From: an uncultured Gemmatimonadaceae bacterium
Lineage (GTDB): Bacteria > Gemmatimonadota > Gemmatimonadetes > Gemmatimonadales > Gemmatimonadaceae
DNA: 64,000 nt
Reading direction: 5' to 3'
Assembly: GCA_963761305.1 (NCBI GenBank)
Contig: CAVXGK010000001.1
Coordinates: 1,632,001 to 1,696,000, forward strand
This document shows positions 1-64,000 of the stretch, piece by piece (position 1 is the first letter of the stretch; each line of letters begins with the position of its first letter). The notes below the pieces were generated by a model. That model searched no databases and was not told the DNA's origin. It saw only the letters and a program-made list of their open reading frames with translations. The position numbers and the translations under genes were made by a program.

Positions 1-2
1 TC

Positions 3-3000
3 GCCGTCCGCACCGGCGACACGCCGCAGTCGGCGCGGGCGCGCATGCTCCGCAAGTCGCCGCACATCCTCATCACGACGCCCGAGTCGTTGCACATCAT
101 GCTGACGACGGTGCGCGGTCGTGGGATGTTCAGCGGCGTTCGCGCGGTGATCGTCGACGAGATCCACGCGATCGCGGGGAGCAAGCGCGGGGTGCACCTC
201 GCGCTCACGCTCGAACGTCTCGACCGCCTCTGCGACGAGCCGCCGCAGCGCATCGGACTGTCGGCCACGCAGCGCCCGCTCGACGAGATCGCACGATTCC
301 TCGTCGGCCAGGACACGAGCGCGGCGGGCGACACGACGCCGCGGCCGTGCACGATCGTCGACTGCGGGCTCGTGAAGCGCATCGAGCTGGCTGTCGAGTC
401 TCCGGTCGAAGATCTCGCGCACGTCGGCGGCACGATCTGGACGTCGGTGACGCCGCTCGTGCTGCGGCACATGGCCGGCGCGCGCACGACGCTCATCTTC
501 GTCAACAATCGCGCGCAAGCCGAGAAGATGGCGGCGCGCGTCAACGCGCTCGCCGGTGAGGAGATCGCGCTTCCGTACCATGGATCGCTGTCTCGCGAGC
601 GACGGCTCATTCTCGAACAGTCGTTGAAGGCGGGCCGCCTTCGAGCACTCGTCAGCACGAGCGCGCTCGAGTTGGGAATCGACATCGGCTCGATCGATCT
701 CGTGTTGCAACTGCAGTCGCCCAAGCGCGTGGCCAACGGACTACAGCGCGTCGGCCGCGCCGGACACACACTCGATGCCGTGAGCCGCGGCGTGTTCGTG
801 CCGACGTTCCGCGACGACGCGCTCGAGATGCTGGCCATCGTGCGCTCCATGCGCGCCGGCGACGTCGAACCGACGCGCGTCGTGCAGAACGCGCTCGACG
901 TGCTGGCCCAGGTGATCGTCGCCGCCGTGTCGATCGACGACGATTGGACGAGCGCGTCGCTCTTCGATCTCGTCCGACGCTCGTATCCGTACCACGCCCT
1001 GACACGCACGGCGTTCGACGAAGTGCTGGAGATGTTGTCGGGGAAGTATCCGGCCGACGTCGCGTCGGAGCTGGATGCTCGTCTCGCATGGGATCGCGTC
1101 AGCGACGCGCTCACCGCGTCGCGCAGCGCGCGCATGGTCGCCGTGATTTCCGGCGGCACGATTCCCGACCGCGGCCTCTACACGGTCAATCTCCTCGATC
1201 GCACGCGGCTCGGCGAATTGGACGAGGAGTTCGTGCACGAAACACGCGTCGGCGACGTGTTTCAGTTGGGCTCCTCGACGTGGCGCGTCAACACGATCGA
1301 GCACGACCGCGTGATCGTCACGCCGGCGCCGGGCGCACCCGCTCGAATGCCCTTCTGGCACGGCGAGTACGCGGCCCGCTCCTCGCATCTCGCGCCGGCG
1401 ATAGGCGAGCTGCGTCGTCAGCTGGATTCCGCTCGCACGCCGCAAGCCGTCGATGAGATCGCCGCTCAATACGGCAGCGACCGGGCGACGGCGCAATCGC
1501 TCGTCGAGTACGTGCACGAGCAGCGGGCCGCTACCGGCGCCGTGCCGGACGATCGCTCACTCGTCGTCGAGCAGTTCCGCGACGAGACGAACGCCGTTCG
1601 CGTCGTGATTCACGCGCCGTTCGGCGGGCGGGTCAACGCGCCGTGGGGAATGGCGCTGGCGCACCGCGCACGCGAAGTGCTCGGCCACGGCGCTGTGGTG
1701 CAGGTGCAGACGACCGACGACGGCGTCATGCTCCGTTTTCCGGACATGCGAGACTGGCTGCCGCTCTCGCTCGTCTCCGACATGACCGCCGGCGAAGCTC
1801 AGCGGCGCATGCTCGACGAAGTGGGATCGACGTCGCTCTTCGGCGCGCGGTTTCGCGTGAACGCCGCACGCGCGCTTCTGTTGCCTCGCGGTACGGCTCG
1901 TCGGCGCATGCCGCTCTGGCTGCAGCGGCTCAAAGCGCGCGACCTGCTCGACGCGGTGCGCGAGTATCCGTCCTTTCCGATTCTCGTCGAGACGTATCGC
2001 GACGTGTTGCAGGACGCGTTCGACGTGCCGGCGCTCACGCGCATGCTCGACGACCTCGCCAGCGGAGCGATCGGTCTGCGCTCCGTACAAATACAGGTGC
2101 CGTCGCCGTTCGCGTCGTCTCTGCAGCTCGGCTTCGTCATGGATTGGATGTACGCCGACGACACGCCGCACGCCGAGCAGCGCGCCGCACTGCTCTCGCT
2201 CGACCGCGCGCTCCTCGACGAGCTGCTCGGCACGGAGGGCGCCGACGCCGAAACGCTGGTCACGCTGGAAGCGATGCTCGCGCGGCGTCGCGGCACCGCG
2301 CTCGGCGCGCGTGCGCGCACGGCCGACGAGCTGGCGATCCTCCTCGACCGCGCCGGCGATCTCTCACTCGCCGAGTTGCGCGACCGAACCGCCGAGGAAG
2401 CCGAGGGAAGAAGGGGCGATCCGCTCGGCGATTTGCTCGATCGCGGCCGTATCGTGCCTGTTGCGATTCCAGGAGGATCGCGACCTGTAGAAAGTCGTTA
2501 CGCGCTCGCCGAGACGGTGACCCGTTACACAGATGCATTCGGCGAGCAGTCGCCGACACGTAAAGCGGCGCAGCGCGAGATCCTCGTTCGGTTCATCTCG
2601 CTCGCCGGTGCCGTGTCGGTCGACGACGCGCTTCGCCGATACGCGTTCGAGCCGAGCTGGGTCCGCGAGCAGTTCGACGACTGGACGAGAAGCGGCCGAC
2701 TGGTGCGCGGCAAATTCGGCGGCGACGCTACGGATCGCTGGTGCTCTCGCCGCTTGCTCGAGCAAGCGCGCCGGCGCGAGCTGGCACAGGCGCGCAAACA
2801 GATTCAAGCCGTCGACCTCGAGCGCTTTTCGCGATTCATGCTTCGCTGGCAGCACGTCGCCCCGTCCGCGCGACTCGGCGACGATGACGCCACGACGCGC
2901 GCCGCGCGGCAGCTGTACGGCCTGTCGCGCCCCGCCGATTTGTGGGAGCGTGAACTGCTCCCCGCGCGCGTCGAGAACTACGACCAGACGGCGATCGCGC

Positions 3001-4154
3001 GTCTGATCGCGGCCGGCGAGTTGGTATGGGTCGGCGGCGGCGCACCCACCGCGGCCGACGAAGCGCCCATCCTTTCGAACATTCGAATGGTGCGGCGCGG
3101 CACCGGACGCGCATGGCTGCCCGAGTCGGCGCCGCCGATCGGCGAAGCCGCGACGACGACTCTCGAGGCGCTGACGCGAACGGGCGCCGTGTTTTTCGAC
3201 GAGCTGCTGACCGAGACCTCGTTCTCGGCGCGCAAGCTGCGCGACGCGTTGCGCGAGTTGGTCGGCGCCGGACTCGTCACGAACGACACGATCGACGCGA
3301 TGCGCGCCGTGGTGCGATGGCGACCGCTCGTCTCGCCGCGTGAACGCACGCGCCCCGATCCGACGCGATGGCTGCCGCCGGAGTTCACGCCGTCGGCGAA
3401 CCGATACGTCGTGCAACGCCGCCCGAATTCGCGCCGCTTGCCTCGGTGGCGACGGCCGGATCTGCCCGGCGGCGACGCCGACACCTGGCCCGGCCGATGG
3501 TCGCTGGTGTCGACTCCGCGCGTGCTCGGCGCAGCTGGCGACGAGGCCGCGCTCGGCGAAGCAATCGCGCGGCAATGGCTCGACCGCTACGGCGTCGTCG
3601 CGCGGGAAATGTGGCGGCGCGAGCGGCCGCCGGTTCCGTGGCGAACGATCTACCGGGAGCTCAAGCGCCTCGAGTTCCGCGGCGACGTGCGTCGCGGGTA
3701 CTTCGTGCGCGGACTCTCAGGCGCACAGTTCGCGCTGCCGGAGGCCGTTGAGGCGTTGCGCGCCGACGACGGCGACGACGAGCCTATCGTGATCGCCGCC
3801 GCCGATCCGGCGAACGTGTTCCCGCTTCCGCTCGCGGGCGATCCAGCGCGCGACGCGTTCGTCCGGCCGCGGAGCTCGAGTGCGTTGCTGGTGGTGCTCG
3901 ATGGCCGCGTGCTGATGATCGCCGAACGGCGCGGTGCGCGCGTCGTCGTGCGTCCGGAGAGCGACGAGGCGAGCGTGACGCGCGCGGCCGCAGGTCTGGT
4001 ACGACACCTGTCGGCGCGAATTCGCCGCGACGTCGTTCTCGAAACGATCGACGGCCAGCCGGCGGCCACGAGCCCGCACGCTCAGGCCTTCGCCGCGGCG
4101 GGATTCAGGCGCGGCACGACCGAGCTCCGTCTCCTTCGGCGAAACGCGGTGTGA
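3..4154 (+). CDS. lhr: Lhr-family ATP-dependent helicase (long form with C-terminal winged-helix/glycosylase-like region), 5'-truncated by the window edge
   Basis: Frame is open from nt 3 (AVRTGDTPQSAR). Motifs ILITTPESL, VIVDEIH, IGLSAT, HGSLS, LELGIDIG, QRVGRAGH, and C-terminal RYGVVARE...RGDVRRGYFVRGLSGAQFA. Confidence 0.93.
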   Translation, partial: AVRTGDTPQSARARMLRKSPHILITTPESLHIMLTTVRGRGMFSGVRAVIVDEIHAIAGSKRGVHLALTLERLDRLCDEPPQRIGLSATQRPLDEIARFLVGQDTSAAGDTTPRPCTIVDCGLVKRIELAVESPVEDLAHVGGTIWTSVTPLVLRHMAGARTTLIFVNNRAQAEKMAARVNALAGEEIALPYHGSLSRERRLILEQSLKAGRLRALVSTSALELGIDIGSIDLVLQLQSPKRVANGLQRVGRAGHTLDAVSRGVFVPTFRDDALEMLAIVRSMRAGDVEPTRVVQNALDVLAQVIVAAVSIDDDWTSASLFDLVRRSYPYHALTRTAFDEVLEMLSGKYPADVASELDARLAWDRVSDALTASRSARMVAVISGGTIPDRGLYTVNLLDRTRLGELDEEFVHETRVGDVFQLGSSTWRVNTIEHDRVIVTPAPGAPARMPFWHGEYAARSSHLAPAIGELRRQLDSARTPQAVDEIAAQYGSDRATAQSLVEYVHEQRAATGAVPDDRSLVVEQFRDETNAVRVVIHAPFGGRVNAPWGMALAHRAREVLGHGAVVQVQTTDDGVMLRFPDMRDWLPLSLVSDMTAGEAQRRMLDEVGSTSLFGARFRVNAARALLLPRGTARRRMPLWLQRLKARDLLDAVREYPSFPILVETYRDVLQDAFDVPALTRMLDDLASGAIGLRSVQIQVPSPFASSLQLGFVMDWMYADDTPHAEQRAALLSLDRALLDELLGTEGADAETLVTLEAMLARRRGTALGARARTADELAILLDRAGDLSLAELRDRTAEEAEGRRGDPLGDLLDRGRIVPVAIPGGSRPVESRYALAETVTRYTDAFGEQSPTRKAAQREILVRFISLAGAVSVDDALRRYAFEPSWVREQFDDWTRSGRLVRGKFGGDATDRWCSRRLLEQARRRELAQARKQIQAVDLERFSRFMLRWQHVAPSARLGDDDATTRAARQLYGLSRPADLWERELLPARVENYDQTAIARLIAAGELVWVGGGAPTAADEAPILSNIRMVRRGTGRAWLPESAPPIGEAATTTLEALTRTGAVFFDELLTETSFSARKLRDALRELVGAGLVTNDTIDAMRAVVRWRPLVSPRERTRPDPTRWLPPEFTPSANRYVVQRRPNSRRLPRWRRPDLPGGDADTWPGRWSLVSTPRVLGAAGDEAALGEAIARQWLDRYGVVAREMWRRERPPVPWRTIYRELKRLEFRGDVRRGYFVRGLSGAQFALPEAVEALRADDGDDEPIVIAAADPANVFPLPLAGDPARDAFVRPRSSSALLVVLDGRVLMIAERRGARVVVRPESDEASVTRAAAGLVRHLSARIRRDVVLETIDGQPAATSPHAQAFAAAGFRRGTTELRLLRRNAV

Positions 4155-4739
4155 CCGACTCCAGTTTTTCGACAGACGCCTTTGCAACGCCGGCAGATCC
4201 CTTTCCCGCCCGACAGACGCCTTTACGGCGCCGATACCGACCACTTCCGACTCGATAGCAGCCTCTTCGCAGCGAACGGCATCCTTGTCTGCGCGTTCAC
4301 CGAGCACTTCGCATCGTGCAGCTTCGTTTTCCGTCCGTTTTTCCGTCGTGTCCCCATGCTTCTCAGCCTTTGCGGCGCGTCCACCGCCTTTCCCTCGCGG
4401 TTACCCTCCTCTCCTTCCCATTCATCGACCATTACGCGCCGCGCAGCATCCTGTCCCGAGCGGATAGCACCCACGTCCAGCCGTGCAGCGACCATCTCCG
4501 GCCGGGCACGCCACTGCTCCGAGTCGATCGCCCACTCCACGCGTTGCGCGGCGTATTCCGCGAGCCGGTACGCGAGTCCACAGCCTCTACCGCTCATTTC
4601 ACGACGCCGAAACCGGCGGCGACCACTTCACCACGGGAGAGTTCCATCCACTTCGCATGCCGTTCCGCGCCGTTGACGTGGTGCTCCAAACAGCTCACGC
4701 GCATCTCGACTGCGGTTCACAGTTTCGCGCTCCGACAGA

Positions 4740-4790
4740 AAAAACGAACGTTGTTGGTCGAAGGAGTCTCGACCAACAACGTTCGTTTTT
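4740..4790. terminator. Perfect 22-bp hairpin with A/T tails, likely an intrinsic (possibly bidirectional) terminator
   Basis: AAAAACGAACGTTGTTGGTCGA (4740-4761), 7-nt loop, TCGACCAACAACGTTCGTTTTT (4769-4790). Lies just downstream of the S53 gene stop. Confidence 0.75.
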
Positions 4791-4812
4791 CTCGTCCTAC
4801 CGCGGTTAGCCG

Positions 4813-7800
4813 TTACCGATGCCCGTCACCGTTCCTGAACGGTACCGGCGGCGCGAACAGTATCACTTCCTCCGGCCGTTCCTCGGAACCCGCTTCGACG
4901 ATCACCGTCGTCCGTACGCGTCCGTTCCAGGCGCGCATGAGGACGTTTTCGAGCTCGGCTTCGTGACACTTGAAGTGACGCGGACCGTCTTCGGTCTCGA
5001 GCACGAAGCCTTCGAAGTCACCGAAGCGATCGTACACGATCCCGTCGACCTTTCCGGTGAAGCGCAGGCGCACTTCATGGCCGTGCGACGTCGGTTTGGT
5101 GCCCGGGTGCGTTTCCGGACGCACACCACTGCCGTCCGGCGACGGACGAATCCGCGTCGGATCGCCGCCGAGCGCTTTCACGCGATCGCCGATCACGTTG
5201 ACGTATTTCTCGAAGACCGGATACCACCGGTTCTCGTGCGGAATCGTCTGCTCGATGAACTTCAGCACCGAGTACGTCCGCTCTTCCGGCTCGAGGATCG
5301 TCTGCTTGGTGCGCACCGGAATCTGAATCTGGAACGCGCCCAGCGTGTGGCGAGACTCGGGTCGTGAGTTCGGCTTCGTCGGCACCGGCGCGGGACGCGC
5401 GCCCTTCGCACGCGAACCGGCGCGTTGAATCGGCGGCGGCGGCGGCTCGAAGTGCTTCGCCGCGCTCGACGTGATCTGTCGAACCACCACGGTGAACGAC
5501 TGTCCGCGACGTACCGTCGGCGGCAGATCGATCGTGAGCAGTCCGGCGTAACCCGGGCCCGCTCCCGGCGGCACCGGCATCCACGTCGCCCCCTCCGCTC
5601 GGCAGACCAACGTGTGGTCGTCGATTCGGCGCAGCGTCGTCATGCCGTACATCTTCGCGGCGAGATCGAGGATCTCACCCGTGTGCGCGCCCGGCAGATA
5701 GATCGTCGCCTCACCACCGGCGGGCGTATTGCCCCAATCGATCATGATCTCGTCGGGCGTCCAGCCCGGCGGCAGGATCTCGTGGGTCGGTTTGATCTCG
5801 AACGTGTTCGGAATCCGATGCGATGCCGCCGTGCCCGGATTGTCCGACGCCACGATCGACAGATTGCGTTGCGACAGCTTGTCCGACGTCGCCGGCGACG
5901 TGCCGTTGACGATCGGTTCCGGATCGAACGCCAGCTCGACCACCATGCACTGGTGAATGCCGCGCACCAGCTGCTGGATGCTCTGCCTCCCCGACGGGAA
6001 CGGACCGTCCGACGTGACGTTCACCGGGAAGCGGAACTGGTTCGGCTGGTTGATGTCGATCCACACGCCGAAGTACGCGTCACGCTCGTTGCCGCTGGCG
6101 TCGTGCTGAATCGTCTGCACGTTCGCCGGGTCCGTCTGCGTGTCCATGCTCTGCGTGCCGGTGTCGACGCGCGGCGCCGCGAAGAACGGAATCGTCGTCA
6201 CTTCGCCGGCCACCGTGCCGAGCAGCGGAACCTTCGTCGTGCCGTTCACCGCGCTGCGATACGTCGTGCTCGTGTCGTACGTCGTCGACGTCGTCGACGC
6301 GGGGAACGCGCGGAAGAAAGCGCGTACCTGCGTGGCGTCCACCGTCAACGCGCGATAGCGAACCCGCGCCACCGCGAAATTGAACACCGGCGTTCCGTTC
6401 ACCTTCTCCGACAGCTCGAGCTTCGAGGTGTCTTCGTCGGTCGAGATGAGATCGAACGGATGCCCGAACGGCGAGTGCGTGTTGAACGCGCCGATGACGT
6501 TCGTGACGAACGAATTCCCCGCCGTCGCGCCCGTGCCCATCGCGACGCTCGGCAGTCCGGCCAGCGACTGTCCCGGCTGGAGCTGGAAGACGCGAACGTC
6601 CGTGCTCAGCCACGAGATCGGCCCGTCGACCATGAACGGGTTCGGCTGCGTGATCAGATCGATCACGGCCGTGCCCGACGTCGAATGCGTCGTCGCCGTC
6701 AAGCCGACCGGAATGTCTTCGGCCGTGAACCCGTTGGTGTTGGTGAACACCGCCTGATACACGAACGTGAACCGCTGCGGCTGTGCCGGCAGCGACGGCA
6801 GCTCGGCGATCAACCCGCTCGGACGAATCGTGAAGCCTGTCGGCGTCGGCGATTCGGTGAACGTCGGCGCCCACGCTTGGAGCTGCGTCGGCGACGGGTT
6901 CGTCGTCGTGATACCGAGGTCGGCCGGCGTGAAGCCGTCGACGGTCACGTAGAACGCGGCGTCGACCACTGCCGGATTCGAGATCTGGAGCATCGCGTCG
7001 ATCTCGTCTTTGCCGAACGTGCTGCGATCGGTGATGATCGTGACTTCCTTCGTGAAGCGCGCGGTCAGCGCCGCGAGCAACCCTTGGCCGTCGACGACAC
7101 CGAGTCCCGTCGCGCCGTCCCAACCCGGACCGGCCGTATAGCCCGGCGCGCCACCTGTCGCATTACTGGCGTGGTCGGCAATGTCGCGGATCACACCGGT
7201 GTTGTTGAGCGCATACAGCAGTGGGTTCAAGAATCCCACGTTGCGGCCGAGCTTGGCATTGCATAGAGCGACCAGAGCCGCATACAGCGGCGCCGTCGCG
7301 CTCGTTCCGCCAACGCCCGGGAAGCTCGAGCCGTCGACGACCAGGTTGTAGCCGCTCGCCGGGTCCGCGTTGCCCGCGATGTCCGGAATGCCGCGGCCTT
7401 GATGACCGTCGTTCGCCGAGAGCGGAACGCCGGCGCCGATCTGATACGTCGGCAGCGTGAAGAAATCGCTGACGCCGCCGCCGGTGGTGCCGAACGACTG
7501 CGCCCACGTCGTTTCTACGAACGAGGCGCCGGACACGTCGCTGACGCGCGTGCCGCCGCATGCGCTCACGAACGGATCGGACGCCGGATACAACACGTGC
7601 GCGACACCGTCGCCCTGACCACAGTCGGACCCGTTGTCGCCCGACGCCGCGAACACCGTCACGCCGAGCGCCGCCGCGTCCTGGAACGTCTGGTTCACGG
7701 CGTTGATCGCCTGCTGCGTCCACGTGAAGCCGTCGATTCCCTCGAACTCGGGCCAGCCCCAGCTGATCGAGACCACCGAGGGGTTGTTCGTCGCGTCGTG

Positions 7801-8721
7801 CACCGAGCTCGTGATCACGTCCACCCAACCCTGCTCCGTCCACGGCGCGAAGTACACGGCCACACCGGCATTCGCCGCGACTGACGACGCGACGCAGATG
7901 TCCAGCGTGACTTCGCCGTCTTCGTTGACGTCGACGCCCGGACTGTTCGTGACGCCGTCGATGCCAACGACGACCGGTGTCGGCGGAGTCTGCCCGCCGC
8001 CGAGGCCGGTGAAGAACTGATTCAAGTCGCTCTGCGCGAAGCCGCCGCCGAACTCGATCAAGCCGATCGTCTGGCCCGCGGCTCCCGGAGTCAACGGATA
8101 GTCGTACAGCGATGCCACCTGCGGTGGCGTGAGCGTCGTGACGTTGAGCGCCGGTCCGAACTCCGCGGGCGTGGTGGTGCTGCCCACGCGCGCGGATCCC
8201 GGTGCGAACGGCCTCGACGGGCGCGGAGCAACGCGCGTTCCGGCGCGACGCGCCATGCGGCGATTGTCGAGTCCGAAAACGCCTTCGACGACCTGCGAGA
8301 CGTCTTCCGGCATCTTCACTGCACCTTCGCGTCCTCGATACGTCTCGGTCGGCGATTCGTAGCGGCCGAGATCGACGGCGAACGCGTGGTTCATCTGTTC
8401 GACGGTGCCCGAGATTTTCACGGTACGCTTGGACGCACTGGTCTCTTCGACCTCGAGTCCGTTGGCGCGCGCGAACGAAACGACGAGGTCGATGTCGGAT
8501 TTCGATGCGCCGTAGCGTTCGGTGAACTCTTCGCGCGACACGTGACCTGTGGGGGTGTCGGCGTGGTGATGAACCGGCAATGCTGGTGCGTCGGTTCGAC
8601 GACGCACGCGAATGGTGACCGAGAGTTTGGCCGCCGGGTTCTCGGCGGCCACACGGCGCGCACCAGGTGCGGGCCGTCTCTCGCTGCCCTCGATCGGGCG
8701 GACTGCAGTGGGACTCGGCAT
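4813..8721 (-). CDS. S53 (sedolisin/kumamolisin-like) serine peptidase with pro-domain and ~750-aa C-terminal extension of unknown function
   Basis: Pro-kumamolisin-like N-terminus; catalytic EVTLD, SGDNG, GGTSATAP; Ca-site GWDGATGLG. GGAGGAGG RBS before the ATG. Confidence 0.9.
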   Translation of the reverse strand: MPSPTAVRPIEGSERRPAPGARRVAAENPAAKLSVTIRVRRRTDAPALPVHHHADTPTGHVSREEFTERYGASKSDIDLVVSFARANGLEVEETSASKRTVKISGTVEQMNHAFAVDLGRYESPTETYRGREGAVKMPEDVSQVVEGVFGLDNRRMARRAGTRVAPRPSRPFAPGSARVGSTTTPAEFGPALNVTTLTPPQVASLYDYPLTPGAAGQTIGLIEFGGGFAQSDLNQFFTGLGGGQTPPTPVVVGIDGVTNSPGVDVNEDGEVTLDICVASSVAANAGVAVYFAPWTEQGWVDVITSSVHDATNNPSVVSISWGWPEFEGIDGFTWTQQAINAVNQTFQDAAALGVTVFAASGDNGSDCGQGDGVAHVLYPASDPFVSACGGTRVSDVSGASFVETTWAQSFGTTGGGVSDFFTLPTYQIGAGVPLSANDGHQGRGIPDIAGNADPASGYNLVVDGSSFPGVGGTSATAPLYAALVALCNAKLGRNVGFLNPLLYALNNTGVIRDIADHASNATGGAPGYTAGPGWDGATGLGVVDGQGLLAALTARFTKEVTIITDRSTFGKDEIDAMLQISNPAVVDAAFYVTVDGFTPADLGITTTNPSPTQLQAWAPTFTESPTPTGFTIRPSGLIAELPSLPAQPQRFTFVYQAVFTNTNGFTAEDIPVGLTATTHSTSGTAVIDLITQPNPFMVDGPISWLSTDVRVFQLQPGQSLAGLPSVAMGTGATAGNSFVTNVIGAFNTHSPFGHPFDLISTDEDTSKLELSEKVNGTPVFNFAVARVRYRALTVDATQVRAFFRAFPASTTSTTYDTSTTYRSAVNGTTKVPLLGTVAGEVTTIPFFAAPRVDTGTQSMDTQTDPANVQTIQHDASGNERDAYFGVWIDINQPNQFRFPVNVTSDGPFPSGRQSIQQLVRGIHQCMVVELAFDPEPIVNGTSPATSDKLSQRNLSIVASDNPGTAASHRIPNTFEIKPTHEILPPGWTPDEIMIDWGNTPAGGEATIYLPGAHTGEILDLAAKMYGMTTLRRIDDHTLVCRAEGATWMPVPPGAGPGYAGLLTIDLPPTVRRGQSFTVVVRQITSSAAKHFEPPPPPIQRAGSRAKGARPAPVPTKPNSRPESRHTLGAFQIQIPVRTKQTILEPEERTYSVLKFIEQTIPHENRWYPVFEKYVNVIGDRVKALGGDPTRIRPSPDGSGVRPETHPGTKPTSHGHEVRLRFTGKVDGIVYDRFGDFEGFVLETEDGPRHFKCHEAELENVLMRAWNGRVRTTVIVEAGSEERPEEVILFAPPVPFRNGDGHR

Positions 8722-8824
8722 GCGACCTCCTCCAACCGGAGAGAGTGGGGAGCTCGTTGCCGCGTCGGTTCTTCGCGACGCGTGACGCTTGGTTTAATTG
8801 TTCGCGAAGTTGCGGCACCCGACC

Positions 8825-8844
8825 GATGACCGACGTCGGTCATC
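8825..8844. promoter_or_regulatory. Perfect 20-bp palindrome, candidate operator upstream of the S53 gene
   Basis: GATGACCGACGTCGGTCATC, about 100 nt upstream of the S53 start. Confidence 0.4.
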
Positions 8845-9192
8845 ACGGAAGGCGCACCGGCTCGGCGCGACTACGACGCCCCGCGATTCCGCCGCGCCGC
8901 CAACGTTGGCGGTGGGCACAGCCGTGTTCGTCGGGCGCCGCCGACGGCGAGATGACGTGGGTCCGAGACACCAGTCCGGCGCCTCGGACCCACATCCATC
9001 GACGTCTAACGCCGTCCGTGCGAGGTGGCCGACGTCACTGCGCAGGGCCACCGCGGGACGCCGTCAATATATGCCGCGTCCCGCGCTGGTCAATACGAAA
9101 ATCGTAACGCAATTAAGATTGTCTGATTAGCAAACGTAACAGTTCGCTTCGTGTCCGCGTTTCGCGACAAACTCGAGCACCAATTCACCGCG

Positions 9193-11709
9193 TCACTTCG
9201 CTTTCTTTGTTCTCGGCGGCTGGATCGGTTCGGCACTCTTCGTCTCCAGCCGCCCGTCGCGCGGCGTGCCCAGCGTCACACCGGCGGAGTCATCGGCCGC
9301 CGGATGCTGCAGCGCACGCTCGATGTTCCGCGCCACGTCGTCGAGCCGCGTCGCACGCGCCACGTCGCGCGTCGTCGCCAAGACCGCCGCCGCGCCGCGC
9401 GCGTCGCGGTCGCTCTGCAGCGCTTCCGCGAGCTCGGCGCCGGCGAACACGTACAGCGCCGGCATGCTCACCGACGGCCGGTCCACCCATCGCCCCTCGG
9501 CCACGATCGACCGCGGGCCCACGAACACGTCGTTCCACAGCGTGCGCGTACGTGCGACGTCGAGCCAGCCGTCACCTTCCACGAAGACAGTGTCCCGTGT
9601 CTGCGCGGTTGGTGGCACGAACAACTTCGACGCGAGCCCCTGCGTCAACACGTTGTCGCCCAGCCCCAACGTTCGTGGATAGCCGCCGGCTGAGCGCGCG
9701 AAATAGATGGGACGAGCCGGCCACGAATCCCGGATCATTTGCAGCACGAACGCGTCGGCGCGCATGAGAACGCCGTTCTCGAGATGTCGCGGATCGATCG
9801 TCGCGTGGATCGCGCCGCTGTTGAACACCATCGGACCGGGAAGCTGAATGTATTCCGGATACGAGTCCGCGTCGGCGAACGACATCTTGAGCGGCGGACT
9901 GGTCGGCCTCGGCCACACCTTGTCGCGATAAATCGCCGGCCCGCGCGCGGCGTCGTAGTCGTAGACCGGCCGCCGGATGATCTGCCGCGCGTACCAGTCC
10001 GTGTTGAGCAGCGACGTGTTCGCCACCACGACGTCGCGCCGAATACCCTCCACCTCCTGCGCGTACCACAGCGGAAACGTGTCGTTGTCGCCGACGGTCA
10101 CGAGCACGCCGTACGGCTCCACCGAATTCAGCATGTCCACCGCGACGTTACGAGTGGCGCGATGATGCGAGCGTGGCGCCGCGTTCCAGTTCGTCGCCAG
10201 CGGCACGAGCGCCAGTGCTAACGCCGGCGACGCCGTCAACCAGCCTCGGCGCGTCGGCTCGGACGTGACCGTCTTGCCGTTCTTGCGCTGCTCCGTGCCG
10301 ACCAACGCCGCGAGCGACTCCCATATGTAGGTGAGCCCCAGTCCTGCCCACACGCCCCACGCCGAGAAGCTCCAAATAAAGAAGTAATCGCGGTCGCGCA
10401 CTTCGTGATCTTGCGCGGCAAGCGCGTCCTGCGAGCTGCCGAGCTTGAAGTTCAGGTAGAAGACCAGCAGCAGCGTCATCGTGAACATGAGCGCGCTGAA
10501 GTACCAGAAGCTCGGCCGATCGCGTGACGCGTGCGTGTACGCGCCGACGAGCCCCAGCACCAGGAACGTCGCCGCAAGCAGCGCCTGCGTGAACGGCGAC
10601 ACCATGTCCGGATCGCGCATCCACTGCCACTTGAAGTAGAGCCACCACATGCCGAGCTGCTGGCCGAACCCGGCTTGGCGATCTTCGAGGGCTGGCTTGG
10701 CGTATTGGCGGCGGTTGAAGTTGTAGAGGAACGAGTCGAGCGTCGCCTTCGACAGCGTGCACGACGCCTCGATCTTCGTGCGGCATCCGGTGGGCTCGCC
10801 TTCATTGATCGCCGGGAAGTACGCGGCGCGAATTGGCTGCGTGGCGAACGGACTCAATCCCGCGAGCATCGCCACGCCGCAGGCGAGCGCGAGTCTCGCT
10901 CGCAGCAGGGTGCGCGGGCGAATCGCCAGCACCGCGACGCCCAGCGCCCCGATCGGCAGCATTCCCGCCATGTGATTCGCATAGCCGAGTCCGCAGAGAT
11001 ACGCCGCAAGCACGAGTCGGCGATCGGCGAATGGACCGCCGGGATCGCGCGTCCATCGCACGGCGAGCCACGATACGAGCGCGATGCCGGCGAGCGAGAC
11101 GGTGTAGACCTTCTCGTTCACCACCGACTGGTTCCACACGGTGAACGCGAGGGCGCCAATCACCGCCGCGGCCGTCGCGCCGGCGATTCGCAGCGCGCGC
11201 GACCGAAACCACGCACGCAGCACGTGTTCGGTGACGAGAAACCACCAGCCGGCGGCCGCCGCGCTCGAGATCGCCGCGAGGACGTTGATTCGCGCCGCGA
11301 CCGTCGCGGCAATCGGCAGCACCGAGAACGCTCGGCCGACGATGACGAACAGCGGATTGCCCGGCGGATGCGGCAGTCCGAACGTGTAGGCCGCCGCGAT
11401 GTACTCGCTCGTGTCCCACATCGCGGTCGTCGGCGCGAGCGTGAGCAGGTAGAGCCCGAGCACGCACGCGGCGACGATTCCCGCGGCCAGGTACGGGGGA
11501 CGTTCGTCCTCGGTCTCTGATTCGTCGTCGTCGCGGTCGCTCCAGTGCCAGATGAGGAGCGGCAACAGCGCGCAGTACGCGACGGCGAGCAGCAACGCCG
11601 ACACCGTGATGCCGCCGCGCACGAGATCCACGAATCCCACTGCGAACGCCAGCAACGTCGCCAATAAAAGAGAAATTTTTGTCTCTTTGGCCCATTCGAA
11701 AAAACGCAT
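9193..11709 (-). CDS. DUF2723 / TMEM260-like multi-pass membrane protein (putative GT-C glycosyltransferase)
   Basis: WDTSEY...GLPHPPGNPLF, EKVYT, HEVRDRDYFF, GDNDTFPLWYAQEVEGIRRDV. ATG 11709 has GGAG 9 nt upstream. Confidence 0.85.
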   Translation of the reverse strand: MRFFEWAKETKISLLLATLLAFAVGFVDLVRGGITVSALLLAVAYCALLPLLIWHWSDRDDDESETEDERPPYLAAGIVAACVLGLYLLTLAPTTAMWDTSEYIAAAYTFGLPHPPGNPLFVIVGRAFSVLPIAATVAARINVLAAISSAAAAGWWFLVTEHVLRAWFRSRALRIAGATAAAVIGALAFTVWNQSVVNEKVYTVSLAGIALVSWLAVRWTRDPGGPFADRRLVLAAYLCGLGYANHMAGMLPIGALGVAVLAIRPRTLLRARLALACGVAMLAGLSPFATQPIRAAYFPAINEGEPTGCRTKIEASCTLSKATLDSFLYNFNRRQYAKPALEDRQAGFGQQLGMWWLYFKWQWMRDPDMVSPFTQALLAATFLVLGLVGAYTHASRDRPSFWYFSALMFTMTLLLVFYLNFKLGSSQDALAAQDHEVRDRDYFFIWSFSAWGVWAGLGLTYIWESLAALVGTEQRKNGKTVTSEPTRRGWLTASPALALALVPLATNWNAAPRSHHRATRNVAVDMLNSVEPYGVLVTVGDNDTFPLWYAQEVEGIRRDVVVANTSLLNTDWYARQIIRRPVYDYDAARGPAIYRDKVWPRPTSPPLKMSFADADSYPEYIQLPGPMVFNSGAIHATIDPRHLENGVLMRADAFVLQMIRDSWPARPIYFARSAGGYPRTLGLGDNVLTQGLASKLFVPPTAQTRDTVFVEGDGWLDVARTRTLWNDVFVGPRSIVAEGRWVDRPSVSMPALYVFAGAELAEALQSDRDARGAAAVLATTRDVARATRLDDVARNIERALQHPAADDSAGVTLGTPRDGRLETKSAEPIQPPRTKKAK

Positions 11710-11736
11710 CGTCAAACGCTCCAGGATGAAGATCGG

Positions 11737-12981
11737 CTAGCGCGGCTCCGCGACCGCGGACGACGCCGAGACGTCGGGCCGCAAGCCGAGCGCGTAGCGC
11801 GCCCATGCACGCACGCGCGGGCTGGGGTCGAGCTCGGCGGCGTTGCGCGCCGCGGCGACGGAATCCGGGCGGTGCGCCAGCCCGATCACCGCGTACGCCC
11901 GCGACTCCCAGCGCGCGTCGCGCATCAGCGTCGCGAGCGTGTCGCGCGTCGGCGCGAGGTCCACCGCGGTCAACGGCGCCGCGGAGATGGCGCACGCGGC
12001 CGTCGTGGCCAGCGCCCAGCGGCGCGCGAGAGGCCGCACGTCATGCCGCGGGTCGAGGACGGCCGCCAGCCGCGAGCGCAGCGGACCGCGGCCCGACAAC
12101 GCGAGCGCGGTTCCCCTGGTCCAAGCACCGAACGACGACGCGCTGATCAGCAACTCGGCGTAGTCGCTTCGCGCGACGCCTGACGCGAGCACGCGATCGT
12201 CGGCCGCCTGCTCCGCGTCGCGCCGCAACGATCGCGCGATCCACCACGCGCCGGGGTGGAACCAGAACAGCGCGCACGCCACGCGCGACGCGACGCCGAA
12301 ACCCCAGTCTCCGCCGCGCACGTGTGCCAGCTCGTGACGCAGCGCCATCCGGCGCTGGTCGGACGTCCACGCGTCCGCCGCGGCCGGCACGAGGATCACC
12401 GGTAGAAGCACGCCCCATGTCATCGGCACGCCGACCTCGACGCTCCTGAACAATCGCACAGCCCGCCGCACACTGAGTCGAGCGCGAGCGTCGGCGAGAT
12501 CCGCTGCCCACCGCGGGTCGCGCTCGAGCGGCCGCGCGCGGCGCAGGAGTCGACGCGCGCGCCAGGACGCGAGAATCGTCGGTGACATCGCGACGACGAC
12601 ACCGATCGCGTACGCGACGAGCAGCAACTGAATCGAAGTGGCCGCCAACGACCCGCCCCCGCCCCCGCCGGCGTCGTGCGTCGTGGCGCCCGCCACGCGC
12701 ACTCGGCCGAGCGCGATGAGCGGCGCCGCGACGGCCGAGGGAACCGCCCAGCCGGCGAGCCGGATCGGCAACAATCGTCCGACGAACGCGATGAGCAGCA
12801 TCACGACCGCCGCCCGCCACACCAGCACGCGGCCTTCGGCACTCGCGCGCCGAAGCGCGACCGCTCCAACGATCGCGGCGAGGACCGGCCCCGTCGCGAG
12901 CAACGACGCCGTGTACACCGACGCGGCGGCGCGCGCGCTGTCCGCGGCTGATACCGGCAGCTCGGCGAGCGTGGTCAGCAT
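11737..12981 (-). CDS. M56 (BlaR1/MecR1-like) membrane metallopeptidase with C-terminal HEAT-like repeat
   Basis: PMTWG, LRHELAHVR, LFWFHPGAW, EQAADD; directly follows the BlaI gene. Confidence 0.9.
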   Translation of the reverse strand: MLTTLAELPVSAADSARAAASVYTASLLATGPVLAAIVGAVALRRASAEGRVLVWRAAVVMLLIAFVGRLLPIRLAGWAVPSAVAAPLIALGRVRVAGATTHDAGGGGGGSLAATSIQLLLVAYAIGVVVAMSPTILASWRARRLLRRARPLERDPRWAADLADARARLSVRRAVRLFRSVEVGVPMTWGVLLPVILVPAAADAWTSDQRRMALRHELAHVRGGDWGFGVASRVACALFWFHPGAWWIARSLRRDAEQAADDRVLASGVARSDYAELLISASSFGAWTRGTALALSGRGPLRSRLAAVLDPRHDVRPLARRWALATTAACAISAAPLTAVDLAPTRDTLATLMRDARWESRAYAVIGLAHRPDSVAAARNAAELDPSPRVRAWARYALGLRPDVSASSAVAEPR

Positions 12982-12985
12982 TCGC

Positions 12986-13381
12986 TCATTTTCCTTCGGC
13001 GCGCAGCCGTTTGATCACGCCGGCCAGCTCGCTGCGCTCGGCGGTAGAGAGCGGCCGGTCGGCTTCGTCCAGCAGCGCGACGACGGCAGCCGTGCGCGAT
13101 CCGCCGAAAAACGTTCCGATCAAATGCTTGACCGCGCTCTTCTGCGCCACGTTTCGCGGCGTCGTCGGGTAATAGACGTGTCGCGGTCCGTCCTTCTCGT
13201 GGCGCAGATGTCCCTTGTCCTCGAGAATGCGGAGCATCGTGCGCACGGCCGCGGCGACCGGTGGATCGGGAATGCGCGCGTGAATCATCGCCGCCGTCGC
13301 GCCACCGGCGGCGTATACCACGTCCATGATCTGCCGCTCGCGGCGGCTCAGGTTCGTCGAGGGAGAGGAAGCGCGGGCCAT
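12986..13381 (-). CDS. BlaI/MecI/CopY family transcriptional repressor
   Basis: LSRRERQIMDVVY...VRTMLRILEDKGHL...FFGGS. Confidence 0.92.
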   Translation of the reverse strand: MARASSPSTNLSRRERQIMDVVYAAGGATAAMIHARIPDPPVAAAVRTMLRILEDKGHLRHEKDGPRHVYYPTTPRNVAQKSAVKHLIGTFFGGSRTAAVVALLDEADRPLSTAERSELAGVIKRLRAEGK

Positions 13382-13389
13382 GGCTAGAT

Positions 13390-13439
13390 AAAATATTGTC
13401 CCATGGAGAGAATATTTTGGCAGGACCCCGTTCTGTCAA
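13390..13439 (-). promoter_or_regulatory. Promoter and inverted-repeat operator for the blaI-like operon
   Basis: TTGACA at 13439-13434 (minus strand). AT-rich inverted repeat AAAATATT-N13-AATATTTT (13390-13418) overlaps the -10 region. Confidence 0.6.
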
Positions 13440-13460
13440 GCGCCGCCGCGGTCGCGCGCC

Positions 13461-15017
13461 CTAGCGCGACCCGGCCGGGACGGCTCCCCCCTGGCGCTCC
13501 AGTTCCAGCTCGGTCCGCAGACTCTCCTCGTCCCGGAACAACGTCGCCAGGGCGAGCAACTGGCCGCCGCGGAGGAACCGCACCGAGACGTCGCGCGACG
13601 CCGCGTCGCCCGTCACCTCGACCTTGTCCCACTTTTCGGCGTGGCCGACGTAGTTGATGCTCACGTCGTAGTGCGCGCTCCAGAAGAACGGTACCGCCTC
13701 GAACGCCTCGCGCGCGCCGAGGATGTTTCGCGCCGCCGCTTGGCCCTGCCGCTGCGCGACCACCCAGTGTTCGACGCGAATGCGCTCGCCGGTGTGCTGA
13801 TCGGGCCAGCGCGCGATGTCGCCCGCCGCGTAGACGCCCGGCGCGCTCGTCTGCAGGAATTCGTCGACGACGATCCCACGGTCGATCGTGAGACCGGCGG
13901 CTTCGGCGAGGCCGAGCCGCGGCTTCACGCCGACGCCGAACACGACCAGATCGGCGGCGAGCCGCGTGCCGTCGTCGAGCACGACCGAGTCCTTCTCGAT
14001 CTGTTTGGCCGTGTGTCCGAGATGGAACACGACGCCGTGCTCCTCGTGCAGCGTTTGAATGAATCCGCCGAGGTGATCGCCGAGAACGCGGCCGAGCGGA
14101 ATCTGCTCTGGCGCGACGACGACGACGTTCAGTCCGCGCCCGCGGAGCGATGCGGCGACTTCGAGTCCGATGAAGCTCGACCCGACGACGACCGCGCGCT
14201 TCGCCGTCTTCGTCGCGTCGACGATCGCGCGGCTGTCGTCGAGGGTGCGCAGATAGCGCACGTGCGGCAGGTCGGCGCCCGGCGTGTCGAGTCGAACCGG
14301 TTCGGCGCCGGTCGCCAGCAATAGCGCGTCATATGAGAGCGGCGCTCGCCCGTCGAGCTCCACGCGCTTGTTCTGGACGTCGATGCGCGTCGCGCGCGCT
14401 CGCACCAACTCGATCCCGTGCTCGGCGTAGAAGCCTTGTGGACGAAGCGGGATCCAATCTTCGGGCGCGTTCCCGGCGAGATAGTCCTTTGAGAGATTGG
14501 GGCGATCGTACGGCACGCCGTTGTCGCCGTCGATCGTCGTGATCGTGCCGTCGAAGCCGCAGCGGCGAAGCATCTCCGCCGCCGCGCTGCCCGCGGCGCC
14601 CGAGCCGACAATGACGACGCTTTTCACGGAGGGATCGCGCGTGAATGATGCCGACCCCGACGGAGCGAGCGGATCGCGCTCGATCTTGCCCGTGACGACG
14701 ATCGATTTTCCGCGACGTTCCGTCGTCCAGCGCGCGACCGGCGACAAGGCGGGCGCGTGGAGCGCTTCGCCCGTGCGGAGGTTGAAACACGCGTGGTGCC
14801 ACGGACAGCGCACCGTGTCGCCGTCGAAGAGTCCTTCGGCGAGCGGCCCGCCGTAGTGCGTGCACGTCGCTCCAATCGCGCAGTAGTCGCCGCCGAGGCG
14901 CACGAGCAACACGGGCTCGCCGTTCGCATGACCGAGCACGGCGCCGCCGGGCTCGACACTCGCCGCGTCGATTCCTTCTGTCAGATCGGGACCAGTGAGC
15001 TCGTTCGATCCGCCCAT
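13461..15017 (-). CDS. Rieske [2Fe-2S] + FAD/NAD(P)-dependent oxidoreductase (AIF-like)
   Basis: CTHYGG...CPWH Rieske ligands; VIVGSGAAG, YDRPNLSK, GSSFIGLE, AAGD, PFFWS. Confidence 0.9.
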   Translation of the reverse strand: MGGSNELTGPDLTEGIDAASVEPGGAVLGHANGEPVLLVRLGGDYCAIGATCTHYGGPLAEGLFDGDTVRCPWHHACFNLRTGEALHAPALSPVARWTTERRGKSIVVTGKIERDPLAPSGSASFTRDPSVKSVVIVGSGAAGSAAAEMLRRCGFDGTITTIDGDNGVPYDRPNLSKDYLAGNAPEDWIPLRPQGFYAEHGIELVRARATRIDVQNKRVELDGRAPLSYDALLLATGAEPVRLDTPGADLPHVRYLRTLDDSRAIVDATKTAKRAVVVGSSFIGLEVAASLRGRGLNVVVVAPEQIPLGRVLGDHLGGFIQTLHEEHGVVFHLGHTAKQIEKDSVVLDDGTRLAADLVVFGVGVKPRLGLAEAAGLTIDRGIVVDEFLQTSAPGVYAAGDIARWPDQHTGERIRVEHWVVAQRQGQAAARNILGAREAFEAVPFFWSAHYDVSINYVGHAEKWDKVEVTGDAASRDVSVRFLRGGQLLALATLFRDEESLRTELELERQGGAVPAGSR

Positions 15018-15123
15018 TTCCACCCCTCCCCAAATGGAGTACGTGCTGCAGACCAGTACATTCCGGAGTCACGGCGTTCCTTCTCTCGTTCCGACACCCT
15101 CTCAACGCAAAGCGACCATTCTC

Positions 15124-15648
15124 ATGGAAGATCTGCGATATCCGGTCGGACGCTACCAGCGGCCTCAATCTCTCACTTCCGAGCAACGTCGCACGGCGAT
15201 CGAAGCGATTGCGGCCGCACCGACGCACCTCCGTTCAGCCGTTTCCGGCCTCGACGACCGCCAACTCGAAACGCCCTACCGCCCCGACGGCTGGACCGTC
15301 CGGCAAGTCGTGCACCACGTCCCCGACAGCCACATGAACGCTTACACGCGCTTCAAGCTGGCGCTCACCGAGGAGACACCTACGATCAAGCCGTACGACG
15401 AGGCCAAATGGGCGCGGCTCGAGGATTCCCGCTCCACGCCGATCGCCACGTCGCTCGCGCTGCTCGACGCGGTCCACGACCGGTGGCTGCGCGTCCTACG
15501 GTCCATGTCGGCGGCGGACTTCGCGCGGACGCTCAATCATCCCGAGAACGGCCTGATGAACCTCGACCAAATGCTCGCGCTCTACGAGTGGCACGGTCGG
15601 CATCACGTCGCACATGTAACGAATCTTCGCAGCCGCAGCGGCTGGTAA
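15124..15648 (+). CDS. YfiT/DinB-family metal-dependent thiol transferase-like protein
   Basis: MEDLRYPVG, TPYRPDGWTVRQVVHHVPDSH, PTIKPYDE, YEWHGRHH. Confidence 0.9.
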   Translation: MEDLRYPVGRYQRPQSLTSEQRRTAIEAIAAAPTHLRSAVSGLDDRQLETPYRPDGWTVRQVVHHVPDSHMNAYTRFKLALTEETPTIKPYDEAKWARLEDSRSTPIATSLALLDAVHDRWLRVLRSMSAADFARTLNHPENGLMNLDQMLALYEWHGRHHVAHVTNLRSRSGW

Positions 15649-15895
15649 ACTGCCTTACCGCAGAGTCGCAGAGACGCAGAGAACTGCCGCAGAGGAAACC
15701 CTTAGCATCGTTGCGCAACGAGCTGGGATTCTTTGGGAACAGCCGCTCGGGATGCTTCACTCACGGTGGAATGTTTCCGGCGCGTCGAGGCATCCCGAGC
15801 GGCTGTCACAAAAAAAAAATCACGGCTCGTTGCGCGCTGATACTGGGTCGTCCTCTGCGGCTCTGCGTCCTCTGCGTCTCCGCGGTGAAGCAGTT
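15648..15895. repeat. Nested inverted-repeat element, copy 1
   Basis: AACTGC..CGCAGAG outer arms; inner AGCCGCTCGGGATGC/GCATCCCGAGCGGCT stem. Begins in the TAA of the yfiT-like gene. Confidence 0.85.
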
Positions 15896-16106
15896 GCCGT
15901 TGGCCGCGCGGCAGCAGGACCGGTCGCGGGGTTTGTTCGGCCCGGGCAACACCGCTTCCCGCCGAAGGTTCCGTCGCGTTTCTCGTTGGTGGTCCCGGAA
16001 CGATCTTAACGATCGCAATGCAACTCACGTCATCCTGAGTGAAGACGGCACCAATCGGGTGCATGACGAAACACTCAAGAACGATCTGACGGGGGGGCAT
16101 CTGCAT

Positions 16107-16454
16107 ATGAAGAGCGTAACGACGGTTGTGTTCGGTGCGATCATGGCGGTGGCAGTCGCCGGCATCGCGGGCGCGCAGACGACGACGGACCCGGGAACGA
16201 AGCGCGAAACGCGGGACCTCAGGCGCGATCACCGCGACCTCGTAAGCGACAGACACGACACGCGGGCCGACGAGCGCGATCTCGGTGCCGACAAGCGTGA
16301 CGTGCGGCAGGACGTCAAGAGCGGTCAGTTCAAGGATGCGCGTCAGGACCTGCGCGACGTCCGCCAGGACCACCGCGACCTCTCGAACGACCGGCAGGAC
16401 ATCCGTTCGGATAAGCGCGACATCCGCCAGGACCGCCGCCGACTCGGTCGGTAG
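16107..16454 (+). CDS. Small secreted protein with charged heptad repeats (DxRxDxR)
   Basis: Signal peptide MKSVTTVVFGAIMAVAVAGIAGA-Q, G-rich RBS, repeats DLRRDHR/DVRQDHR/DIRSDKR/DIRQDRR. Confidence 0.75.
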   Translation: MKSVTTVVFGAIMAVAVAGIAGAQTTTDPGTKRETRDLRRDHRDLVSDRHDTRADERDLGADKRDVRQDVKSGQFKDARQDLRDVRQDHRDLSNDRQDIRSDKRDIRQDRRRLGR

Positions 16455-16513
16455 TATTCGCAGGTTCCGCAGTGCCCGCGGCCATCCGATTGACCCCTGA
16501 TCGAGCCGCAACG

Positions 16514-16546
16514 GCGCCCCAGGACTGCCCCAGCAGCCTGGGGCGC
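16514..16546 (+). terminator. GC-rich hairpin, possible terminator
   Basis: GCGCCCCAGG/CCTGGGGCGC 10-bp stem with only a weak U tail. Confidence 0.4.
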
Positions 16547-16740
16547 TGCTTCATTTCGATCAAGGAACCCGAGCGCGAAAGCGATTCAGCGCCTAGATTT
16601 GGGACGTTGGGGACCTGGCCTCCATCCTTCCACGGGCCGCTGTGAAGCGAGCCCCGCGGCAGGATCGTCCTGTTGGTGAACGCTCCCTTGCCGCGAGCAC
16701 CACCCGACGGCCATAGTCTTACGCTTGCAGCTCCGAAAAC

Positions 16741-18600
<1,860 letters not shown>

Positions 18601-18624
18601 GCTGCCCGCGCCGGCAGCGGTCGA

Positions 18625-19707
18625 TCAGCCGGCCGGCTTTTTCCCGATCTTGGCTTTGACGTCGTTCACGACGTCGTCGAGCAACGCGTTGTCGACGCCG
18701 ACGTCCCACTCGTCGTCGCGTTGCCACTGCGCTTCGGCGCGGACGAGCACCTGCTTCCAGTCTTCGCCCACAAAGCGCACGACGACACGCGTGCGATAGC
18801 GAAGGTCGGGCATGCCGGAGCGCGAGAAGCTCGCTTGCCAGGGCGTCATGAGGAATCCGGCTTTCGCGTCGCTGACGTCGATCGAGTATTTCGCCGACAA
18901 CACGTCAGTGACGCCCCGGAAAAGCGTCGCCTTGGTCATTCCGTCGCGCACGTCGATCAGCCGTGAGACCTTGAGGTCCGCCGTCGTCTTCGAGAACGTC
19001 GACGGCGGGCCGCCCGTCGTGAGCTGCGTAGGGACCGGTGCCGGCGGGGCCGCTGGATGCGCGGCTCCAGGCGTTGGCACGGTTGTGCCGGGCGCCGTGG
19101 CATGGCTGCACGCGCTGATCAGGCACGCGACGCATACCGCGGCGACAGGCGCGAGACGTCGCGTCCACACGGCGAACGCCTCGAGAAACCTCTTCACGAG
19201 GTCGCGGGTCGACTCGTCGGTCAAGCGACCCTCCGCATCGAACCGCTGCGCTGCAAGAGGTAGGATGACCTCCGGCTTCAGCATCGCCGGGGTATCCGTG
19301 AACACGAACGTCTGGCGCAGATGGTATTGCGCCCGCATGCCACCACTGATTCCAGTGCTCGCGCTCATGATCGCCGCTGGCTTTTGCTTGAGGGGTGAGG
19401 TTTGCGGAGGACGCGAAACCCAATCAATCGCGTTCTTGAGAACACCGGGCACACTGTAGTTGTACTCAGGGGTGACGACGAGAAACCCGTCCGCGGCGCG
19501 AATCGCCTCTGTCAGCGCGTCGACCGGTTCGGGGCGAGCGATCTCCCGCGCGTCTTCGTCATACGGCGGGATCTCGCGCAACCGGTCGAAAATCTCGATC
19601 ACCATCCCCTGCGGCGCTAGCTCTTGCGCCGCTTTGAGCAGGCTTCGGTTCAGGGAATGACGCCGAAGACTGCCCGCGAGCCCCAGGATTCGCTGCGCTG
19701 GATCCAT
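18625..19707 (-). CDS. NAD(P)H-dependent FMN reductase (ChrR-like) in frame with a lipoprotein-like C-terminal domain
   Basis: GSLRRHSLN, TPEYNYSVPGVLKNAIDW, GGMRAQ; then RRLAPVAAVCVACLISAC and a Pro-rich linker. Confidence 0.8.
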   Translation of the reverse strand: MDPAQRILGLAGSLRRHSLNRSLLKAAQELAPQGMVIEIFDRLREIPPYDEDAREIARPEPVDALTEAIRAADGFLVVTPEYNYSVPGVLKNAIDWVSRPPQTSPLKQKPAAIMSASTGISGGMRAQYHLRQTFVFTDTPAMLKPEVILPLAAQRFDAEGRLTDESTRDLVKRFLEAFAVWTRRLAPVAAVCVACLISACSHATAPGTTVPTPGAAHPAAPPAPVPTQLTTGGPPSTFSKTTADLKVSRLIDVRDGMTKATLFRGVTDVLSAKYSIDVSDAKAGFLMTPWQASFSRSGMPDLRYRTRVVVRFVGEDWKQVLVRAEAQWQRDDEWDVGVDNALLDDVVNDVKAKIGKKPAG

Positions 19708-19803
19708 GTTTCGTCCGTGGTCCCGTTGTCGGAGACTGGCCGGCCTGCGTGAGTCAGACCCCCGCCAGGATGCAGATGGTCACGGGCGGACGTAGCTACC
19801 GAA

Positions 19804-21555
19804 TCACTGTACACACTGTCCCATCGGGTCCGGCTTCGGGTGGTCGACGACCGGCCGGTGGTCCAGATCCGCCACGCGGAGCGCCACGTCGTGCACGAAG
19901 TTGGCGACGCGCGCCAGATGCTCGTAGTCGATGTACTGCGGCTCGTCCGTCACCTCGTGGTAGTCGCGGTGGCCGCCGGTCGTGAAGAACACGATCGGAA
20001 TACCATACCGCGCATACTCGTAGTGGTCGCTGCGGCAGTAATACTGCTGCGGATGTCCGTTGGCGTCGAACTGGTAGTCGAACTTGAACGGCTTGGGCTG
20101 CGTCTTGTTGACGGTTTCGACGAGGTCACCGAGCTCGGTGGAGAGGCGCCGAGAGCCGATGAGCTGCAGGTAGGTCGGTCCGCCGTCTTTGATGTCGCCG
20201 GCGTCGCCCCGGCCGATCATGTCCATGTTGAGCTGCGCGACGATCGAGTCGCGCGGCACCGTCGGATGGTCGGTGAAGTACTGCGAGCCCCAGAGCCCCT
20301 TCTCCTCCCCGGCGTGCCACACGAAGAGGATCGAACGTTTGGGCTTCTGCGTGCCGCGCGCGAACGCTTCGGCGATCTCCAGCGTCGCCACGGTGCCTGA
20401 GCCGTCGTCGTCGGCGCCGTTGTAGATCGAGTCCAGACGCGGCGGATTCTTCTTGCGCAAACTGTCGAGAATCTGACGGATCTTCACCTGCTCTTCGGCC
20501 GTCGCGGGCCGATCGCGATCGTCCTCGCCTTGTGGGCGCACGACGGCGTCGAACGCGCGGAGCGAATCGTGATCCACCGGCGTATGGTTGAACCCGATGT
20601 GGTCGTTGTGGGCGCCGATCGCGACGTACTGGCCGGCGAGCTTGGGATCGCTCCCCTTCAAAATGGCGACGACGTTTCGCGCCGGTGCGCGCGTGGAGTC
20701 GAAGACGATGGATCCATGCACCGTCTTGCCGGGCGCTCCGCGCTTGAGGCTGTCGAACGGTGCGCCCACGAGCGCCGCACCCATCGGCCGGGTGACGTAG
20801 AGGAACGCGGGCAGCATCTGCGGCGCGCCGGCGCCTGGCGGCGGATCGTCGAGCCCCTCGGACGGTTCCACGAGGGCATTCCTTTGGTCCGCCTCGAAGC
20901 CCTCGAGCGCCACCACGGCGATCGCCGCCGATTTGATGTAGTAGCCGGTGAGCGGCTGACGATAGCCGGCGATGAGCGGCTTTCCGTCCGGTCCATTTCC
21001 GACCGCAATGACGACGAATTTTCCTTCGGCCGCGGCGGGAGGCACGAGCTTGGACGTGTCCACCGGCAGCGTCAGCGTGCCGCCGAACACGACCTGCGTG
21101 TTGTCGATCGGGCGAACCGTTCCGCCGAACAGCGAGTTGTCGCGTGGGACGAAGTCGGTCTTCACGGCGAACGTCTTTCCGTCGACGCTGATCGACGTCT
21201 TCGGCGAAAGGGTGTGATCGAACACCGGGAGGTTCTGGAAATACGTCCCGCTGTCCCCCGCCGGGATCAGCCCGAGCTTCTTCGCTTCGTTCGCGATGTA
21301 CGCGGTGGCTCTGAGGTGATTGGGCGTTCCCACCTCGCGGCCCATCATCGAGTCGTCGGCGAAGATGTAGAGGCGTGTCATGAGATCGGCCGCCGTGATC
21401 GCGGGCGTCGTCGGCTGCGGCGCGTGCTTGAGCGGTAGCGGCTTCTCCGCGCTCGCGGCTGCGGGTTGCTGTCCGGGGAGAGCTGTCGCCGCGATCAGGG
21501 CGATCGACGCGAAATGAACTGCGAGGCGAAGGGCGAAACGAGACTTGGCGACCAC
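19804..21555 (-). CDS. M28 family exported metallo-aminopeptidase
   Basis: GAHNDH, NGADDDGSG, GEEKGLWGS, NMDMIGR, RSDH, DYH. GTG start chosen after AGGGAG; start is uncertain. Confidence 0.88.
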   Translation of the reverse strand: MVAKSRFALRLAVHFASIALIAATALPGQQPAAASAEKPLPLKHAPQPTTPAITAADLMTRLYIFADDSMMGREVGTPNHLRATAYIANEAKKLGLIPAGDSGTYFQNLPVFDHTLSPKTSISVDGKTFAVKTDFVPRDNSLFGGTVRPIDNTQVVFGGTLTLPVDTSKLVPPAAAEGKFVVIAVGNGPDGKPLIAGYRQPLTGYYIKSAAIAVVALEGFEADQRNALVEPSEGLDDPPPGAGAPQMLPAFLYVTRPMGAALVGAPFDSLKRGAPGKTVHGSIVFDSTRAPARNVVAILKGSDPKLAGQYVAIGAHNDHIGFNHTPVDHDSLRAFDAVVRPQGEDDRDRPATAEEQVKIRQILDSLRKKNPPRLDSIYNGADDDGSGTVATLEIAEAFARGTQKPKRSILFVWHAGEEKGLWGSQYFTDHPTVPRDSIVAQLNMDMIGRGDAGDIKDGGPTYLQLIGSRRLSTELGDLVETVNKTQPKPFKFDYQFDANGHPQQYYCRSDHYEYARYGIPIVFFTTGGHRDYHEVTDEPQYIDYEHLARVANFVHDVALRVADLDHRPVVDHPKPDPMGQCVQ

Positions 21556-21771
21556 GACGAGCTCCCTGTGGTGAATCCAGACGACAATATCAAACTTCAT
21601 GCGACGGCGAAGCGAGGCTCGACATGTAAGGTTCGCGCAAGTCGTGATGTCCCAATACTTCCGGACCGAGTTTGCGCCTCTGCCCGGCCCGCGTAGCTTC
21701 AAGCTCAACAGCGTTTCCCAGACGGCGCGCGTTAGCTCGCGAGACGGCCGCGCGCCGACACCCGTTACTTC

Positions 21772-22884
21772 ATGAAAATCAGCGTTCCAACCGAGACCGC
21801 TCCCCGCGAGCAGAGGGTCGCACTCGCGCCTGACAGCGTGGCGCGACTCGTCAAACAGCTCAAGCTCGAGATCGTCGTCCAACGTGGCGCGGGGCTTCGC
21901 GCCGGCTTTCGCGACGACGCATATCAATCCGCCGGCGCGACGATTGTCCCCGACGCTGTCGCGGCACTCTCTGCCGCGCCGGTCATCGCCAAGGTCCAGC
22001 CGCCCGACGCGCAGGAGATCGCGCGCATCGCCGAAGGCTCGACACTCATCTCGCTGCTCAAGCCGGGACAGAGCGCCGAGGTCGTTCAGGCGCTCGCGGC
22101 GCGCCGCATCTCCGCGCTGGCGCTCGAGCTCGTTCCGCGCATCACGCGCGCGCAGTCGATGGACGTGCTCTCCTCACAGAGCACGGTCTCCGGCTACAAA
22201 GGCGTGCTGATCGGCGCCTCCGCGCTCGGCAAATTCCTTCCGATGCTCACGACGGCCGCCGGCAACATCTCTCCGGCAAAGGTGTTCGTCATCGGCGCGG
22301 GTGTCGCCGGCCTTCAGGCGATCGCCACCGGCCGCCGCTTGGGTGGCGTGGTCTCCGCCTTCGACGTGCGCCCCGCCGCTCGCGAGCAGGTGTTGAGCCT
22401 GGGCGCGACCTTCGTCGCCAACGAGTTGGCGAAGGAAGACGCGCAAGCGGCCGGCGGATACGCCCGCGCGCAGACGGAAGACGAGCAGGCCCGCACGCTC
22501 GCCGCGATCGCGAACCACATCAAGGATCAGGATCTCGTCGTCGCGACGGCGGCGATCCCGGGACGCCCGGCGCCGAAACTGATCACCGCCGAGATGGTCG
22601 CGTCGATGAAGGCGGGCTCGGTGATCGTGGATCTCGCCGCGGAGACGGGCGGTAACTGCGAGTTGTCGAAGCCCGGCGAAACGGTCGAAGCGAACGACGT
22701 GACGATCATCGCGCCGCTCAATGTCCCGAGCACCGCGGCGTTCCACGCCAGCCAGATGTTCGGCCGGAACATCTTCGAGCTGCTCAAGCACCTCGTGAAA
22801 GACGGCGTCCTCCAGCTCGACCCGACGGACGAAATCACGGGCGCCATGCTGATGACCCACGACGGACGAGTCCTCAAACAATGA
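21772..22884 (+). CDS. pntAA: NAD(P) transhydrogenase subunit alpha, part 1
   Basis: EQRVAL, PRITRAQSMDVLSSQ, GAGVAGLQA, DLAAETGGNC. Confidence 0.95.
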   Translation: MKISVPTETAPREQRVALAPDSVARLVKQLKLEIVVQRGAGLRAGFRDDAYQSAGATIVPDAVAALSAAPVIAKVQPPDAQEIARIAEGSTLISLLKPGQSAEVVQALAARRISALALELVPRITRAQSMDVLSSQSTVSGYKGVLIGASALGKFLPMLTTAAGNISPAKVFVIGAGVAGLQAIATGRRLGGVVSAFDVRPAAREQVLSLGATFVANELAKEDAQAAGGYARAQTEDEQARTLAAIANHIKDQDLVVATAAIPGRPAPKLITAEMVASMKAGSVIVDLAAETGGNCELSKPGETVEANDVTIIAPLNVPSTAAFHASQMFGRNIFELLKHLVKDGVLQLDPTDEITGAMLMTHDGRVLKQ

Positions 22885-23177
22885 ATCTTCTCGAACTGTA
22901 CGTCTTCATGTTGGCGGCGTTCGTCGGCTTCATGGTCATCTCGCGCGTGCCGCCGCTCCTCCACACGCCGCTCATGGCGGCGACGAACGCGATCTCCGGC
23001 ATTTCGCTCGTCGGATCGCTGATCGCTGCAGGATCCGCCCGCGATCACGTCGCGACGATTCTCGGATTCATCGCCGTCGTCGCGGCGTCGAGCAACATCG
23101 TCGGCGGATTCCTCATCACCGACCGCATGCTCCGCATGTTCCGGTCGGGCAACGACGGCAAGGCGGGACCGCGCTGA
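22881..23177 (+). CDS. pntAB: NAD(P) transhydrogenase subunit alpha, part 2
   Basis: VPPLLHTPLMAATNAISG...NIVGGFLITDRML; ATGA overlap. Confidence 0.95.
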   Translation: MNLLELYVFMLAAFVGFMVISRVPPLLHTPLMAATNAISGISLVGSLIAAGSARDHVATILGFIAVVAASSNIVGGFLITDRMLRMFRSGNDGKAGPR

Positions 23178-24565
23178 TGCGCGACGTTTTCATCGAGGCC
23201 AGTTACCTCATCGCGTCCGCGCTGTTCATTCTCGGACTGCGCAGCCTCACGCGACCGGACAAGGCGCGCCGCGGCATGCAGCAGGCCGCGGTGGGCATGC
23301 TGTTCGCCATCGTCGGCACGCTGTTGAATCACACGATCGTCGACTACCGCTGGATCGCCGCGGGACTCGTGCTCGGCGTGGTCATCGGCTACCCGATGGG
23401 CCAGTGGGTGCCGATGACGGCGATGCCGCAGCGAATCGCGCTGGCCCTCACCTTCAGCGCGCTGGCCGCGACGCTCGTCGGCATCGCCGAGTATCACTCG
23501 GAGATCACAGCCGGGACGCTGCCCGCGCGCGCGACGATGCTCGCGCTCGGGTTCGAGGTCATGCTCGGCTCGATCACCGTCGGCGGGACGATCATCGCCG
23601 CGGGCAAGCTCCAGGAATGGATCACGTCCAAACCGGTGACATTCCCGGGCCAGAACTTCGTGAACGGCGCGATCTTCCTCGGCATCGTCGCGCTGGCGGC
23701 GTACACGATCGTCGACCCGTCGAAGGGGTGGGCGTTCTACACGATGATCGGCGCATCGCTGGTGTTCGGCGTCATGCTCGTGATGCCGATCGGCGGCGCC
23801 GACATGCCGGTCGTGGTGGCGCTGCTCAATTCGTATTCCGGCCTCGCGTCGTGCGCGACCGGATTCGCGATCGGCAACGTCATCCTGATCATCAGCGGTT
23901 CGCTCGACGGCGCGTCGGGTTTCATCCTGTCGATCCTGATGAGCAAGGCGATGAACCGTTCGTTCACGAACGTGCTGTTCGGCGCGTTCGGGAGTGAAAC
24001 GAAGGCGGTCGGCGCCAAATCGTCGGCCGGTCTGTCGGTGCGCTCGATCAGCGTCGAGGACGCGGCGATCCAGCTCGCGTACGCGCAGCTCGTGATCGTG
24101 ATTCCGGGATACGGCATGGCTGTCGCCCAGGCACAGCACGCCGTGCGCGAGTTGGCCGAGTTGATCGAGAAGCGCGGCGGCGAAGTGAAGTTCGCCGTGC
24201 ATCCGGTGGCCGGCCGCATGCCCGGTCACATGAATGTGCTGCTCGCCGAAGCGAACGTGCCGTACGACAAGTTGTACGACATGGACGAGATCAACAGCGA
24301 GTTCGACCGCGCCGACGTCGCGCTCGTGATCGGGGCGAACGACGTGGTGAACCCGGCCGCGCGCAACGACAAGGCGTCGCCCATCTACGGGATGCCGATT
24401 CTCAACGCCGATCACGCGAAGAGTGTGATCGTGATGAAACGCGGCATGGCCGCTGGCTTCGCGGGAATCGAGAACGATCTGTTCTACGACAAACGCACGA
24501 GTATGCTGTTCGGCGACGCCAAAGCCTCGCTGACGGGCCTGATCACCGAGATCAAGAACGTCTGA
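23177..24565 (+). CDS. pntB: NAD(P) transhydrogenase subunit beta
   Basis: GGADMPVVVALLNSYSG, HPVAGRMPGHMNVLLAEA, GANDVVNP. Confidence 0.96.
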   Translation: MRDVFIEASYLIASALFILGLRSLTRPDKARRGMQQAAVGMLFAIVGTLLNHTIVDYRWIAAGLVLGVVIGYPMGQWVPMTAMPQRIALALTFSALAATLVGIAEYHSEITAGTLPARATMLALGFEVMLGSITVGGTIIAAGKLQEWITSKPVTFPGQNFVNGAIFLGIVALAAYTIVDPSKGWAFYTMIGASLVFGVMLVMPIGGADMPVVVALLNSYSGLASCATGFAIGNVILIISGSLDGASGFILSILMSKAMNRSFTNVLFGAFGSETKAVGAKSSAGLSVRSISVEDAAIQLAYAQLVIVIPGYGMAVAQAQHAVRELAELIEKRGGEVKFAVHPVAGRMPGHMNVLLAEANVPYDKLYDMDEINSEFDRADVALVIGANDVVNPAARNDKASPIYGMPILNADHAKSVIVMKRGMAAGFAGIENDLFYDKRTSMLFGDAKASLTGLITEIKNV

Positions 24566-24584
24566 CGGGATCGCAGCAATTGCT

Positions 24585-24616
24585 GTCCACGCGTCCACCC
24601 GTCAAGCTGTCCACCT
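24585..24616. repeat. Octamer tandem repeat (GTCCACCY family), 4 imperfect units
   Basis: GTCCACGC GTCCACCC GTCAAGCT GTCCACCT, just after the pntB stop. Confidence 0.6.
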
Positions 24617-24694
24617 GAATTTGACCGCAAGTCTCGGATAGCTGTCGCTCGCGCGCCGCTCGTACGTTGCGGACACCAACTACCGCGAGCAATC

Positions 24695-25771
24695 ATGTCT
24701 GCCATGGCCGTTCGTTCCGCCGACCTGAAAGAGGTCTCGTCCTCCGAGGCGTGGCGCGCCGTCGAATCGCGCGACGCACGCTACGACGGACGCTTCGTGT
24801 TCGCCGTCCGCTCGACGGGCGTCTTCTGCAAGCCGTCGTGCCCCTCACGCCGCGCGCTGCGCGCGAACGTCGAGTTCTACTCGACGACCGCCGCCGCCCA
24901 GCGCGCGGGCTTTCGTGCGTGTCTCCGCTGCCGGCCCACGGAAGACTCGACCGCCAATCCGGCGATCGAGCGCGCTCGCGCGTATCTCGATGCACACGCC
25001 GACGGGTTCGTCTCCCTCGAAGAGCTCGCCTCTCACGTTGGGTTGAGCGCGTCGCACTTGCAGCGCTCGTTCAAGCGCCTCGTCGGAGTGTCGCCGAGAG
25101 AGTATCAGGCCGAGAACCGCATGCGGCGCCTGAAGTCGCGCTTGCGTGCCGGCGACACGGTGAGCCGCGCGACGTACGCAGCGGGGTTCAACTCGAGTCG
25201 CGGCGTCTACGAGCGTGCGTCGGCGTCGCTCGGCATGACGCCGGCCGCGTACCGCCGCGGAGGCGCCGGAGTGCGCATCGGCTATACGATCGCCGACGCG
25301 CCGGTCGGCCGTGTGCTCGTCGCGACGACCGAACGCGGCGTATGCGCGGTCGAGCTTGGCGCGACCGATGCCGACGTCGAGCGCGCGCTGACGGCGGATT
25401 TCCCGAACGCGACGATCGCGCGCAACGATGACGCGCACGAGACGTGGGTGCGAGCCGTGCTCGATCGGGTGCGAGAGCCCATGCGCCCGTCGTCGCACCG
25501 AATTCCGCTCGACCTGAACGGCAGCGAGTTCCAGCGCCGGGTCTGGGCCGCCCTCCGGGCGATTCCCGTCGGTGAACGACGTTCGTACGCCGAGGTCGCC
25601 GAGGCGATCGGATCACCGAAGTCGAGCCGAGCCGTTGCCCAGGCGTGCGCGAGCAACCGACTCGCTGTGGTGATCCCGTGTCACCGTGTGGTTCGGGGTG
25701 ACGGCGAGCTTTCCGGTTACAAATGGGGCGTCCAGCGGAAACGGCTCCTGCTCGCTAAGGAGTCCGAGTAG
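24695..25771 (+). CDS. ada: Bifunctional Ada transcriptional activator / O6-methylguanine-DNA methyltransferase
   Basis: FCKPSC and ACLRC zinc site, AraC HTH, IPCHRVV. Confidence 0.95.
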   Translation: MSAMAVRSADLKEVSSSEAWRAVESRDARYDGRFVFAVRSTGVFCKPSCPSRRALRANVEFYSTTAAAQRAGFRACLRCRPTEDSTANPAIERARAYLDAHADGFVSLEELASHVGLSASHLQRSFKRLVGVSPREYQAENRMRRLKSRLRAGDTVSRATYAAGFNSSRGVYERASASLGMTPAAYRRGGAGVRIGYTIADAPVGRVLVATTERGVCAVELGATDADVERALTADFPNATIARNDDAHETWVRAVLDRVREPMRPSSHRIPLDLNGSEFQRRVWAALRAIPVGERRSYAEVAEAIGSPKSSRAVAQACASNRLAVVIPCHRVVRGDGELSGYKWGVQRKRLLLAKESE

Positions 25772-25778
25772 CTCGGTT

Positions 25779-26052
25779 AACTGCAACTGCCGACTGCTAC
25801 TGCCTGACGCAAGACGCAGAGACCGCAGAACGCAGAGAACAGCCGCGGAGGTCAAGCTCCGCGCGCTATGAGCCCGGGATGTTTTTGTTGAAGCCGCTCG
25901 GGACGCTTCGGTGCGCCGCGAAAGCATCCACGACGAGTGAGGCTTCCCGAGCGGCAGTTCCCCAAGAATCCCGGCTCGTTGGGCGACGCGCCTGGATCCT
26001 CTCGGCTGTTCTCTGCGTCTCTGCGTTTTCTGCGTCTCCGCGTCGAGCAGTT
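25779..26052. repeat. Nested inverted-repeat element, copy 2
   Basis: Same arms as copy 1; central loop resembles the reverse complement of copy 1's. Starts just after the ada stop. Confidence 0.85.
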
Positions 26053-26085
26053 CATTGGCCTTGCCAAGTGCACGGTCGCGGGCCA

Positions 26086-26106
26086 CTATACCGCATGACG
26101 GTATAG
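26086..26106. promoter_or_regulatory. Palindromic candidate PadR operator
   Basis: CTATACCG-CATGA-CGGTATAG, 40 nt upstream of padR. Confidence 0.55.
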
Positions 26107-26145
26107 CGATAGATGATATAGAACCCGTTCACCCGTCCCCCCGCA

Positions 26146-26475
26146 ATGGGCCCACTCTCCGTACAGGTTTTTCAGATCCTCCTCTCGCTGGTCGACGACG
26201 ACCTGCACGGGTACGCCATCATTCAGGACGTCGCGCGTCGAACTGACGGCGAGGTCCGCCTCACGGCGAGCACGTTGTACGCCGCGGTGAAGCGTCTGCT
26301 GGACAACGGGTGGATCGAAGAGCTTCGGCAACGGCCGCGTGCGGGCGACGATGCGCGCCGACGATACTACCGGCTCACGCCGCGCGGACGCCATGCGGCG
26401 CAGACCGAAGCGCTCCGCATCGAGCGCCTCGCCGGTATGGCAAGATCGAAACAGCTCATCGGCGCGCGGCGATGA
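26146..26475 (+). CDS. PadR family transcriptional regulator
   Basis: ILLSL...HGYAII...TLYAAVKRL...RRRYYRLT. Confidence 0.9.
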   Translation: MGPLSVQVFQILLSLVDDDLHGYAIIQDVARRTDGEVRLTASTLYAAVKRLLDNGWIEELRQRPRAGDDARRRYYRLTPRGRHAAQTEALRIERLAGMARSKQLIGARR

Positions 26476-29126
26476 TCGTCCGCGTTTACCGCGCCCTGCT
26501 CGCGCTCCTGCTGCCGTCGCGATTTCACGACGCGTTCGCGGACGACATGGTCGCGGTATTCGCCGAGCTCGCCCGCAAACGCGGCGTCCGCGCCCTGATC
26601 GACGAGCTGCCCGGCCTGATGTCGCTCGCCGTTCGCGCACGACGAAGCGACAAAACGACACGCATTCATGACGTGAACGTGCGGCTGGAGGAGAACATGC
26701 TCGACTCGCTCGGACAGGACATCAGGTTCGCTCTGCGCGCGCTCCGACAAGCCCCCGGCTTCGCTCTCGTCGCTGTCGTGACGCTCGCGCTGGGCATCGG
26801 CGCCAACACCGCGATCTTCAGCGTGGTGAACGGCGTGCTGCTCAAGCCGCTCGCCTTTCCGCATCCCGAGCAGCTCCTGCGCGTATGGCAAGTCGAGAAC
26901 GTCGACGGGTCCACGCGCCAGACGACCGTGTCCGCCGTCAACCTCGATGACTGGCGCGCCCGCCGTAAACAGCTCGCCGACATCGGCGGCTATTTCTACA
27001 TCGAGGGAATGAGCGGCACCGATCTCACCGGCATCGGCGAGCCGCAGCGGATCTCGACGGCGTTCATCACCCCAGGCTTCTGGAACACACTGGGCGTCGC
27101 GCCGGAGATCGGCCGTTTGCCGCGCGACGAGGAGATGGTGCGCGGATCGAACGACCGACTCGTCGTCCTCTCATACGACTTCTGGCAACGCGAATTCGGC
27201 GGCGCACGTACCGTCGTCGGGCAGCGCGTGACACTCGGCGGACAATCATACGAGATCGTCGGCACGATGCCGCCGAGCTTCCGGTTCCCCACGCCGGCCG
27301 TCGAGATGTACATCCCGTACTCGACCATTCCCGATGACGCGATCCCGCGCCTGCGCGGCGTGCGAATCCTGAGCACGATCGCACGTCTCAAGCCGGGCGT
27401 CACCCTCGGTCAGGCGACCGGCGAGATGAATGCCATTACGCGCGGTCTCGCCCAGCAGTACGAGGAAGACCGCACGCTCGGCGCCGCGGCGGTGGCGCCG
27501 CTGCAGGACGCCATCGTCGGCAAAGTGCGCGCGACGTTGCTCGTCCTCCTCGGCGCCGTCGGGTTCGTGCTGCTCATCGCCGCGGTGAATCTCGCCAGCC
27601 TGTTGCTCGCGCGCGCGACGGCACGAGAGCGCGAGTTCGCCATCCGTGTCGCGCTCGGGGCCGGCCGTTCGCGCCTCATTCGACAGCTCTGCACGGAAAG
27701 CGTCATTCTCGCTCTCTTGGGCGGATTGCTCGGCGTCGGCGTCGCGATCGTTGGGAAGAGTGCGCTCCTCCGCCTGGCAGCCGGCCAACTTCCGCGCGCC
27801 GAAGAGGCCGGACTCGATGTCCGCGTGCTGCTGTTCACCGCGGGACTCACGATCCTCACCGGTCTGATATTCGGACTCGTGCCGGCGGCCCGCGCGTCGT
27901 CGCCCGAGCTTCAGCATTCGTTGCGAGAGGGCGCGCGCGGCAGCACGAGCACCACGGGCAGGCTCCGCAACGGGCTCGTCGTCGCCGAAGTAGCCCTCGC
28001 CGTCGTGCTGGTGATCGGCGCCGGGCTCATGACGCGCAGCTTCATCAAGCTGATGCAAATCGACCTCGGCTTCGCGCGCGACCATCGCGTCGCGTTGAAC
28101 TTCACCCTGTCCGACGCGCGCCATCCGTCTGAAGCGGAGATGAAGGACACGTACGCCGAGATGCTGAGCCGTGTGCGGAAGGTGCCCGGGGTGATCGCAG
28201 CCGGCGCCATTCGCGATCTCCCGTTTCGCGGCGACGGTGAAGCGATCGGATTCTTGCCGCCGGGCGTGACCCCGGCGGCGGACGGTGAGTTGCCGCGCGC
28301 GACGCTGATGTTCGCGAGCGACGGCTTCTTTGCGGCGATGGGAATTCCGCTCGTCGCCGGTCGCGATCTCACGCCGCAGGATCGAACGGGCGCGCCGATC
28401 GCGCTCGTCGTGAACCAGGCGCTGGCCAAGAAATACTTTCCGGGCCGGAGTCCCGTCGGACAGACGATCACGTTCGGCGGGCCGAATCATTTCATGATCG
28501 TCGGAGTGGTCGGCGATGTGCGTCAGGAAGCCGTCGACGAGACGCCAGGGCCGCGCATGTACGCCAGCGTGTACCAGATGTTCCGCGTCAAGGTGAACCT
28601 GGTGGCGCGTACGCAGGGCGAGCCGCAGGCGATGATCAAGCGCCTCGAGGACGCGGTGCGCTCCGTGGATCCGCAGCAGGCGTTCACGGCCGCGTTCACG
28701 CTCGACGATGCCGTCGGCGACGCCGTGGCCCGCCCGCGACTGCTCGCCGTCCTTCTCGGTCTCTTCGGCGCGATGGGACTCGTGCTCGGAGCGCTGGGGA
28801 TCTACGGCGTACTCGCCTATCTCGTCACGCAGCGCACCCGTGAGATCGGCGTTCGCGTCGCGCTCGGCGCGCGACCCGGCGCCGTGCGGCGGATGGTCGT
28901 CGGGCGGGGGCTGCGGCTCGCCGGAGCCGGAGTGGTCGTCGGAATCGGCGCGGCGCTCGTGCTCACGAGAGTGATGCAAGGCGTGCTGTACGGCGTGACG
29001 CCGACCGACCCGTTCACGTTCGCAGCCGTCGCCGCCGCGTTGCTCTGCGTGGCCGGGATCGCGAGTTGGGTTCCGGCTCGGCGAGCAACAAAGGTCGATC
29101 CGCTCGTGGCGCTCCGGGCGGAGTGA
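26472..29126 (+). CDS. Duplicated orphan ABC permease (ADOP-type, MacB/FtsX x2)
   Basis: QDIRFALRAL..PGF, LALGIGANTAIFS, REFAIRVALGA, REIGVRVALGA, DPLVALRAE; ATGA coupling to padR. Confidence 0.92.
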   Translation: MIVRVYRALLALLLPSRFHDAFADDMVAVFAELARKRGVRALIDELPGLMSLAVRARRSDKTTRIHDVNVRLEENMLDSLGQDIRFALRALRQAPGFALVAVVTLALGIGANTAIFSVVNGVLLKPLAFPHPEQLLRVWQVENVDGSTRQTTVSAVNLDDWRARRKQLADIGGYFYIEGMSGTDLTGIGEPQRISTAFITPGFWNTLGVAPEIGRLPRDEEMVRGSNDRLVVLSYDFWQREFGGARTVVGQRVTLGGQSYEIVGTMPPSFRFPTPAVEMYIPYSTIPDDAIPRLRGVRILSTIARLKPGVTLGQATGEMNAITRGLAQQYEEDRTLGAAAVAPLQDAIVGKVRATLLVLLGAVGFVLLIAAVNLASLLLARATAREREFAIRVALGAGRSRLIRQLCTESVILALLGGLLGVGVAIVGKSALLRLAAGQLPRAEEAGLDVRVLLFTAGLTILTGLIFGLVPAARASSPELQHSLREGARGSTSTTGRLRNGLVVAEVALAVVLVIGAGLMTRSFIKLMQIDLGFARDHRVALNFTLSDARHPSEAEMKDTYAEMLSRVRKVPGVIAAGAIRDLPFRGDGEAIGFLPPGVTPAADGELPRATLMFASDGFFAAMGIPLVAGRDLTPQDRTGAPIALVVNQALAKKYFPGRSPVGQTITFGGPNHFMIVGVVGDVRQEAVDETPGPRMYASVYQMFRVKVNLVARTQGEPQAMIKRLEDAVRSVDPQQAFTAAFTLDDAVGDAVARPRLLAVLLGLFGAMGLVLGALGIYGVLAYLVTQRTREIGVRVALGARPGAVRRMVVGRGLRLAGAGVVVGIGAALVLTRVMQGVLYGVTPTDPFTFAAVAAALLCVAGIASWVPARRATKVDPLVALRAE

Positions 29127-29135
29127 CGCCGACGG

Positions 29136-31826
29136 CTACCCGCGCATCGCTTCGACCGGATCGATCTTTGCAGCCCGCCGCGCGGGACCCGCGCTCGCGA
29201 GCACGGCGACGATCAGCAACACGACCGCCGTCGAAGCGAGCACCAAGGGATCGCTGGGGCTGACGTCGAACAGCAGCGACCGTAGCAGTCGTGTTCCCGC
29301 AAGCGCGCAGACGATGCCGAGCGCGACACCGGCCGCCACGATCGCCAGCGATTGTCCGACGACCAGCCGCGTCACCGCGCCGACCTGCGCGCCAAGCGCG
29401 ATGCGAATGCCGATCTCGCTCCGCCGCTGCCCGACGACGTACGCGATCACGCCGTAGATGCCGACCGCGCTCAAGGCCAAGGCGATTGCCGCGGCGATGA
29501 GCATGAGCAGCAGCGTGAACGACGTCTGCGCCATCGACTTCGCGACGACGAGTTCCATCGGCTGAACGTCCGCGACGATCGCCTTTGGCTCGACTTGCGC
29601 GAGCATCGCGCGGATCGCCCCCACCAGCAGCGACGTGCTGACGCCTGGCGCCTTGACGACGAGCGTCAAATCAGCGCCGACGTTCCAGTTGGGCGTGGCC
29701 GGTGTGGCGAGCATCGGCAGTAGTACTTCTTGAATTGGCGGAGTCTGCAGCCCGTTCGACCGGATGTCCTCCGTCACCGCGACCACCGGGAAGGCGTTCG
29801 TCGGGTTGAACGGCTTGACGATGTGTCCAAGCGCGCTCTGGTCCTCCCAGAACCGCTTGGCGAATGCGGCCGTGATGACGGCCGGCGCGGTGCGCGCTTC
29901 GACCGCTTCCCACGTCGGGGCCGCGCCCGTGAACTTGATTCCCATCGTCTCTAGGTAGCCGGGCGTGATCGTGCTCATCGGCATGCAGTTGCCCGACTCG
30001 CCGAGCGAGTTCGTCACGTCGACCGTGAGCCCGCTGCAGCCCCACCCGCCCGACAGCGGAAGTTGATCGACCGCGCCGGCGTGGAGCACGCCGGGAATCG
30101 TTCCGACCCGCGCGATGAACGAATGCCAGAACGTCTCGGCGCTCTGCGCCGTGTGGTAGTCGCGCGGCAAGATGATGGACATCGTTTCGACGCCGCTCGG
30201 GTCGAACCCCGGGTGCACGCGCCGCAGCTTGGCGAAGCTCTCCGCCATCATCCCCGCGCCGGCGAGCAGCACGACGGCGAGGGCAACCTGCGCGAGCACC
30301 AGCCCCCGCCGCGCCACCTCGCGCGACTTCGATGACGTGAGGCCGCGGCCACCGTCGCGCAGCGACGCGACGTCCAGCCCCGCCGCACCGAGCGGGAGCA
30401 CGCCAAAGACGGCGCCGAAGGCCAGCGCCGATCCGAGACAGAACGCGACGCCGCGCCAATCGACCGCAACCTCGGCGAGACGCGGCAGGGTTTGCGGCGC
30501 GATCACCAGCACGACGTGCAGCAACAGCCCCGCCATCGCGATCGCCGCCGCGCCGGCGGCAACCGCGAGCAACATGCTTTCCGTGAGATAGTGAATCGCC
30601 AGGTGCGTCCGATCCGCGCCGAGGGCCGTACGCACGGCCACCTCACGCCGGCGCGCTTCGATGCGCACCAGGAACAGGTTCGCCACGTTCGCCGCCGCGA
30701 TGAGCAGCACGAACGCCACGGCACCGAAGATGAGCCACAACCCGCGCACGATCGACGCACCGACGACGTGATCGCGCAGCGACGTCACGTTCATCGCGAA
30801 TCCGGAGCGGTCGAGGAACCCCTTGGCATAGACGGTCGGATACTGCTCCTGCATCCGCCGCTGCACACGCTGGATGTCGGCGAGCGCGGAGGCGACGGTC
30901 ACATTTGGCTTGAGCAGACCGATGGCCGAATGCGTGTGGTTGTTGATCGGTGGCTCGCTCGGATTCAGATATTCGCGAATCCATACGTCGGCGTTCACGT
31001 CGGGAATCGTCGCTCCCGCCGGCAGCACGCCGATGATCTCAAGCGACGTCGTGTCGCCCGTCATCAGTCGTTTGCCGACGACGTGCGGATCGCCGCCGAA
31101 CCGCCGCAGCCAGTATCCGTGCGAGATCAGGGCGTAGCGCGGATCGCCGTTGGGAAGCCGCTCGTCCTCTTCGCCGATCGCGCGTCCCAATTCGGGGCGA
31201 ATTCCGAGTAGACGAAACGTGCTCGCGCTCACGTCGACTTCGGGCACTCGTTCGGCGGGGTGCGCCGCGTCTCCCGGCACGACGAGCATGTCCTCGTCGT
31301 ACATCGCGACGTCGGTCAGCACCCGGCTATTTGTCTTGAAGTAGAAGTACTGCCCTTTTGAGAGCATGTACTCCTCCCCTTCCTTGACTTTCGGCCACAG
31401 CGTGCCGAGGTGAACGAGCCGGTTGGCGTTGGGATAGGCCAGCGGACGAATTACCACGCGGTCGAGCAGGGTGAACATCGTCGTCGCCGCGCCGAGGCCG
31501 AGCGCCAGTGTGAGCGCCGCGATGAGTGAGAACGAAGGCGCGCGGCCGAGCGAGCGCGCCGCGCGTCGTGTCTCGCGGGACAGGGTGTCGAAGAGTTCCA
31601 TGCGATTTCTCCGGCGCAGCATGTCGTTGTCGATGTCGCGTGCTTGTCGGCGATAGGCCTCGTAGTCTCCGAACCGGCGGCGCGCCTCGCGCTCGGCGTC
31701 GGCGCGCGAGAGTCCTTCGCTCTGCATGATCTCGTCGATGCGGCCCTCGAGGTGGAACCGGAGCTCGTCGTCGACCTCGCGATCCGCGCGCCGGCCGCCG
31801 CCGGGAAGTCGAAAGACACGCTTCAT
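29136..31826 (-). CDS. Duplicated orphan ABC permease (ADOP-type) with permease prefix domain
   Basis: EVDDELRFHLE...EARRRFGD, REVAVRTALGA, EIGIRIALGA, DPVEAMRG; ATGA coupling to padR. Confidence 0.92.
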   Translation of the reverse strand: MKRVFRLPGGGRRADREVDDELRFHLEGRIDEIMQSEGLSRADAEREARRRFGDYEAYRRQARDIDNDMLRRRNRMELFDTLSRETRRAARSLGRAPSFSLIAALTLALGLGAATTMFTLLDRVVIRPLAYPNANRLVHLGTLWPKVKEGEEYMLSKGQYFYFKTNSRVLTDVAMYDEDMLVVPGDAAHPAERVPEVDVSASTFRLLGIRPELGRAIGEEDERLPNGDPRYALISHGYWLRRFGGDPHVVGKRLMTGDTTSLEIIGVLPAGATIPDVNADVWIREYLNPSEPPINNHTHSAIGLLKPNVTVASALADIQRVQRRMQEQYPTVYAKGFLDRSGFAMNVTSLRDHVVGASIVRGLWLIFGAVAFVLLIAAANVANLFLVRIEARRREVAVRTALGADRTHLAIHYLTESMLLAVAAGAAAIAMAGLLLHVVLVIAPQTLPRLAEVAVDWRGVAFCLGSALAFGAVFGVLPLGAAGLDVASLRDGGRGLTSSKSREVARRGLVLAQVALAVVLLAGAGMMAESFAKLRRVHPGFDPSGVETMSIILPRDYHTAQSAETFWHSFIARVGTIPGVLHAGAVDQLPLSGGWGCSGLTVDVTNSLGESGNCMPMSTITPGYLETMGIKFTGAAPTWEAVEARTAPAVITAAFAKRFWEDQSALGHIVKPFNPTNAFPVVAVTEDIRSNGLQTPPIQEVLLPMLATPATPNWNVGADLTLVVKAPGVSTSLLVGAIRAMLAQVEPKAIVADVQPMELVVAKSMAQTSFTLLLMLIAAAIALALSAVGIYGVIAYVVGQRRSEIGIRIALGAQVGAVTRLVVGQSLAIVAAGVALGIVCALAGTRLLRSLLFDVSPSDPLVLASTAVVLLIVAVLASAGPARRAAKIDPVEAMRG

Positions 31827-32179
31827 CGCGCGGTTCCCACAGCGGTACCGCGCGCGTCGAGTACGAGACCCACAACGCCGGTGTAGCGTGTCCAACGTTC
31901 GTGCTCGGCGGTGAGGTGCTTCCGTCCGGCGGCGGTGAGACGGTAGAACTTCGCCTTGCGATTTCGCTCCGTGTATCCCCAATCGGCGCCGAGCCAGCCT
32001 TTGCTCTCCATGCGGTGCAGCGCGGGGTAGAGCGCGCCTTCTTCGATCTGAAGTTGATCGTGCGTCGCGTTCTGGATCCAGCGCAGCACGGCGAGACCGT
32101 GCATCGGTCCCCAGGACAACGTCTTGAGGATCAGCAAGTCGAGCGTGCCACGAACGAGGTCGACCTCGGGCTGGTTCAT
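31823..32179 (-). CDS. PadR family regulator (acidobacterial-type)
   Basis: LVRGTLDLLILKTL..GPMHG...EEGALYPALHRM...NRKAKFYRLT. Confidence 0.93.
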   Translation of the reverse strand: MNQPEVDLVRGTLDLLILKTLSWGPMHGLAVLRWIQNATHDQLQIEEGALYPALHRMESKGWLGADWGYTERNRKAKFYRLTAAGRKHLTAEHERWTRYTGVVGLVLDARGTAVGTAR

Positions 32180-32221
32180 TCGTTGGCTCCACGACCCCGG
32201 GATGAGCGGTGCGCCCTGTTA

Positions 32222-32236
32222 CCTAAGATTCTTAGG
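32222..32236. promoter_or_regulatory. Palindromic candidate operator for the second padR
   Basis: CCTAAGA-T-TCTTAGG, 43 nt upstream of the ATG. Confidence 0.5.
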
Positions 32237-32336
32237 CTCAGACAGCACCAGCGCAAGAAGGGTTGCCTGGATCGTCTCACTCGCCTCGTGCCGCGGTGAC
32301 GCCTTCGGGGTGCCCGGGGTTTAGCGAGCAAGGCTG

Positions 32337-32882
32337 ATGATCAGGGACCTCAAAGACCCGAAGCGATCGATCCTCCTGCTGGCAGCTACGCTCGTCGTGG
32401 CCTGCTCGGCGGCGCCTCCGATCGCGCCGTCCGACGGCGAGCTGCCGATCGGAACCTGGGGCGGCGACAGCGCGGGAATGATCGTCGGCGACACGTCGAT
32501 GCATCTGCACGTCGGGTGTACGTTCGGCGACGTCTCCGGGCGCATCAATGTCGCCGGCGACGGGAGCTTCGACGTCGAGGGCACGTACACGCTGCATGCG
32601 TTTCCGATTGCCGTAGGCCCGACCGACCCCGCGCGGTTCACCGGCACGGTGACCGGCATGACGGCAATCGTGACGGCAACGATTCAGGACACCGCGCAGC
32701 ACCAGACCGTGATGCACGGGCCGGTCGTCGTCTCGCTCGGCGTCGACCCTCGGCTCGGCCCATGTCCGATCTGCGCGCGCCCGGTGGTGACCAAATCCCT
32801 CGGAGCGCGACTCGAAACGCGAATGTCGGCGATGCTACGCACGACGGCTCGGAGCGTTCGTCGGCTGGTCGGAGCGGATTAG
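32337..32882 (+). CDS. Hypothetical lipoprotein
   Basis: Lipobox-like LLLAATLVVAC; beta-rich body GTWGG...VGCTFG. Confidence 0.65.
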   Translation: MIRDLKDPKRSILLLAATLVVACSAAPPIAPSDGELPIGTWGGDSAGMIVGDTSMHLHVGCTFGDVSGRINVAGDGSFDVEGTYTLHAFPIAVGPTDPARFTGTVTGMTAIVTATIQDTAQHQTVMHGPVVVSLGVDPRLGPCPICARPVVTKSLGARLETRMSAMLRTTARSVRRLVGAD

Positions 32883-32920
32883 TCGCTGAGGGCCGGCCTG
32901 ACGTAAGATCCAGTCCGGCC

Positions 32921-33910
32921 ATGAGCGACACTTTGCACGACCCTGGAACCGAACGCGCCCACGCGCGCGCCGACGCACACGCGTTTCCTCGACGCTTCAC
33001 GATCGGCAGGTCCGACGTTCGCGTCGGCACGGCGGGCTGGACCGACAAGACGCTCACCGCGCGCGGCGTGTTCTATCCCGCCGACGCGAAAACGCCGGAG
33101 GACCGGCTTCGCTACTACGCGTCCCGCTTCGCGCTCGTCGAGGCCGACATGGGGTTCTACGCGATCCCCGACCGCGCGCTCACCGAGCGCTGGGTCGAGC
33201 GCACGCCCGACGACTTCGTGTTCGACGTCAAAGCCCATGCGCTGATGACGGGCCACGCCACCGACGTCGCTCGGCTGCCGCGCGTGATTCGCGACGAGAT
33301 CCCGTCCGACGCCGGCCCGCGCGTGTACGCGAAGGACCTTCCGCCCGAACTGGACGACGAGGTGTGGCGCCTCTTCCGCGATGCGATGGAGCCGCTCCAC
33401 GCGAGCGGCAAGCTCGGCGCCGTCCTGCTCCAGTTCGCGCCGTGGGTGCTGCCCAACCGGGGAACGCCGGCGATGTTCGCTCGAGTGCGCGAGCGCCTGG
33501 GCGATCTGCCCGTGTCGATGGAGTTCCGTAATCCGAGCTGGCTGGCGACACGTCTTCGCGAGCGGCTCTGGGCGCAATTGCGCGATCAGGGTTTGACGTA
33601 CGTCGTCGCCGACACACCGCCGGGCACGAAGACGAGCCTCCCGATCGCGCCGGCAGTCACGACGCCCGACCTGGCGATCGTGCGTCTACACGGCCGCCGC
33701 AGCGAACTGTGGGGCGCGCGCGAGGCGACGGTGCTCGAGAAATACCGCTATCTCTACGACGCGGACGAGCTCGCCGACTGGCTGCCGACCATTCTCGAGT
33801 TGGCGGAACAGGCCGAACGAGTCCACGTCGTGTTCAACAACTGTTACGCGAACTATGGAACGACAAACGCGGCCGAGTTGGCCGCGTTGATCGACGACGG
33901 AGAGCGATGA
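32921..33910 (+). CDS. DUF72 (YecE-like) protein
   Basis: VRVGTAGW, LRYYASRF, FDVKA, GAVLLQF, EFRN, VRLHGR, YRYLY, VFNN. Confidence 0.9.
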   Translation: MSDTLHDPGTERAHARADAHAFPRRFTIGRSDVRVGTAGWTDKTLTARGVFYPADAKTPEDRLRYYASRFALVEADMGFYAIPDRALTERWVERTPDDFVFDVKAHALMTGHATDVARLPRVIRDEIPSDAGPRVYAKDLPPELDDEVWRLFRDAMEPLHASGKLGAVLLQFAPWVLPNRGTPAMFARVRERLGDLPVSMEFRNPSWLATRLRERLWAQLRDQGLTYVVADTPPGTKTSLPIAPAVTTPDLAIVRLHGRRSELWGAREATVLEKYRYLYDADELADWLPTILELAEQAERVHVVFNNCYANYGTTNAAELAALIDDGER

Positions 33911-33916
33911 GTGGCC

Positions 33917-34150
33917 CTAGGCGGCGAGCCGCCCGTTCGGCTTCCAGACCGGCGATCCCTTCCCGCTTGGATCTCCGATGCATTCGTAGACCGCGGGCGG
34001 AAATCCGTAAACACCAATCTCGAGAATGTCGCCTGCTTTCACGGTGACGTGCTGACCCAATGCGTCCACCGCGGCGAGGAATGACTCGCTCTCGATGACT
34101 CCATCTTGCCGCGAGGCCACGCCTCGCACAGAAAAACGGAATTGGGACAT
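33917..34150 (-). CDS. Small hypothetical protein (77 aa)
   Basis: GAGG RBS, protein-like composition, fills the intergenic gap. Confidence 0.6.
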   Translation of the reverse strand: MSQFRFSVRGVASRQDGVIESESFLAAVDALGQHVTVKAGDILEIGVYGFPPAVYECIGDPSGKGSPVWKPNGRLAA

Positions 34151-34290
34151 TATAGATTGCCTCGGTGTTCGTTCCAGGTTTTAGTACCCCTGCAGGTTCC
34201 TACGGTTGCAGGGCCTGCTCGGTGCCACCGTGCTGTTCGGGGGTATCCAGATCGCAGCACACTCGCGCACCTCGACTTCCGACACTTCTG

Positions 34291-36396
34291 ATGCGACTTC
34301 CCGTCCCCCTCCTACTGCCCCGGCCAGTCTCCCTTGCCGTTGCCGCCGCGGCCCTGGCCGGCCTGCCAGCCGCCGGCGTGCTCGCCCAGCAGCCGCGCTC
34401 CATCACGTTCGACGACTTTTCGGCCGTGCGCGGCGTGAGCGACCCGCAGCCGTCCCCCGACGGCAAGTCGGTCCTCTTCGCCGCGCGCACGACCGACGTG
34501 TCGGCCGACTCACGTACAGCGCACACGTACGTGATCCCGGTCGGCGGCGGTTTGCCGCGAGCGTTTCCCGCGGCCGAGGTCTCCGCGACCGAAGCGCGTT
34601 GGTCTGCGGATGGAAAACGCATTGCCTACATCGCGGCCGGACAACTCTGGGTGGCCGACGCGAGCGGCGGCGCTCGCAAACAACTCACCGACTTGAACGG
34701 TGGAGCCACCGGACCGATCTGGTCGCCGAATGGCGATCAGATCGCATTCACGTCCGCGGTGTATCCCGAATGCACCACCGACGCGTGCAACACTGCCAGG
34801 GCCAAGGCCGCGGCCGACAGCAAGGTGAAGGCACATGTCGCCGATGAACTGTTGTATCGGCACTGGAACGCGTGGGATGAAGGCACGCGCTCACATCTTT
34901 TCATCGTCGGCGTCGACGGCGGCGCGCCACGCGACCTCGTGCCCGGCGTGAAATACGACATTCCCCCCGGTCCGTTCGGCGGCAGCGAGGGCTACGCCTG
35001 GTCGCCGGACGAGCACGAGCTGGCGTACACGGCCAAGGATCAGGGTCGCGCCGACGCGTGGACGACGGATCTCAACGTCTACACAATCGCCACGTCGGGC
35101 GGCGCTCCCGCGGTGATCACCGCGTCGAACAAGGGCGCCGACGCGAATCCCGTCTACTCGCCGGATGGCAAGTACATCGCGTACGCGTCGCAAGCGCGCG
35201 CCGGATTCGAGTCGGACCGCCAGCGCCTCATGCTCTACGATCGAGCGCGCCATTCGAGCCGGGAGCTGTTGCCAAAGTGGGATCGCAACGCCGACGCGTA
35301 CTTCTGGTCGCCGGATTCAAAGATCGTCTACGTGCAGACGACCGACGCCGGCCGCGACAAGCTCTATCGCGTCGACGTCTCGAACGCCGGCGAAGCGAGC
35401 ACGCCGCAACTGGTCGTCGGTGAGCACAACAACTCGGCGTTCGCGCTGTCGCACGACGGTCATACGATCGCCTGGACGCGCAACGCGACGCAGTTTCCGG
35501 CCGAGGTGTACGTCGCCGACGTTACGTCGAGCGGCGCGTTCGCCGCGCACGCGCTCACGCACGAGAATGACGCCCTGGTCGCGCAGCTCGCGCTCAACCC
35601 CGCCGAGGATTTCTGGTTCACCGGCGCGGCGGGGGCGAAGGTGCAGGGCTTCATCGTCAAGCCGCCGAACTGGCGTCCGGGTCGCAAGTATCCCGCGATT
35701 CTGCTGATCCACGGCGGACCGCAAGGCGCGTGGCTCGACGAGTGGCACGGCCGCTGGAACTATCAGATGTTCGCCGCGACCGGCGCCGCGCTCATCATCG
35801 TGAACCCGCGCGGTTCGACGGGCTACGGGCAGAAGTTCGTCGACGACGTGTCGAAGGGCTGGGGTGGAAAGGTCTACACGGATCTCATGAACGGCCTCGA
35901 CGCGGCGCTGGCGAAGAATTCATGGATCGATTCGACCGAGCTCGGCGCCGCAGGCGGATCGTTCGGCGGCTACATGGTGGACTGGATCGCCGGCCACTCG
36001 ACGCGCTTCAAGGCGCTGGTGTCGCATGCGGGTCCGTTCAATCTCGAGAACATGGCCACCGCGACCGAGGAGCTGTGGTTCCCGGATTGGGAATACAGCG
36101 GGCCGTTCTGGGATTCCAAGGCGATGGCGACGCAGTATCGCGTCTACTCGCCGCATCTGTTCGTGAAGAACTTCAAGACGCCGACGCTCGTGACCGGCGG
36201 TGAGCTCGACTATCGCGTGCCGTATACCGAAGACCTCTCGATGTTCACGTCGCTCCAGCGCATGAACGTGCCGAGCCGGTTGGTGATCTTCCCCGACGAA
36301 GGACACTGGATCCTCAAGCCGCAGAACCAGAAGCTGTGGTGGGGCGAGGTGCAGAGTTGGCTCGAGAAGTATTTGAGCTCGAACCCGAAGGCTTGA
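34291..36396 (+). CDS. S9 family (acylaminoacyl/dipeptidyl-like) peptidase with beta-propeller
   Basis: Signal peptide, SPDG repeats, IHGGPQ, GGSFGG, DYRVP, DEGHW. Confidence 0.93.
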   Translation: MRLPVPLLLPRPVSLAVAAAALAGLPAAGVLAQQPRSITFDDFSAVRGVSDPQPSPDGKSVLFAARTTDVSADSRTAHTYVIPVGGGLPRAFPAAEVSATEARWSADGKRIAYIAAGQLWVADASGGARKQLTDLNGGATGPIWSPNGDQIAFTSAVYPECTTDACNTARAKAAADSKVKAHVADELLYRHWNAWDEGTRSHLFIVGVDGGAPRDLVPGVKYDIPPGPFGGSEGYAWSPDEHELAYTAKDQGRADAWTTDLNVYTIATSGGAPAVITASNKGADANPVYSPDGKYIAYASQARAGFESDRQRLMLYDRARHSSRELLPKWDRNADAYFWSPDSKIVYVQTTDAGRDKLYRVDVSNAGEASTPQLVVGEHNNSAFALSHDGHTIAWTRNATQFPAEVYVADVTSSGAFAAHALTHENDALVAQLALNPAEDFWFTGAAGAKVQGFIVKPPNWRPGRKYPAILLIHGGPQGAWLDEWHGRWNYQMFAATGAALIIVNPRGSTGYGQKFVDDVSKGWGGKVYTDLMNGLDAALAKNSWIDSTELGAAGGSFGGYMVDWIAGHSTRFKALVSHAGPFNLENMATATEELWFPDWEYSGPFWDSKAMATQYRVYSPHLFVKNFKTPTLVTGGELDYRVPYTEDLSMFTSLQRMNVPSRLVIFPDEGHWILKPQNQKLWWGEVQSWLEKYLSSNPKA

Positions 36397-36433
36397 CGCG
36401 CCCGGCTGGCCGCTCTATCGGGACCACTTCGGT

Positions 36434-36677
36434 AACTGCTTCGACGCAGAGGCGCGGAGAAACGGAGAGGCGGAAAGGTACACCCAACCATCGTTGCGCC
36501 ACGAGCCGGGATTTTTTGGGGAACAGCCGCTCGGGAAGCGTCGTGCATCCGTCAAAAGCATGAAGCGTCCCGAGCGGCCGTTCCCAAAGAATCCCGGCTC
36601 GTTGTGCGACGGAATTCGTGTGTTCTCCTCGTCTCTGCCTCTCCGCGTCTCTGCGTCGAGCAGTTGTAGTTGCAGTT
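36434..36677. repeat. Nested inverted-repeat element, copy 3 (shorter loop)
   Basis: Same arms; lies between the convergent S9 and S8 genes. Confidence 0.85.
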
Positions 36678-36688
36678 GCTTTGTCGGC

Positions 36689-39322
36689 CTAGTTACCGGA
36701 TCGAACCTCGAGCCGGTACCGGCCGTGTGACGAGAGGAACGACGCCCCCGTCCCCGTCACGGTCGCGTAGACGATTCCCGGCGTGAGCGTGAGGCGCACG
36801 CGCGAGCAAAACGGACTCGGGAGCGTGTTGACGTTGTCGCTCGAGCCGAGGCTCGCTCCGGCCGCCGACGCCACGCTGAGGAACGTGTCGAGCTCGATGC
36901 CGAAGCCGCACGAGCCGACCACGCCCGACGTTTCGAACGTGTAGGTCCCGGCTGTCGGGATCATCACCCGATACATGTCGTGCGTGTCGGGCGTCGTGAT
37001 CTCGCCGACGGCGTAGCTCCCGACGGTGAGGATGTTGGCGTGCGAAATGTCGTCGTTGGGTTCGACCTCCACCGGCAGCGCGAGCGTGATGCCCGTCGTC
37101 TGCACGCCCCCGGCGACGTTGAACACCGTCGAGTTGCCGAGTCCACCGGCAACCGAGAAGCGCCGGCCGGGCACGCCGATCAAGGAGTCACCCGCTTCGT
37201 CTTCGCCGGCCTGCACGTAGTACGATGAGCCGTTCGTCAGCTTGGCGAATGCAAAGCTGCCGTCAGGGTTGACCTTCGCGGTCCGCGCGACCGTGCCCAA
37301 CGTCGCGTCCACCAAGCGGACGTACGTCTGACGCGCCGGGCCGGTGGTCTGCGTCAACGCGTTGTAGGCGTCCACGATCCCCCAACCGAATGAATCGCTG
37401 CGCGACGCGCCGGCCGGCCGCGTCGCGAATTGTTCGATGCGCGACCGGAGCTGCACCGCGGTGAGCGCGGGATTCTGCGCCAGCAGCAGCGCGGCGACTC
37501 CCGAAACGAACGGCGCCGACGCCGACGTGCCGTAGCCGAGGATGAACTGGGGCGAGTTTCCTTCGAAATCCCAGCCGGGTCCGATCACCGCGTCACCGCC
37601 GTTGTCGTCGAGGCGGAAGTCGCCGCCCGGCGCCGCGACGGAGATGTTGGTACCGGCGTTCGAGTAGGTGGCGAGCGATCCGTCCATCCCGACCGCCGAC
37701 ACCGCCATCACGCCCGGATACGCCGCGGGAAACGTCGGAACCTGCTCGTCGCTCTCGTTGTTGCCGGCCGACGCGACGATCAGCGTGCCCGCCGACACCG
37801 CGGCCGCGACCGCGTCGCTCATGACCGGATCGTCGAAGCCGCCGCCCAAGCTCATGTTCATGATCGGCGACCGCGGCGCCTGGACCATCGTGTTGTTGGC
37901 GCCGAGCGCTGGCAACCCCGCGGCGTACAACACGCCCTGGGCGATGTCGAAGAACGTGCCCGAGCCCATGATGTCGAGCACCCGGATCGGGCGAATCTTC
38001 ACGTTCCAGTTCACGCCGGCCACGCCAAGGTTCTGGTTGCCGACCGCGCCGATGATTCCCGACGTCCACAACCCGTGGTCGCCGGCCGACAAGTGGAACC
38101 AGCAGTTGGCGATCGAATCGAACGCGATGTCGTCGGTGTCCGTCGGGTCCGGGTCGGGGCCATCGCCGTCGCCGGCCGTCGTGTTGTACGAGAATGGATT
38201 CCCGTCGTCGCAATTCACGTTCGTCGAATCGAAGGCAAAGCCGGTGACGAAGTCGTAGCCGTCTTTGGTGAGATTGGGCGCGACGCTGGCGTGCTCGAAG
38301 CGGACGCCCATGTCGAGCACGGCGACCGTGACGTTCGAGCTGCCGGTTGTCACCGCCCACGCCCTGGGCAGGTCGACCATGTTCGCCGCCCACATCTCGT
38401 ACGGATAGAAGTGGTCGTTCGGGAGGATCGTGTTCACCGCGCTTCGCGACGGGCCGGCGGACGCGGCATCAGCGGCGCGCATCTGCGCGAAGAGCGACGC
38501 GTTCGCGACACGCGCCTGCGGCGCGCCGTCGCGAATGCTGATCGTGTGTTCGCGCTCGACGTAGGCGACGTCCGACTCGGCCCGCAGCGAATCGATCACG
38601 GCGTCGATGCGTGTCGTGTCGTCGATCGTGAGCCGCGCGGCGAGAATCACCGGCGAGATCTCCGGCCGGCGCATCGCGTGCGACGCGGCGAGCGCGTTGA
38701 CGCGCGAACGAAGGCGGCTCACCGCCGACTGGGCCGTCGACATCGCGCGATACGACATCGATCCGGCCGTGGCCAGGCCCAACGGCGCGCCCTTGAACCC
38801 GATCACGATGCGATTCGAGGGCATCCGCTTTCCTGCCGCGAACGACTTGGCGGTGGACGCGAGCGCGACCCGCGACGGCAGCCGGTTGAACGTGCTCGCG
38901 AACGGATTCACCACCGCCGGCGTCACCGTCCCGGCGATCGTCGCTCCGTTGCCGGCGACGAACGACACCGAGGCCGCCGGAATCTGCGCGCTCGTCACGG
39001 TCACGACCTGCGTGCCGACCGTCGCCGACAGCGTCCACGTCACCGACGACTGGCCGCTCTGGTCGGTCGTCGTGCTCGCGGCGCTCAACGTGCCGCCGCC
39101 GGTCACGGTCCACGCGAGCGGCACGCCCGCGACGGCCTTTCCGCCTCCGTCGAGCACCCGCACGACCAGCGCCGTGTCGAGCGCCGACGACACGTTCGCC
39201 GATTGGTTGTTCCCGGACACGATGACGAGGGTCGTCGGCGTGTGTGGGATGGTCGCCGAGTCGTGGCAAGCGGCGAGAGCGGCGGCTGCCACGGCAGTCG
39301 CGAGAATGGCCCGAGAATTCAT
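36689..39322 (-). CDS. S8 subtilisin-like lipoprotein protease with Ig-like and PPC-like domains
   Basis: Lipobox ALAAC; triad VAVLDMG / DHGLWTSG / GTSASAP; EVEPND. Confidence 0.9.
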   Translation of the reverse strand: MNSRAILATAVAAAALAACHDSATIPHTPTTLVIVSGNNQSANVSSALDTALVVRVLDGGGKAVAGVPLAWTVTGGGTLSAASTTTDQSGQSSVTWTLSATVGTQVVTVTSAQIPAASVSFVAGNGATIAGTVTPAVVNPFASTFNRLPSRVALASTAKSFAAGKRMPSNRIVIGFKGAPLGLATAGSMSYRAMSTAQSAVSRLRSRVNALAASHAMRRPEISPVILAARLTIDDTTRIDAVIDSLRAESDVAYVEREHTISIRDGAPQARVANASLFAQMRAADAASAGPSRSAVNTILPNDHFYPYEMWAANMVDLPRAWAVTTGSSNVTVAVLDMGVRFEHASVAPNLTKDGYDFVTGFAFDSTNVNCDDGNPFSYNTTAGDGDGPDPDPTDTDDIAFDSIANCWFHLSAGDHGLWTSGIIGAVGNQNLGVAGVNWNVKIRPIRVLDIMGSGTFFDIAQGVLYAAGLPALGANNTMVQAPRSPIMNMSLGGGFDDPVMSDAVAAAVSAGTLIVASAGNNESDEQVPTFPAAYPGVMAVSAVGMDGSLATYSNAGTNISVAAPGGDFRLDDNGGDAVIGPGWDFEGNSPQFILGYGTSASAPFVSGVAALLLAQNPALTAVQLRSRIEQFATRPAGASRSDSFGWGIVDAYNALTQTTGPARQTYVRLVDATLGTVARTAKVNPDGSFAFAKLTNGSSYYVQAGEDEAGDSLIGVPGRRFSVAGGLGNSTVFNVAGGVQTTGITLALPVEVEPNDDISHANILTVGSYAVGEITTPDTHDMYRVMIPTAGTYTFETSGVVGSCGFGIELDTFLSVASAAGASLGSSDNVNTLPSPFCSRVRLTLTPGIVYATVTGTGASFLSSHGRYRLEVRSGN

Positions 39323-39408
39323 GAAGTCAACTCGATACGCCGCTCGGCGGCGCAAACGGCTCAAGGGTGGGCGAGCGTGCTAATTCAACTTTTCATGAAG
39401 AGCGTTCG

Positions 39409-41808
39409 TCACTCGCCGTACGGGACCCACACGTTCTTCACTTGCGTTGCCGCCCGTAGAAACTCGCGGCCTTCGCCTTCGGTTCGGTCGAGCCAGTCGC
39501 GACCGTGCCACGTCGCCCAGGTGCGTTTCATGTTGGAGGCGGATGCCAGTTCGACGATTTTGACCCCCTCTTGGTGACCGAAATACCACGCGGCCTCGAC
39601 GTCGTCGTGCTCGGCCAGCACCTTCGAGAGGGAATCCTTGTCGCCCGTCACGATGTTGATCACCCCGCCCGGGACGTCGGACGTCTCCAGCACCGAGTAG
39701 AAATCAGTCGCGGCGAGCGGATGGCGCTGCGACGGGATCACGATCGTCGTGTTGCCCGTCGCCACGGCCGGCCCCACGAGCGAGACGAGACCGAGCAACG
39801 GCATTTCGTCCGGACAGGCGATGCCGATCACACCGATCGGCTCGTTCATCGCGATCGACACGCCGCGGATCGGTACGCTGTGCACCGCGCCGTCGTACTT
39901 GTCGGCCCAGGCGGCATAAGTGAACAAGCGCGAGATCGACGCGTCGACTTCGCGTCTCGCGCGCCGCCCGCCACACTCCGTCATGTCGTCGATGCGCCCC
40001 GCGAACTCCCTGGCGCGCGCCGACAGGTTCTCGGCGACGTAGTAGAGAATCTGTCCGCGGTTGTGGCCGGTCGAGCGCGCCCAGGCCGTTGCCGCGGCGT
40101 GCGCCGCTTCGACGGCGTTGCGAATGTCCTTGCGATTTCCTTCCGGCGATTCGCCGACGACCTTCCCCGATGGGGAGACGATGCGTCGCGTGTAGCCCTG
40201 ATCCGGACGCATCTGCTTGCCACCGATGAACAGTTTCGGCGTGCGGTCGATGTCGGGGCCCTGATCCCCGGCCTCCGCCCTCGGCGCGACGGCAAGGCCG
40301 CCGTCGAGCGATGGCTTCGTTGCCTCGGCGACCGACGCCTTGTGGCTCGTGATTGGCCGCAAGTACTCCCACATTCCCTCGCGTCCACCCTCGCGGCCGA
40401 ATCCGCTCTCGCGATAGCCGCCGAATCCCGCGGCCGCGTCGAACAGGTTCGTCGAGTTCACCCACACCACGCCCGCCTTGATCTTGGGCGCGATGTCGAG
40501 TGCGAGGTTGATGCTCTCCGTCCACACGCTCGCCGCGAGACCGTACGGCGTGTTGTTCGCAAGCGCGATCGATTCGTCCGGCGTTCGGAACGTCATCGTC
40601 ACCAGCACCGGACCGAAGATCTCCACCTGCGCGATCGTCGACGACGGCTGCACGTCGGTGAACAACGTGGGAGGATAGAAGTATCCCTCGGTCGGACACG
40701 CCCACGACGGCTGCCACATCGTCGCGCCTTCGTCGACGCCCTGCTTCACCAGGCCGCGAATGCGCTCGAGCTGCACCGGCGCGACGATCGCGCCCATGTC
40801 CACCGCCTTGTCGAGCGGTGCGCCGAGTCGAAGCTTCTCCATCCGCGCACGCAGCTTGTTCACCAGCCGCTCGGCCACGCCTCCCTGCACGAGGAGGCGC
40901 GAGCCGGCGCAGCACACCTGGCCCTGATTGAACCAGATCGCGTCGACCACGCCCTCCACCACACCGTCGAGATCCGCGTCGTCATAGACGATGAACGGAC
41001 TCTTTCCGCCGAGCTCGAGGCTCAGCTTCTTGCCCGAGCCGGCCGTCGCGCGGCGGATGATCCGACCGACCTCGGTCGATCCGGTGAATGCGATCTTGTC
41101 GACGTCCGGGTGCTCGACCATCGCGGCGCCGGTCGACCCGTCGCCCGTGATGATGTTGACTACGCCGGCTGGCAGGCCGGCCTGTTCGACGATTTCCGCG
41201 AACGCGAGCGCCGTCATCGGAGTGAATTCGGCGGGCTTGAGAATCACTGTATTACCGGCTGCCAACGCCGGCGCGATCTTCCACGCCAGCATGAGCAGTG
41301 GGAAGTTCCACGGAATGATCTGGCCGACGACGCCGACCGCTTCGTAGCCGGCGAACTCCGTGTCGAGCAGCTGCGCCCAACCCGCGTGGTGGTAGAAATG
41401 CCGGGCGACGAGTGGGATGTCGATGTCGCGCGTCTCGCGAATCGACTTGCCGTTGTCCATGGTCTCGAGCACGGCGAGCAACCGCGAATGTTTCTGCACG
41501 CCGCGCGCGAGCGCGTACAGGTAGCGCGCCCGCGCGTGCGGGGTGAGCGCCTTCCACTTGGGGAGCGCGACGCGCGCCGCCCGCACCGCGGCGTCGACTT
41601 CGGCCGCGGTTCCGCTCGTGACCCGGGCGATCGTCTTGGCCGTCGAGGGATTGATCACCTCGAACATCGAACCCGGTTCGGTCCACGCGCCGGCGATGTA
41701 GTGGCCGAACACGCGTTCGTGTCTGCCGAGCCAGGCGAGCGCTTCCTTGTCGCTCTCCGGCGCCGGCCCGTACTCCATCGTTTGAAAGATTTCAGCGACG
41801 GTGGTCAT
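39409..41808 (-). CDS. Aldehyde dehydrogenase, ALDH16-like (extra C-terminal Rossmann-like domain)
   Basis: IIPWNFP, FTGSTEVG, ELGGKSP, GQVCCAG, EIFGP, plus a degenerate second ALDH-like domain (799 aa). Confidence 0.92.
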   Translation of the reverse strand: MTTVAEIFQTMEYGPAPESDKEALAWLGRHERVFGHYIAGAWTEPGSMFEVINPSTAKTIARVTSGTAAEVDAAVRAARVALPKWKALTPHARARYLYALARGVQKHSRLLAVLETMDNGKSIRETRDIDIPLVARHFYHHAGWAQLLDTEFAGYEAVGVVGQIIPWNFPLLMLAWKIAPALAAGNTVILKPAEFTPMTALAFAEIVEQAGLPAGVVNIITGDGSTGAAMVEHPDVDKIAFTGSTEVGRIIRRATAGSGKKLSLELGGKSPFIVYDDADLDGVVEGVVDAIWFNQGQVCCAGSRLLVQGGVAERLVNKLRARMEKLRLGAPLDKAVDMGAIVAPVQLERIRGLVKQGVDEGATMWQPSWACPTEGYFYPPTLFTDVQPSSTIAQVEIFGPVLVTMTFRTPDESIALANNTPYGLAASVWTESINLALDIAPKIKAGVVWVNSTNLFDAAAGFGGYRESGFGREGGREGMWEYLRPITSHKASVAEATKPSLDGGLAVAPRAEAGDQGPDIDRTPKLFIGGKQMRPDQGYTRRIVSPSGKVVGESPEGNRKDIRNAVEAAHAAATAWARSTGHNRGQILYYVAENLSARAREFAGRIDDMTECGGRRARREVDASISRLFTYAAWADKYDGAVHSVPIRGVSIAMNEPIGVIGIACPDEMPLLGLVSLVGPAVATGNTTIVIPSQRHPLAATDFYSVLETSDVPGGVINIVTGDKDSLSKVLAEHDDVEAAWYFGHQEGVKIVELASASNMKRTWATWHGRDWLDRTEGEGREFLRAATQVKNVWVPYGE

Positions 41809-41939
41809 TTCGGAGAGGAACGAGTGCGGGGGCGGGGGTGGGGACGGGGTGCGGAGACCTGGAACGGGTGCAGGGGCGCGGCGGGATCATCGCGCGTCGG
41901 TCACCGCACACCGCCGCCGCTCTCCGCACTTGGCCGCCC

Positions 41940-42947
41940 TCACTGCATCGGTTGGTGGTGCGCGGCGGCGTACCGGCCGGTCACGAAGTGCTCGAGCTGT
42001 CGTTCGATGTCGGTGAGGAGCGAGCTGGCGCCGAACCGGAACAGGTCGGCGCGGAGCCAGCGATCGCCTAATTCCTCTTTCATCAAATAGAGATACTCGA
42101 GCGCGTTCTTGGCCGAGCGAATCCCGCCGGCGGGCTTGAAGCCGACGGCGTAGCCGGTGCGCTCGAAGTATTCGCGGATCATCCGGCACATCACTACACC
42201 GAAGGGCAATGTCGCGTTCACGCCTTCCTTGCCGGTCGACGTCTTGATGAAGTCGGCGCCGGCCTGCATCGCAACCATGCTCGCGCGGGCGACGTTGCCG
42301 AGCGTGGCGAGCTCGCCGGTGGCAAGGATGGCCTTCATGTGCGCGTCGCCGCACGCCTCGCGGAAGCGGCGCACTTCGTCGTAGAGCGCCTCGTAGTTGC
42401 CGGTGAGCACGTGGCCGCGCGTGATGACGATGTCGATCTCCCGCGCGCCGGCCTTCACGCTGGCGTGAATCTCTGCAATCCGCTGCTCGATCGGGCTCAA
42501 TCCGGCCGGGAATCCCGTCGAGACAGCGGCGACAGGAATGTCCGAGCCGGCAAGTGCGTCCACCGCCGTCTCGACGAGCGAGTGGTAGACGCAGACAGCA
42601 CCGACGTGAATCCCGAGTTGGTCCGCACCGAGTGAGCGCGAGAGATCGTCGCGCAGCGGGTGACGTGCCTTCGCGCAGAGACGGCGAACGTTTCCCGGCG
42701 TGTCGTCGCCCGAGAGCGTGGTCAGGTCGATGAGCGTGATGGCGCGCAGTAGCCACGCCGCCTGCCACTCTTTCTTCACAGTGCGACGCGTCGGAATCGT
42801 CGCCGCGCGCCGTTCCACGGCACTTCGGTTCACCCGGATCGCGCGCACCGCGTCGAGATCGAGCGCCATGCCAGGATTGCGCTCGACGTGATCGGCGGGG
42901 AGCGGCCGCGGCGTCGTGATCAGGGTGAGCGTCGGCTTGGCGGTCAT
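41940..42947 (-). CDS. deoC: Deoxyribose-phosphate aldolase
   Basis: IDLTTLSGDDT, STGFPAG, EIDIV, DFIKTSTGK, GFKPAGGI, FRFGASSLL. Confidence 0.95.
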   Translation of the reverse strand: MTAKPTLTLITTPRPLPADHVERNPGMALDLDAVRAIRVNRSAVERRAATIPTRRTVKKEWQAAWLLRAITLIDLTTLSGDDTPGNVRRLCAKARHPLRDDLSRSLGADQLGIHVGAVCVYHSLVETAVDALAGSDIPVAAVSTGFPAGLSPIEQRIAEIHASVKAGAREIDIVITRGHVLTGNYEALYDEVRRFREACGDAHMKAILATGELATLGNVARASMVAMQAGADFIKTSTGKEGVNATLPFGVVMCRMIREYFERTGYAVGFKPAGGIRSAKNALEYLYLMKEELGDRWLRADLFRFGASSLLTDIERQLEHFVTGRYAAAHHQPMQ

Positions 42948-43003
42948 GACCGCTCCAATGTACTTCGGGGTTTCGAGAAGGGTAGAACGAACGCGCTCCA
43001 ACC

Positions 43004-44440
43004 CTACGGAGGGGAGCCTGGAACCCCATTGACCACGAGCACCGGCGCCAGATTGGCCGCGCGGAGCACCGGCTCCAGCACTCGGCGGTCTCCCGTGACG
43101 ACGATCACGAGGTGGTCGAGATCTACACACCGGGCACCGGCCTCGGCAGCCTCGGCCACGGTGAGCAACGACATCCCGCTCGCATATCGATCGAAGTAGT
43201 CGGGCGACAGTCCGTCGCGCGCGATCTCGACCAGCCGTGCCGCGATCGAGTCAGGTCCGTCGACGCGTGCCGGCAGCGAGGCAAGACGATTGCGGCGAAC
43301 CGCGGCGAGCTCGTCGGCTGTGGGCTGCCGCGTGGTGCGCAACTCCCGCAGAATCCGAAGCCACTCGGCCAGCGCGCTGTCCACCTTCTGCGCGCTCACG
43401 ACGGTGCTGCCAACGAACGCGCCGTCGCTGCCCGTGCGGCGAAACGTGAGGCCGGTCGCACCCGAATACATGAAAGAGCGTTTCTCGCGGAGCGTCTCCT
43501 GAAGGCGGGCGGACGCAACCGCGGCAAACGCGTCGGTCGCGATGGCGTCCGACGAGCTTCGCGACGGTCCCCGGTTGCCCACGTAGAGGTACGCCTGCGT
43601 TCCGGCATTCGGCACGTCCTGCAGGTACACGCGCGTGTCGTTCCTGGCGACGGTCTGGATATCCGAATCGCGCGACTCGCGTCGCGCCTGCCAGCCGCCG
43701 AACGCTCGGGTGACCGCGGCGAGCGCCACCGAATCGGTCACGTCGCCGGCGATGGTCACGGTCGTGCTGCCCGGACCGAAGAACGTGTCGTAGAAGCGCG
43801 TCACGTCGCCGCGCGTGATCGACGCAACCGACGCTTCGGTCGGCACGAGCGAGCGTACGTACGCGTCGTTGGCGCCGTACACCATTCCGTAGAACAGATG
43901 CCGCGGAATGGTGACTGGTGCCTGCGTGATGCGGCGCGCCACCGCCGCGTGCATCCCTTTGCGTCGCTCGATCGCCGCCGAATCGAACGCCGGGTGCGTG
44001 AGCATCTCCGCCATGAGCCCGAGCGCCGGTTCGAATGCGCTCGTGATGGTCGTGAAGCCGGTCGGCGCGACGCTCGTGCCGATCGCCGCCGCGGCGCCTG
44101 CGAGGTCGTCCGCGGTTCGCTTCGTCGACCCTTCGCGCAGCGCGCCGAGCGTCACGGCGAAGAGCCCTTCTTTACCGAGCGGGTCCGCCAACGAGTCGGC
44201 ACCGACGACCGCGCGAACGGCGACGACCGGAACCGAGTGATCCTCGACGACGAGGAGTCGGACGCCGTTTGGGAGCGTGTGCGCATGAATCGCCGGGAAC
44301 GTGAACAGCGGAAGCGGCGGCACGCTCGGCCGAACCGCGCGATCGACCTGCTGCGCGGACGGCGTCGTGGCCAGCGACAGGAGAAGTAGCAGCCCACCCC
44401 GTCCACCCGTCCACCTGTCCACCTGTCCACCCGTCCTCAC
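43004..44440 (-). CDS. M16 family peptidase-like subunit (no HXXEH seen, probably non-catalytic)
   Basis: TLPNGVRLLVVEDHSVPVV, RLQETLREKR. GTGA overlap with the upstream gene; start is uncertain. Confidence 0.8.
   Translation of the reverse strand: MRTGGQVDRWTGGRGGLLLLLSLATTPSAQQVDRAVRPSVPPLPLFTFPAIHAHTLPNGVRLLVVEDHSVPVVAVRAVVGADSLADPLGKEGLFAVTLGALREGSTKRTADDLAGAAAAIGTSVAPTGFTTITSAFEPALGLMAEMLTHPAFDSAAIERRKGMHAAVARRITQAPVTIPRHLFYGMVYGANDAYVRSLVPTEASVASITRGDVTRFYDTFFGPGSTTVTIAGDVTDSVALAAVTRAFGGWQARRESRDSDIQTVARNDTRVYLQDVPNAGTQAYLYVGNRGPSRSSSDAIATDAFAAVASARLQETLREKRSFMYSGATGLTFRRTGSDGAFVGSTVVSAQKVDSALAEWLRILRELRTTRQPTADELAAVRRNRLASLPARVDGPDSIAARLVEIARDGLSPDYFDRYASGMSLLTVAEAAEAGARCVDLDHLVIVVTGDRRVLEPVLRAANLAPVLVVNGVPGSPP
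44401..44436. repeat. Octamer tandem repeat GTCCACCY x4.5
   Basis: GTCCACCC GTCCACCT GTCCACCT GTCCACCC GTCC. Confidence 0.8.
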
Positions 44441-45879
44441 GGCCGCACCGCTCCCTGGGGCGTGACGTTGGTATACGGCGCGTTCGGCTTGCTGATCAGA
44501 TCGAGCTTGCCGGCCGGAACGAGACTCATCACGACGCAACCCGCCGATAGGTATTTGTGAATCGCAGCGTGCACGTCGGTCGGGGTGAGGCCGAGTGCTG
44601 CGTTCGCCTGCTCGGCGTACGACGATGGATTGCCGGTGAACATCTGATCGTGGGCGAGCGTGTCGGCGCGCGCGAACTCGAGCTGCAGCGAGGTCGCAGC
44701 GTTCACGCGGTTGTACGCATTGAACCGCGCGATTTCTTGCGGCGTCACCGGCGAACCGGCGAACGACGCGATCGTGCTGTCGACGAGCTGCTCGATCAGC
44801 GTCATCGACGCCCCGGGGCGCGGCAGCACGACGATCTCGAACACCCCGGATTTTTCGAGATCCTTGTCGTCGGCCGTCACGCTCGTCGCGAGCTGTCGAT
44901 CGGTCACGAGGAGCTTCGAGAGCCGCCCGAACCGCGGCAGCGCAAGCGCGGAGGCGGCGGCGAGGAGCGCCATCCGATCGGGACTGGCGTATGCCGCGCC
45001 GCGCCAGGCGACGTAGAGCTGTGGTTGCGTCGCGCGCGCATCCTCGAGGACGAGACGCCGTTCGCCGACGAGCGGTGCGGCGTCGGCCTCCGGCCGCGCG
45101 ACCGGCGCGCCTCGCGGAATGCTCCCGAAATACTTCTCGATCATCGAGCGGGCGGATGCCGGCGCGAAGTCGCCGCTGATGGCGAGCACCGCGTTGTTCG
45201 GGACGTAGAACGGCAGACACGTCGCGCGCGCGTCGGCGTACGACGACGCCGGCGGCGACTGGGGCGTCAGGTGATACGGATGGCCGGCCGGAAAGAGCGC
45301 GCCGGAGATGATCTCCCGGTACGTGCCGAACGGAACGTTGTCGATCGTTTGCCGGCGCTCCTGATCGACCAAGCGACGCACCGACGCAACGCGTTGCGAA
45401 TCGAGGTTCGCCATCGGCGCGGCCATCCGATCCGACTCCGCCCAGAGCACGGTTTCGAGCTCGGTGCTCGGGACGGTGATGTAGTACTCCGTCACGTCTT
45501 CGGTCGTTTCCGCGAAGCGCGTCGACGTCCCGCCGATCGAGCGGTAGAACGGCTGCTGCGGCTGGTCGAGATGCGGCGAGCCCTGTGACATCAGGTGCTC
45601 GCAGAGATGAGCTACTCCCGGCTGATTCGGCTTGTCGTCCTTCGAGCCGACGTGGTACCACAGCTGTACGCTCACGATCGGGGTTGCGTGGTTCTCGTTG
45701 AGGATCGCCACGAGTCCGTTCGCGAGCGTGAACCGCGTATAGGCGAGAGGCTTCAAAGGCGGCGTCTGCGCCGCCGAAATCGGGGAAGCCAACGAGCCGA
45801 ACAGCAGGGCGATTCGGCCGTTGCGAATCAGGTGTCCGCATCGGGCAAAGAATGGGAACAATCGTCGCCCCTGATTCAT
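44437..45879 (-). CDS. M16 family zinc peptidase (catalytic subunit)
   Basis: TLANGL, WYHVGS, AHLCEHLM (HXXEH), LWAESDRM, FYVPNNA; start is uncertain. Confidence 0.88.
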   Translation of the reverse strand: MNQGRRLFPFFARCGHLIRNGRIALLFGSLASPISAAQTPPLKPLAYTRFTLANGLVAILNENHATPIVSVQLWYHVGSKDDKPNQPGVAHLCEHLMSQGSPHLDQPQQPFYRSIGGTSTRFAETTEDVTEYYITVPSTELETVLWAESDRMAAPMANLDSQRVASVRRLVDQERRQTIDNVPFGTYREIISGALFPAGHPYHLTPQSPPASSYADARATCLPFYVPNNAVLAISGDFAPASARSMIEKYFGSIPRGAPVARPEADAAPLVGERRLVLEDARATQPQLYVAWRGAAYASPDRMALLAAASALALPRFGRLSKLLVTDRQLATSVTADDKDLEKSGVFEIVVLPRPGASMTLIEQLVDSTIASFAGSPVTPQEIARFNAYNRVNAATSLQLEFARADTLAHDQMFTGNPSSYAEQANAALGLTPTDVHAAIHKYLSAGCVVMSLVPAGKLDLISKPNAPYTNVTPQGAVRP

Positions 45880-45940
45880 AGATTCAAGATACAGGAGAAC
45901 AGCCTTTTCCCACCCACCCCCTCGCCCGCTCAAACTCAGA

Positions 45941-48016
45941 ATGCCCATCAGATCAACGCTTCTCCAGCTCCTCGCCGCCGGGGCACTGGTCGCGGCGCCC
46001 GCCGGGGCACAGCAGACCGCGTCTGTCCCGATGTCGAAATCGGCGCCCAAGGCGCTCGACCGCGCCAACCTCGACACGACCTGTGAGGCGTGCGCCGACT
46101 TCTACACGTTCGCCAACGGCGGTTGGCTCAAGCACACGACCATTCCCGCCAAGTACGGCGAATGGGGCGCGTTCGACCAGTTGCAGGACCAGAACGAGAC
46201 GATCGTACGGGAGATCGTAGAAGCGGCGGCGGCCGACGTGAAATCAGGCAAGGCGAAGGCGCCCTCAAACCAGTTCAAGATTGGCGCGTTCTTCGCGGCC
46301 TGCATGGACACCGCGGCGATCGAAGCACTCGGCACCAAGCCGATCGCCGCGTCGATGGCGCGGATCGCCGAGATCAAATCGTCGGCGGATCTGCCGGCGG
46401 CGCTCACGATCCTGGAGAAGTCGGACGGTCTGGCTCCGTTCGGCGTCGGGGCCGGCCCTGACCTCAAGAACTCCGATCGCATCATCGCGAGTGCCGGACA
46501 AGGCGGGCTCAGCCTGCCGGAGAAGAAATATTACATCTCGCAGGATACCAGCATGCAGGGCATCCGCGAGAAGTTCGAGAAGCACGTCGCTGCCATGTTC
46601 AAGCTCGACGGCGAGAGCGACGCCGCGGCTGCCACGCACGCGAAGACGGTCCTCGAGGTCGAAACGAAATTCGCTGGCGCGTCGATGGATCGAGTGACGA
46701 TGCGCAATCCGGACGCGACCTACCACGTGATGTCCGTCGCGCAGTTCGATTCGATCGCGCCACACATCAAGTGGGAAACGTTCCTGACGACGATGGGCGC
46801 GCCGGCAGACCTCCACACGATCAACGTCTCGCAGCCCGACTTTTTCAAGGCGGTGGACGGCTTCCTCACGTCGATTCCGGTCGCCGACTGGAAGACGCTG
46901 CTCCGCTGGCGGCTGCTCAACACGTCCGCGTCGCGCCTGCCGAAACGTTTCGCGGACGAAGACTTCGCGTTTCGCAAGATCTTCACCGGTCAGAAGGAAC
47001 GCCTTCCCCGCTGGCAAACGTGCGAGCGCAACACCGACGGCGCGCTCGGCGAAGCGGTCGGTCAGGAGTACGTCGAACGCACGTTCACGCCGGCCGCCAA
47101 GGCACGCGCGAAGGCGATCGTCGACAACATGGTCTCGGTGCTGCGCGACCAGATCGGCCAGCTCGACTGGATGAGTGATACGACGAAGCAGCAGGCGCTC
47201 ATCAAGCTCGACGCGTTCACGCGCAAGATCGGCTACCCCGACAAGTGGCGCGACTACTCGAAGCTCGAGGTACGCGTCGGTGAGTACTACGGGAATTCCA
47301 AGCACCTCTCCGACTGGGCCGCGGCACGCAACTGGGCGAAAGTCGGCAAGCCGGTCGACCGGACCGAGTGGGGCATGACGCCCCCGGCGGTGAACGCGTA
47401 CTACAACCCGACCTGGAACGAGATCGTCTTCCCCGCCGGCATCCTCCAGCCGCCGTTCTACGACCCGAACGCCGACGACGGCGTGAACTACGGCGCGATG
47501 GGCGCGGTGATCGGCCACGAGATGTCGCACGGGTTCGACGACCAGGGCCGCCGCTTCGACGCCAAGGGCAACCTGCGCGACTGGTGGACGAAGAGCGACG
47601 CCGACAAATACAACGCCCAAGCGCAGCGCGTCGTCGAGCAGTTCAATGCCTACACCATCGTCGATTCGACGACCCACGTGAACGGCAAGCTCACGCTCGG
47701 CGAGAACATCGGCGACCTGGGTGGATTGAAGATCGCGTATCTCGCGCTCGAGAGGTCACTGAAAGAGCATGGACGCCCCGCGAACATCGACGGGTTCACA
47801 CCCGAGCAGCGTTTCTTCCTCGGCTGGGCGCAGGTGTGGCGCACGTTGCAGAGCGATGAAGGCGCCAAGGCACAGGTGAACAACGACCCGCACGCACCCG
47901 CCAAATGGCGCGTCAACGGACCGCTGAGCAACATGCCGGAGTTCAAAGCCGCCTGGGGCTGCAAGGACGGCGACGCCATGGTGCGCCCGGATAGTCTCCG
48001 CGCGCGGATCTGGTAA
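45941..48016 (+). CDS. M13 family (PepO/neprilysin-like) metallopeptidase
   Basis: Signal peptide, VNAYY, FPAGILQ, GHEMSHGFD, GENIGD. Confidence 0.95.
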   Translation: MPIRSTLLQLLAAGALVAAPAGAQQTASVPMSKSAPKALDRANLDTTCEACADFYTFANGGWLKHTTIPAKYGEWGAFDQLQDQNETIVREIVEAAAADVKSGKAKAPSNQFKIGAFFAACMDTAAIEALGTKPIAASMARIAEIKSSADLPAALTILEKSDGLAPFGVGAGPDLKNSDRIIASAGQGGLSLPEKKYYISQDTSMQGIREKFEKHVAAMFKLDGESDAAAATHAKTVLEVETKFAGASMDRVTMRNPDATYHVMSVAQFDSIAPHIKWETFLTTMGAPADLHTINVSQPDFFKAVDGFLTSIPVADWKTLLRWRLLNTSASRLPKRFADEDFAFRKIFTGQKERLPRWQTCERNTDGALGEAVGQEYVERTFTPAAKARAKAIVDNMVSVLRDQIGQLDWMSDTTKQQALIKLDAFTRKIGYPDKWRDYSKLEVRVGEYYGNSKHLSDWAAARNWAKVGKPVDRTEWGMTPPAVNAYYNPTWNEIVFPAGILQPPFYDPNADDGVNYGAMGAVIGHEMSHGFDDQGRRFDAKGNLRDWWTKSDADKYNAQAQRVVEQFNAYTIVDSTTHVNGKLTLGENIGDLGGLKIAYLALERSLKEHGRPANIDGFTPEQRFFLGWAQVWRTLQSDEGAKAQVNNDPHAPAKWRVNGPLSNMPEFKAAWGCKDGDAMVRPDSLRARIW

Positions 48017-48262
48017 CTACAACTGCTCAACGCAGAGACGCGGAGAACGCAGAGAACAACCGCGGAGGCCGGCTCCATTGCGCGACGAGCCGGGATGTTT
48101 TTTGTGAACAGCCGCTCGGGATACTTCCACACACCAGGAAGATTCCACGTAACGCGATGCATCCCGAGCGGCTGTTCCCCCAAAATCACGGCTCGTTGCG
48201 CGACGAAGCTTGCCTCAGCGGCAGTTCTCTGCGCTCTCTGCGTCTTGTGCGTTGAAGCAGTT
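48015..48262. repeat. Nested inverted-repeat element, copy 4
   Basis: Begins in the TAA of the M13 gene; lies between the convergent M13 and metK genes. Confidence 0.85.
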
Positions 48263-48299
48263 CGGTAAACGCCCCGACAGAGCGGCCTACCGACCGGCC

Positions 48300-49385
48300 C
48301 TACGCTTCCCAGCTGAGCGACGGCTTTCCGAAGTGCCCGTAATTGGTCGTCTGGCGGTAAATCGGGCGCCGCAGCGCCAGTCGTTCGATCATCGCCTCGG
48401 GACGATAGTCGAATGTGCGCACGAAGTCCGCGGCCGCACCGACATCGCCGGTACCGAACGTGTCCACGCGCACCGACACCGGCTCGGCGCGTCCGATCGC
48501 GTAGGCGACCTGTACCTCGGCGCGTGACGCGAGCTTGTTGCGCACGACCTGTCGCGCGACGTAGCGGCCGAAGTACGCGCCGCTGCGATCCACCTTCGAC
48601 GGATCCTTGCCGCTGAACGCGCCGCCGCCGTGGCGGCCCATGCCGCCGTATGAATCGACGATGATCTTCCGGCCCGTCACGCCGCAATCGGCCGACGGCC
48701 CGCCTTCGATGAATTGCCCCGTGGGATTGACGAGGATCTCGACGTGCGGCCCGAACCACGGGCCGAGTACTTCGGGGAGGAGACAGCTCGCGACGTAGTC
48801 GCGGATCTCGTCGTGCGTCGCGTCCTTGGTGTGCTGCGTGGAGACGAGCACCGTCTCGACACGCACCGGGCGATTGTGTTCGTAGCGAACACTGACCTGC
48901 GTCTTCGAGTCGGGTCGGAGCCACGCGCGTTCACCCTGCTTGCGCGCCGCGGCGAGTCGTTGGGAAAGCCGGTGCGCGAGCTGCACCGGCAAGGGCATGA
49001 GCTCGGGCGTCTCGTCGGTCGCGTAGCCGAACATGATTCCCTGATCGCCCGCGCCGCCCGTGTCGACGCCCATCGCGATGTCACCCGATTGCTTCGAGAT
49101 GAATTGCGTCACTCGTACGCCGTCGGCGTTGAACGCTTCGCGCGGATCGACGTAGCCGATCTCGCGGATCGCACCGCGTGCCACCGCCTCGTAGTCGACG
49201 TTCTGGTCCGACGTGATTTCCCCGGCCAGGACGACTTCGCCGCTCTTGCAGAGCACTTCGCAGGCGACGCGGCTTCTTGGATCACCCGCGAGATGCGCGT
49301 CGAGGATCGAGTCGGCGATGAAGTCGCAGACTTTGTCGGGATGCCCTTCGCTGACGGACTCGGACGTGAACGTGTAAGAGCTCAT
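48300..49385 (-). CDS. metK: S-adenosylmethionine synthetase
   Basis: FTSESVSEGHPDK, GAGDQG, TGRKIIVD, GGGAFSGKDPSKVDRS. Confidence 0.97.
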   Translation of the reverse strand: MSSYTFTSESVSEGHPDKVCDFIADSILDAHLAGDPRSRVACEVLCKSGEVVLAGEITSDQNVDYEAVARGAIREIGYVDPREAFNADGVRVTQFISKQSGDIAMGVDTGGAGDQGIMFGYATDETPELMPLPVQLAHRLSQRLAAARKQGERAWLRPDSKTQVSVRYEHNRPVRVETVLVSTQHTKDATHDEIRDYVASCLLPEVLGPWFGPHVEILVNPTGQFIEGGPSADCGVTGRKIIVDSYGGMGRHGGGAFSGKDPSKVDRSGAYFGRYVARQVVRNKLASRAEVQVAYAIGRAEPVSVRVDTFGTGDVGAAADFVRTFDYRPEAMIERLALRRPIYRQTTNYGHFGKPSLSWEA

Positions 49386-49423
49386 ACGAACTCCCATCCT
49401 CGAATCGCTCGTGACGAGCGAAC

Positions 49424-49454
49424 AAAAAAGGCCCCGACGATTTCGTCGTGGGCC
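49424..49454 (-). terminator. Intrinsic terminator in the metK leader (riboswitch expression platform)
   Basis: GGCCC-A-CGACG-AAAT-CGTCG-GGGCC followed by TTTTTT on the minus strand. Confidence 0.8.
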
Positions 49455-49467
49455 CGAAGGCATCCGA

Positions 49468-49535
49468 CGACTTAGACGGGTTTTTCCGGAGGCTTGCCGG
49501 CGCGCGGCCCGTCAAATCGGGGAAATCGCCGCGCG
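49468..49535 (-). ncRNA. SAM-II/SAM-V-like pseudoknot riboswitch aptamer
   Basis: P1 CGCGCGGC/GCCGCGCG, L1 GAUUU, P2 CGAUUUGACGG/CCGUC-U-AAGUCG with bulged U, A-rich L3; lies upstream of metK. Confidence 0.7.
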
Positions 49536-49540
49536 AGTGC

Positions 49541-49568
49541 AAGCTACCACGCGCGCCCCACGCGTCAA
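49541..49568 (-). promoter_or_regulatory. Sigma70-like promoter of metK
   Basis: TTGACG-N16-TAGCTT with extended TG; the predicted start coincides with P1 of the aptamer. Confidence 0.55.
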
Positions 49569-49610
49569 GCCACGGGATGCTGCAGCCGCCGGCAACGGAA
49601 ATGTCTCGAG

Positions 49611-50705
49611 TCAGGGCACTGTGATCAGCCCGACGGCGCCGCCGAGCTCCTCGTCGTGCACGCTCGGCAGGTTCGACGGCGCGACCCATTCGCCGCCGTC
49701 GATGCGAATCGCGAGACGATGCGGACCCGGGGACACGACACGCTCGACGAACCAGCGGTCGTCGCCGCGCCCCAGCGTCACCGCCTCCCATCCGGTGAAG
49801 TCGCCCATCAGTTCGACGCGCTCCGCTTCACGCGATGCGCTGAGCGAGATTCGGGTCATCCCGGCGGCCGTTCGCGTGACGTCGACCCGCAACGCTCCGC
49901 CGGAGCGGCGGCTGAAGGACAGCGTCGCGTGCGGCTGCCACGCGACGCGCAGTCCCAGCGACGCGTACTGTGTGCTCGGCGTTCCGCGCACGACGTCGCT
50001 CAGCGCGTTTCCCGCCGCGAGCACGAGCGCGACCCTCGGCGCCACCCACAGTTCGGCGTCGGCGATCTGCCAGCCGCCGCTCTGCGCGCCGGCACGAAGG
50101 CCCGCGCTAGCGCCGACCGACACGCCGGCGGCCTCGTGGCGCCAACCGGCGCCGACGTCCGTGTAGGTGATGCTTCCGACGCGCGTGAGCAGCGCACTCG
50201 CGAGCAACCGCTCGTTGCCGGCAGACCACCATGCGTCGCCTGATCCACGGCCGAGCGTGAAGTTGACGTTGTCACCTGTGCGCGCGGTCGCACCCGTGCT
50301 TGCGCCGACCGCGACGCCGCCGAGCGCCCCGCCGAGTCGGAGTCGCGCGTTCACTTCGCCGCTGCCGGTGGTCGGCGCGCCCGTTTCCGTGAACCCGCTC
50401 AGCGCACCGCCGATTTCCCACCGCAATGGATTGAAGACCTGGCCCGTGACGCCGCCCAACGCCAACGCCTGTCCCGTCCATGCGCTGTTGGCCTGCAGCG
50501 ACGACAGCGCCGCGGCGTGAAACCAGGTTTGGTCACCGAATCCGTCGATCGTCGCGCCGAATGTTTGGGCGATCGATTCGGGGAGTCCGGTTTGTCGAAG
50601 GTGCGACAGCCCCGCGTCGGCCTTGACCTGCCACTGCGCGCGAGCTGAAGGAGGCGCCGCCAGGGCCGCGATTGTCGCCAGGAGCGCCGTCCGAACTCGC
50701 CGCAT
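49611..50705 (-). CDS. Exported beta-strand-rich protein with C-terminal CBM48/AMPK-beta-like glycogen-binding domain
   Basis: Signal peptide; amphipathic strands; AERVELMGDFTGW...PGPHRLAIRIDGGEW. Confidence 0.8.
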   Translation of the reverse strand: MRRVRTALLATIAALAAPPSARAQWQVKADAGLSHLRQTGLPESIAQTFGATIDGFGDQTWFHAAALSSLQANSAWTGQALALGGVTGQVFNPLRWEIGGALSGFTETGAPTTGSGEVNARLRLGGALGGVAVGASTGATARTGDNVNFTLGRGSGDAWWSAGNERLLASALLTRVGSITYTDVGAGWRHEAAGVSVGASAGLRAGAQSGGWQIADAELWVAPRVALVLAAGNALSDVVRGTPSTQYASLGLRVAWQPHATLSFSRRSGGALRVDVTRTAAGMTRISLSASREAERVELMGDFTGWEAVTLGRGDDRWFVERVVSPGPHRLAIRIDGGEWVAPSNLPSVHDEELGGAVGLITVP

Positions 50706-50713
50706 CCCTCAAA

Positions 50714-50740
50714 GTAGTGTCCGCGCGCGGTCCAGGTTCC
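50714..50740 (-). promoter_or_regulatory. Candidate ECF-sigma promoter
   Basis: GGAACC-N15-CACTAC directly ahead of the GAGGG-ATG of the CBM48 barrel-like gene. Confidence 0.35.
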
Positions 50741-50763
50741 GTAGCCGTTCGTCAGTCCGCGAG

Positions 50764-51423
50764 TTACGGTTTTCTCGGTGCCGAGGGCCCCGGTGCGCTG
50801 GCGGTCAAATCGCCGCTGCTTCCCGCGACGGGTGACAGGAGCGGCGTGAGTCCGTGGAATCGAATGTCGGCCGACTCTCCGCCCTTCGCTCCCTGCTGGA
50901 CGTCCGAGTTCACGTTGTTCCCGAGCGCGACGAGCTGCTCCGGCGTGGCGCCTCGCCGCATCAACTGAGTGACGATTTCGCCGGCTCGCTCGGGCGGCAC
51001 CTGATTCACGACCAACTGCGTGAGCACGCCAATCGGTACGGCGATCGCGCGGCCGGGCGCGGCCTGATGAACGCGGCTCAGCACCGCTTTCGGAATCTTG
51101 AATGAGAGCGCGACCTCGCCCGCCGTGATGTCCGCCGCGAGCGTGTCGGTCGCGATCGCGTCGCGTGCCGCATCCAACCGGTCGGCGACGGCCTGCGCCG
51201 TCTCGACGATGCGCGCCGGCAACGCGTGCACGACGAGCGCGAAGCGAATCTTCGAAACGATCGGGTCGATCGGCAGCCCCCGCGCGCGCGCGGCCCGAAC
51301 GATCTGCGTGAGTGCGGCGCTCGTCTCACGATCGGCGCCGGCGAATGTGAGCGAGTCCTGCGCGCGCACTGTTCGCGCCGCCAGAGCGAGAACGAACGCC
51401 GGGACGACGAGTCGCCCGTTCAC
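50764..51423 (-). CDS. Exported helical hypothetical protein
   Basis: Signal peptide (..VRA-Q), ARARGLPIDPI; GTGA coupling. Confidence 0.75.
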   Translation of the reverse strand: MNGRLVVPAFVLALAARTVRAQDSLTFAGADRETSAALTQIVRAARARGLPIDPIVSKIRFALVVHALPARIVETAQAVADRLDAARDAIATDTLAADITAGEVALSFKIPKAVLSRVHQAAPGRAIAVPIGVLTQLVVNQVPPERAGEIVTQLMRRGATPEQLVALGNNVNSDVQQGAKGGESADIRFHGLTPLLSPVAGSSGDLTASAPGPSAPRKP

Positions 51424-52043
51424 GGCCGCCCCACGATGACGACCGATCCCTCGACGCCCAGGTCTGGATCACGCGCCCGCGCGACACGGGCATCGGGATC
51501 GAGCGCGAAGACCGAGTCGTTCACCATGAATCCATACGTGTGCCGTCCCGGCGCGATCGGAATCGTCACCGACCACAGATCGCCGTCCGACGCGCGAACC
51601 ATCGGCGCGCTCGCCGCGTTCCATCCGTTGAAGTCGCCGACCAGCGACACGCGACGCGCCGACGCGCTCCGAAAAACGAACTGCTGCGGAATCGGCATCA
51701 CGTCCAGCGATCCGTTGACCGCCGGTTGTACCGGTACACTCGATGTCCCGGCACTCGACGCCGCCGTCCCACTCGGCGCCGTGCGCGTGAGCGGCCCGCG
51801 CACGATGAAGCCGACGAGCGCGGCTGCCGCGACGAGGCTGCCGAGCCCCGCGAGTCGCCACCGACGTACGGTCGAGCGTCGACCAGACTCCGCACCCATC
51901 AAAGGCTCGTCCGCTGCGGGCATCACGCGTTGCGCGGCCGCCGCCTCGACGACGCGGCGAATCGCGCCGACGTCCCCCGGCGGCACTTGCCGGAGCGTCT
52001 GCACCGCGCGGCGCAACACGTGGTCGCGTTCGACGTCGCTCAT
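51420..52043 (-). CDS. Putative anti-sigma factor: single TM + CBM48 (isoamylase early-set) domain
   Basis: ATGA overlap with the sigma gene; TM LAGLGSLVAAAALVGFIV; ARRVSLVGDFNGW...GRHTYGFMVN..DP. Confidence 0.8.
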   Translation of the reverse strand: MSDVERDHVLRRAVQTLRQVPPGDVGAIRRVVEAAAAQRVMPAADEPLMGAESGRRSTVRRWRLAGLGSLVAAAALVGFIVRGPLTRTAPSGTAASSAGTSSVPVQPAVNGSLDVMPIPQQFVFRSASARRVSLVGDFNGWNAASAPMVRASDGDLWSVTIPIAPGRHTYGFMVNDSVFALDPDARVARARDPDLGVEGSVVIVGRP

Positions 52044-52606
52044 TGGTGCTCCGGCGCGAGTCGCGCGCGCAGCGCGTCGCAGGCGCGCTTGACTCGCATC
52101 TTGAGCGCCGACTGGCCGACGCCCGTCATCGTCTCGATCTCCTCGTAGGAAAATCCTTCCACGTAGTGCAACAGAAAAATCTCGCGATTGTGCTCCGGCA
52201 ACTCGGCCAGCGCCCGGCGAACCGAGTCGTCCCACTCACGGTCGATCGACGCGCTCGCCGTCTCGGCCGCCGGCACGCGCGCCAGTGCTTCGTCGTCGGA
52301 CACGGCGTGCGACGCGCGCCGCTGCGACGCCGTGTTCGCCGTCCGGCAGCAGTTGCCGAGGATCTGAAAGAGCCACGACTCGAACCGCTGTCGTTCCTCG
52401 TACCGCGGCAGGGCGCGATACAGACGAACGAACGTCTCCTGCACCACGTCCTCCGCTTCGTCCGCGTCGTGCAGCATCGCCCGCGCGAACCGGAGGGAGC
52501 GCGGATAGTACGCCTCCACGATGCGCGTGAATGCGTCGATGTCGCCGAGTTTCGCGCGACTGATCGTCCGCGGATCGAGTCCGGCGGATTCTGCGGGATG
52601 CTGCAG
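52040..52606 (-). CDS. ECF RNA polymerase sigma factor (start uncertain)
   Basis: AEDVVQETF, FESWLFQI, LHYVEGFSYEEI, LKMRVKRA. Region 1.2-like ISRAKLGDIDAF lies upstream of the first GTG (52519). Confidence 0.88.
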   Translation of the reverse strand: MQHPAESAGLDPRTISRAKLGDIDAFTRIVEAYYPRSLRFARAMLHDADEAEDVVQETFVRLYRALPRYEERQRFESWLFQILGNCCRTANTASQRRASHAVSDDEALARVPAAETASASIDREWDDSVRRALAELPEHNREIFLLHYVEGFSYEEIETMTGVGQSALKMRVKRACDALRARLAPEHQ

Positions 52607-52703
52607 CGGGTGGCTCGTCGGGGTTCCCTCGACAAACTGGCATACTGCCCAACCGCCGTCGAGGTGCCGTGGTCACCCGCCCAGGCGCTATTCATTCGGA
52701 GTC

Positions 52704-53495
52704 ATGTTCCGCTCGATGGGCTTGCTCCTGCCGCTCGAGGTGGTCGTCGTCGCGACGCTCGTGGTCGCCGCACTCTGGCGTCGCCGGCACCGCGGAGCCG
52801 CGGCGTCCACCCTCGACGTGCCAGAGCGGATTCACGACGCGCTCGCCGCCGCCGGAATCCCGAACCGAGTCGCCGGACTGCTCGCCACCGAAGCGGCGAT
52901 CTTCTACTACGCGCTCGCGTCGTGGCGACACAGACCCGTCCTTCCGCCGGGGGCAATCGCCTTCACGTATCATCGAAAGAACGCCTACGCGGCGATTCTA
53001 TACGCCGTGTTTGGAATTTCGCTCGTCGAGATGACGGCGGTGGACCTCGTCGTGCGCGCCAACCACGTCACGGCCTCGAACGTGTTGCTCGTCGTCGACG
53101 GGCTCGCCGCGATCTGGATCCTCGGATTTGCGCGGGCGGTGCAGCTGCGTCCGATCCTGCTCACGAGCGACGCTCTGGTGATTCGCAACGGACTGAGTGC
53201 GCTCGTCGTCGTCTCGCGCGCGAGTGCGACGATCGAATTCGGCCGCGTTCGCGCACCCGCTCGCGGCACGCCCGGATATTTCTGCGCCGCCATGGGACAG
53301 CCGAACGCGCTGATCACGCTGGGCGAACCGGCCACCGTGCGAGGCGCGTATCGCCGCGGCCGTGTCGTCGATCGAATCGGCCTCGTGCTCGACAACCCGA
53401 GGGGGTTTGAGGCGGCTTGGAGATCGCGCGGCGCGCACAGCGAGATCGCGCCAGATCTGGACCTCTCGTCCCAGCCGGGGACGCCGACGCGTTGA
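52704..53495 (+). CDS. Hypothetical membrane protein (TM helices plus possible bPH-like domain)
   Basis: Hydrophobic helices, FTYHRK, LVIRNG, IGLVLDNP. Confidence 0.65.
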   Translation: MFRSMGLLLPLEVVVVATLVVAALWRRRHRGAAASTLDVPERIHDALAAAGIPNRVAGLLATEAAIFYYALASWRHRPVLPPGAIAFTYHRKNAYAAILYAVFGISLVEMTAVDLVVRANHVTASNVLLVVDGLAAIWILGFARAVQLRPILLTSDALVIRNGLSALVVVSRASATIEFGRVRAPARGTPGYFCAAMGQPNALITLGEPATVRGAYRRGRVVDRIGLVLDNPRGFEAAWRSRGAHSEIAPDLDLSSQPGTPTR

Positions 53496-53511
53496 CTCCC
53501 GCGCGTTCAAA

Positions 53512-53759
53512 AACCGCAACTGCTCAACGCAGAGGCGCGGAGAACGCAGAGAAAGCGCCGAGCACAAATGCCATCCGTCGCGACGGGCCGGGATGTGTGG
53601 GGGAACCGCCGCTCGGGATGCATCGCGATGCGTGGAACGTTCGCTGGCGCGTCGAAGCATCCCGAGCGGCTGTTCACAAGAACATCCCGGCTCGTTGGGC
53701 GACGGAGCTGCCCTCAGCGGCAGTTCTCTGCGTCCTCTGCGGCTCTGCGGTGAGCAGTT
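53512..53759. repeat. Nested inverted-repeat element, copy 5
   Basis: Same arms; immediately upstream of the sahR promoter. Confidence 0.85.
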
Positions 53760-53773
53760 CAGGTTCCAGCCCC

Positions 53774-53821
53774 TTGTAACCGGGACGAATCGATTGTACC
53801 TTCTATCCGGATACACGGATA
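53774..53821 (+). promoter_or_regulatory. sahR promoter and palindromic operator
   Basis: TTGTAA-N17-TACCTT; TATCCG-GATACA-CGGATA (53804-53821) abuts the ATG. Confidence 0.6.
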
Positions 53822-53822
53822 T

Positions 53823-54764
53823 ATGGCTTCCCGGCTCAATGTTCTCGACCAGCTCTCGATTCTCGCCGACCCTACGCGGAGCCGGGCGCTGTTGCTGCTC
53901 GAGCGTCACGAGCTCACCGTCGGCGAGCTGTGCACCATTCTCCAGCTCCCCCAATCCACCGTAAGCCGCCACCTCAAGCTGCTCAGCGACGACGGCTGGC
54001 TCGTCGCGCGCGGCGAGGGCACCAGCCGGTTCTACCGCATGCTCGGCGACCGACTCGACGAATCGACCAGATCATTGTGGTCGGTCGTGCGCGCGCAGAT
54101 CTCGGCGAGTCCCGGGGCACGGCAGGACATGCGCCGCGCCGACGGCGTGCTCGCCAAGCGTCGCGACAAGGCAATCCTGTTTTTCCGGGATTCGTCGAAC
54201 CTGTGGGACGTGATGCGCACCGAGATGATCGGCGAACGCGCCGACTTGCTCGCTCTGCTCCACCTCCTCGACGACAGCTGGGTCGTCGGCGACCTCGGCT
54301 GCGGCTCGGGCCACATCGCCGAGGCGTTGGCGCCGTGCGTGAAGAAGGTCGTCGCCGTCGACGAGTCGGGTCCGATGCTCGAGGCCGCGCGCAAGCGTCT
54401 CGCATCGCACGACAACGTGGAGCTCCGCGTCGGCACCATCGAGTCGCTGCCGATCGATGATGGCGCGCTCGACGCGGCGATTCTCTTTCTCGTCGCGCAC
54501 TTCGTCACCGACCCGTCGCGAGCGATGGCCGAGGTGCGCCGCGTGCTCCGCCCCGGCGGACGGCTGCTCATCGTGGATCTGATGTCGCACGACCGGGTGG
54601 ACTACGTCGTCCAGCTCGGGCACGTCTGGCAGGGATTCGACGGACCACAGGTGATCTCGTGGCTGGAAGCGGCGGGGTTCGGGGCGTGCCGCTATCAACC
54701 GCTCCCCGCCGCGCCGGAAGCGAAAGGGCCGACGCTGTTCGTGGCCAGCGGCCGCAAGCAATGA
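53823..54764 (+). CDS. sahR: ArsR-family HTH + SAM-binding methyltransferase-fold regulator (SahR-like)
   Basis: LADPTR...ELTVGELC..LPQSTVSRHLKLL; GDLGCGSG; RVLRPGGRL; co-transcribed position with ahcY. Confidence 0.85.
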   Translation: MASRLNVLDQLSILADPTRSRALLLLERHELTVGELCTILQLPQSTVSRHLKLLSDDGWLVARGEGTSRFYRMLGDRLDESTRSLWSVVRAQISASPGARQDMRRADGVLAKRRDKAILFFRDSSNLWDVMRTEMIGERADLLALLHLLDDSWVVGDLGCGSGHIAEALAPCVKKVVAVDESGPMLEAARKRLASHDNVELRVGTIESLPIDDGALDAAILFLVAHFVTDPSRAMAEVRRVLRPGGRLLIVDLMSHDRVDYVVQLGHVWQGFDGPQVISWLEAAGFGACRYQPLPAAPEAKGPTLFVASGRKQ

Positions 54765-54794
54765 CAATGACACATCACTCTCGAGGATTCTGAA

Positions 54795-56279
<1,485 letters not shown>

Positions 56280-56307
56280 GCCGGTCTCTCTATCGGGACG
56301 CGTTTGC

Positions 56308-56556
56308 AACTACTTAACGCAGAGGCGCAGACACGCGGAGAGACAACCGGTTTCCGTCGCGCAACGAGCCGAGTCTTTTTGTGACAGCCGCTCGGGATGC
56401 CTCGAGCCACCGAAAAAAGATTCCATGGTGCGTGAAGCATCCCGAGCGGCTGTTCCCAAAGAATCGCGGCTCGTTGCGCGACGGAAATCAAGCAACTCTG
56501 CGGCAGTTTCTCTGCGTCTCTGCGTCTCTGCGTCTCTGCGTTGAGCAGTTGCAGTT
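56308..56556. repeat. Nested inverted-repeat element, copy 6
   Basis: Contains a perfect 21-bp arm pair TTTCCGTCGCGCAACGAGCCG / CGGCTCGTTGCGCGACGGAAA. Confidence 0.85.
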
Positions 56557-56567
56557 CTGGCCGCGAA

Positions 56568-58610
56568 TCAGCGCGGCGTGAGCTCGATCGTCACGACCTC
56601 GAATGGCGCCAGTGCGACGCGTTGCTCTTCACCGGCCTTGAATGCGCGCGGCACCTCGCGACTCCCCGCGAACGGATTCCGCGCCGCGTACTCCCGCACA
56701 CTGCCTTCGGGCAGTTCCAGCGCCGAACCCGCATCGATCGCCATCACCTGTGGCCTCTCACTCGGATTCCGCAGCGTCACGATGCCTTTCTTCGCCGACC
56801 AGGCCGCCCAGCCGTAGGGTTCCAACCGCAACGGATCCCCGCCGATCCAATGCGTATCGAACAATGTCTCCGCGTTCCCGCGTGACCATTTCGCGTGCTC
56901 GGCGATCGTGTCCCAATTCTCCTTCGTGAGCAGCGCCGGCGTGACGTACATCTCCTGCAACTGCGTTCCGTTTCCGAAGTACGCGTGCACCTCGGATGCG
57001 AAGTCGTTGCCGGGGTCGGTGTTCAGGTTGTGCGCCGACTTCGCGTAGATCAGACCGTGCAGCATCAGTGAGCTGAGCGGGAACAGCGCACCCGCGCGAA
57101 CGACGTGGTCGTACGTGTCCGCGTCGCGATAGGTGATCCAGCGCTGTCGGCTCGAGCCGACGCCGGCGAACGAATGATCTTCGCCGCCACGCCAAATCGA
57201 ATCCGCGTAGCGAAGCCAGAACGGCGACGGGTACGTGCCGGTCGTGAGATTCACGTAGAGATCCGGCTTCTCGGCGCGCAGCTCGCCGATCAAGTGAATC
57301 GCCGCGTCGAAGTCGCTGTCGAACGAACTGCCGGGCGTCGTGCTCGCGGCGTTCCCCGTGCCGTCGAACTTGAATTGATTCACGCCGAAGCGGCGGATCA
57401 TGTCCATGCACGTGTCGCGAAAACGCTGGTAGTACACGGGCCCCGACAACGCGAAGCCGCGCTCGTTCGTCTCGAAGCCCTGCTGCTTTCCGTACGCGAC
57501 GCGGTCGTCGTGCGGTTTGCCGTAGCCGCCCCACGGCGACATCCACACGCCCGGCGCCGCGCCGTATTTGCGCGTCGCGTCGCGCACGTTGGCGAATCCA
57601 TCGGGGAATCCCGAGTTGAACCGCCAGAGCGTCGTCGGGTCGTCCCACCCGTCGTCGAACAGAAACGAATCGAGCGTCACGCCGCGCTTCTCGTGCAGCT
57701 CGGCGCCGAACGCGTTCACCGCGCCGAGCGCATCGGCTTCGCTGAACTTCGAGAAGTACCCGATGTCGTACCACGAGTTGTAGTGAAGGAACGTGCGATA
57801 CGGATGCGCGCGCTCGCGCTCGACGTACGCCAGAAAATCGCGCCGCAGCTGCCCGCTGCGCGTCACACCGGCCACCGAGCTCACCTCGAGTGTGGCGCCG
57901 CGACGGAGCGGCAGCGTGCGCGGCATGCGGCACCGCACGCGATCGCCGTCCACGCCGTTGTTCGCCAGCGGATGCTCGAACGCGTAGTACGCATCGCCGA
58001 CGACGATCGGCGTGCCGCGTACCGTGCCGCTCACCCAGGTGCGCGGCGCGGTGAAATCGAACAGCGAGATCTCGCGCAGCGGCACGTCGCCGGCGAGCGC
58101 TCGCACCGTAAGCTCCTGTCGCACGTAGCCCGATCCGTCGCGCAGCACGCCGCGCCATACGACTTCGAGTCGCTCCTCGGGATCGCGCAACGTCACGACG
58201 ACGCTCCGCCCCGGCACCTGCTCGGCGCGGCGCGACGCCGATGCATTCGCGGCGAGCGGCTCGACCCTCGGGTCGCCGACGATCCGAAACCCGCTCGCCG
58301 CCAGCGTCGTCGCCGCCGGACCCGCGCCAAGCGTGAGCGTGAACAGCTCAGCCGATACCGGCAGGTCGACGCGGTGAACGCGGTCGATGAGTTTCGCGGG
58401 CCGCAGCGAATCCTCCGTCACCGTCCACGTCGCGCTGATCGACGCGTTCTCGAGAACGAAATCGCGCGCCCGGATGGCGGCGGTCGCCTCGAGGCCGGCG
58501 CCTGTCGATCCGGCTGCCGCCATGGGGCCCAGTCGTTCGGTCGCGCGCAGGACGCCGAGGCTCAGCGCGAGGCGCCCGCTGCGGTCGAAGAATTCGCGTC
58601 GTGATACCAT
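56568..58610 (-). CDS. Tat-exported putative glycoside hydrolase (clan-D / GH36-like barrel)
   Basis: SRREFF Tat motif; HYNSW, FLFDDGW, GVWMSP, FKFDG, WRGGED. Confidence 0.7.
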   Translation of the reverse strand: MVSRREFFDRSGRLALSLGVLRATERLGPMAAAGSTGAGLEATAAIRARDFVLENASISATWTVTEDSLRPAKLIDRVHRVDLPVSAELFTLTLGAGPAATTLAASGFRIVGDPRVEPLAANASASRRAEQVPGRSVVVTLRDPEERLEVVWRGVLRDGSGYVRQELTVRALAGDVPLREISLFDFTAPRTWVSGTVRGTPIVVGDAYYAFEHPLANNGVDGDRVRCRMPRTLPLRRGATLEVSSVAGVTRSGQLRRDFLAYVERERAHPYRTFLHYNSWYDIGYFSKFSEADALGAVNAFGAELHEKRGVTLDSFLFDDGWDDPTTLWRFNSGFPDGFANVRDATRKYGAAPGVWMSPWGGYGKPHDDRVAYGKQQGFETNERGFALSGPVYYQRFRDTCMDMIRRFGVNQFKFDGTGNAASTTPGSSFDSDFDAAIHLIGELRAEKPDLYVNLTTGTYPSPFWLRYADSIWRGGEDHSFAGVGSSRQRWITYRDADTYDHVVRAGALFPLSSLMLHGLIYAKSAHNLNTDPGNDFASEVHAYFGNGTQLQEMYVTPALLTKENWDTIAEHAKWSRGNAETLFDTHWIGGDPLRLEPYGWAAWSAKKGIVTLRNPSERPQVMAIDAGSALELPEGSVREYAARNPFAGSREVPRAFKAGEEQRVALAPFEVVTIELTPR

Positions 58611-58631
58611 GCTGATAAGGTGCTCGGTCCC

Positions 58632-58655
58632 GGTCTACCGGTCTACCGGTCCACC
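58632..58655. repeat. Octamer tandem repeat GGTCYACC x3
   Basis: GGTCTACC GGTCTACC GGTCCACC, abutting the kinase stop. Confidence 0.6.
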
Positions 58656-60004
58656 TAGAGTTTCGTCGCCGGCGGCCCGGCGTTCGTCGCGAAGACTTTG
58701 GCATGCATCGCGACCGCTGGAAACCGCGCGACGTAGCGTTCAGCCCACGACGCGCGAAACTCCACGACGCCTTCCGACGGCACGAGCGCCCACACGGCGC
58801 CGCCGAACCCGGCCCCGAATGCCGACGCCGCGGCCGCGCCGCGCTCACGCGCGTCACGCACCAACCAGATCGTCTCGTCGATCTGATTGTGCAGCCAATT
58901 CTCGGCGCCCGACTGCGAGCGCTCGACGAGCGCGCCGAGCTGGCGCAGATCGCCGCGCAGCAGCGCGTCGCCCGCTCGCGGAATCAGCTCCGTGCTCTCG
59001 ACGACGAACTGCGTCAGCCGATCGTGCAGGTCGCCTCGGTCGGCGTGCAGCATCGCGAGCATCCGCGCGGCCGCGTCGGGCGCCGACGCGAGCGCGTCGC
59101 CAAGCGTGGCGTCGTCGCGGCCGGTGATGTCGTACCAGTGCGCCGCCAATTCCTGCGTCGCCAGCGACAGCCGATTGTAGTGATCGCGCACCGCGCCGAT
59201 CTTCTCGGCCGTCACGCCGCTGTACGCGATCACCAACTCGTGGTCCGCCGGCAGTGGGACCGCGCGCTCGAAGCGCACGGGACAGAACGAGTATTGCACC
59301 AGCGCCCCGGGAAGCGCGCAGAGTATGGCCGTGTGATCTTCGCTCCCGCCGAACGTCCCGACGCCGACGTCGCCGGCGAAGGCGCCATAACCGTATCCGT
59401 TCTCCACCGCGCCGAGGTAGCCGGCGATCTGCTCCAGGCTCGGCAACTCGCGACGAAATTCCGCGCGCTCGCGGAGCGCGTTCACGTCGGCGAGCGCGAG
59501 AAACGTCGCGACGACGAGCGCGCTCGAGCTGCTCATCCCCGACGCGATCGGCAGATCGCTGGCGAACGCGATGTCCGCGCCGACGAGCGAGTCTCGCGCG
59601 CCGAAATCGCGCGCCATCCGCCGTGCGACGGTGAGCGGATACGTCGACCAATGACCCGGCGGCGCCGTCACCCTCGGATCGAGCTCACTGTCGACCACGT
59701 GCTCGAGACACGCGTCGACGATCCGCAGTCGACGGTCGGTGCGCGGCACGGCGACGATGCAGATCCCACGTTCCACGGCGCAGAGCAAACTGCGTCCGCC
59801 CGCGTAGTCGGTGTGCTTGCCGAGGAATTCGACGCGGCCCGGTACCCAGAATGCGCGGACGTCCCTCGTCCGGCGCGATGGGCGTCCCTCGCTCGCGCCG
59901 AGCGAGTCGAGCGCGGCGCGTGCCATCGCGAACAGCTCCGACTTCTCCTGCGCCGCGCCGGCGCTCAGACCGATCTCGCGGAGCCTGGCCAGATCCGATG
60001 TCAC
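58655..60004 (-). CDS. Galactokinase-family (GHMP) sugar kinase
   Basis: PGRVEFLGKHTDYAGG, PIASGMSSSSA, FGAGFGG; GTGA coupling. Confidence 0.85.
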   Translation of the reverse strand: MTSDLARLREIGLSAGAAQEKSELFAMARAALDSLGASEGRPSRRTRDVRAFWVPGRVEFLGKHTDYAGGRSLLCAVERGICIVAVPRTDRRLRIVDACLEHVVDSELDPRVTAPPGHWSTYPLTVARRMARDFGARDSLVGADIAFASDLPIASGMSSSSALVVATFLALADVNALRERAEFRRELPSLEQIAGYLGAVENGYGYGAFAGDVGVGTFGGSEDHTAILCALPGALVQYSFCPVRFERAVPLPADHELVIAYSGVTAEKIGAVRDHYNRLSLATQELAAHWYDITGRDDATLGDALASAPDAAARMLAMLHADRGDLHDRLTQFVVESTELIPRAGDALLRGDLRQLGALVERSQSGAENWLHNQIDETIWLVRDARERGAAAASAFGAGFGGAVWALVPSEGVVEFRASWAERYVARFPAVAMHAKVFATNAGPPATKL

Positions 60005-62622
60005 AGTTTCACAGGCATCGACTGCAGGCGCGCCGTGACCTTCGCGATGTCGCCGCGTCGCGACAGATCGAGCACTGTCGCGTCCGCCGGGATCATCGCG
60101 AAGCGCTCGCCGAGCACGTCGATCGCGTACTGGATCGCATTCGGGAGTTCGAGCTCGTCGCGCACCGAGGGCTGCAGATCGCGGCACGCGCGAAAAATCG
60201 TGGAGTCGAGCCGCCAACAATTCATGCTCACCGGAGCGTCGGTGCGCGCCGACATCGTCGCCGCATCCGGTTTCTCGACGATGCGCCGCAGCGCGCCGTC
60301 GACGACGTCGAGCAACGCGTACGCGGCGATCCGATCCGCCGGAATGTCGCCGCTGCGCAACAGGCCGGCCCGCGAAAACGCGACGCCCGCCGGGCCGGCG
60401 GCGTTGCGAAGCCGCGCCAAGACGTCAGTGGGATAGTAGTTGTCCGCGTTCAACACGACGAACGGTTCGCCCGTCGTGAACTCCTCGGCGGCGAGCACCG
60501 CGTCGGCCGTGCCGAGTGGATTGGCTTGCACCGCGAAATGCACTCGGAGACGCGTCGGGATTGCCGCGCGCGCGTACCGGTCGTGCATTTCGGCGTGCTG
60601 CGGTGCGACGACGATGCACACGTCGGTGAAGCCGGCGTCGGCGAGGCCGCTCAACACGTAGTCGAGAAACGGGCGACCCACCGGAATCATGGCTTTCGCG
60701 CCGTCGTTCGCGGCGGCGGCTTGCTCCGAGGAGAGCACCGCGTTGTCGTCGCCCTCGCGCATCCGGCTGCCGAGTCCACGCGCCAGGATCACCGCTTTCG
60801 TGCACAGACGCTCGGCGGCGACGGCCGACGTTTCACTTCCCGCCAGTTCCCGCTCGCCTTCCGCGGCCCATGCGCGCCTTACGACGTGCAGCAGGACGAA
60901 TCCGCTCACGACGAACGCGACCAGCCACATGACCGCCGGGATCGTCCGCCCGTAGATGAAGCTTCCCGTCCCGAATAGACCGGCATAGACGAACATCACG
61001 CCCGCCGTCCAGCCGAGCATCATCTGTGGAATGCTGTCGCTCGACGGCGGCAGGTTCGACTCGGTACGAATGACGTTCCATCCCGGGCCGGCGGGACGCG
61101 TCAGCTCATAGAACCGTACGAGCGACGCACGATCGGCCGGTTTGGTGAGCATCGTGACCGTCACCCACACGATGGTGGTCGCGGCGACGGTCACGAGCAG
61201 CGGCACCGGATCCGGAATCGCCACGCCCATCTTTTTCGCGACGAAGAACCCGAACGCGATGAGGAACGAGGAGACCATCGCCGAGATCTCGCTCCATGCG
61301 TTGATCCGCCACCAGAACCAGCGCAGGAGGTAGATGAGTCCCGTGCCCGCGCCCACGGACAGCAGCAGTTGAAACGCTTCGCTCGCCGTCGAGAGCGCGA
61401 GCGTGAACAGACCGGCCGCGATCATGAGAAACGCGGTCAACGCGCGCGACACCCAGAGGTAGTGCCGCTCGGATTTCCCCGGTTTCACAAAGCGCTGATA
61501 GAAGTCGATGATGAGGTACGACGAGCCCCAGTTGAGGTGCGTCTCCATCGTCGAGCGGTACGCGGCGAACAGCGAGGCGACGAGCAACCCTTTCATGCCG
61601 ACCGGCAGCAGCGTGAGCATCGCCGGATACGCGAGATCGTTGCCGATGAGCGCCGGATTCACGTGCGGCAACGCGCGCTGGATGTCGGCCAACGTCGGGA
61701 AGACGAGCATCGAACAGAGCGCGACGATGATCCACGGCCACGGCCTGAGCGCATAGTGCGCGACGTTGAACCAGAGCGTCGCGCCGAGCGCGTGACGCTC
61801 GTTCTTCGACGCGAGGATGCGCTGCGCGATGTAGCTCCCGCCGCCCGGCTCGGCGCCCGGGTACCACACCGACCACCACTGCACCGTGAGCGGAATGACC
61901 AGGACGGTGACCACCAGCGTCGTGTCGCTGAAGTCCGGCAGCAGCGAGAGCGTGCTGGGACTCGTCTTGTCCAGCAGCGACGCCAACCCGCCGACCGCCG
62001 GCTGGTTCAGCGACACGATCGCCGCGCCGATCACGCCGACCATCGCCAGCGCGAATTGCACGATGTCCGTCGCGAGCACGCCCCACAGACCCGCGACCGA
62101 CGCGAACAGCACGCACGCCGTGCCGGCGATGACGATCGTCTCGACGCGCCCCCAACCGAGCATCACGTTGGCGATCTTCACCGCCGCCAGCGTGACCGTC
62201 GCCATGATCATGACGTTGAAGAAGAGCCCCAGATAAACAGCGCGGAATCCGCGCACGACCGCCGCCGGTCTTCCCGAGTAGCGCAGCTCGTAAAACTCGA
62301 GATCGGTGAGCACGCGCGAGCGTCGCCACAGCTGCGCGTAGAAGAACACGGTCGCCATGCCGGTGAGCAGAAACGCCCACCACACCCAGTTGTACGACAC
62401 GCCGTGCGACCGAACGAAATCCGTCACCAGATTCGGCGTGTCGGTGCTGAACGTCGTCGCGACCATCGACGTCCCCACCAGCCACCATGGCGCCGACTGT
62501 CCCGACGCGAAAAACTCGGCCGTGCTCGAGCCCGCTCGCTTTAGATAGAACAGCGCCGGCAAATAACAGAGCACCAGACTCACGACGACGACCACCCAGT
62601 CGAGGCGGGTGAGTTGGGTCAT
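60001..62622 (-). CDS. Sodium:solute symporter fused to a C-terminal sugar-phosphate nucleotidyltransferase
   Basis: SSF motifs SMVATTFSTDTP, YIAQRILAS, ETHLNWGSSY; NTase motifs KAVILARGLGSRM, KAMIPV, LGTADAV, IVEKP, ELEL. Confidence 0.88.
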   Translation of the reverse strand: MTQLTRLDWVVVVVSLVLCYLPALFYLKRAGSSTAEFFASGQSAPWWLVGTSMVATTFSTDTPNLVTDFVRSHGVSYNWVWWAFLLTGMATVFFYAQLWRRSRVLTDLEFYELRYSGRPAAVVRGFRAVYLGLFFNVMIMATVTLAAVKIANVMLGWGRVETIVIAGTACVLFASVAGLWGVLATDIVQFALAMVGVIGAAIVSLNQPAVGGLASLLDKTSPSTLSLLPDFSDTTLVVTVLVIPLTVQWWSVWYPGAEPGGGSYIAQRILASKNERHALGATLWFNVAHYALRPWPWIIVALCSMLVFPTLADIQRALPHVNPALIGNDLAYPAMLTLLPVGMKGLLVASLFAAYRSTMETHLNWGSSYLIIDFYQRFVKPGKSERHYLWVSRALTAFLMIAAGLFTLALSTASEAFQLLLSVGAGTGLIYLLRWFWWRINAWSEISAMVSSFLIAFGFFVAKKMGVAIPDPVPLLVTVAATTIVWVTVTMLTKPADRASLVRFYELTRPAGPGWNVIRTESNLPPSSDSIPQMMLGWTAGVMFVYAGLFGTGSFIYGRTIPAVMWLVAFVVSGFVLLHVVRRAWAAEGERELAGSETSAVAAERLCTKAVILARGLGSRMREGDDNAVLSSEQAAAANDGAKAMIPVGRPFLDYVLSGLADAGFTDVCIVVAPQHAEMHDRYARAAIPTRLRVHFAVQANPLGTADAVLAAEEFTTGEPFVVLNADNYYPTDVLARLRNAAGPAGVAFSRAGLLRSGDIPADRIAAYALLDVVDGALRRIVEKPDAATMSARTDAPVSMNCWRLDSTIFRACRDLQPSVRDELELPNAIQYAIDVLGERFAMIPADATVLDLSRRGDIAKVTARLQSMPVKL

Positions 62623-62744
62623 GCGACGCTCGGCGTCGGTCGTCTCGTCACGGGCTGCAATCTCGATGGGTCGTGAGGAATCACAAGAGCGGCGGGAACT
62701 CCGCGCAAACGGAAACGGTTGACAAGCACGTAACTCACTTCGGA

Positions 62745-64000
62745 ATGAATCGCCGAGACTTTGTTGCCGGTGGTGGGGCCGCGGTCCTGGGAGCGCTGGT
62801 CCGCCCCCAGCTCTCGTGGCCGTCGCCGGCCGCCCCCGACTACACCCTCCGCATCGGTCAGGTCACGATCGAGCTGGCGCCGGGCAAGACGGTGCGGACC
62901 GTCGCGTACAACGACTCCGTCCCGGGGCCGGTGCTTCGGCTGCGCGAGGGCGTTCCGGCCACGATCGAGGTCCTCAACGACACCGACCGCGACGAGTTCG
63001 TCCACTGGCACGGCCTCGAAGTGCCCGCCGAGGTCGACGGCGCGATGGAGGAAGGAACCCCGCCGGTGCCGGCGCACGGCCGGCAGAACTACACCTTCAT
63101 TCCTCGCCCGGTCGGAACTCGGTGGTACCACTCGCACGCGATCGCCGGACGCGACTTCAGCCGCGGAACGTACAGCGGGCAGTTCGGCTTTCTGCTCATC
63201 GCTCCCGGCAACGATCCGGGACGCTACGACGATGAAGTATTTCTCACGATGCACGACTGGGGTCCGTACGTCATGGGCGGCGACGACGGATTTCAGAGCG
63301 TCGGCTACAGTCACTCGACGATCAACGCGCGCCGCCTCGGTCATGCCGAGCCAATTCGCGTGCGCGAGGGAGCGCGCGTGCTCATGCGCGTGCTCAACGC
63401 GAGCGCGACGGACGCGCACTGGCTGATGCTGCCCGGGCACCGCTTCACCGTGATCGCGCTCGACGGCAATCCGGTGCCGCGGTCGGCCAGCGTCGATCAG
63501 CTCATGCTGAATCCGGGCGAGCGCGTCGACGCCATCGTCGAGATGAACGCGCCGGGCGTCTGGATCCTCGGCGAGCCGCGCGACCAAATTCGCGACAAGG
63601 GGCTCGGCGTCGTCGTGGAGTACGCCGGCCAGAGCGGCGAGCCGAGATGGGAGAAAGCCACCGCGTTGCGCTGGAACTATCTCGATTTCGCGCACGCTGG
63701 AGGCGCCGAGGGCGGCCCGGTGCAACGAATTCCGCTCGTGTTCAAGTCCGTTTTCAAGGGGCACGGCGCCTTCGAACATTGGTCGATCAACGGCAAGTCG
63801 TATCCGGACACCGACGTCATTCACATCGAGAACGGAATCCAGTATCGCCTCGTGTTCGACAACCGGAGCAGCGAGGACCATCCGGTGCATCTGCACCGAC
63901 ACTCGCTCGAGATCACGCGGATCGGCAACGTGGCAACGTCAGGAGTGGTCAAAGACGTGGTGACGGTGCCGGCGCACACCGTCGTCGAGGCCGATTTCAC
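62745..64000 (+). CDS. Tat-exported multicopper oxidase, 3'-truncated by the window edge (absent from the ORF track)
   Basis: MNRRDFV Tat signal; VHWHG (63003), WYHSH (63123), HPVHLH (63879), all in one frame. Confidence 0.9.
   Translation, partial: MNRRDFVAGGGAAVLGALVRPQLSWPSPAAPDYTLRIGQVTIELAPGKTVRTVAYNDSVPGPVLRLREGVPATIEVLNDTDRDEFVHWHGLEVPAEVDGAMEEGTPPVPAHGRQNYTFIPRPVGTRWYHSHAIAGRDFSRGTYSGQFGFLLIAPGNDPGRYDDEVFLTMHDWGPYVMGGDDGFQSVGYSHSTINARRLGHAEPIRVREGARVLMRVLNASATDAHWLMLPGHRFTVIALDGNPVPRSASVDQLMLNPGERVDAIVEMNAPGVWILGEPRDQIRDKGLGVVVEYAGQSGEPRWEKATALRWNYLDFAHAGGAEGGPVQRIPLVFKSVFKGHGAFEHWSINGKSYPDTDVIHIENGIQYRLVFDNRSSEDHPVHLHRHSLEITRIGNVATSGVVKDVVTVPAHTVVEADF

Follow-up and report, generated by a model that had tools for sequence, protein, structure and literature searches.

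A conserved, uncatalogued SAM-II relative wired to a transcription terminator in a metK leader of the Gemmatimonadaceae

The metK leader at positions 49424..49568 (minus strand) of the window, the whole 64,000-nt stretch of DNA from an uncultured Gemmatimonadaceae bacterium that was analysed, is a conserved, uncatalogued SAM-II relative wired to a transcription terminator. Judging from the sequence comparisons below, we consider it probable that this leader is a SAM-sensing transcriptional OFF riboswitch with the SAM-II fold and a pocket remodelled at its methionine end. The adenine that contacts the methionine moiety (A47) is lost, so the element is probably still OFF when SAM is plentiful and may bind differently or more weakly.

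In both members of the class with solved structures, SAM is hydrogen-bonded by two bases, one of which is A47, and inosine, with its G-like edge, at the equivalent A50 of SAM-V causes severe loss of binding (PMC6061858). A natural family that lacks A47 and still precedes metK in two phyla would mean another grip on the methionine tail, low-affinity tuning or a new ligand, and each option is accessible with a 70-nt RNA and a canonical control from the same genome. For SAM control in Gemmatimonadota and Vicinamibacteria, which are abundant and for the most part uncultured, the element closes a gap in annotation. Should the variant turn out to be a plain SAM binder, it would be one more type within a known class and no new class.

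Leader architecture and expression platform

All elements named by the original prediction were located on the minus strand, with pairs checked by coordinate. SAM-II numbering was mapped onto the leader from passages of PMC3764141. The features are:

49563..49568, minus strand: -35-like hexamer, by sequence; TTGAC kept in homologues
49541..49546, minus strand: -10-like hexamer (TAnnnT, with TG-n before it), by sequence; probable start site at 49535-49534
49528..49535, minus strand: P1 5' strand, 8 pairs, of which 5/8 vary on both sides across 135 sequences
49520..49527, minus strand: L1 third strand (49527-49523 = G8 A9 U10 U11 U12) and C13/L2 (49522-49520)
49509..49519, minus strand: P2 5' strand (U19 49516, U20 49515, U21 49514, G22 49513, A23 49512)
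49501..49508, minus strand: P1 3' strand, pairing by coordinate and covariation
49480..49500, minus strand: L3, a P3 hairpin plus A-tract, freely variable in length and sequence among homologues
49468..49479, minus strand: P2 3' strand (U42 49476, C43 49475, bulged U44 49474, A45 49473, A46 49472, G47 49471)
49445..49471, minus strand: antiterminator, 49471-49464 with 49452-49445, mutually exclusive with upper P2 and the terminator
49424..49455, minus strand: intrinsic terminator, hairpin 49454-49430 (about -20 kcal/mol) and six U (49429-49424)
48300..49385, minus strand: metK, SAM synthetase of 361 aa (TIGR01034, 476 bits against a cut-off of 309.4); a second metK of its genome

P1 comprises 8/8 Watson-Crick pairs (49535-49528 with 49508-49501) and P2 comprises 11 pairs including one U-G (49519-49509 with 49479-49468), with U49474 bulged before AA. 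Together with the GAUUU loop, the 4-bp P3 (49500-49486) and the A-tract (49485-49481), they give the anticipated pseudoknot; the A-tract shows no conservation across homologues. The downstream gene is metK, as predicted, and its start codon lies 83 nt past the aptamer with the terminator in between. The element thus sits, like SAM-II, in the 5' UTR of a methionine/SAM gene with an expression platform.

A promoter aimed at P1 is upheld by homologues, despite a consensus promoter scan that gave 0 sites at the leader (the -10 agrees at 3/6 positions). The -35-like and -10-like hexamers are spaced by 16 nt, and the latter ends five bases before P1. TTGAC occurs 35-50 nt before L1 in 106/150 homologous elements versus 0/590 control windows; the full -35/-10 pattern is present in 57/150, and 41 of these 57 end 13-14 nt before L1.

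The platform is likewise conserved. A terminator-like hairpin follows in 136/150 homologues (a count made without shuffle control), and the P2 3' strand pairs with the terminator 5' arm in 124/150. At least five contiguous antiterminator pairs can form in 143/150 homologues versus 40% of shuffles. Of the three free positions of the antiterminator, position 51 alone covaries above shuffles (132/146 versus 119, 0/2000), and positions 52 and 53 do not. For this leader, the antiterminator reaches -11.2 kcal/mol versus -6.9 kcal/mol with the P2 strand held, and upper P2 contributes about 4.8 kcal/mol. These computed energies would put the switch near balance with polymerase on the terminator 5' arm. 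The finished terminator (-19.5 to -20.5 kcal/mol) beats the antiterminator (-12.4 kcal/mol) by about 7-8 kcal/mol, so control must be kinetic; at equilibrium the terminator is the winning fold without ligand.

That equilibrium fold would also suit a ligand-independent or protein-controlled attenuator, in which a degenerate SAM-II sets a fixed read-through or serves as protein target. The loss of the key contact, copies in front of unrelated ORFs and a SahR-like regulator with ahcY 4 kb away fit this as well. We nevertheless regard it as very unlikely: unpaired U10-U12 and bulged U44, useless without a ligand, are near-invariant, and the few copies losing those bases (the second match of L369, and L372) look decayed.

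The SAM-sensing OFF switch that we favour would operate as follows. Transcription would start at P1, and P1, P3 and P2, whose pairs are shown by covariation, would fold while emerging. At low SAM, the weak upper P2 would be invaded by the terminator 5' arm to form the antiterminator, the terminator could then not nucleate and metK would be transcribed. With SAM present, and by analogy with the solved SAM-II and SAM-V structures, its adenine would pair with bulged U44 and its sulfonium would sit at the U11-A45-U21 triple; upper P2 would be locked, invasion blocked and the terminator formed. The loss of A47 leaves a Y19-G47 pair, and the methionine tail would then be unbound or read by another edge. 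SAM affinity is likely lower, and metK would then be shut only at high SAM. The OFF logic originally predicted from the wiring is supported by the conservation of the platform and by these energies.

Conservation, distribution and covariation

Conservation in related metK leaders, which the original prediction required, was found. The core is present in 37/42 leaders picked purely by MetK similarity (L001-L042); the five lacking it are a sister form (L033) plus four leaders that are unrelated, of which one is short. Among 68 more distant metK leaders there is just one AT-rich loose match. A pattern scan returned at least 120 loci, the 80 titled ones all from Gemmatimonadota or Acidobacteriota, and metK lies downstream in 90/120 of the matches listed. 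A looser pattern matched 41/401 genomes of the host's phylum (one of the 41 marked unpublished) versus 8 reversed-pattern control matches. In the phylum of an Acidobacteriota genome it matched 14/251 genomes beside 10 control matches, so part of the Acidobacteriota matches is chance. Model R1 found 15/151, with one strong copy in the host genome. The element is patchy in distribution and not universal.

A loose scan for patterns other than G47 gave at least 120 loci that are chance matches; R1 applied to 80 of these and 11 others yielded nothing convincing (1 match, 17.5 bits). Viral contigs gave 11 pattern matches, none with P1 and all unrelated. Apparently decayed copies, with pocket bases or terminator lost, were seen at L369:1651-1722, L372:1501-1577 and L479; an intact copy lies 940 nt away from one of these.

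Across 135 distinct aptamers, which are kin and for which the search pattern had fixed most P2 letters of alignment A1, 96.3% of cells are paired and the covariation score is 0.180 versus 0.134 for shuffled alignments, with 0/500 reaching it. Pair 24-41 occurs in this set as U-A (68), C-G (57) and U-G (9). A cleaner set was assembled in which neither upper P2 nor position 47 was constrained: 52 loci were fetched and 47 kept, five having fewer than 6/8 P1 pairs (L419, L483, L484, L485 and L489). Four further matches and the one from the unpublished genome stand outside this set. All 44 G47 matches in it form the pairs 19-47, 18-48, 17-49, 23-42 and 24-41; compensatory exchanges are seen at 17-49 (41 G-C, 3 A-U), 23-42 (39 A-U, 5 G-C) and 24-41 (25 C-G, 19 U-A). 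The folding energy of the leader is not above chance (z -1.2, from a program that cannot fold pseudoknots), and the case for the element thus rests on conservation and covariation.

Binding pocket, gene context and ligand

In SAM-II, the bulged U44 pairs with the adenine of SAM, and U11 and U21 lie opposite the sulfonium (PMC6061858, PMC3764141 and PMC3303485); the amino and carboxyl groups are contacted by A47, or by A50 in SAM-V (PMC6061858, PMC3764141). A47, C23 and G42 are termed completely conserved in a passage of PMC3764141. The variant retains the adenine and sulfonium contacts U10, U11, U21, U44 (here U49474) and A45, within U10-U12, U20-G22 and C43-A46. The letters of the triplex and sulfonium site (U10-U11-U12; U21-A45, U20-A46, G22-C43) agree by sequence, several of them having been fixed by the search patterns and being free in the 37 protein-chosen leaders only to a limited extent. 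Position 47 is G in 37/37 protein-chosen leaders with the core, opposite U19 in 31 and C19 in six, and in 44/47 position-free matches. The C23-G42 pair of the G8 triple is replaced by A-U in 39/44 matches, as in this leader, and by G-C in 5/44. Hence, the SAM-II/SAM-V-type core proposed originally stood as a covariation-supported fold and failed as an intact SAM-binding core.

Position 13 is a pyrimidine in 147/150 homologues, so a further pyrimidine triple would be possible. Hypothetically, a Y13-G47-Y19 triple may take over the methionine tail, its amino groups holding the carboxylate. Against it stand a purine at 13 in three kept G47 matches, U19 in a third of members, and C13 in some canonical aptamers too.

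In the same family, both A47 and C23-G42 are retained by canonical RF00521 aptamers in 29/29 parsed cases (30 loci; 17 as C19/A47/G48), a count that is partly circular as the set was chosen by RF00521 score. A sister form with the long lower P2 of the variant and C19/A47/G48 was found in 14/23 loci of a directed scan. Removing A47 from the sister form gives the variant, so that, judged by these alignments, A47 may as likely have been lost by deletion as by substitution. Sister-form loci are L452, L456-L459, L461-L465, L467, L468, L472, L474 and L480-L482. The form precedes metK in Longimicrobium and other ORFs without known function elsewhere.

Gene context was assigned for 163 distinct G47 elements. 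Of these, 109 precede metK. Another 40 stand in tandem ahead of a SAM-II- or SAM-I-type aptamer, these partners being identified by pattern: 19 before a SAM-II-type aptamer and metY (Pfam), four before a SAM-II-type aptamer with some other gene, metX-like in one case, and 17 before a SAM-I-like aptamer. Six elements precede a 1-Cys peroxiredoxin and eight precede other genes. RF00521 exceeds its cut-off downstream in 7/20 non-metK loci. RF00162 exceeds it at L478 and stays below it, at 36-43 bits, at L120, L173, L486 and L421. Tandems of SAM aptamers for the same ligand with a terminator-linked SAM-II first are already described in part of PMC9481103. It counts against SAM sensing that 31/163 elements precede genes without a shown SAM link (17 behind SAM-I-like aptamers, 6 peroxiredoxins, 8 others) and that the ORFs behind two SAM-II tandems are unknown. 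The inosine effect in SAM-V, the complete conservation stated for A47 in SAM-II and the lack of an Rfam SAM match weigh in the same direction.

An alternative keeps the fold and the OFF wiring and changes the ligand to a SAM relative differing at the amino-acid end, such as decarboxylated SAM, another adenosyl-sulfonium or methylthioadenosine. The loss of A47 would then have rebuilt the amino-acid end of the pocket as the Y13-G47-Y19 triple in place of an A19/C19-A47 site, and tandems with canonical SAM-II or SAM-I, also where they precede unknown genes, would work as natural gates with two inputs. The sole direct contact lost is indeed the one reading the amino-acid end, G47 is fixed across two phyla while the same genomes hold canonical A47 aptamers, and SAM-I variants with altered ligand are known (PMC10853860, in part). 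We consider this change of ligand, and with it the rebuilt triple, unlikely: the gene context concerns SAM supply (metK, metY-metX) with no polyamine or salvage gene downstream, the uridines reading the sulfonium are retained, and no SAM decarboxylase family match was obtained in the 93%-complete host genome, though 3/4 other genomes do pass the cut-off. Gene context, tandems and the missing SAM decarboxylase match point to SAM as the probable ligand.

The SAM-I-like tandem loci are L118, L172, L206, L221, L224, L225, L362, L366, L371, L420, L421, L428, L475, L478 and L486-L488 (and L120). Their second aptamer is GC-rich, lies 40-200 nt past the terminator of the variant and mostly scores below the RF00162 cut-off, with a P3 bulge of AA (8), AGA (4), AUA (2), A (2) or ACA (1). 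The ORFs behind them are unrelated and mostly family-less, one being an SNF2 helicase. For ORFs downstream of SAM-I-type and A47 tandems, 11/15 have no match in Pfam and 11/13 none in PHROGs, which leaves a phage or defence connection unsupported. Perhaps these tandems mark SAM-controlled genes without known function, possibly on mobile DNA; a connection to SAM depletion by phages would be a guess. The peroxiredoxin loci are L139, L177, L194, L233, L234 and L411:210-842; 1-Cys peroxiredoxins are induced by sulfur starvation in Pseudomonas. An OsmC-like ORF was seen by eye at L189.

The other metK copy of the host genome (G000:C2:1186578-1187639) is 57% identical, operon-internal and without leader, and the closest named relatives of the MetK studied here are Gemmatimonadaceae (75%). 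In 5/5 Acidobacteriota genomes tested, the element precedes the sole metK found. In one genome, the only metK match (G492:C16:44179-45270) contains one TAG. A quick tree covered 107 MetK rows, a subset of the genus loci, with one row removed because of a stop. One of its branches (SH-aLRT 100) unites 29 G47, two A47 and four element-free rows; two more G47 elements belong to the neighbouring Verrucomicrobia-type branch, and the housekeeping copy lies elsewhere. A same-clade metK leader in an Acidobacteriaceae genome (L036:1238-1500) resembles a fluoride riboswitch by its motif.

Near metK, an ArsR-type HTH plus methyltransferase ORF (SahR-like) followed by ahcY lies 4 kb away at 53823-56279 (plus strand); SahR regulons in Proteobacteria include metK (PMC4239095, in part). 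The upstream cluster at 49611-52519 (minus strand) contains an ECF-sigma-like ORF (by eye) and other ORFs, one of which weakly matches the N-terminal domain of glycogen branching enzymes.

Comparison with known SAM riboswitches

The expected absence from the Rfam models of SAM-II, SAM-II long loop and SAM-V was confirmed. Rfam at gathering cut-off matched nothing in the window, and no SAM family appeared around the leader even at E 10. RF00521 (SAM-II; 36 bits) matched seven places in the host genome, this leader not among them. RF01726 (SAM-II long loop; 44 bits) had 0 matches in the host genome while its control genome passed, and RF01767 (SAM-III) had 0 matches. RF01826 (SAM-V; 41 bits) had 0 matches in the host genome, and its positive-control search in five genomes also gave none; the sequence comparison therefore carries more weight for the SAM-V negative than this model does. 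Literature searches on SAM-II or riboswitches in Gemmatimonad, Acidobacteria and metK yielded no paper describing the variant, though it could be listed in a supplementary motif table of an ncRNA survey.

Two claims of novelty were not sustained. Most SAM-II switches are transcriptional according to a passage of PMC6061858, and canonical SAM-II exceeds the Rfam cut-off in 72/81 genomes of the Gemmatimonadaceae family (three of the 81 marked unpublished), so neither the mode of control nor the lineage is new. In the host genome, a canonical SAM-II with a terminator-like hairpin precedes a metH-like homocysteine methyltransferase gene (G000:C2:2538916-2538990; L111:1501-1575).

The leader might be an ordinary SAM-II that escapes Rfam just through its GC content and loop length; affinity and contacts would then be unchanged, with G47 substituting via its major-groove edge. 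McCown et al. [quoted passage not shown] This reading appears extremely improbable: in the same family, GC-rich canonical SAM-II aptamers retain A47 and C23-G42 (29/29, with the circularity given above) and score over the cut-off, and a G in a Y-G pair cannot offer the N6/N1 edge that A47 uses.

SAM-II long loop (RF01726) also precedes metK (L379, L380) and has variable loops; unlike the variant, its consensus, from Bacteroidetes, retains three A after the bulged U as well as C23-G42. SAM-V (RF01826; PDB 6FZ0) shares the core, a P3 hairpin directly after P1 and a P2 that runs into P1 without a break, but is translational, with a Shine-Dalgarno sequence at the aptamer 3' end, and needs A50, whereas the variant has G at that position and a terminator before the start codon. 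The A47-keeping sister form (Longimicrobiales and other Gemmatimonadota), for which Rfam gave no match in 6/6 loci scanned, has the same long lower P2 with purine23-pyrimidine42, the same upper helix end, a terminator and metK of the same clade; it differs in having A47 (C19, A47, G48) and G13. Compared with SAM-II (RF00521 SAM_alpha; PDB 2QWY), the variant has a G47-Y19 pair for A47, purine23-pyrimidine42 for C23-G42, a 5-bp lower P2 continuous with P1 and an uninterrupted 6-bp upper P2, and it lacks a conserved A-rich L3 and an Rfam score. With SAM-II it shares the H-type pseudoknot of P1 and P2, the L1 sequence G8-A9-U10-U11-U12, U20-U21-G22 paired with C43-(U44)-A45-A46, the terminator platform and the association with met/SAM genes.
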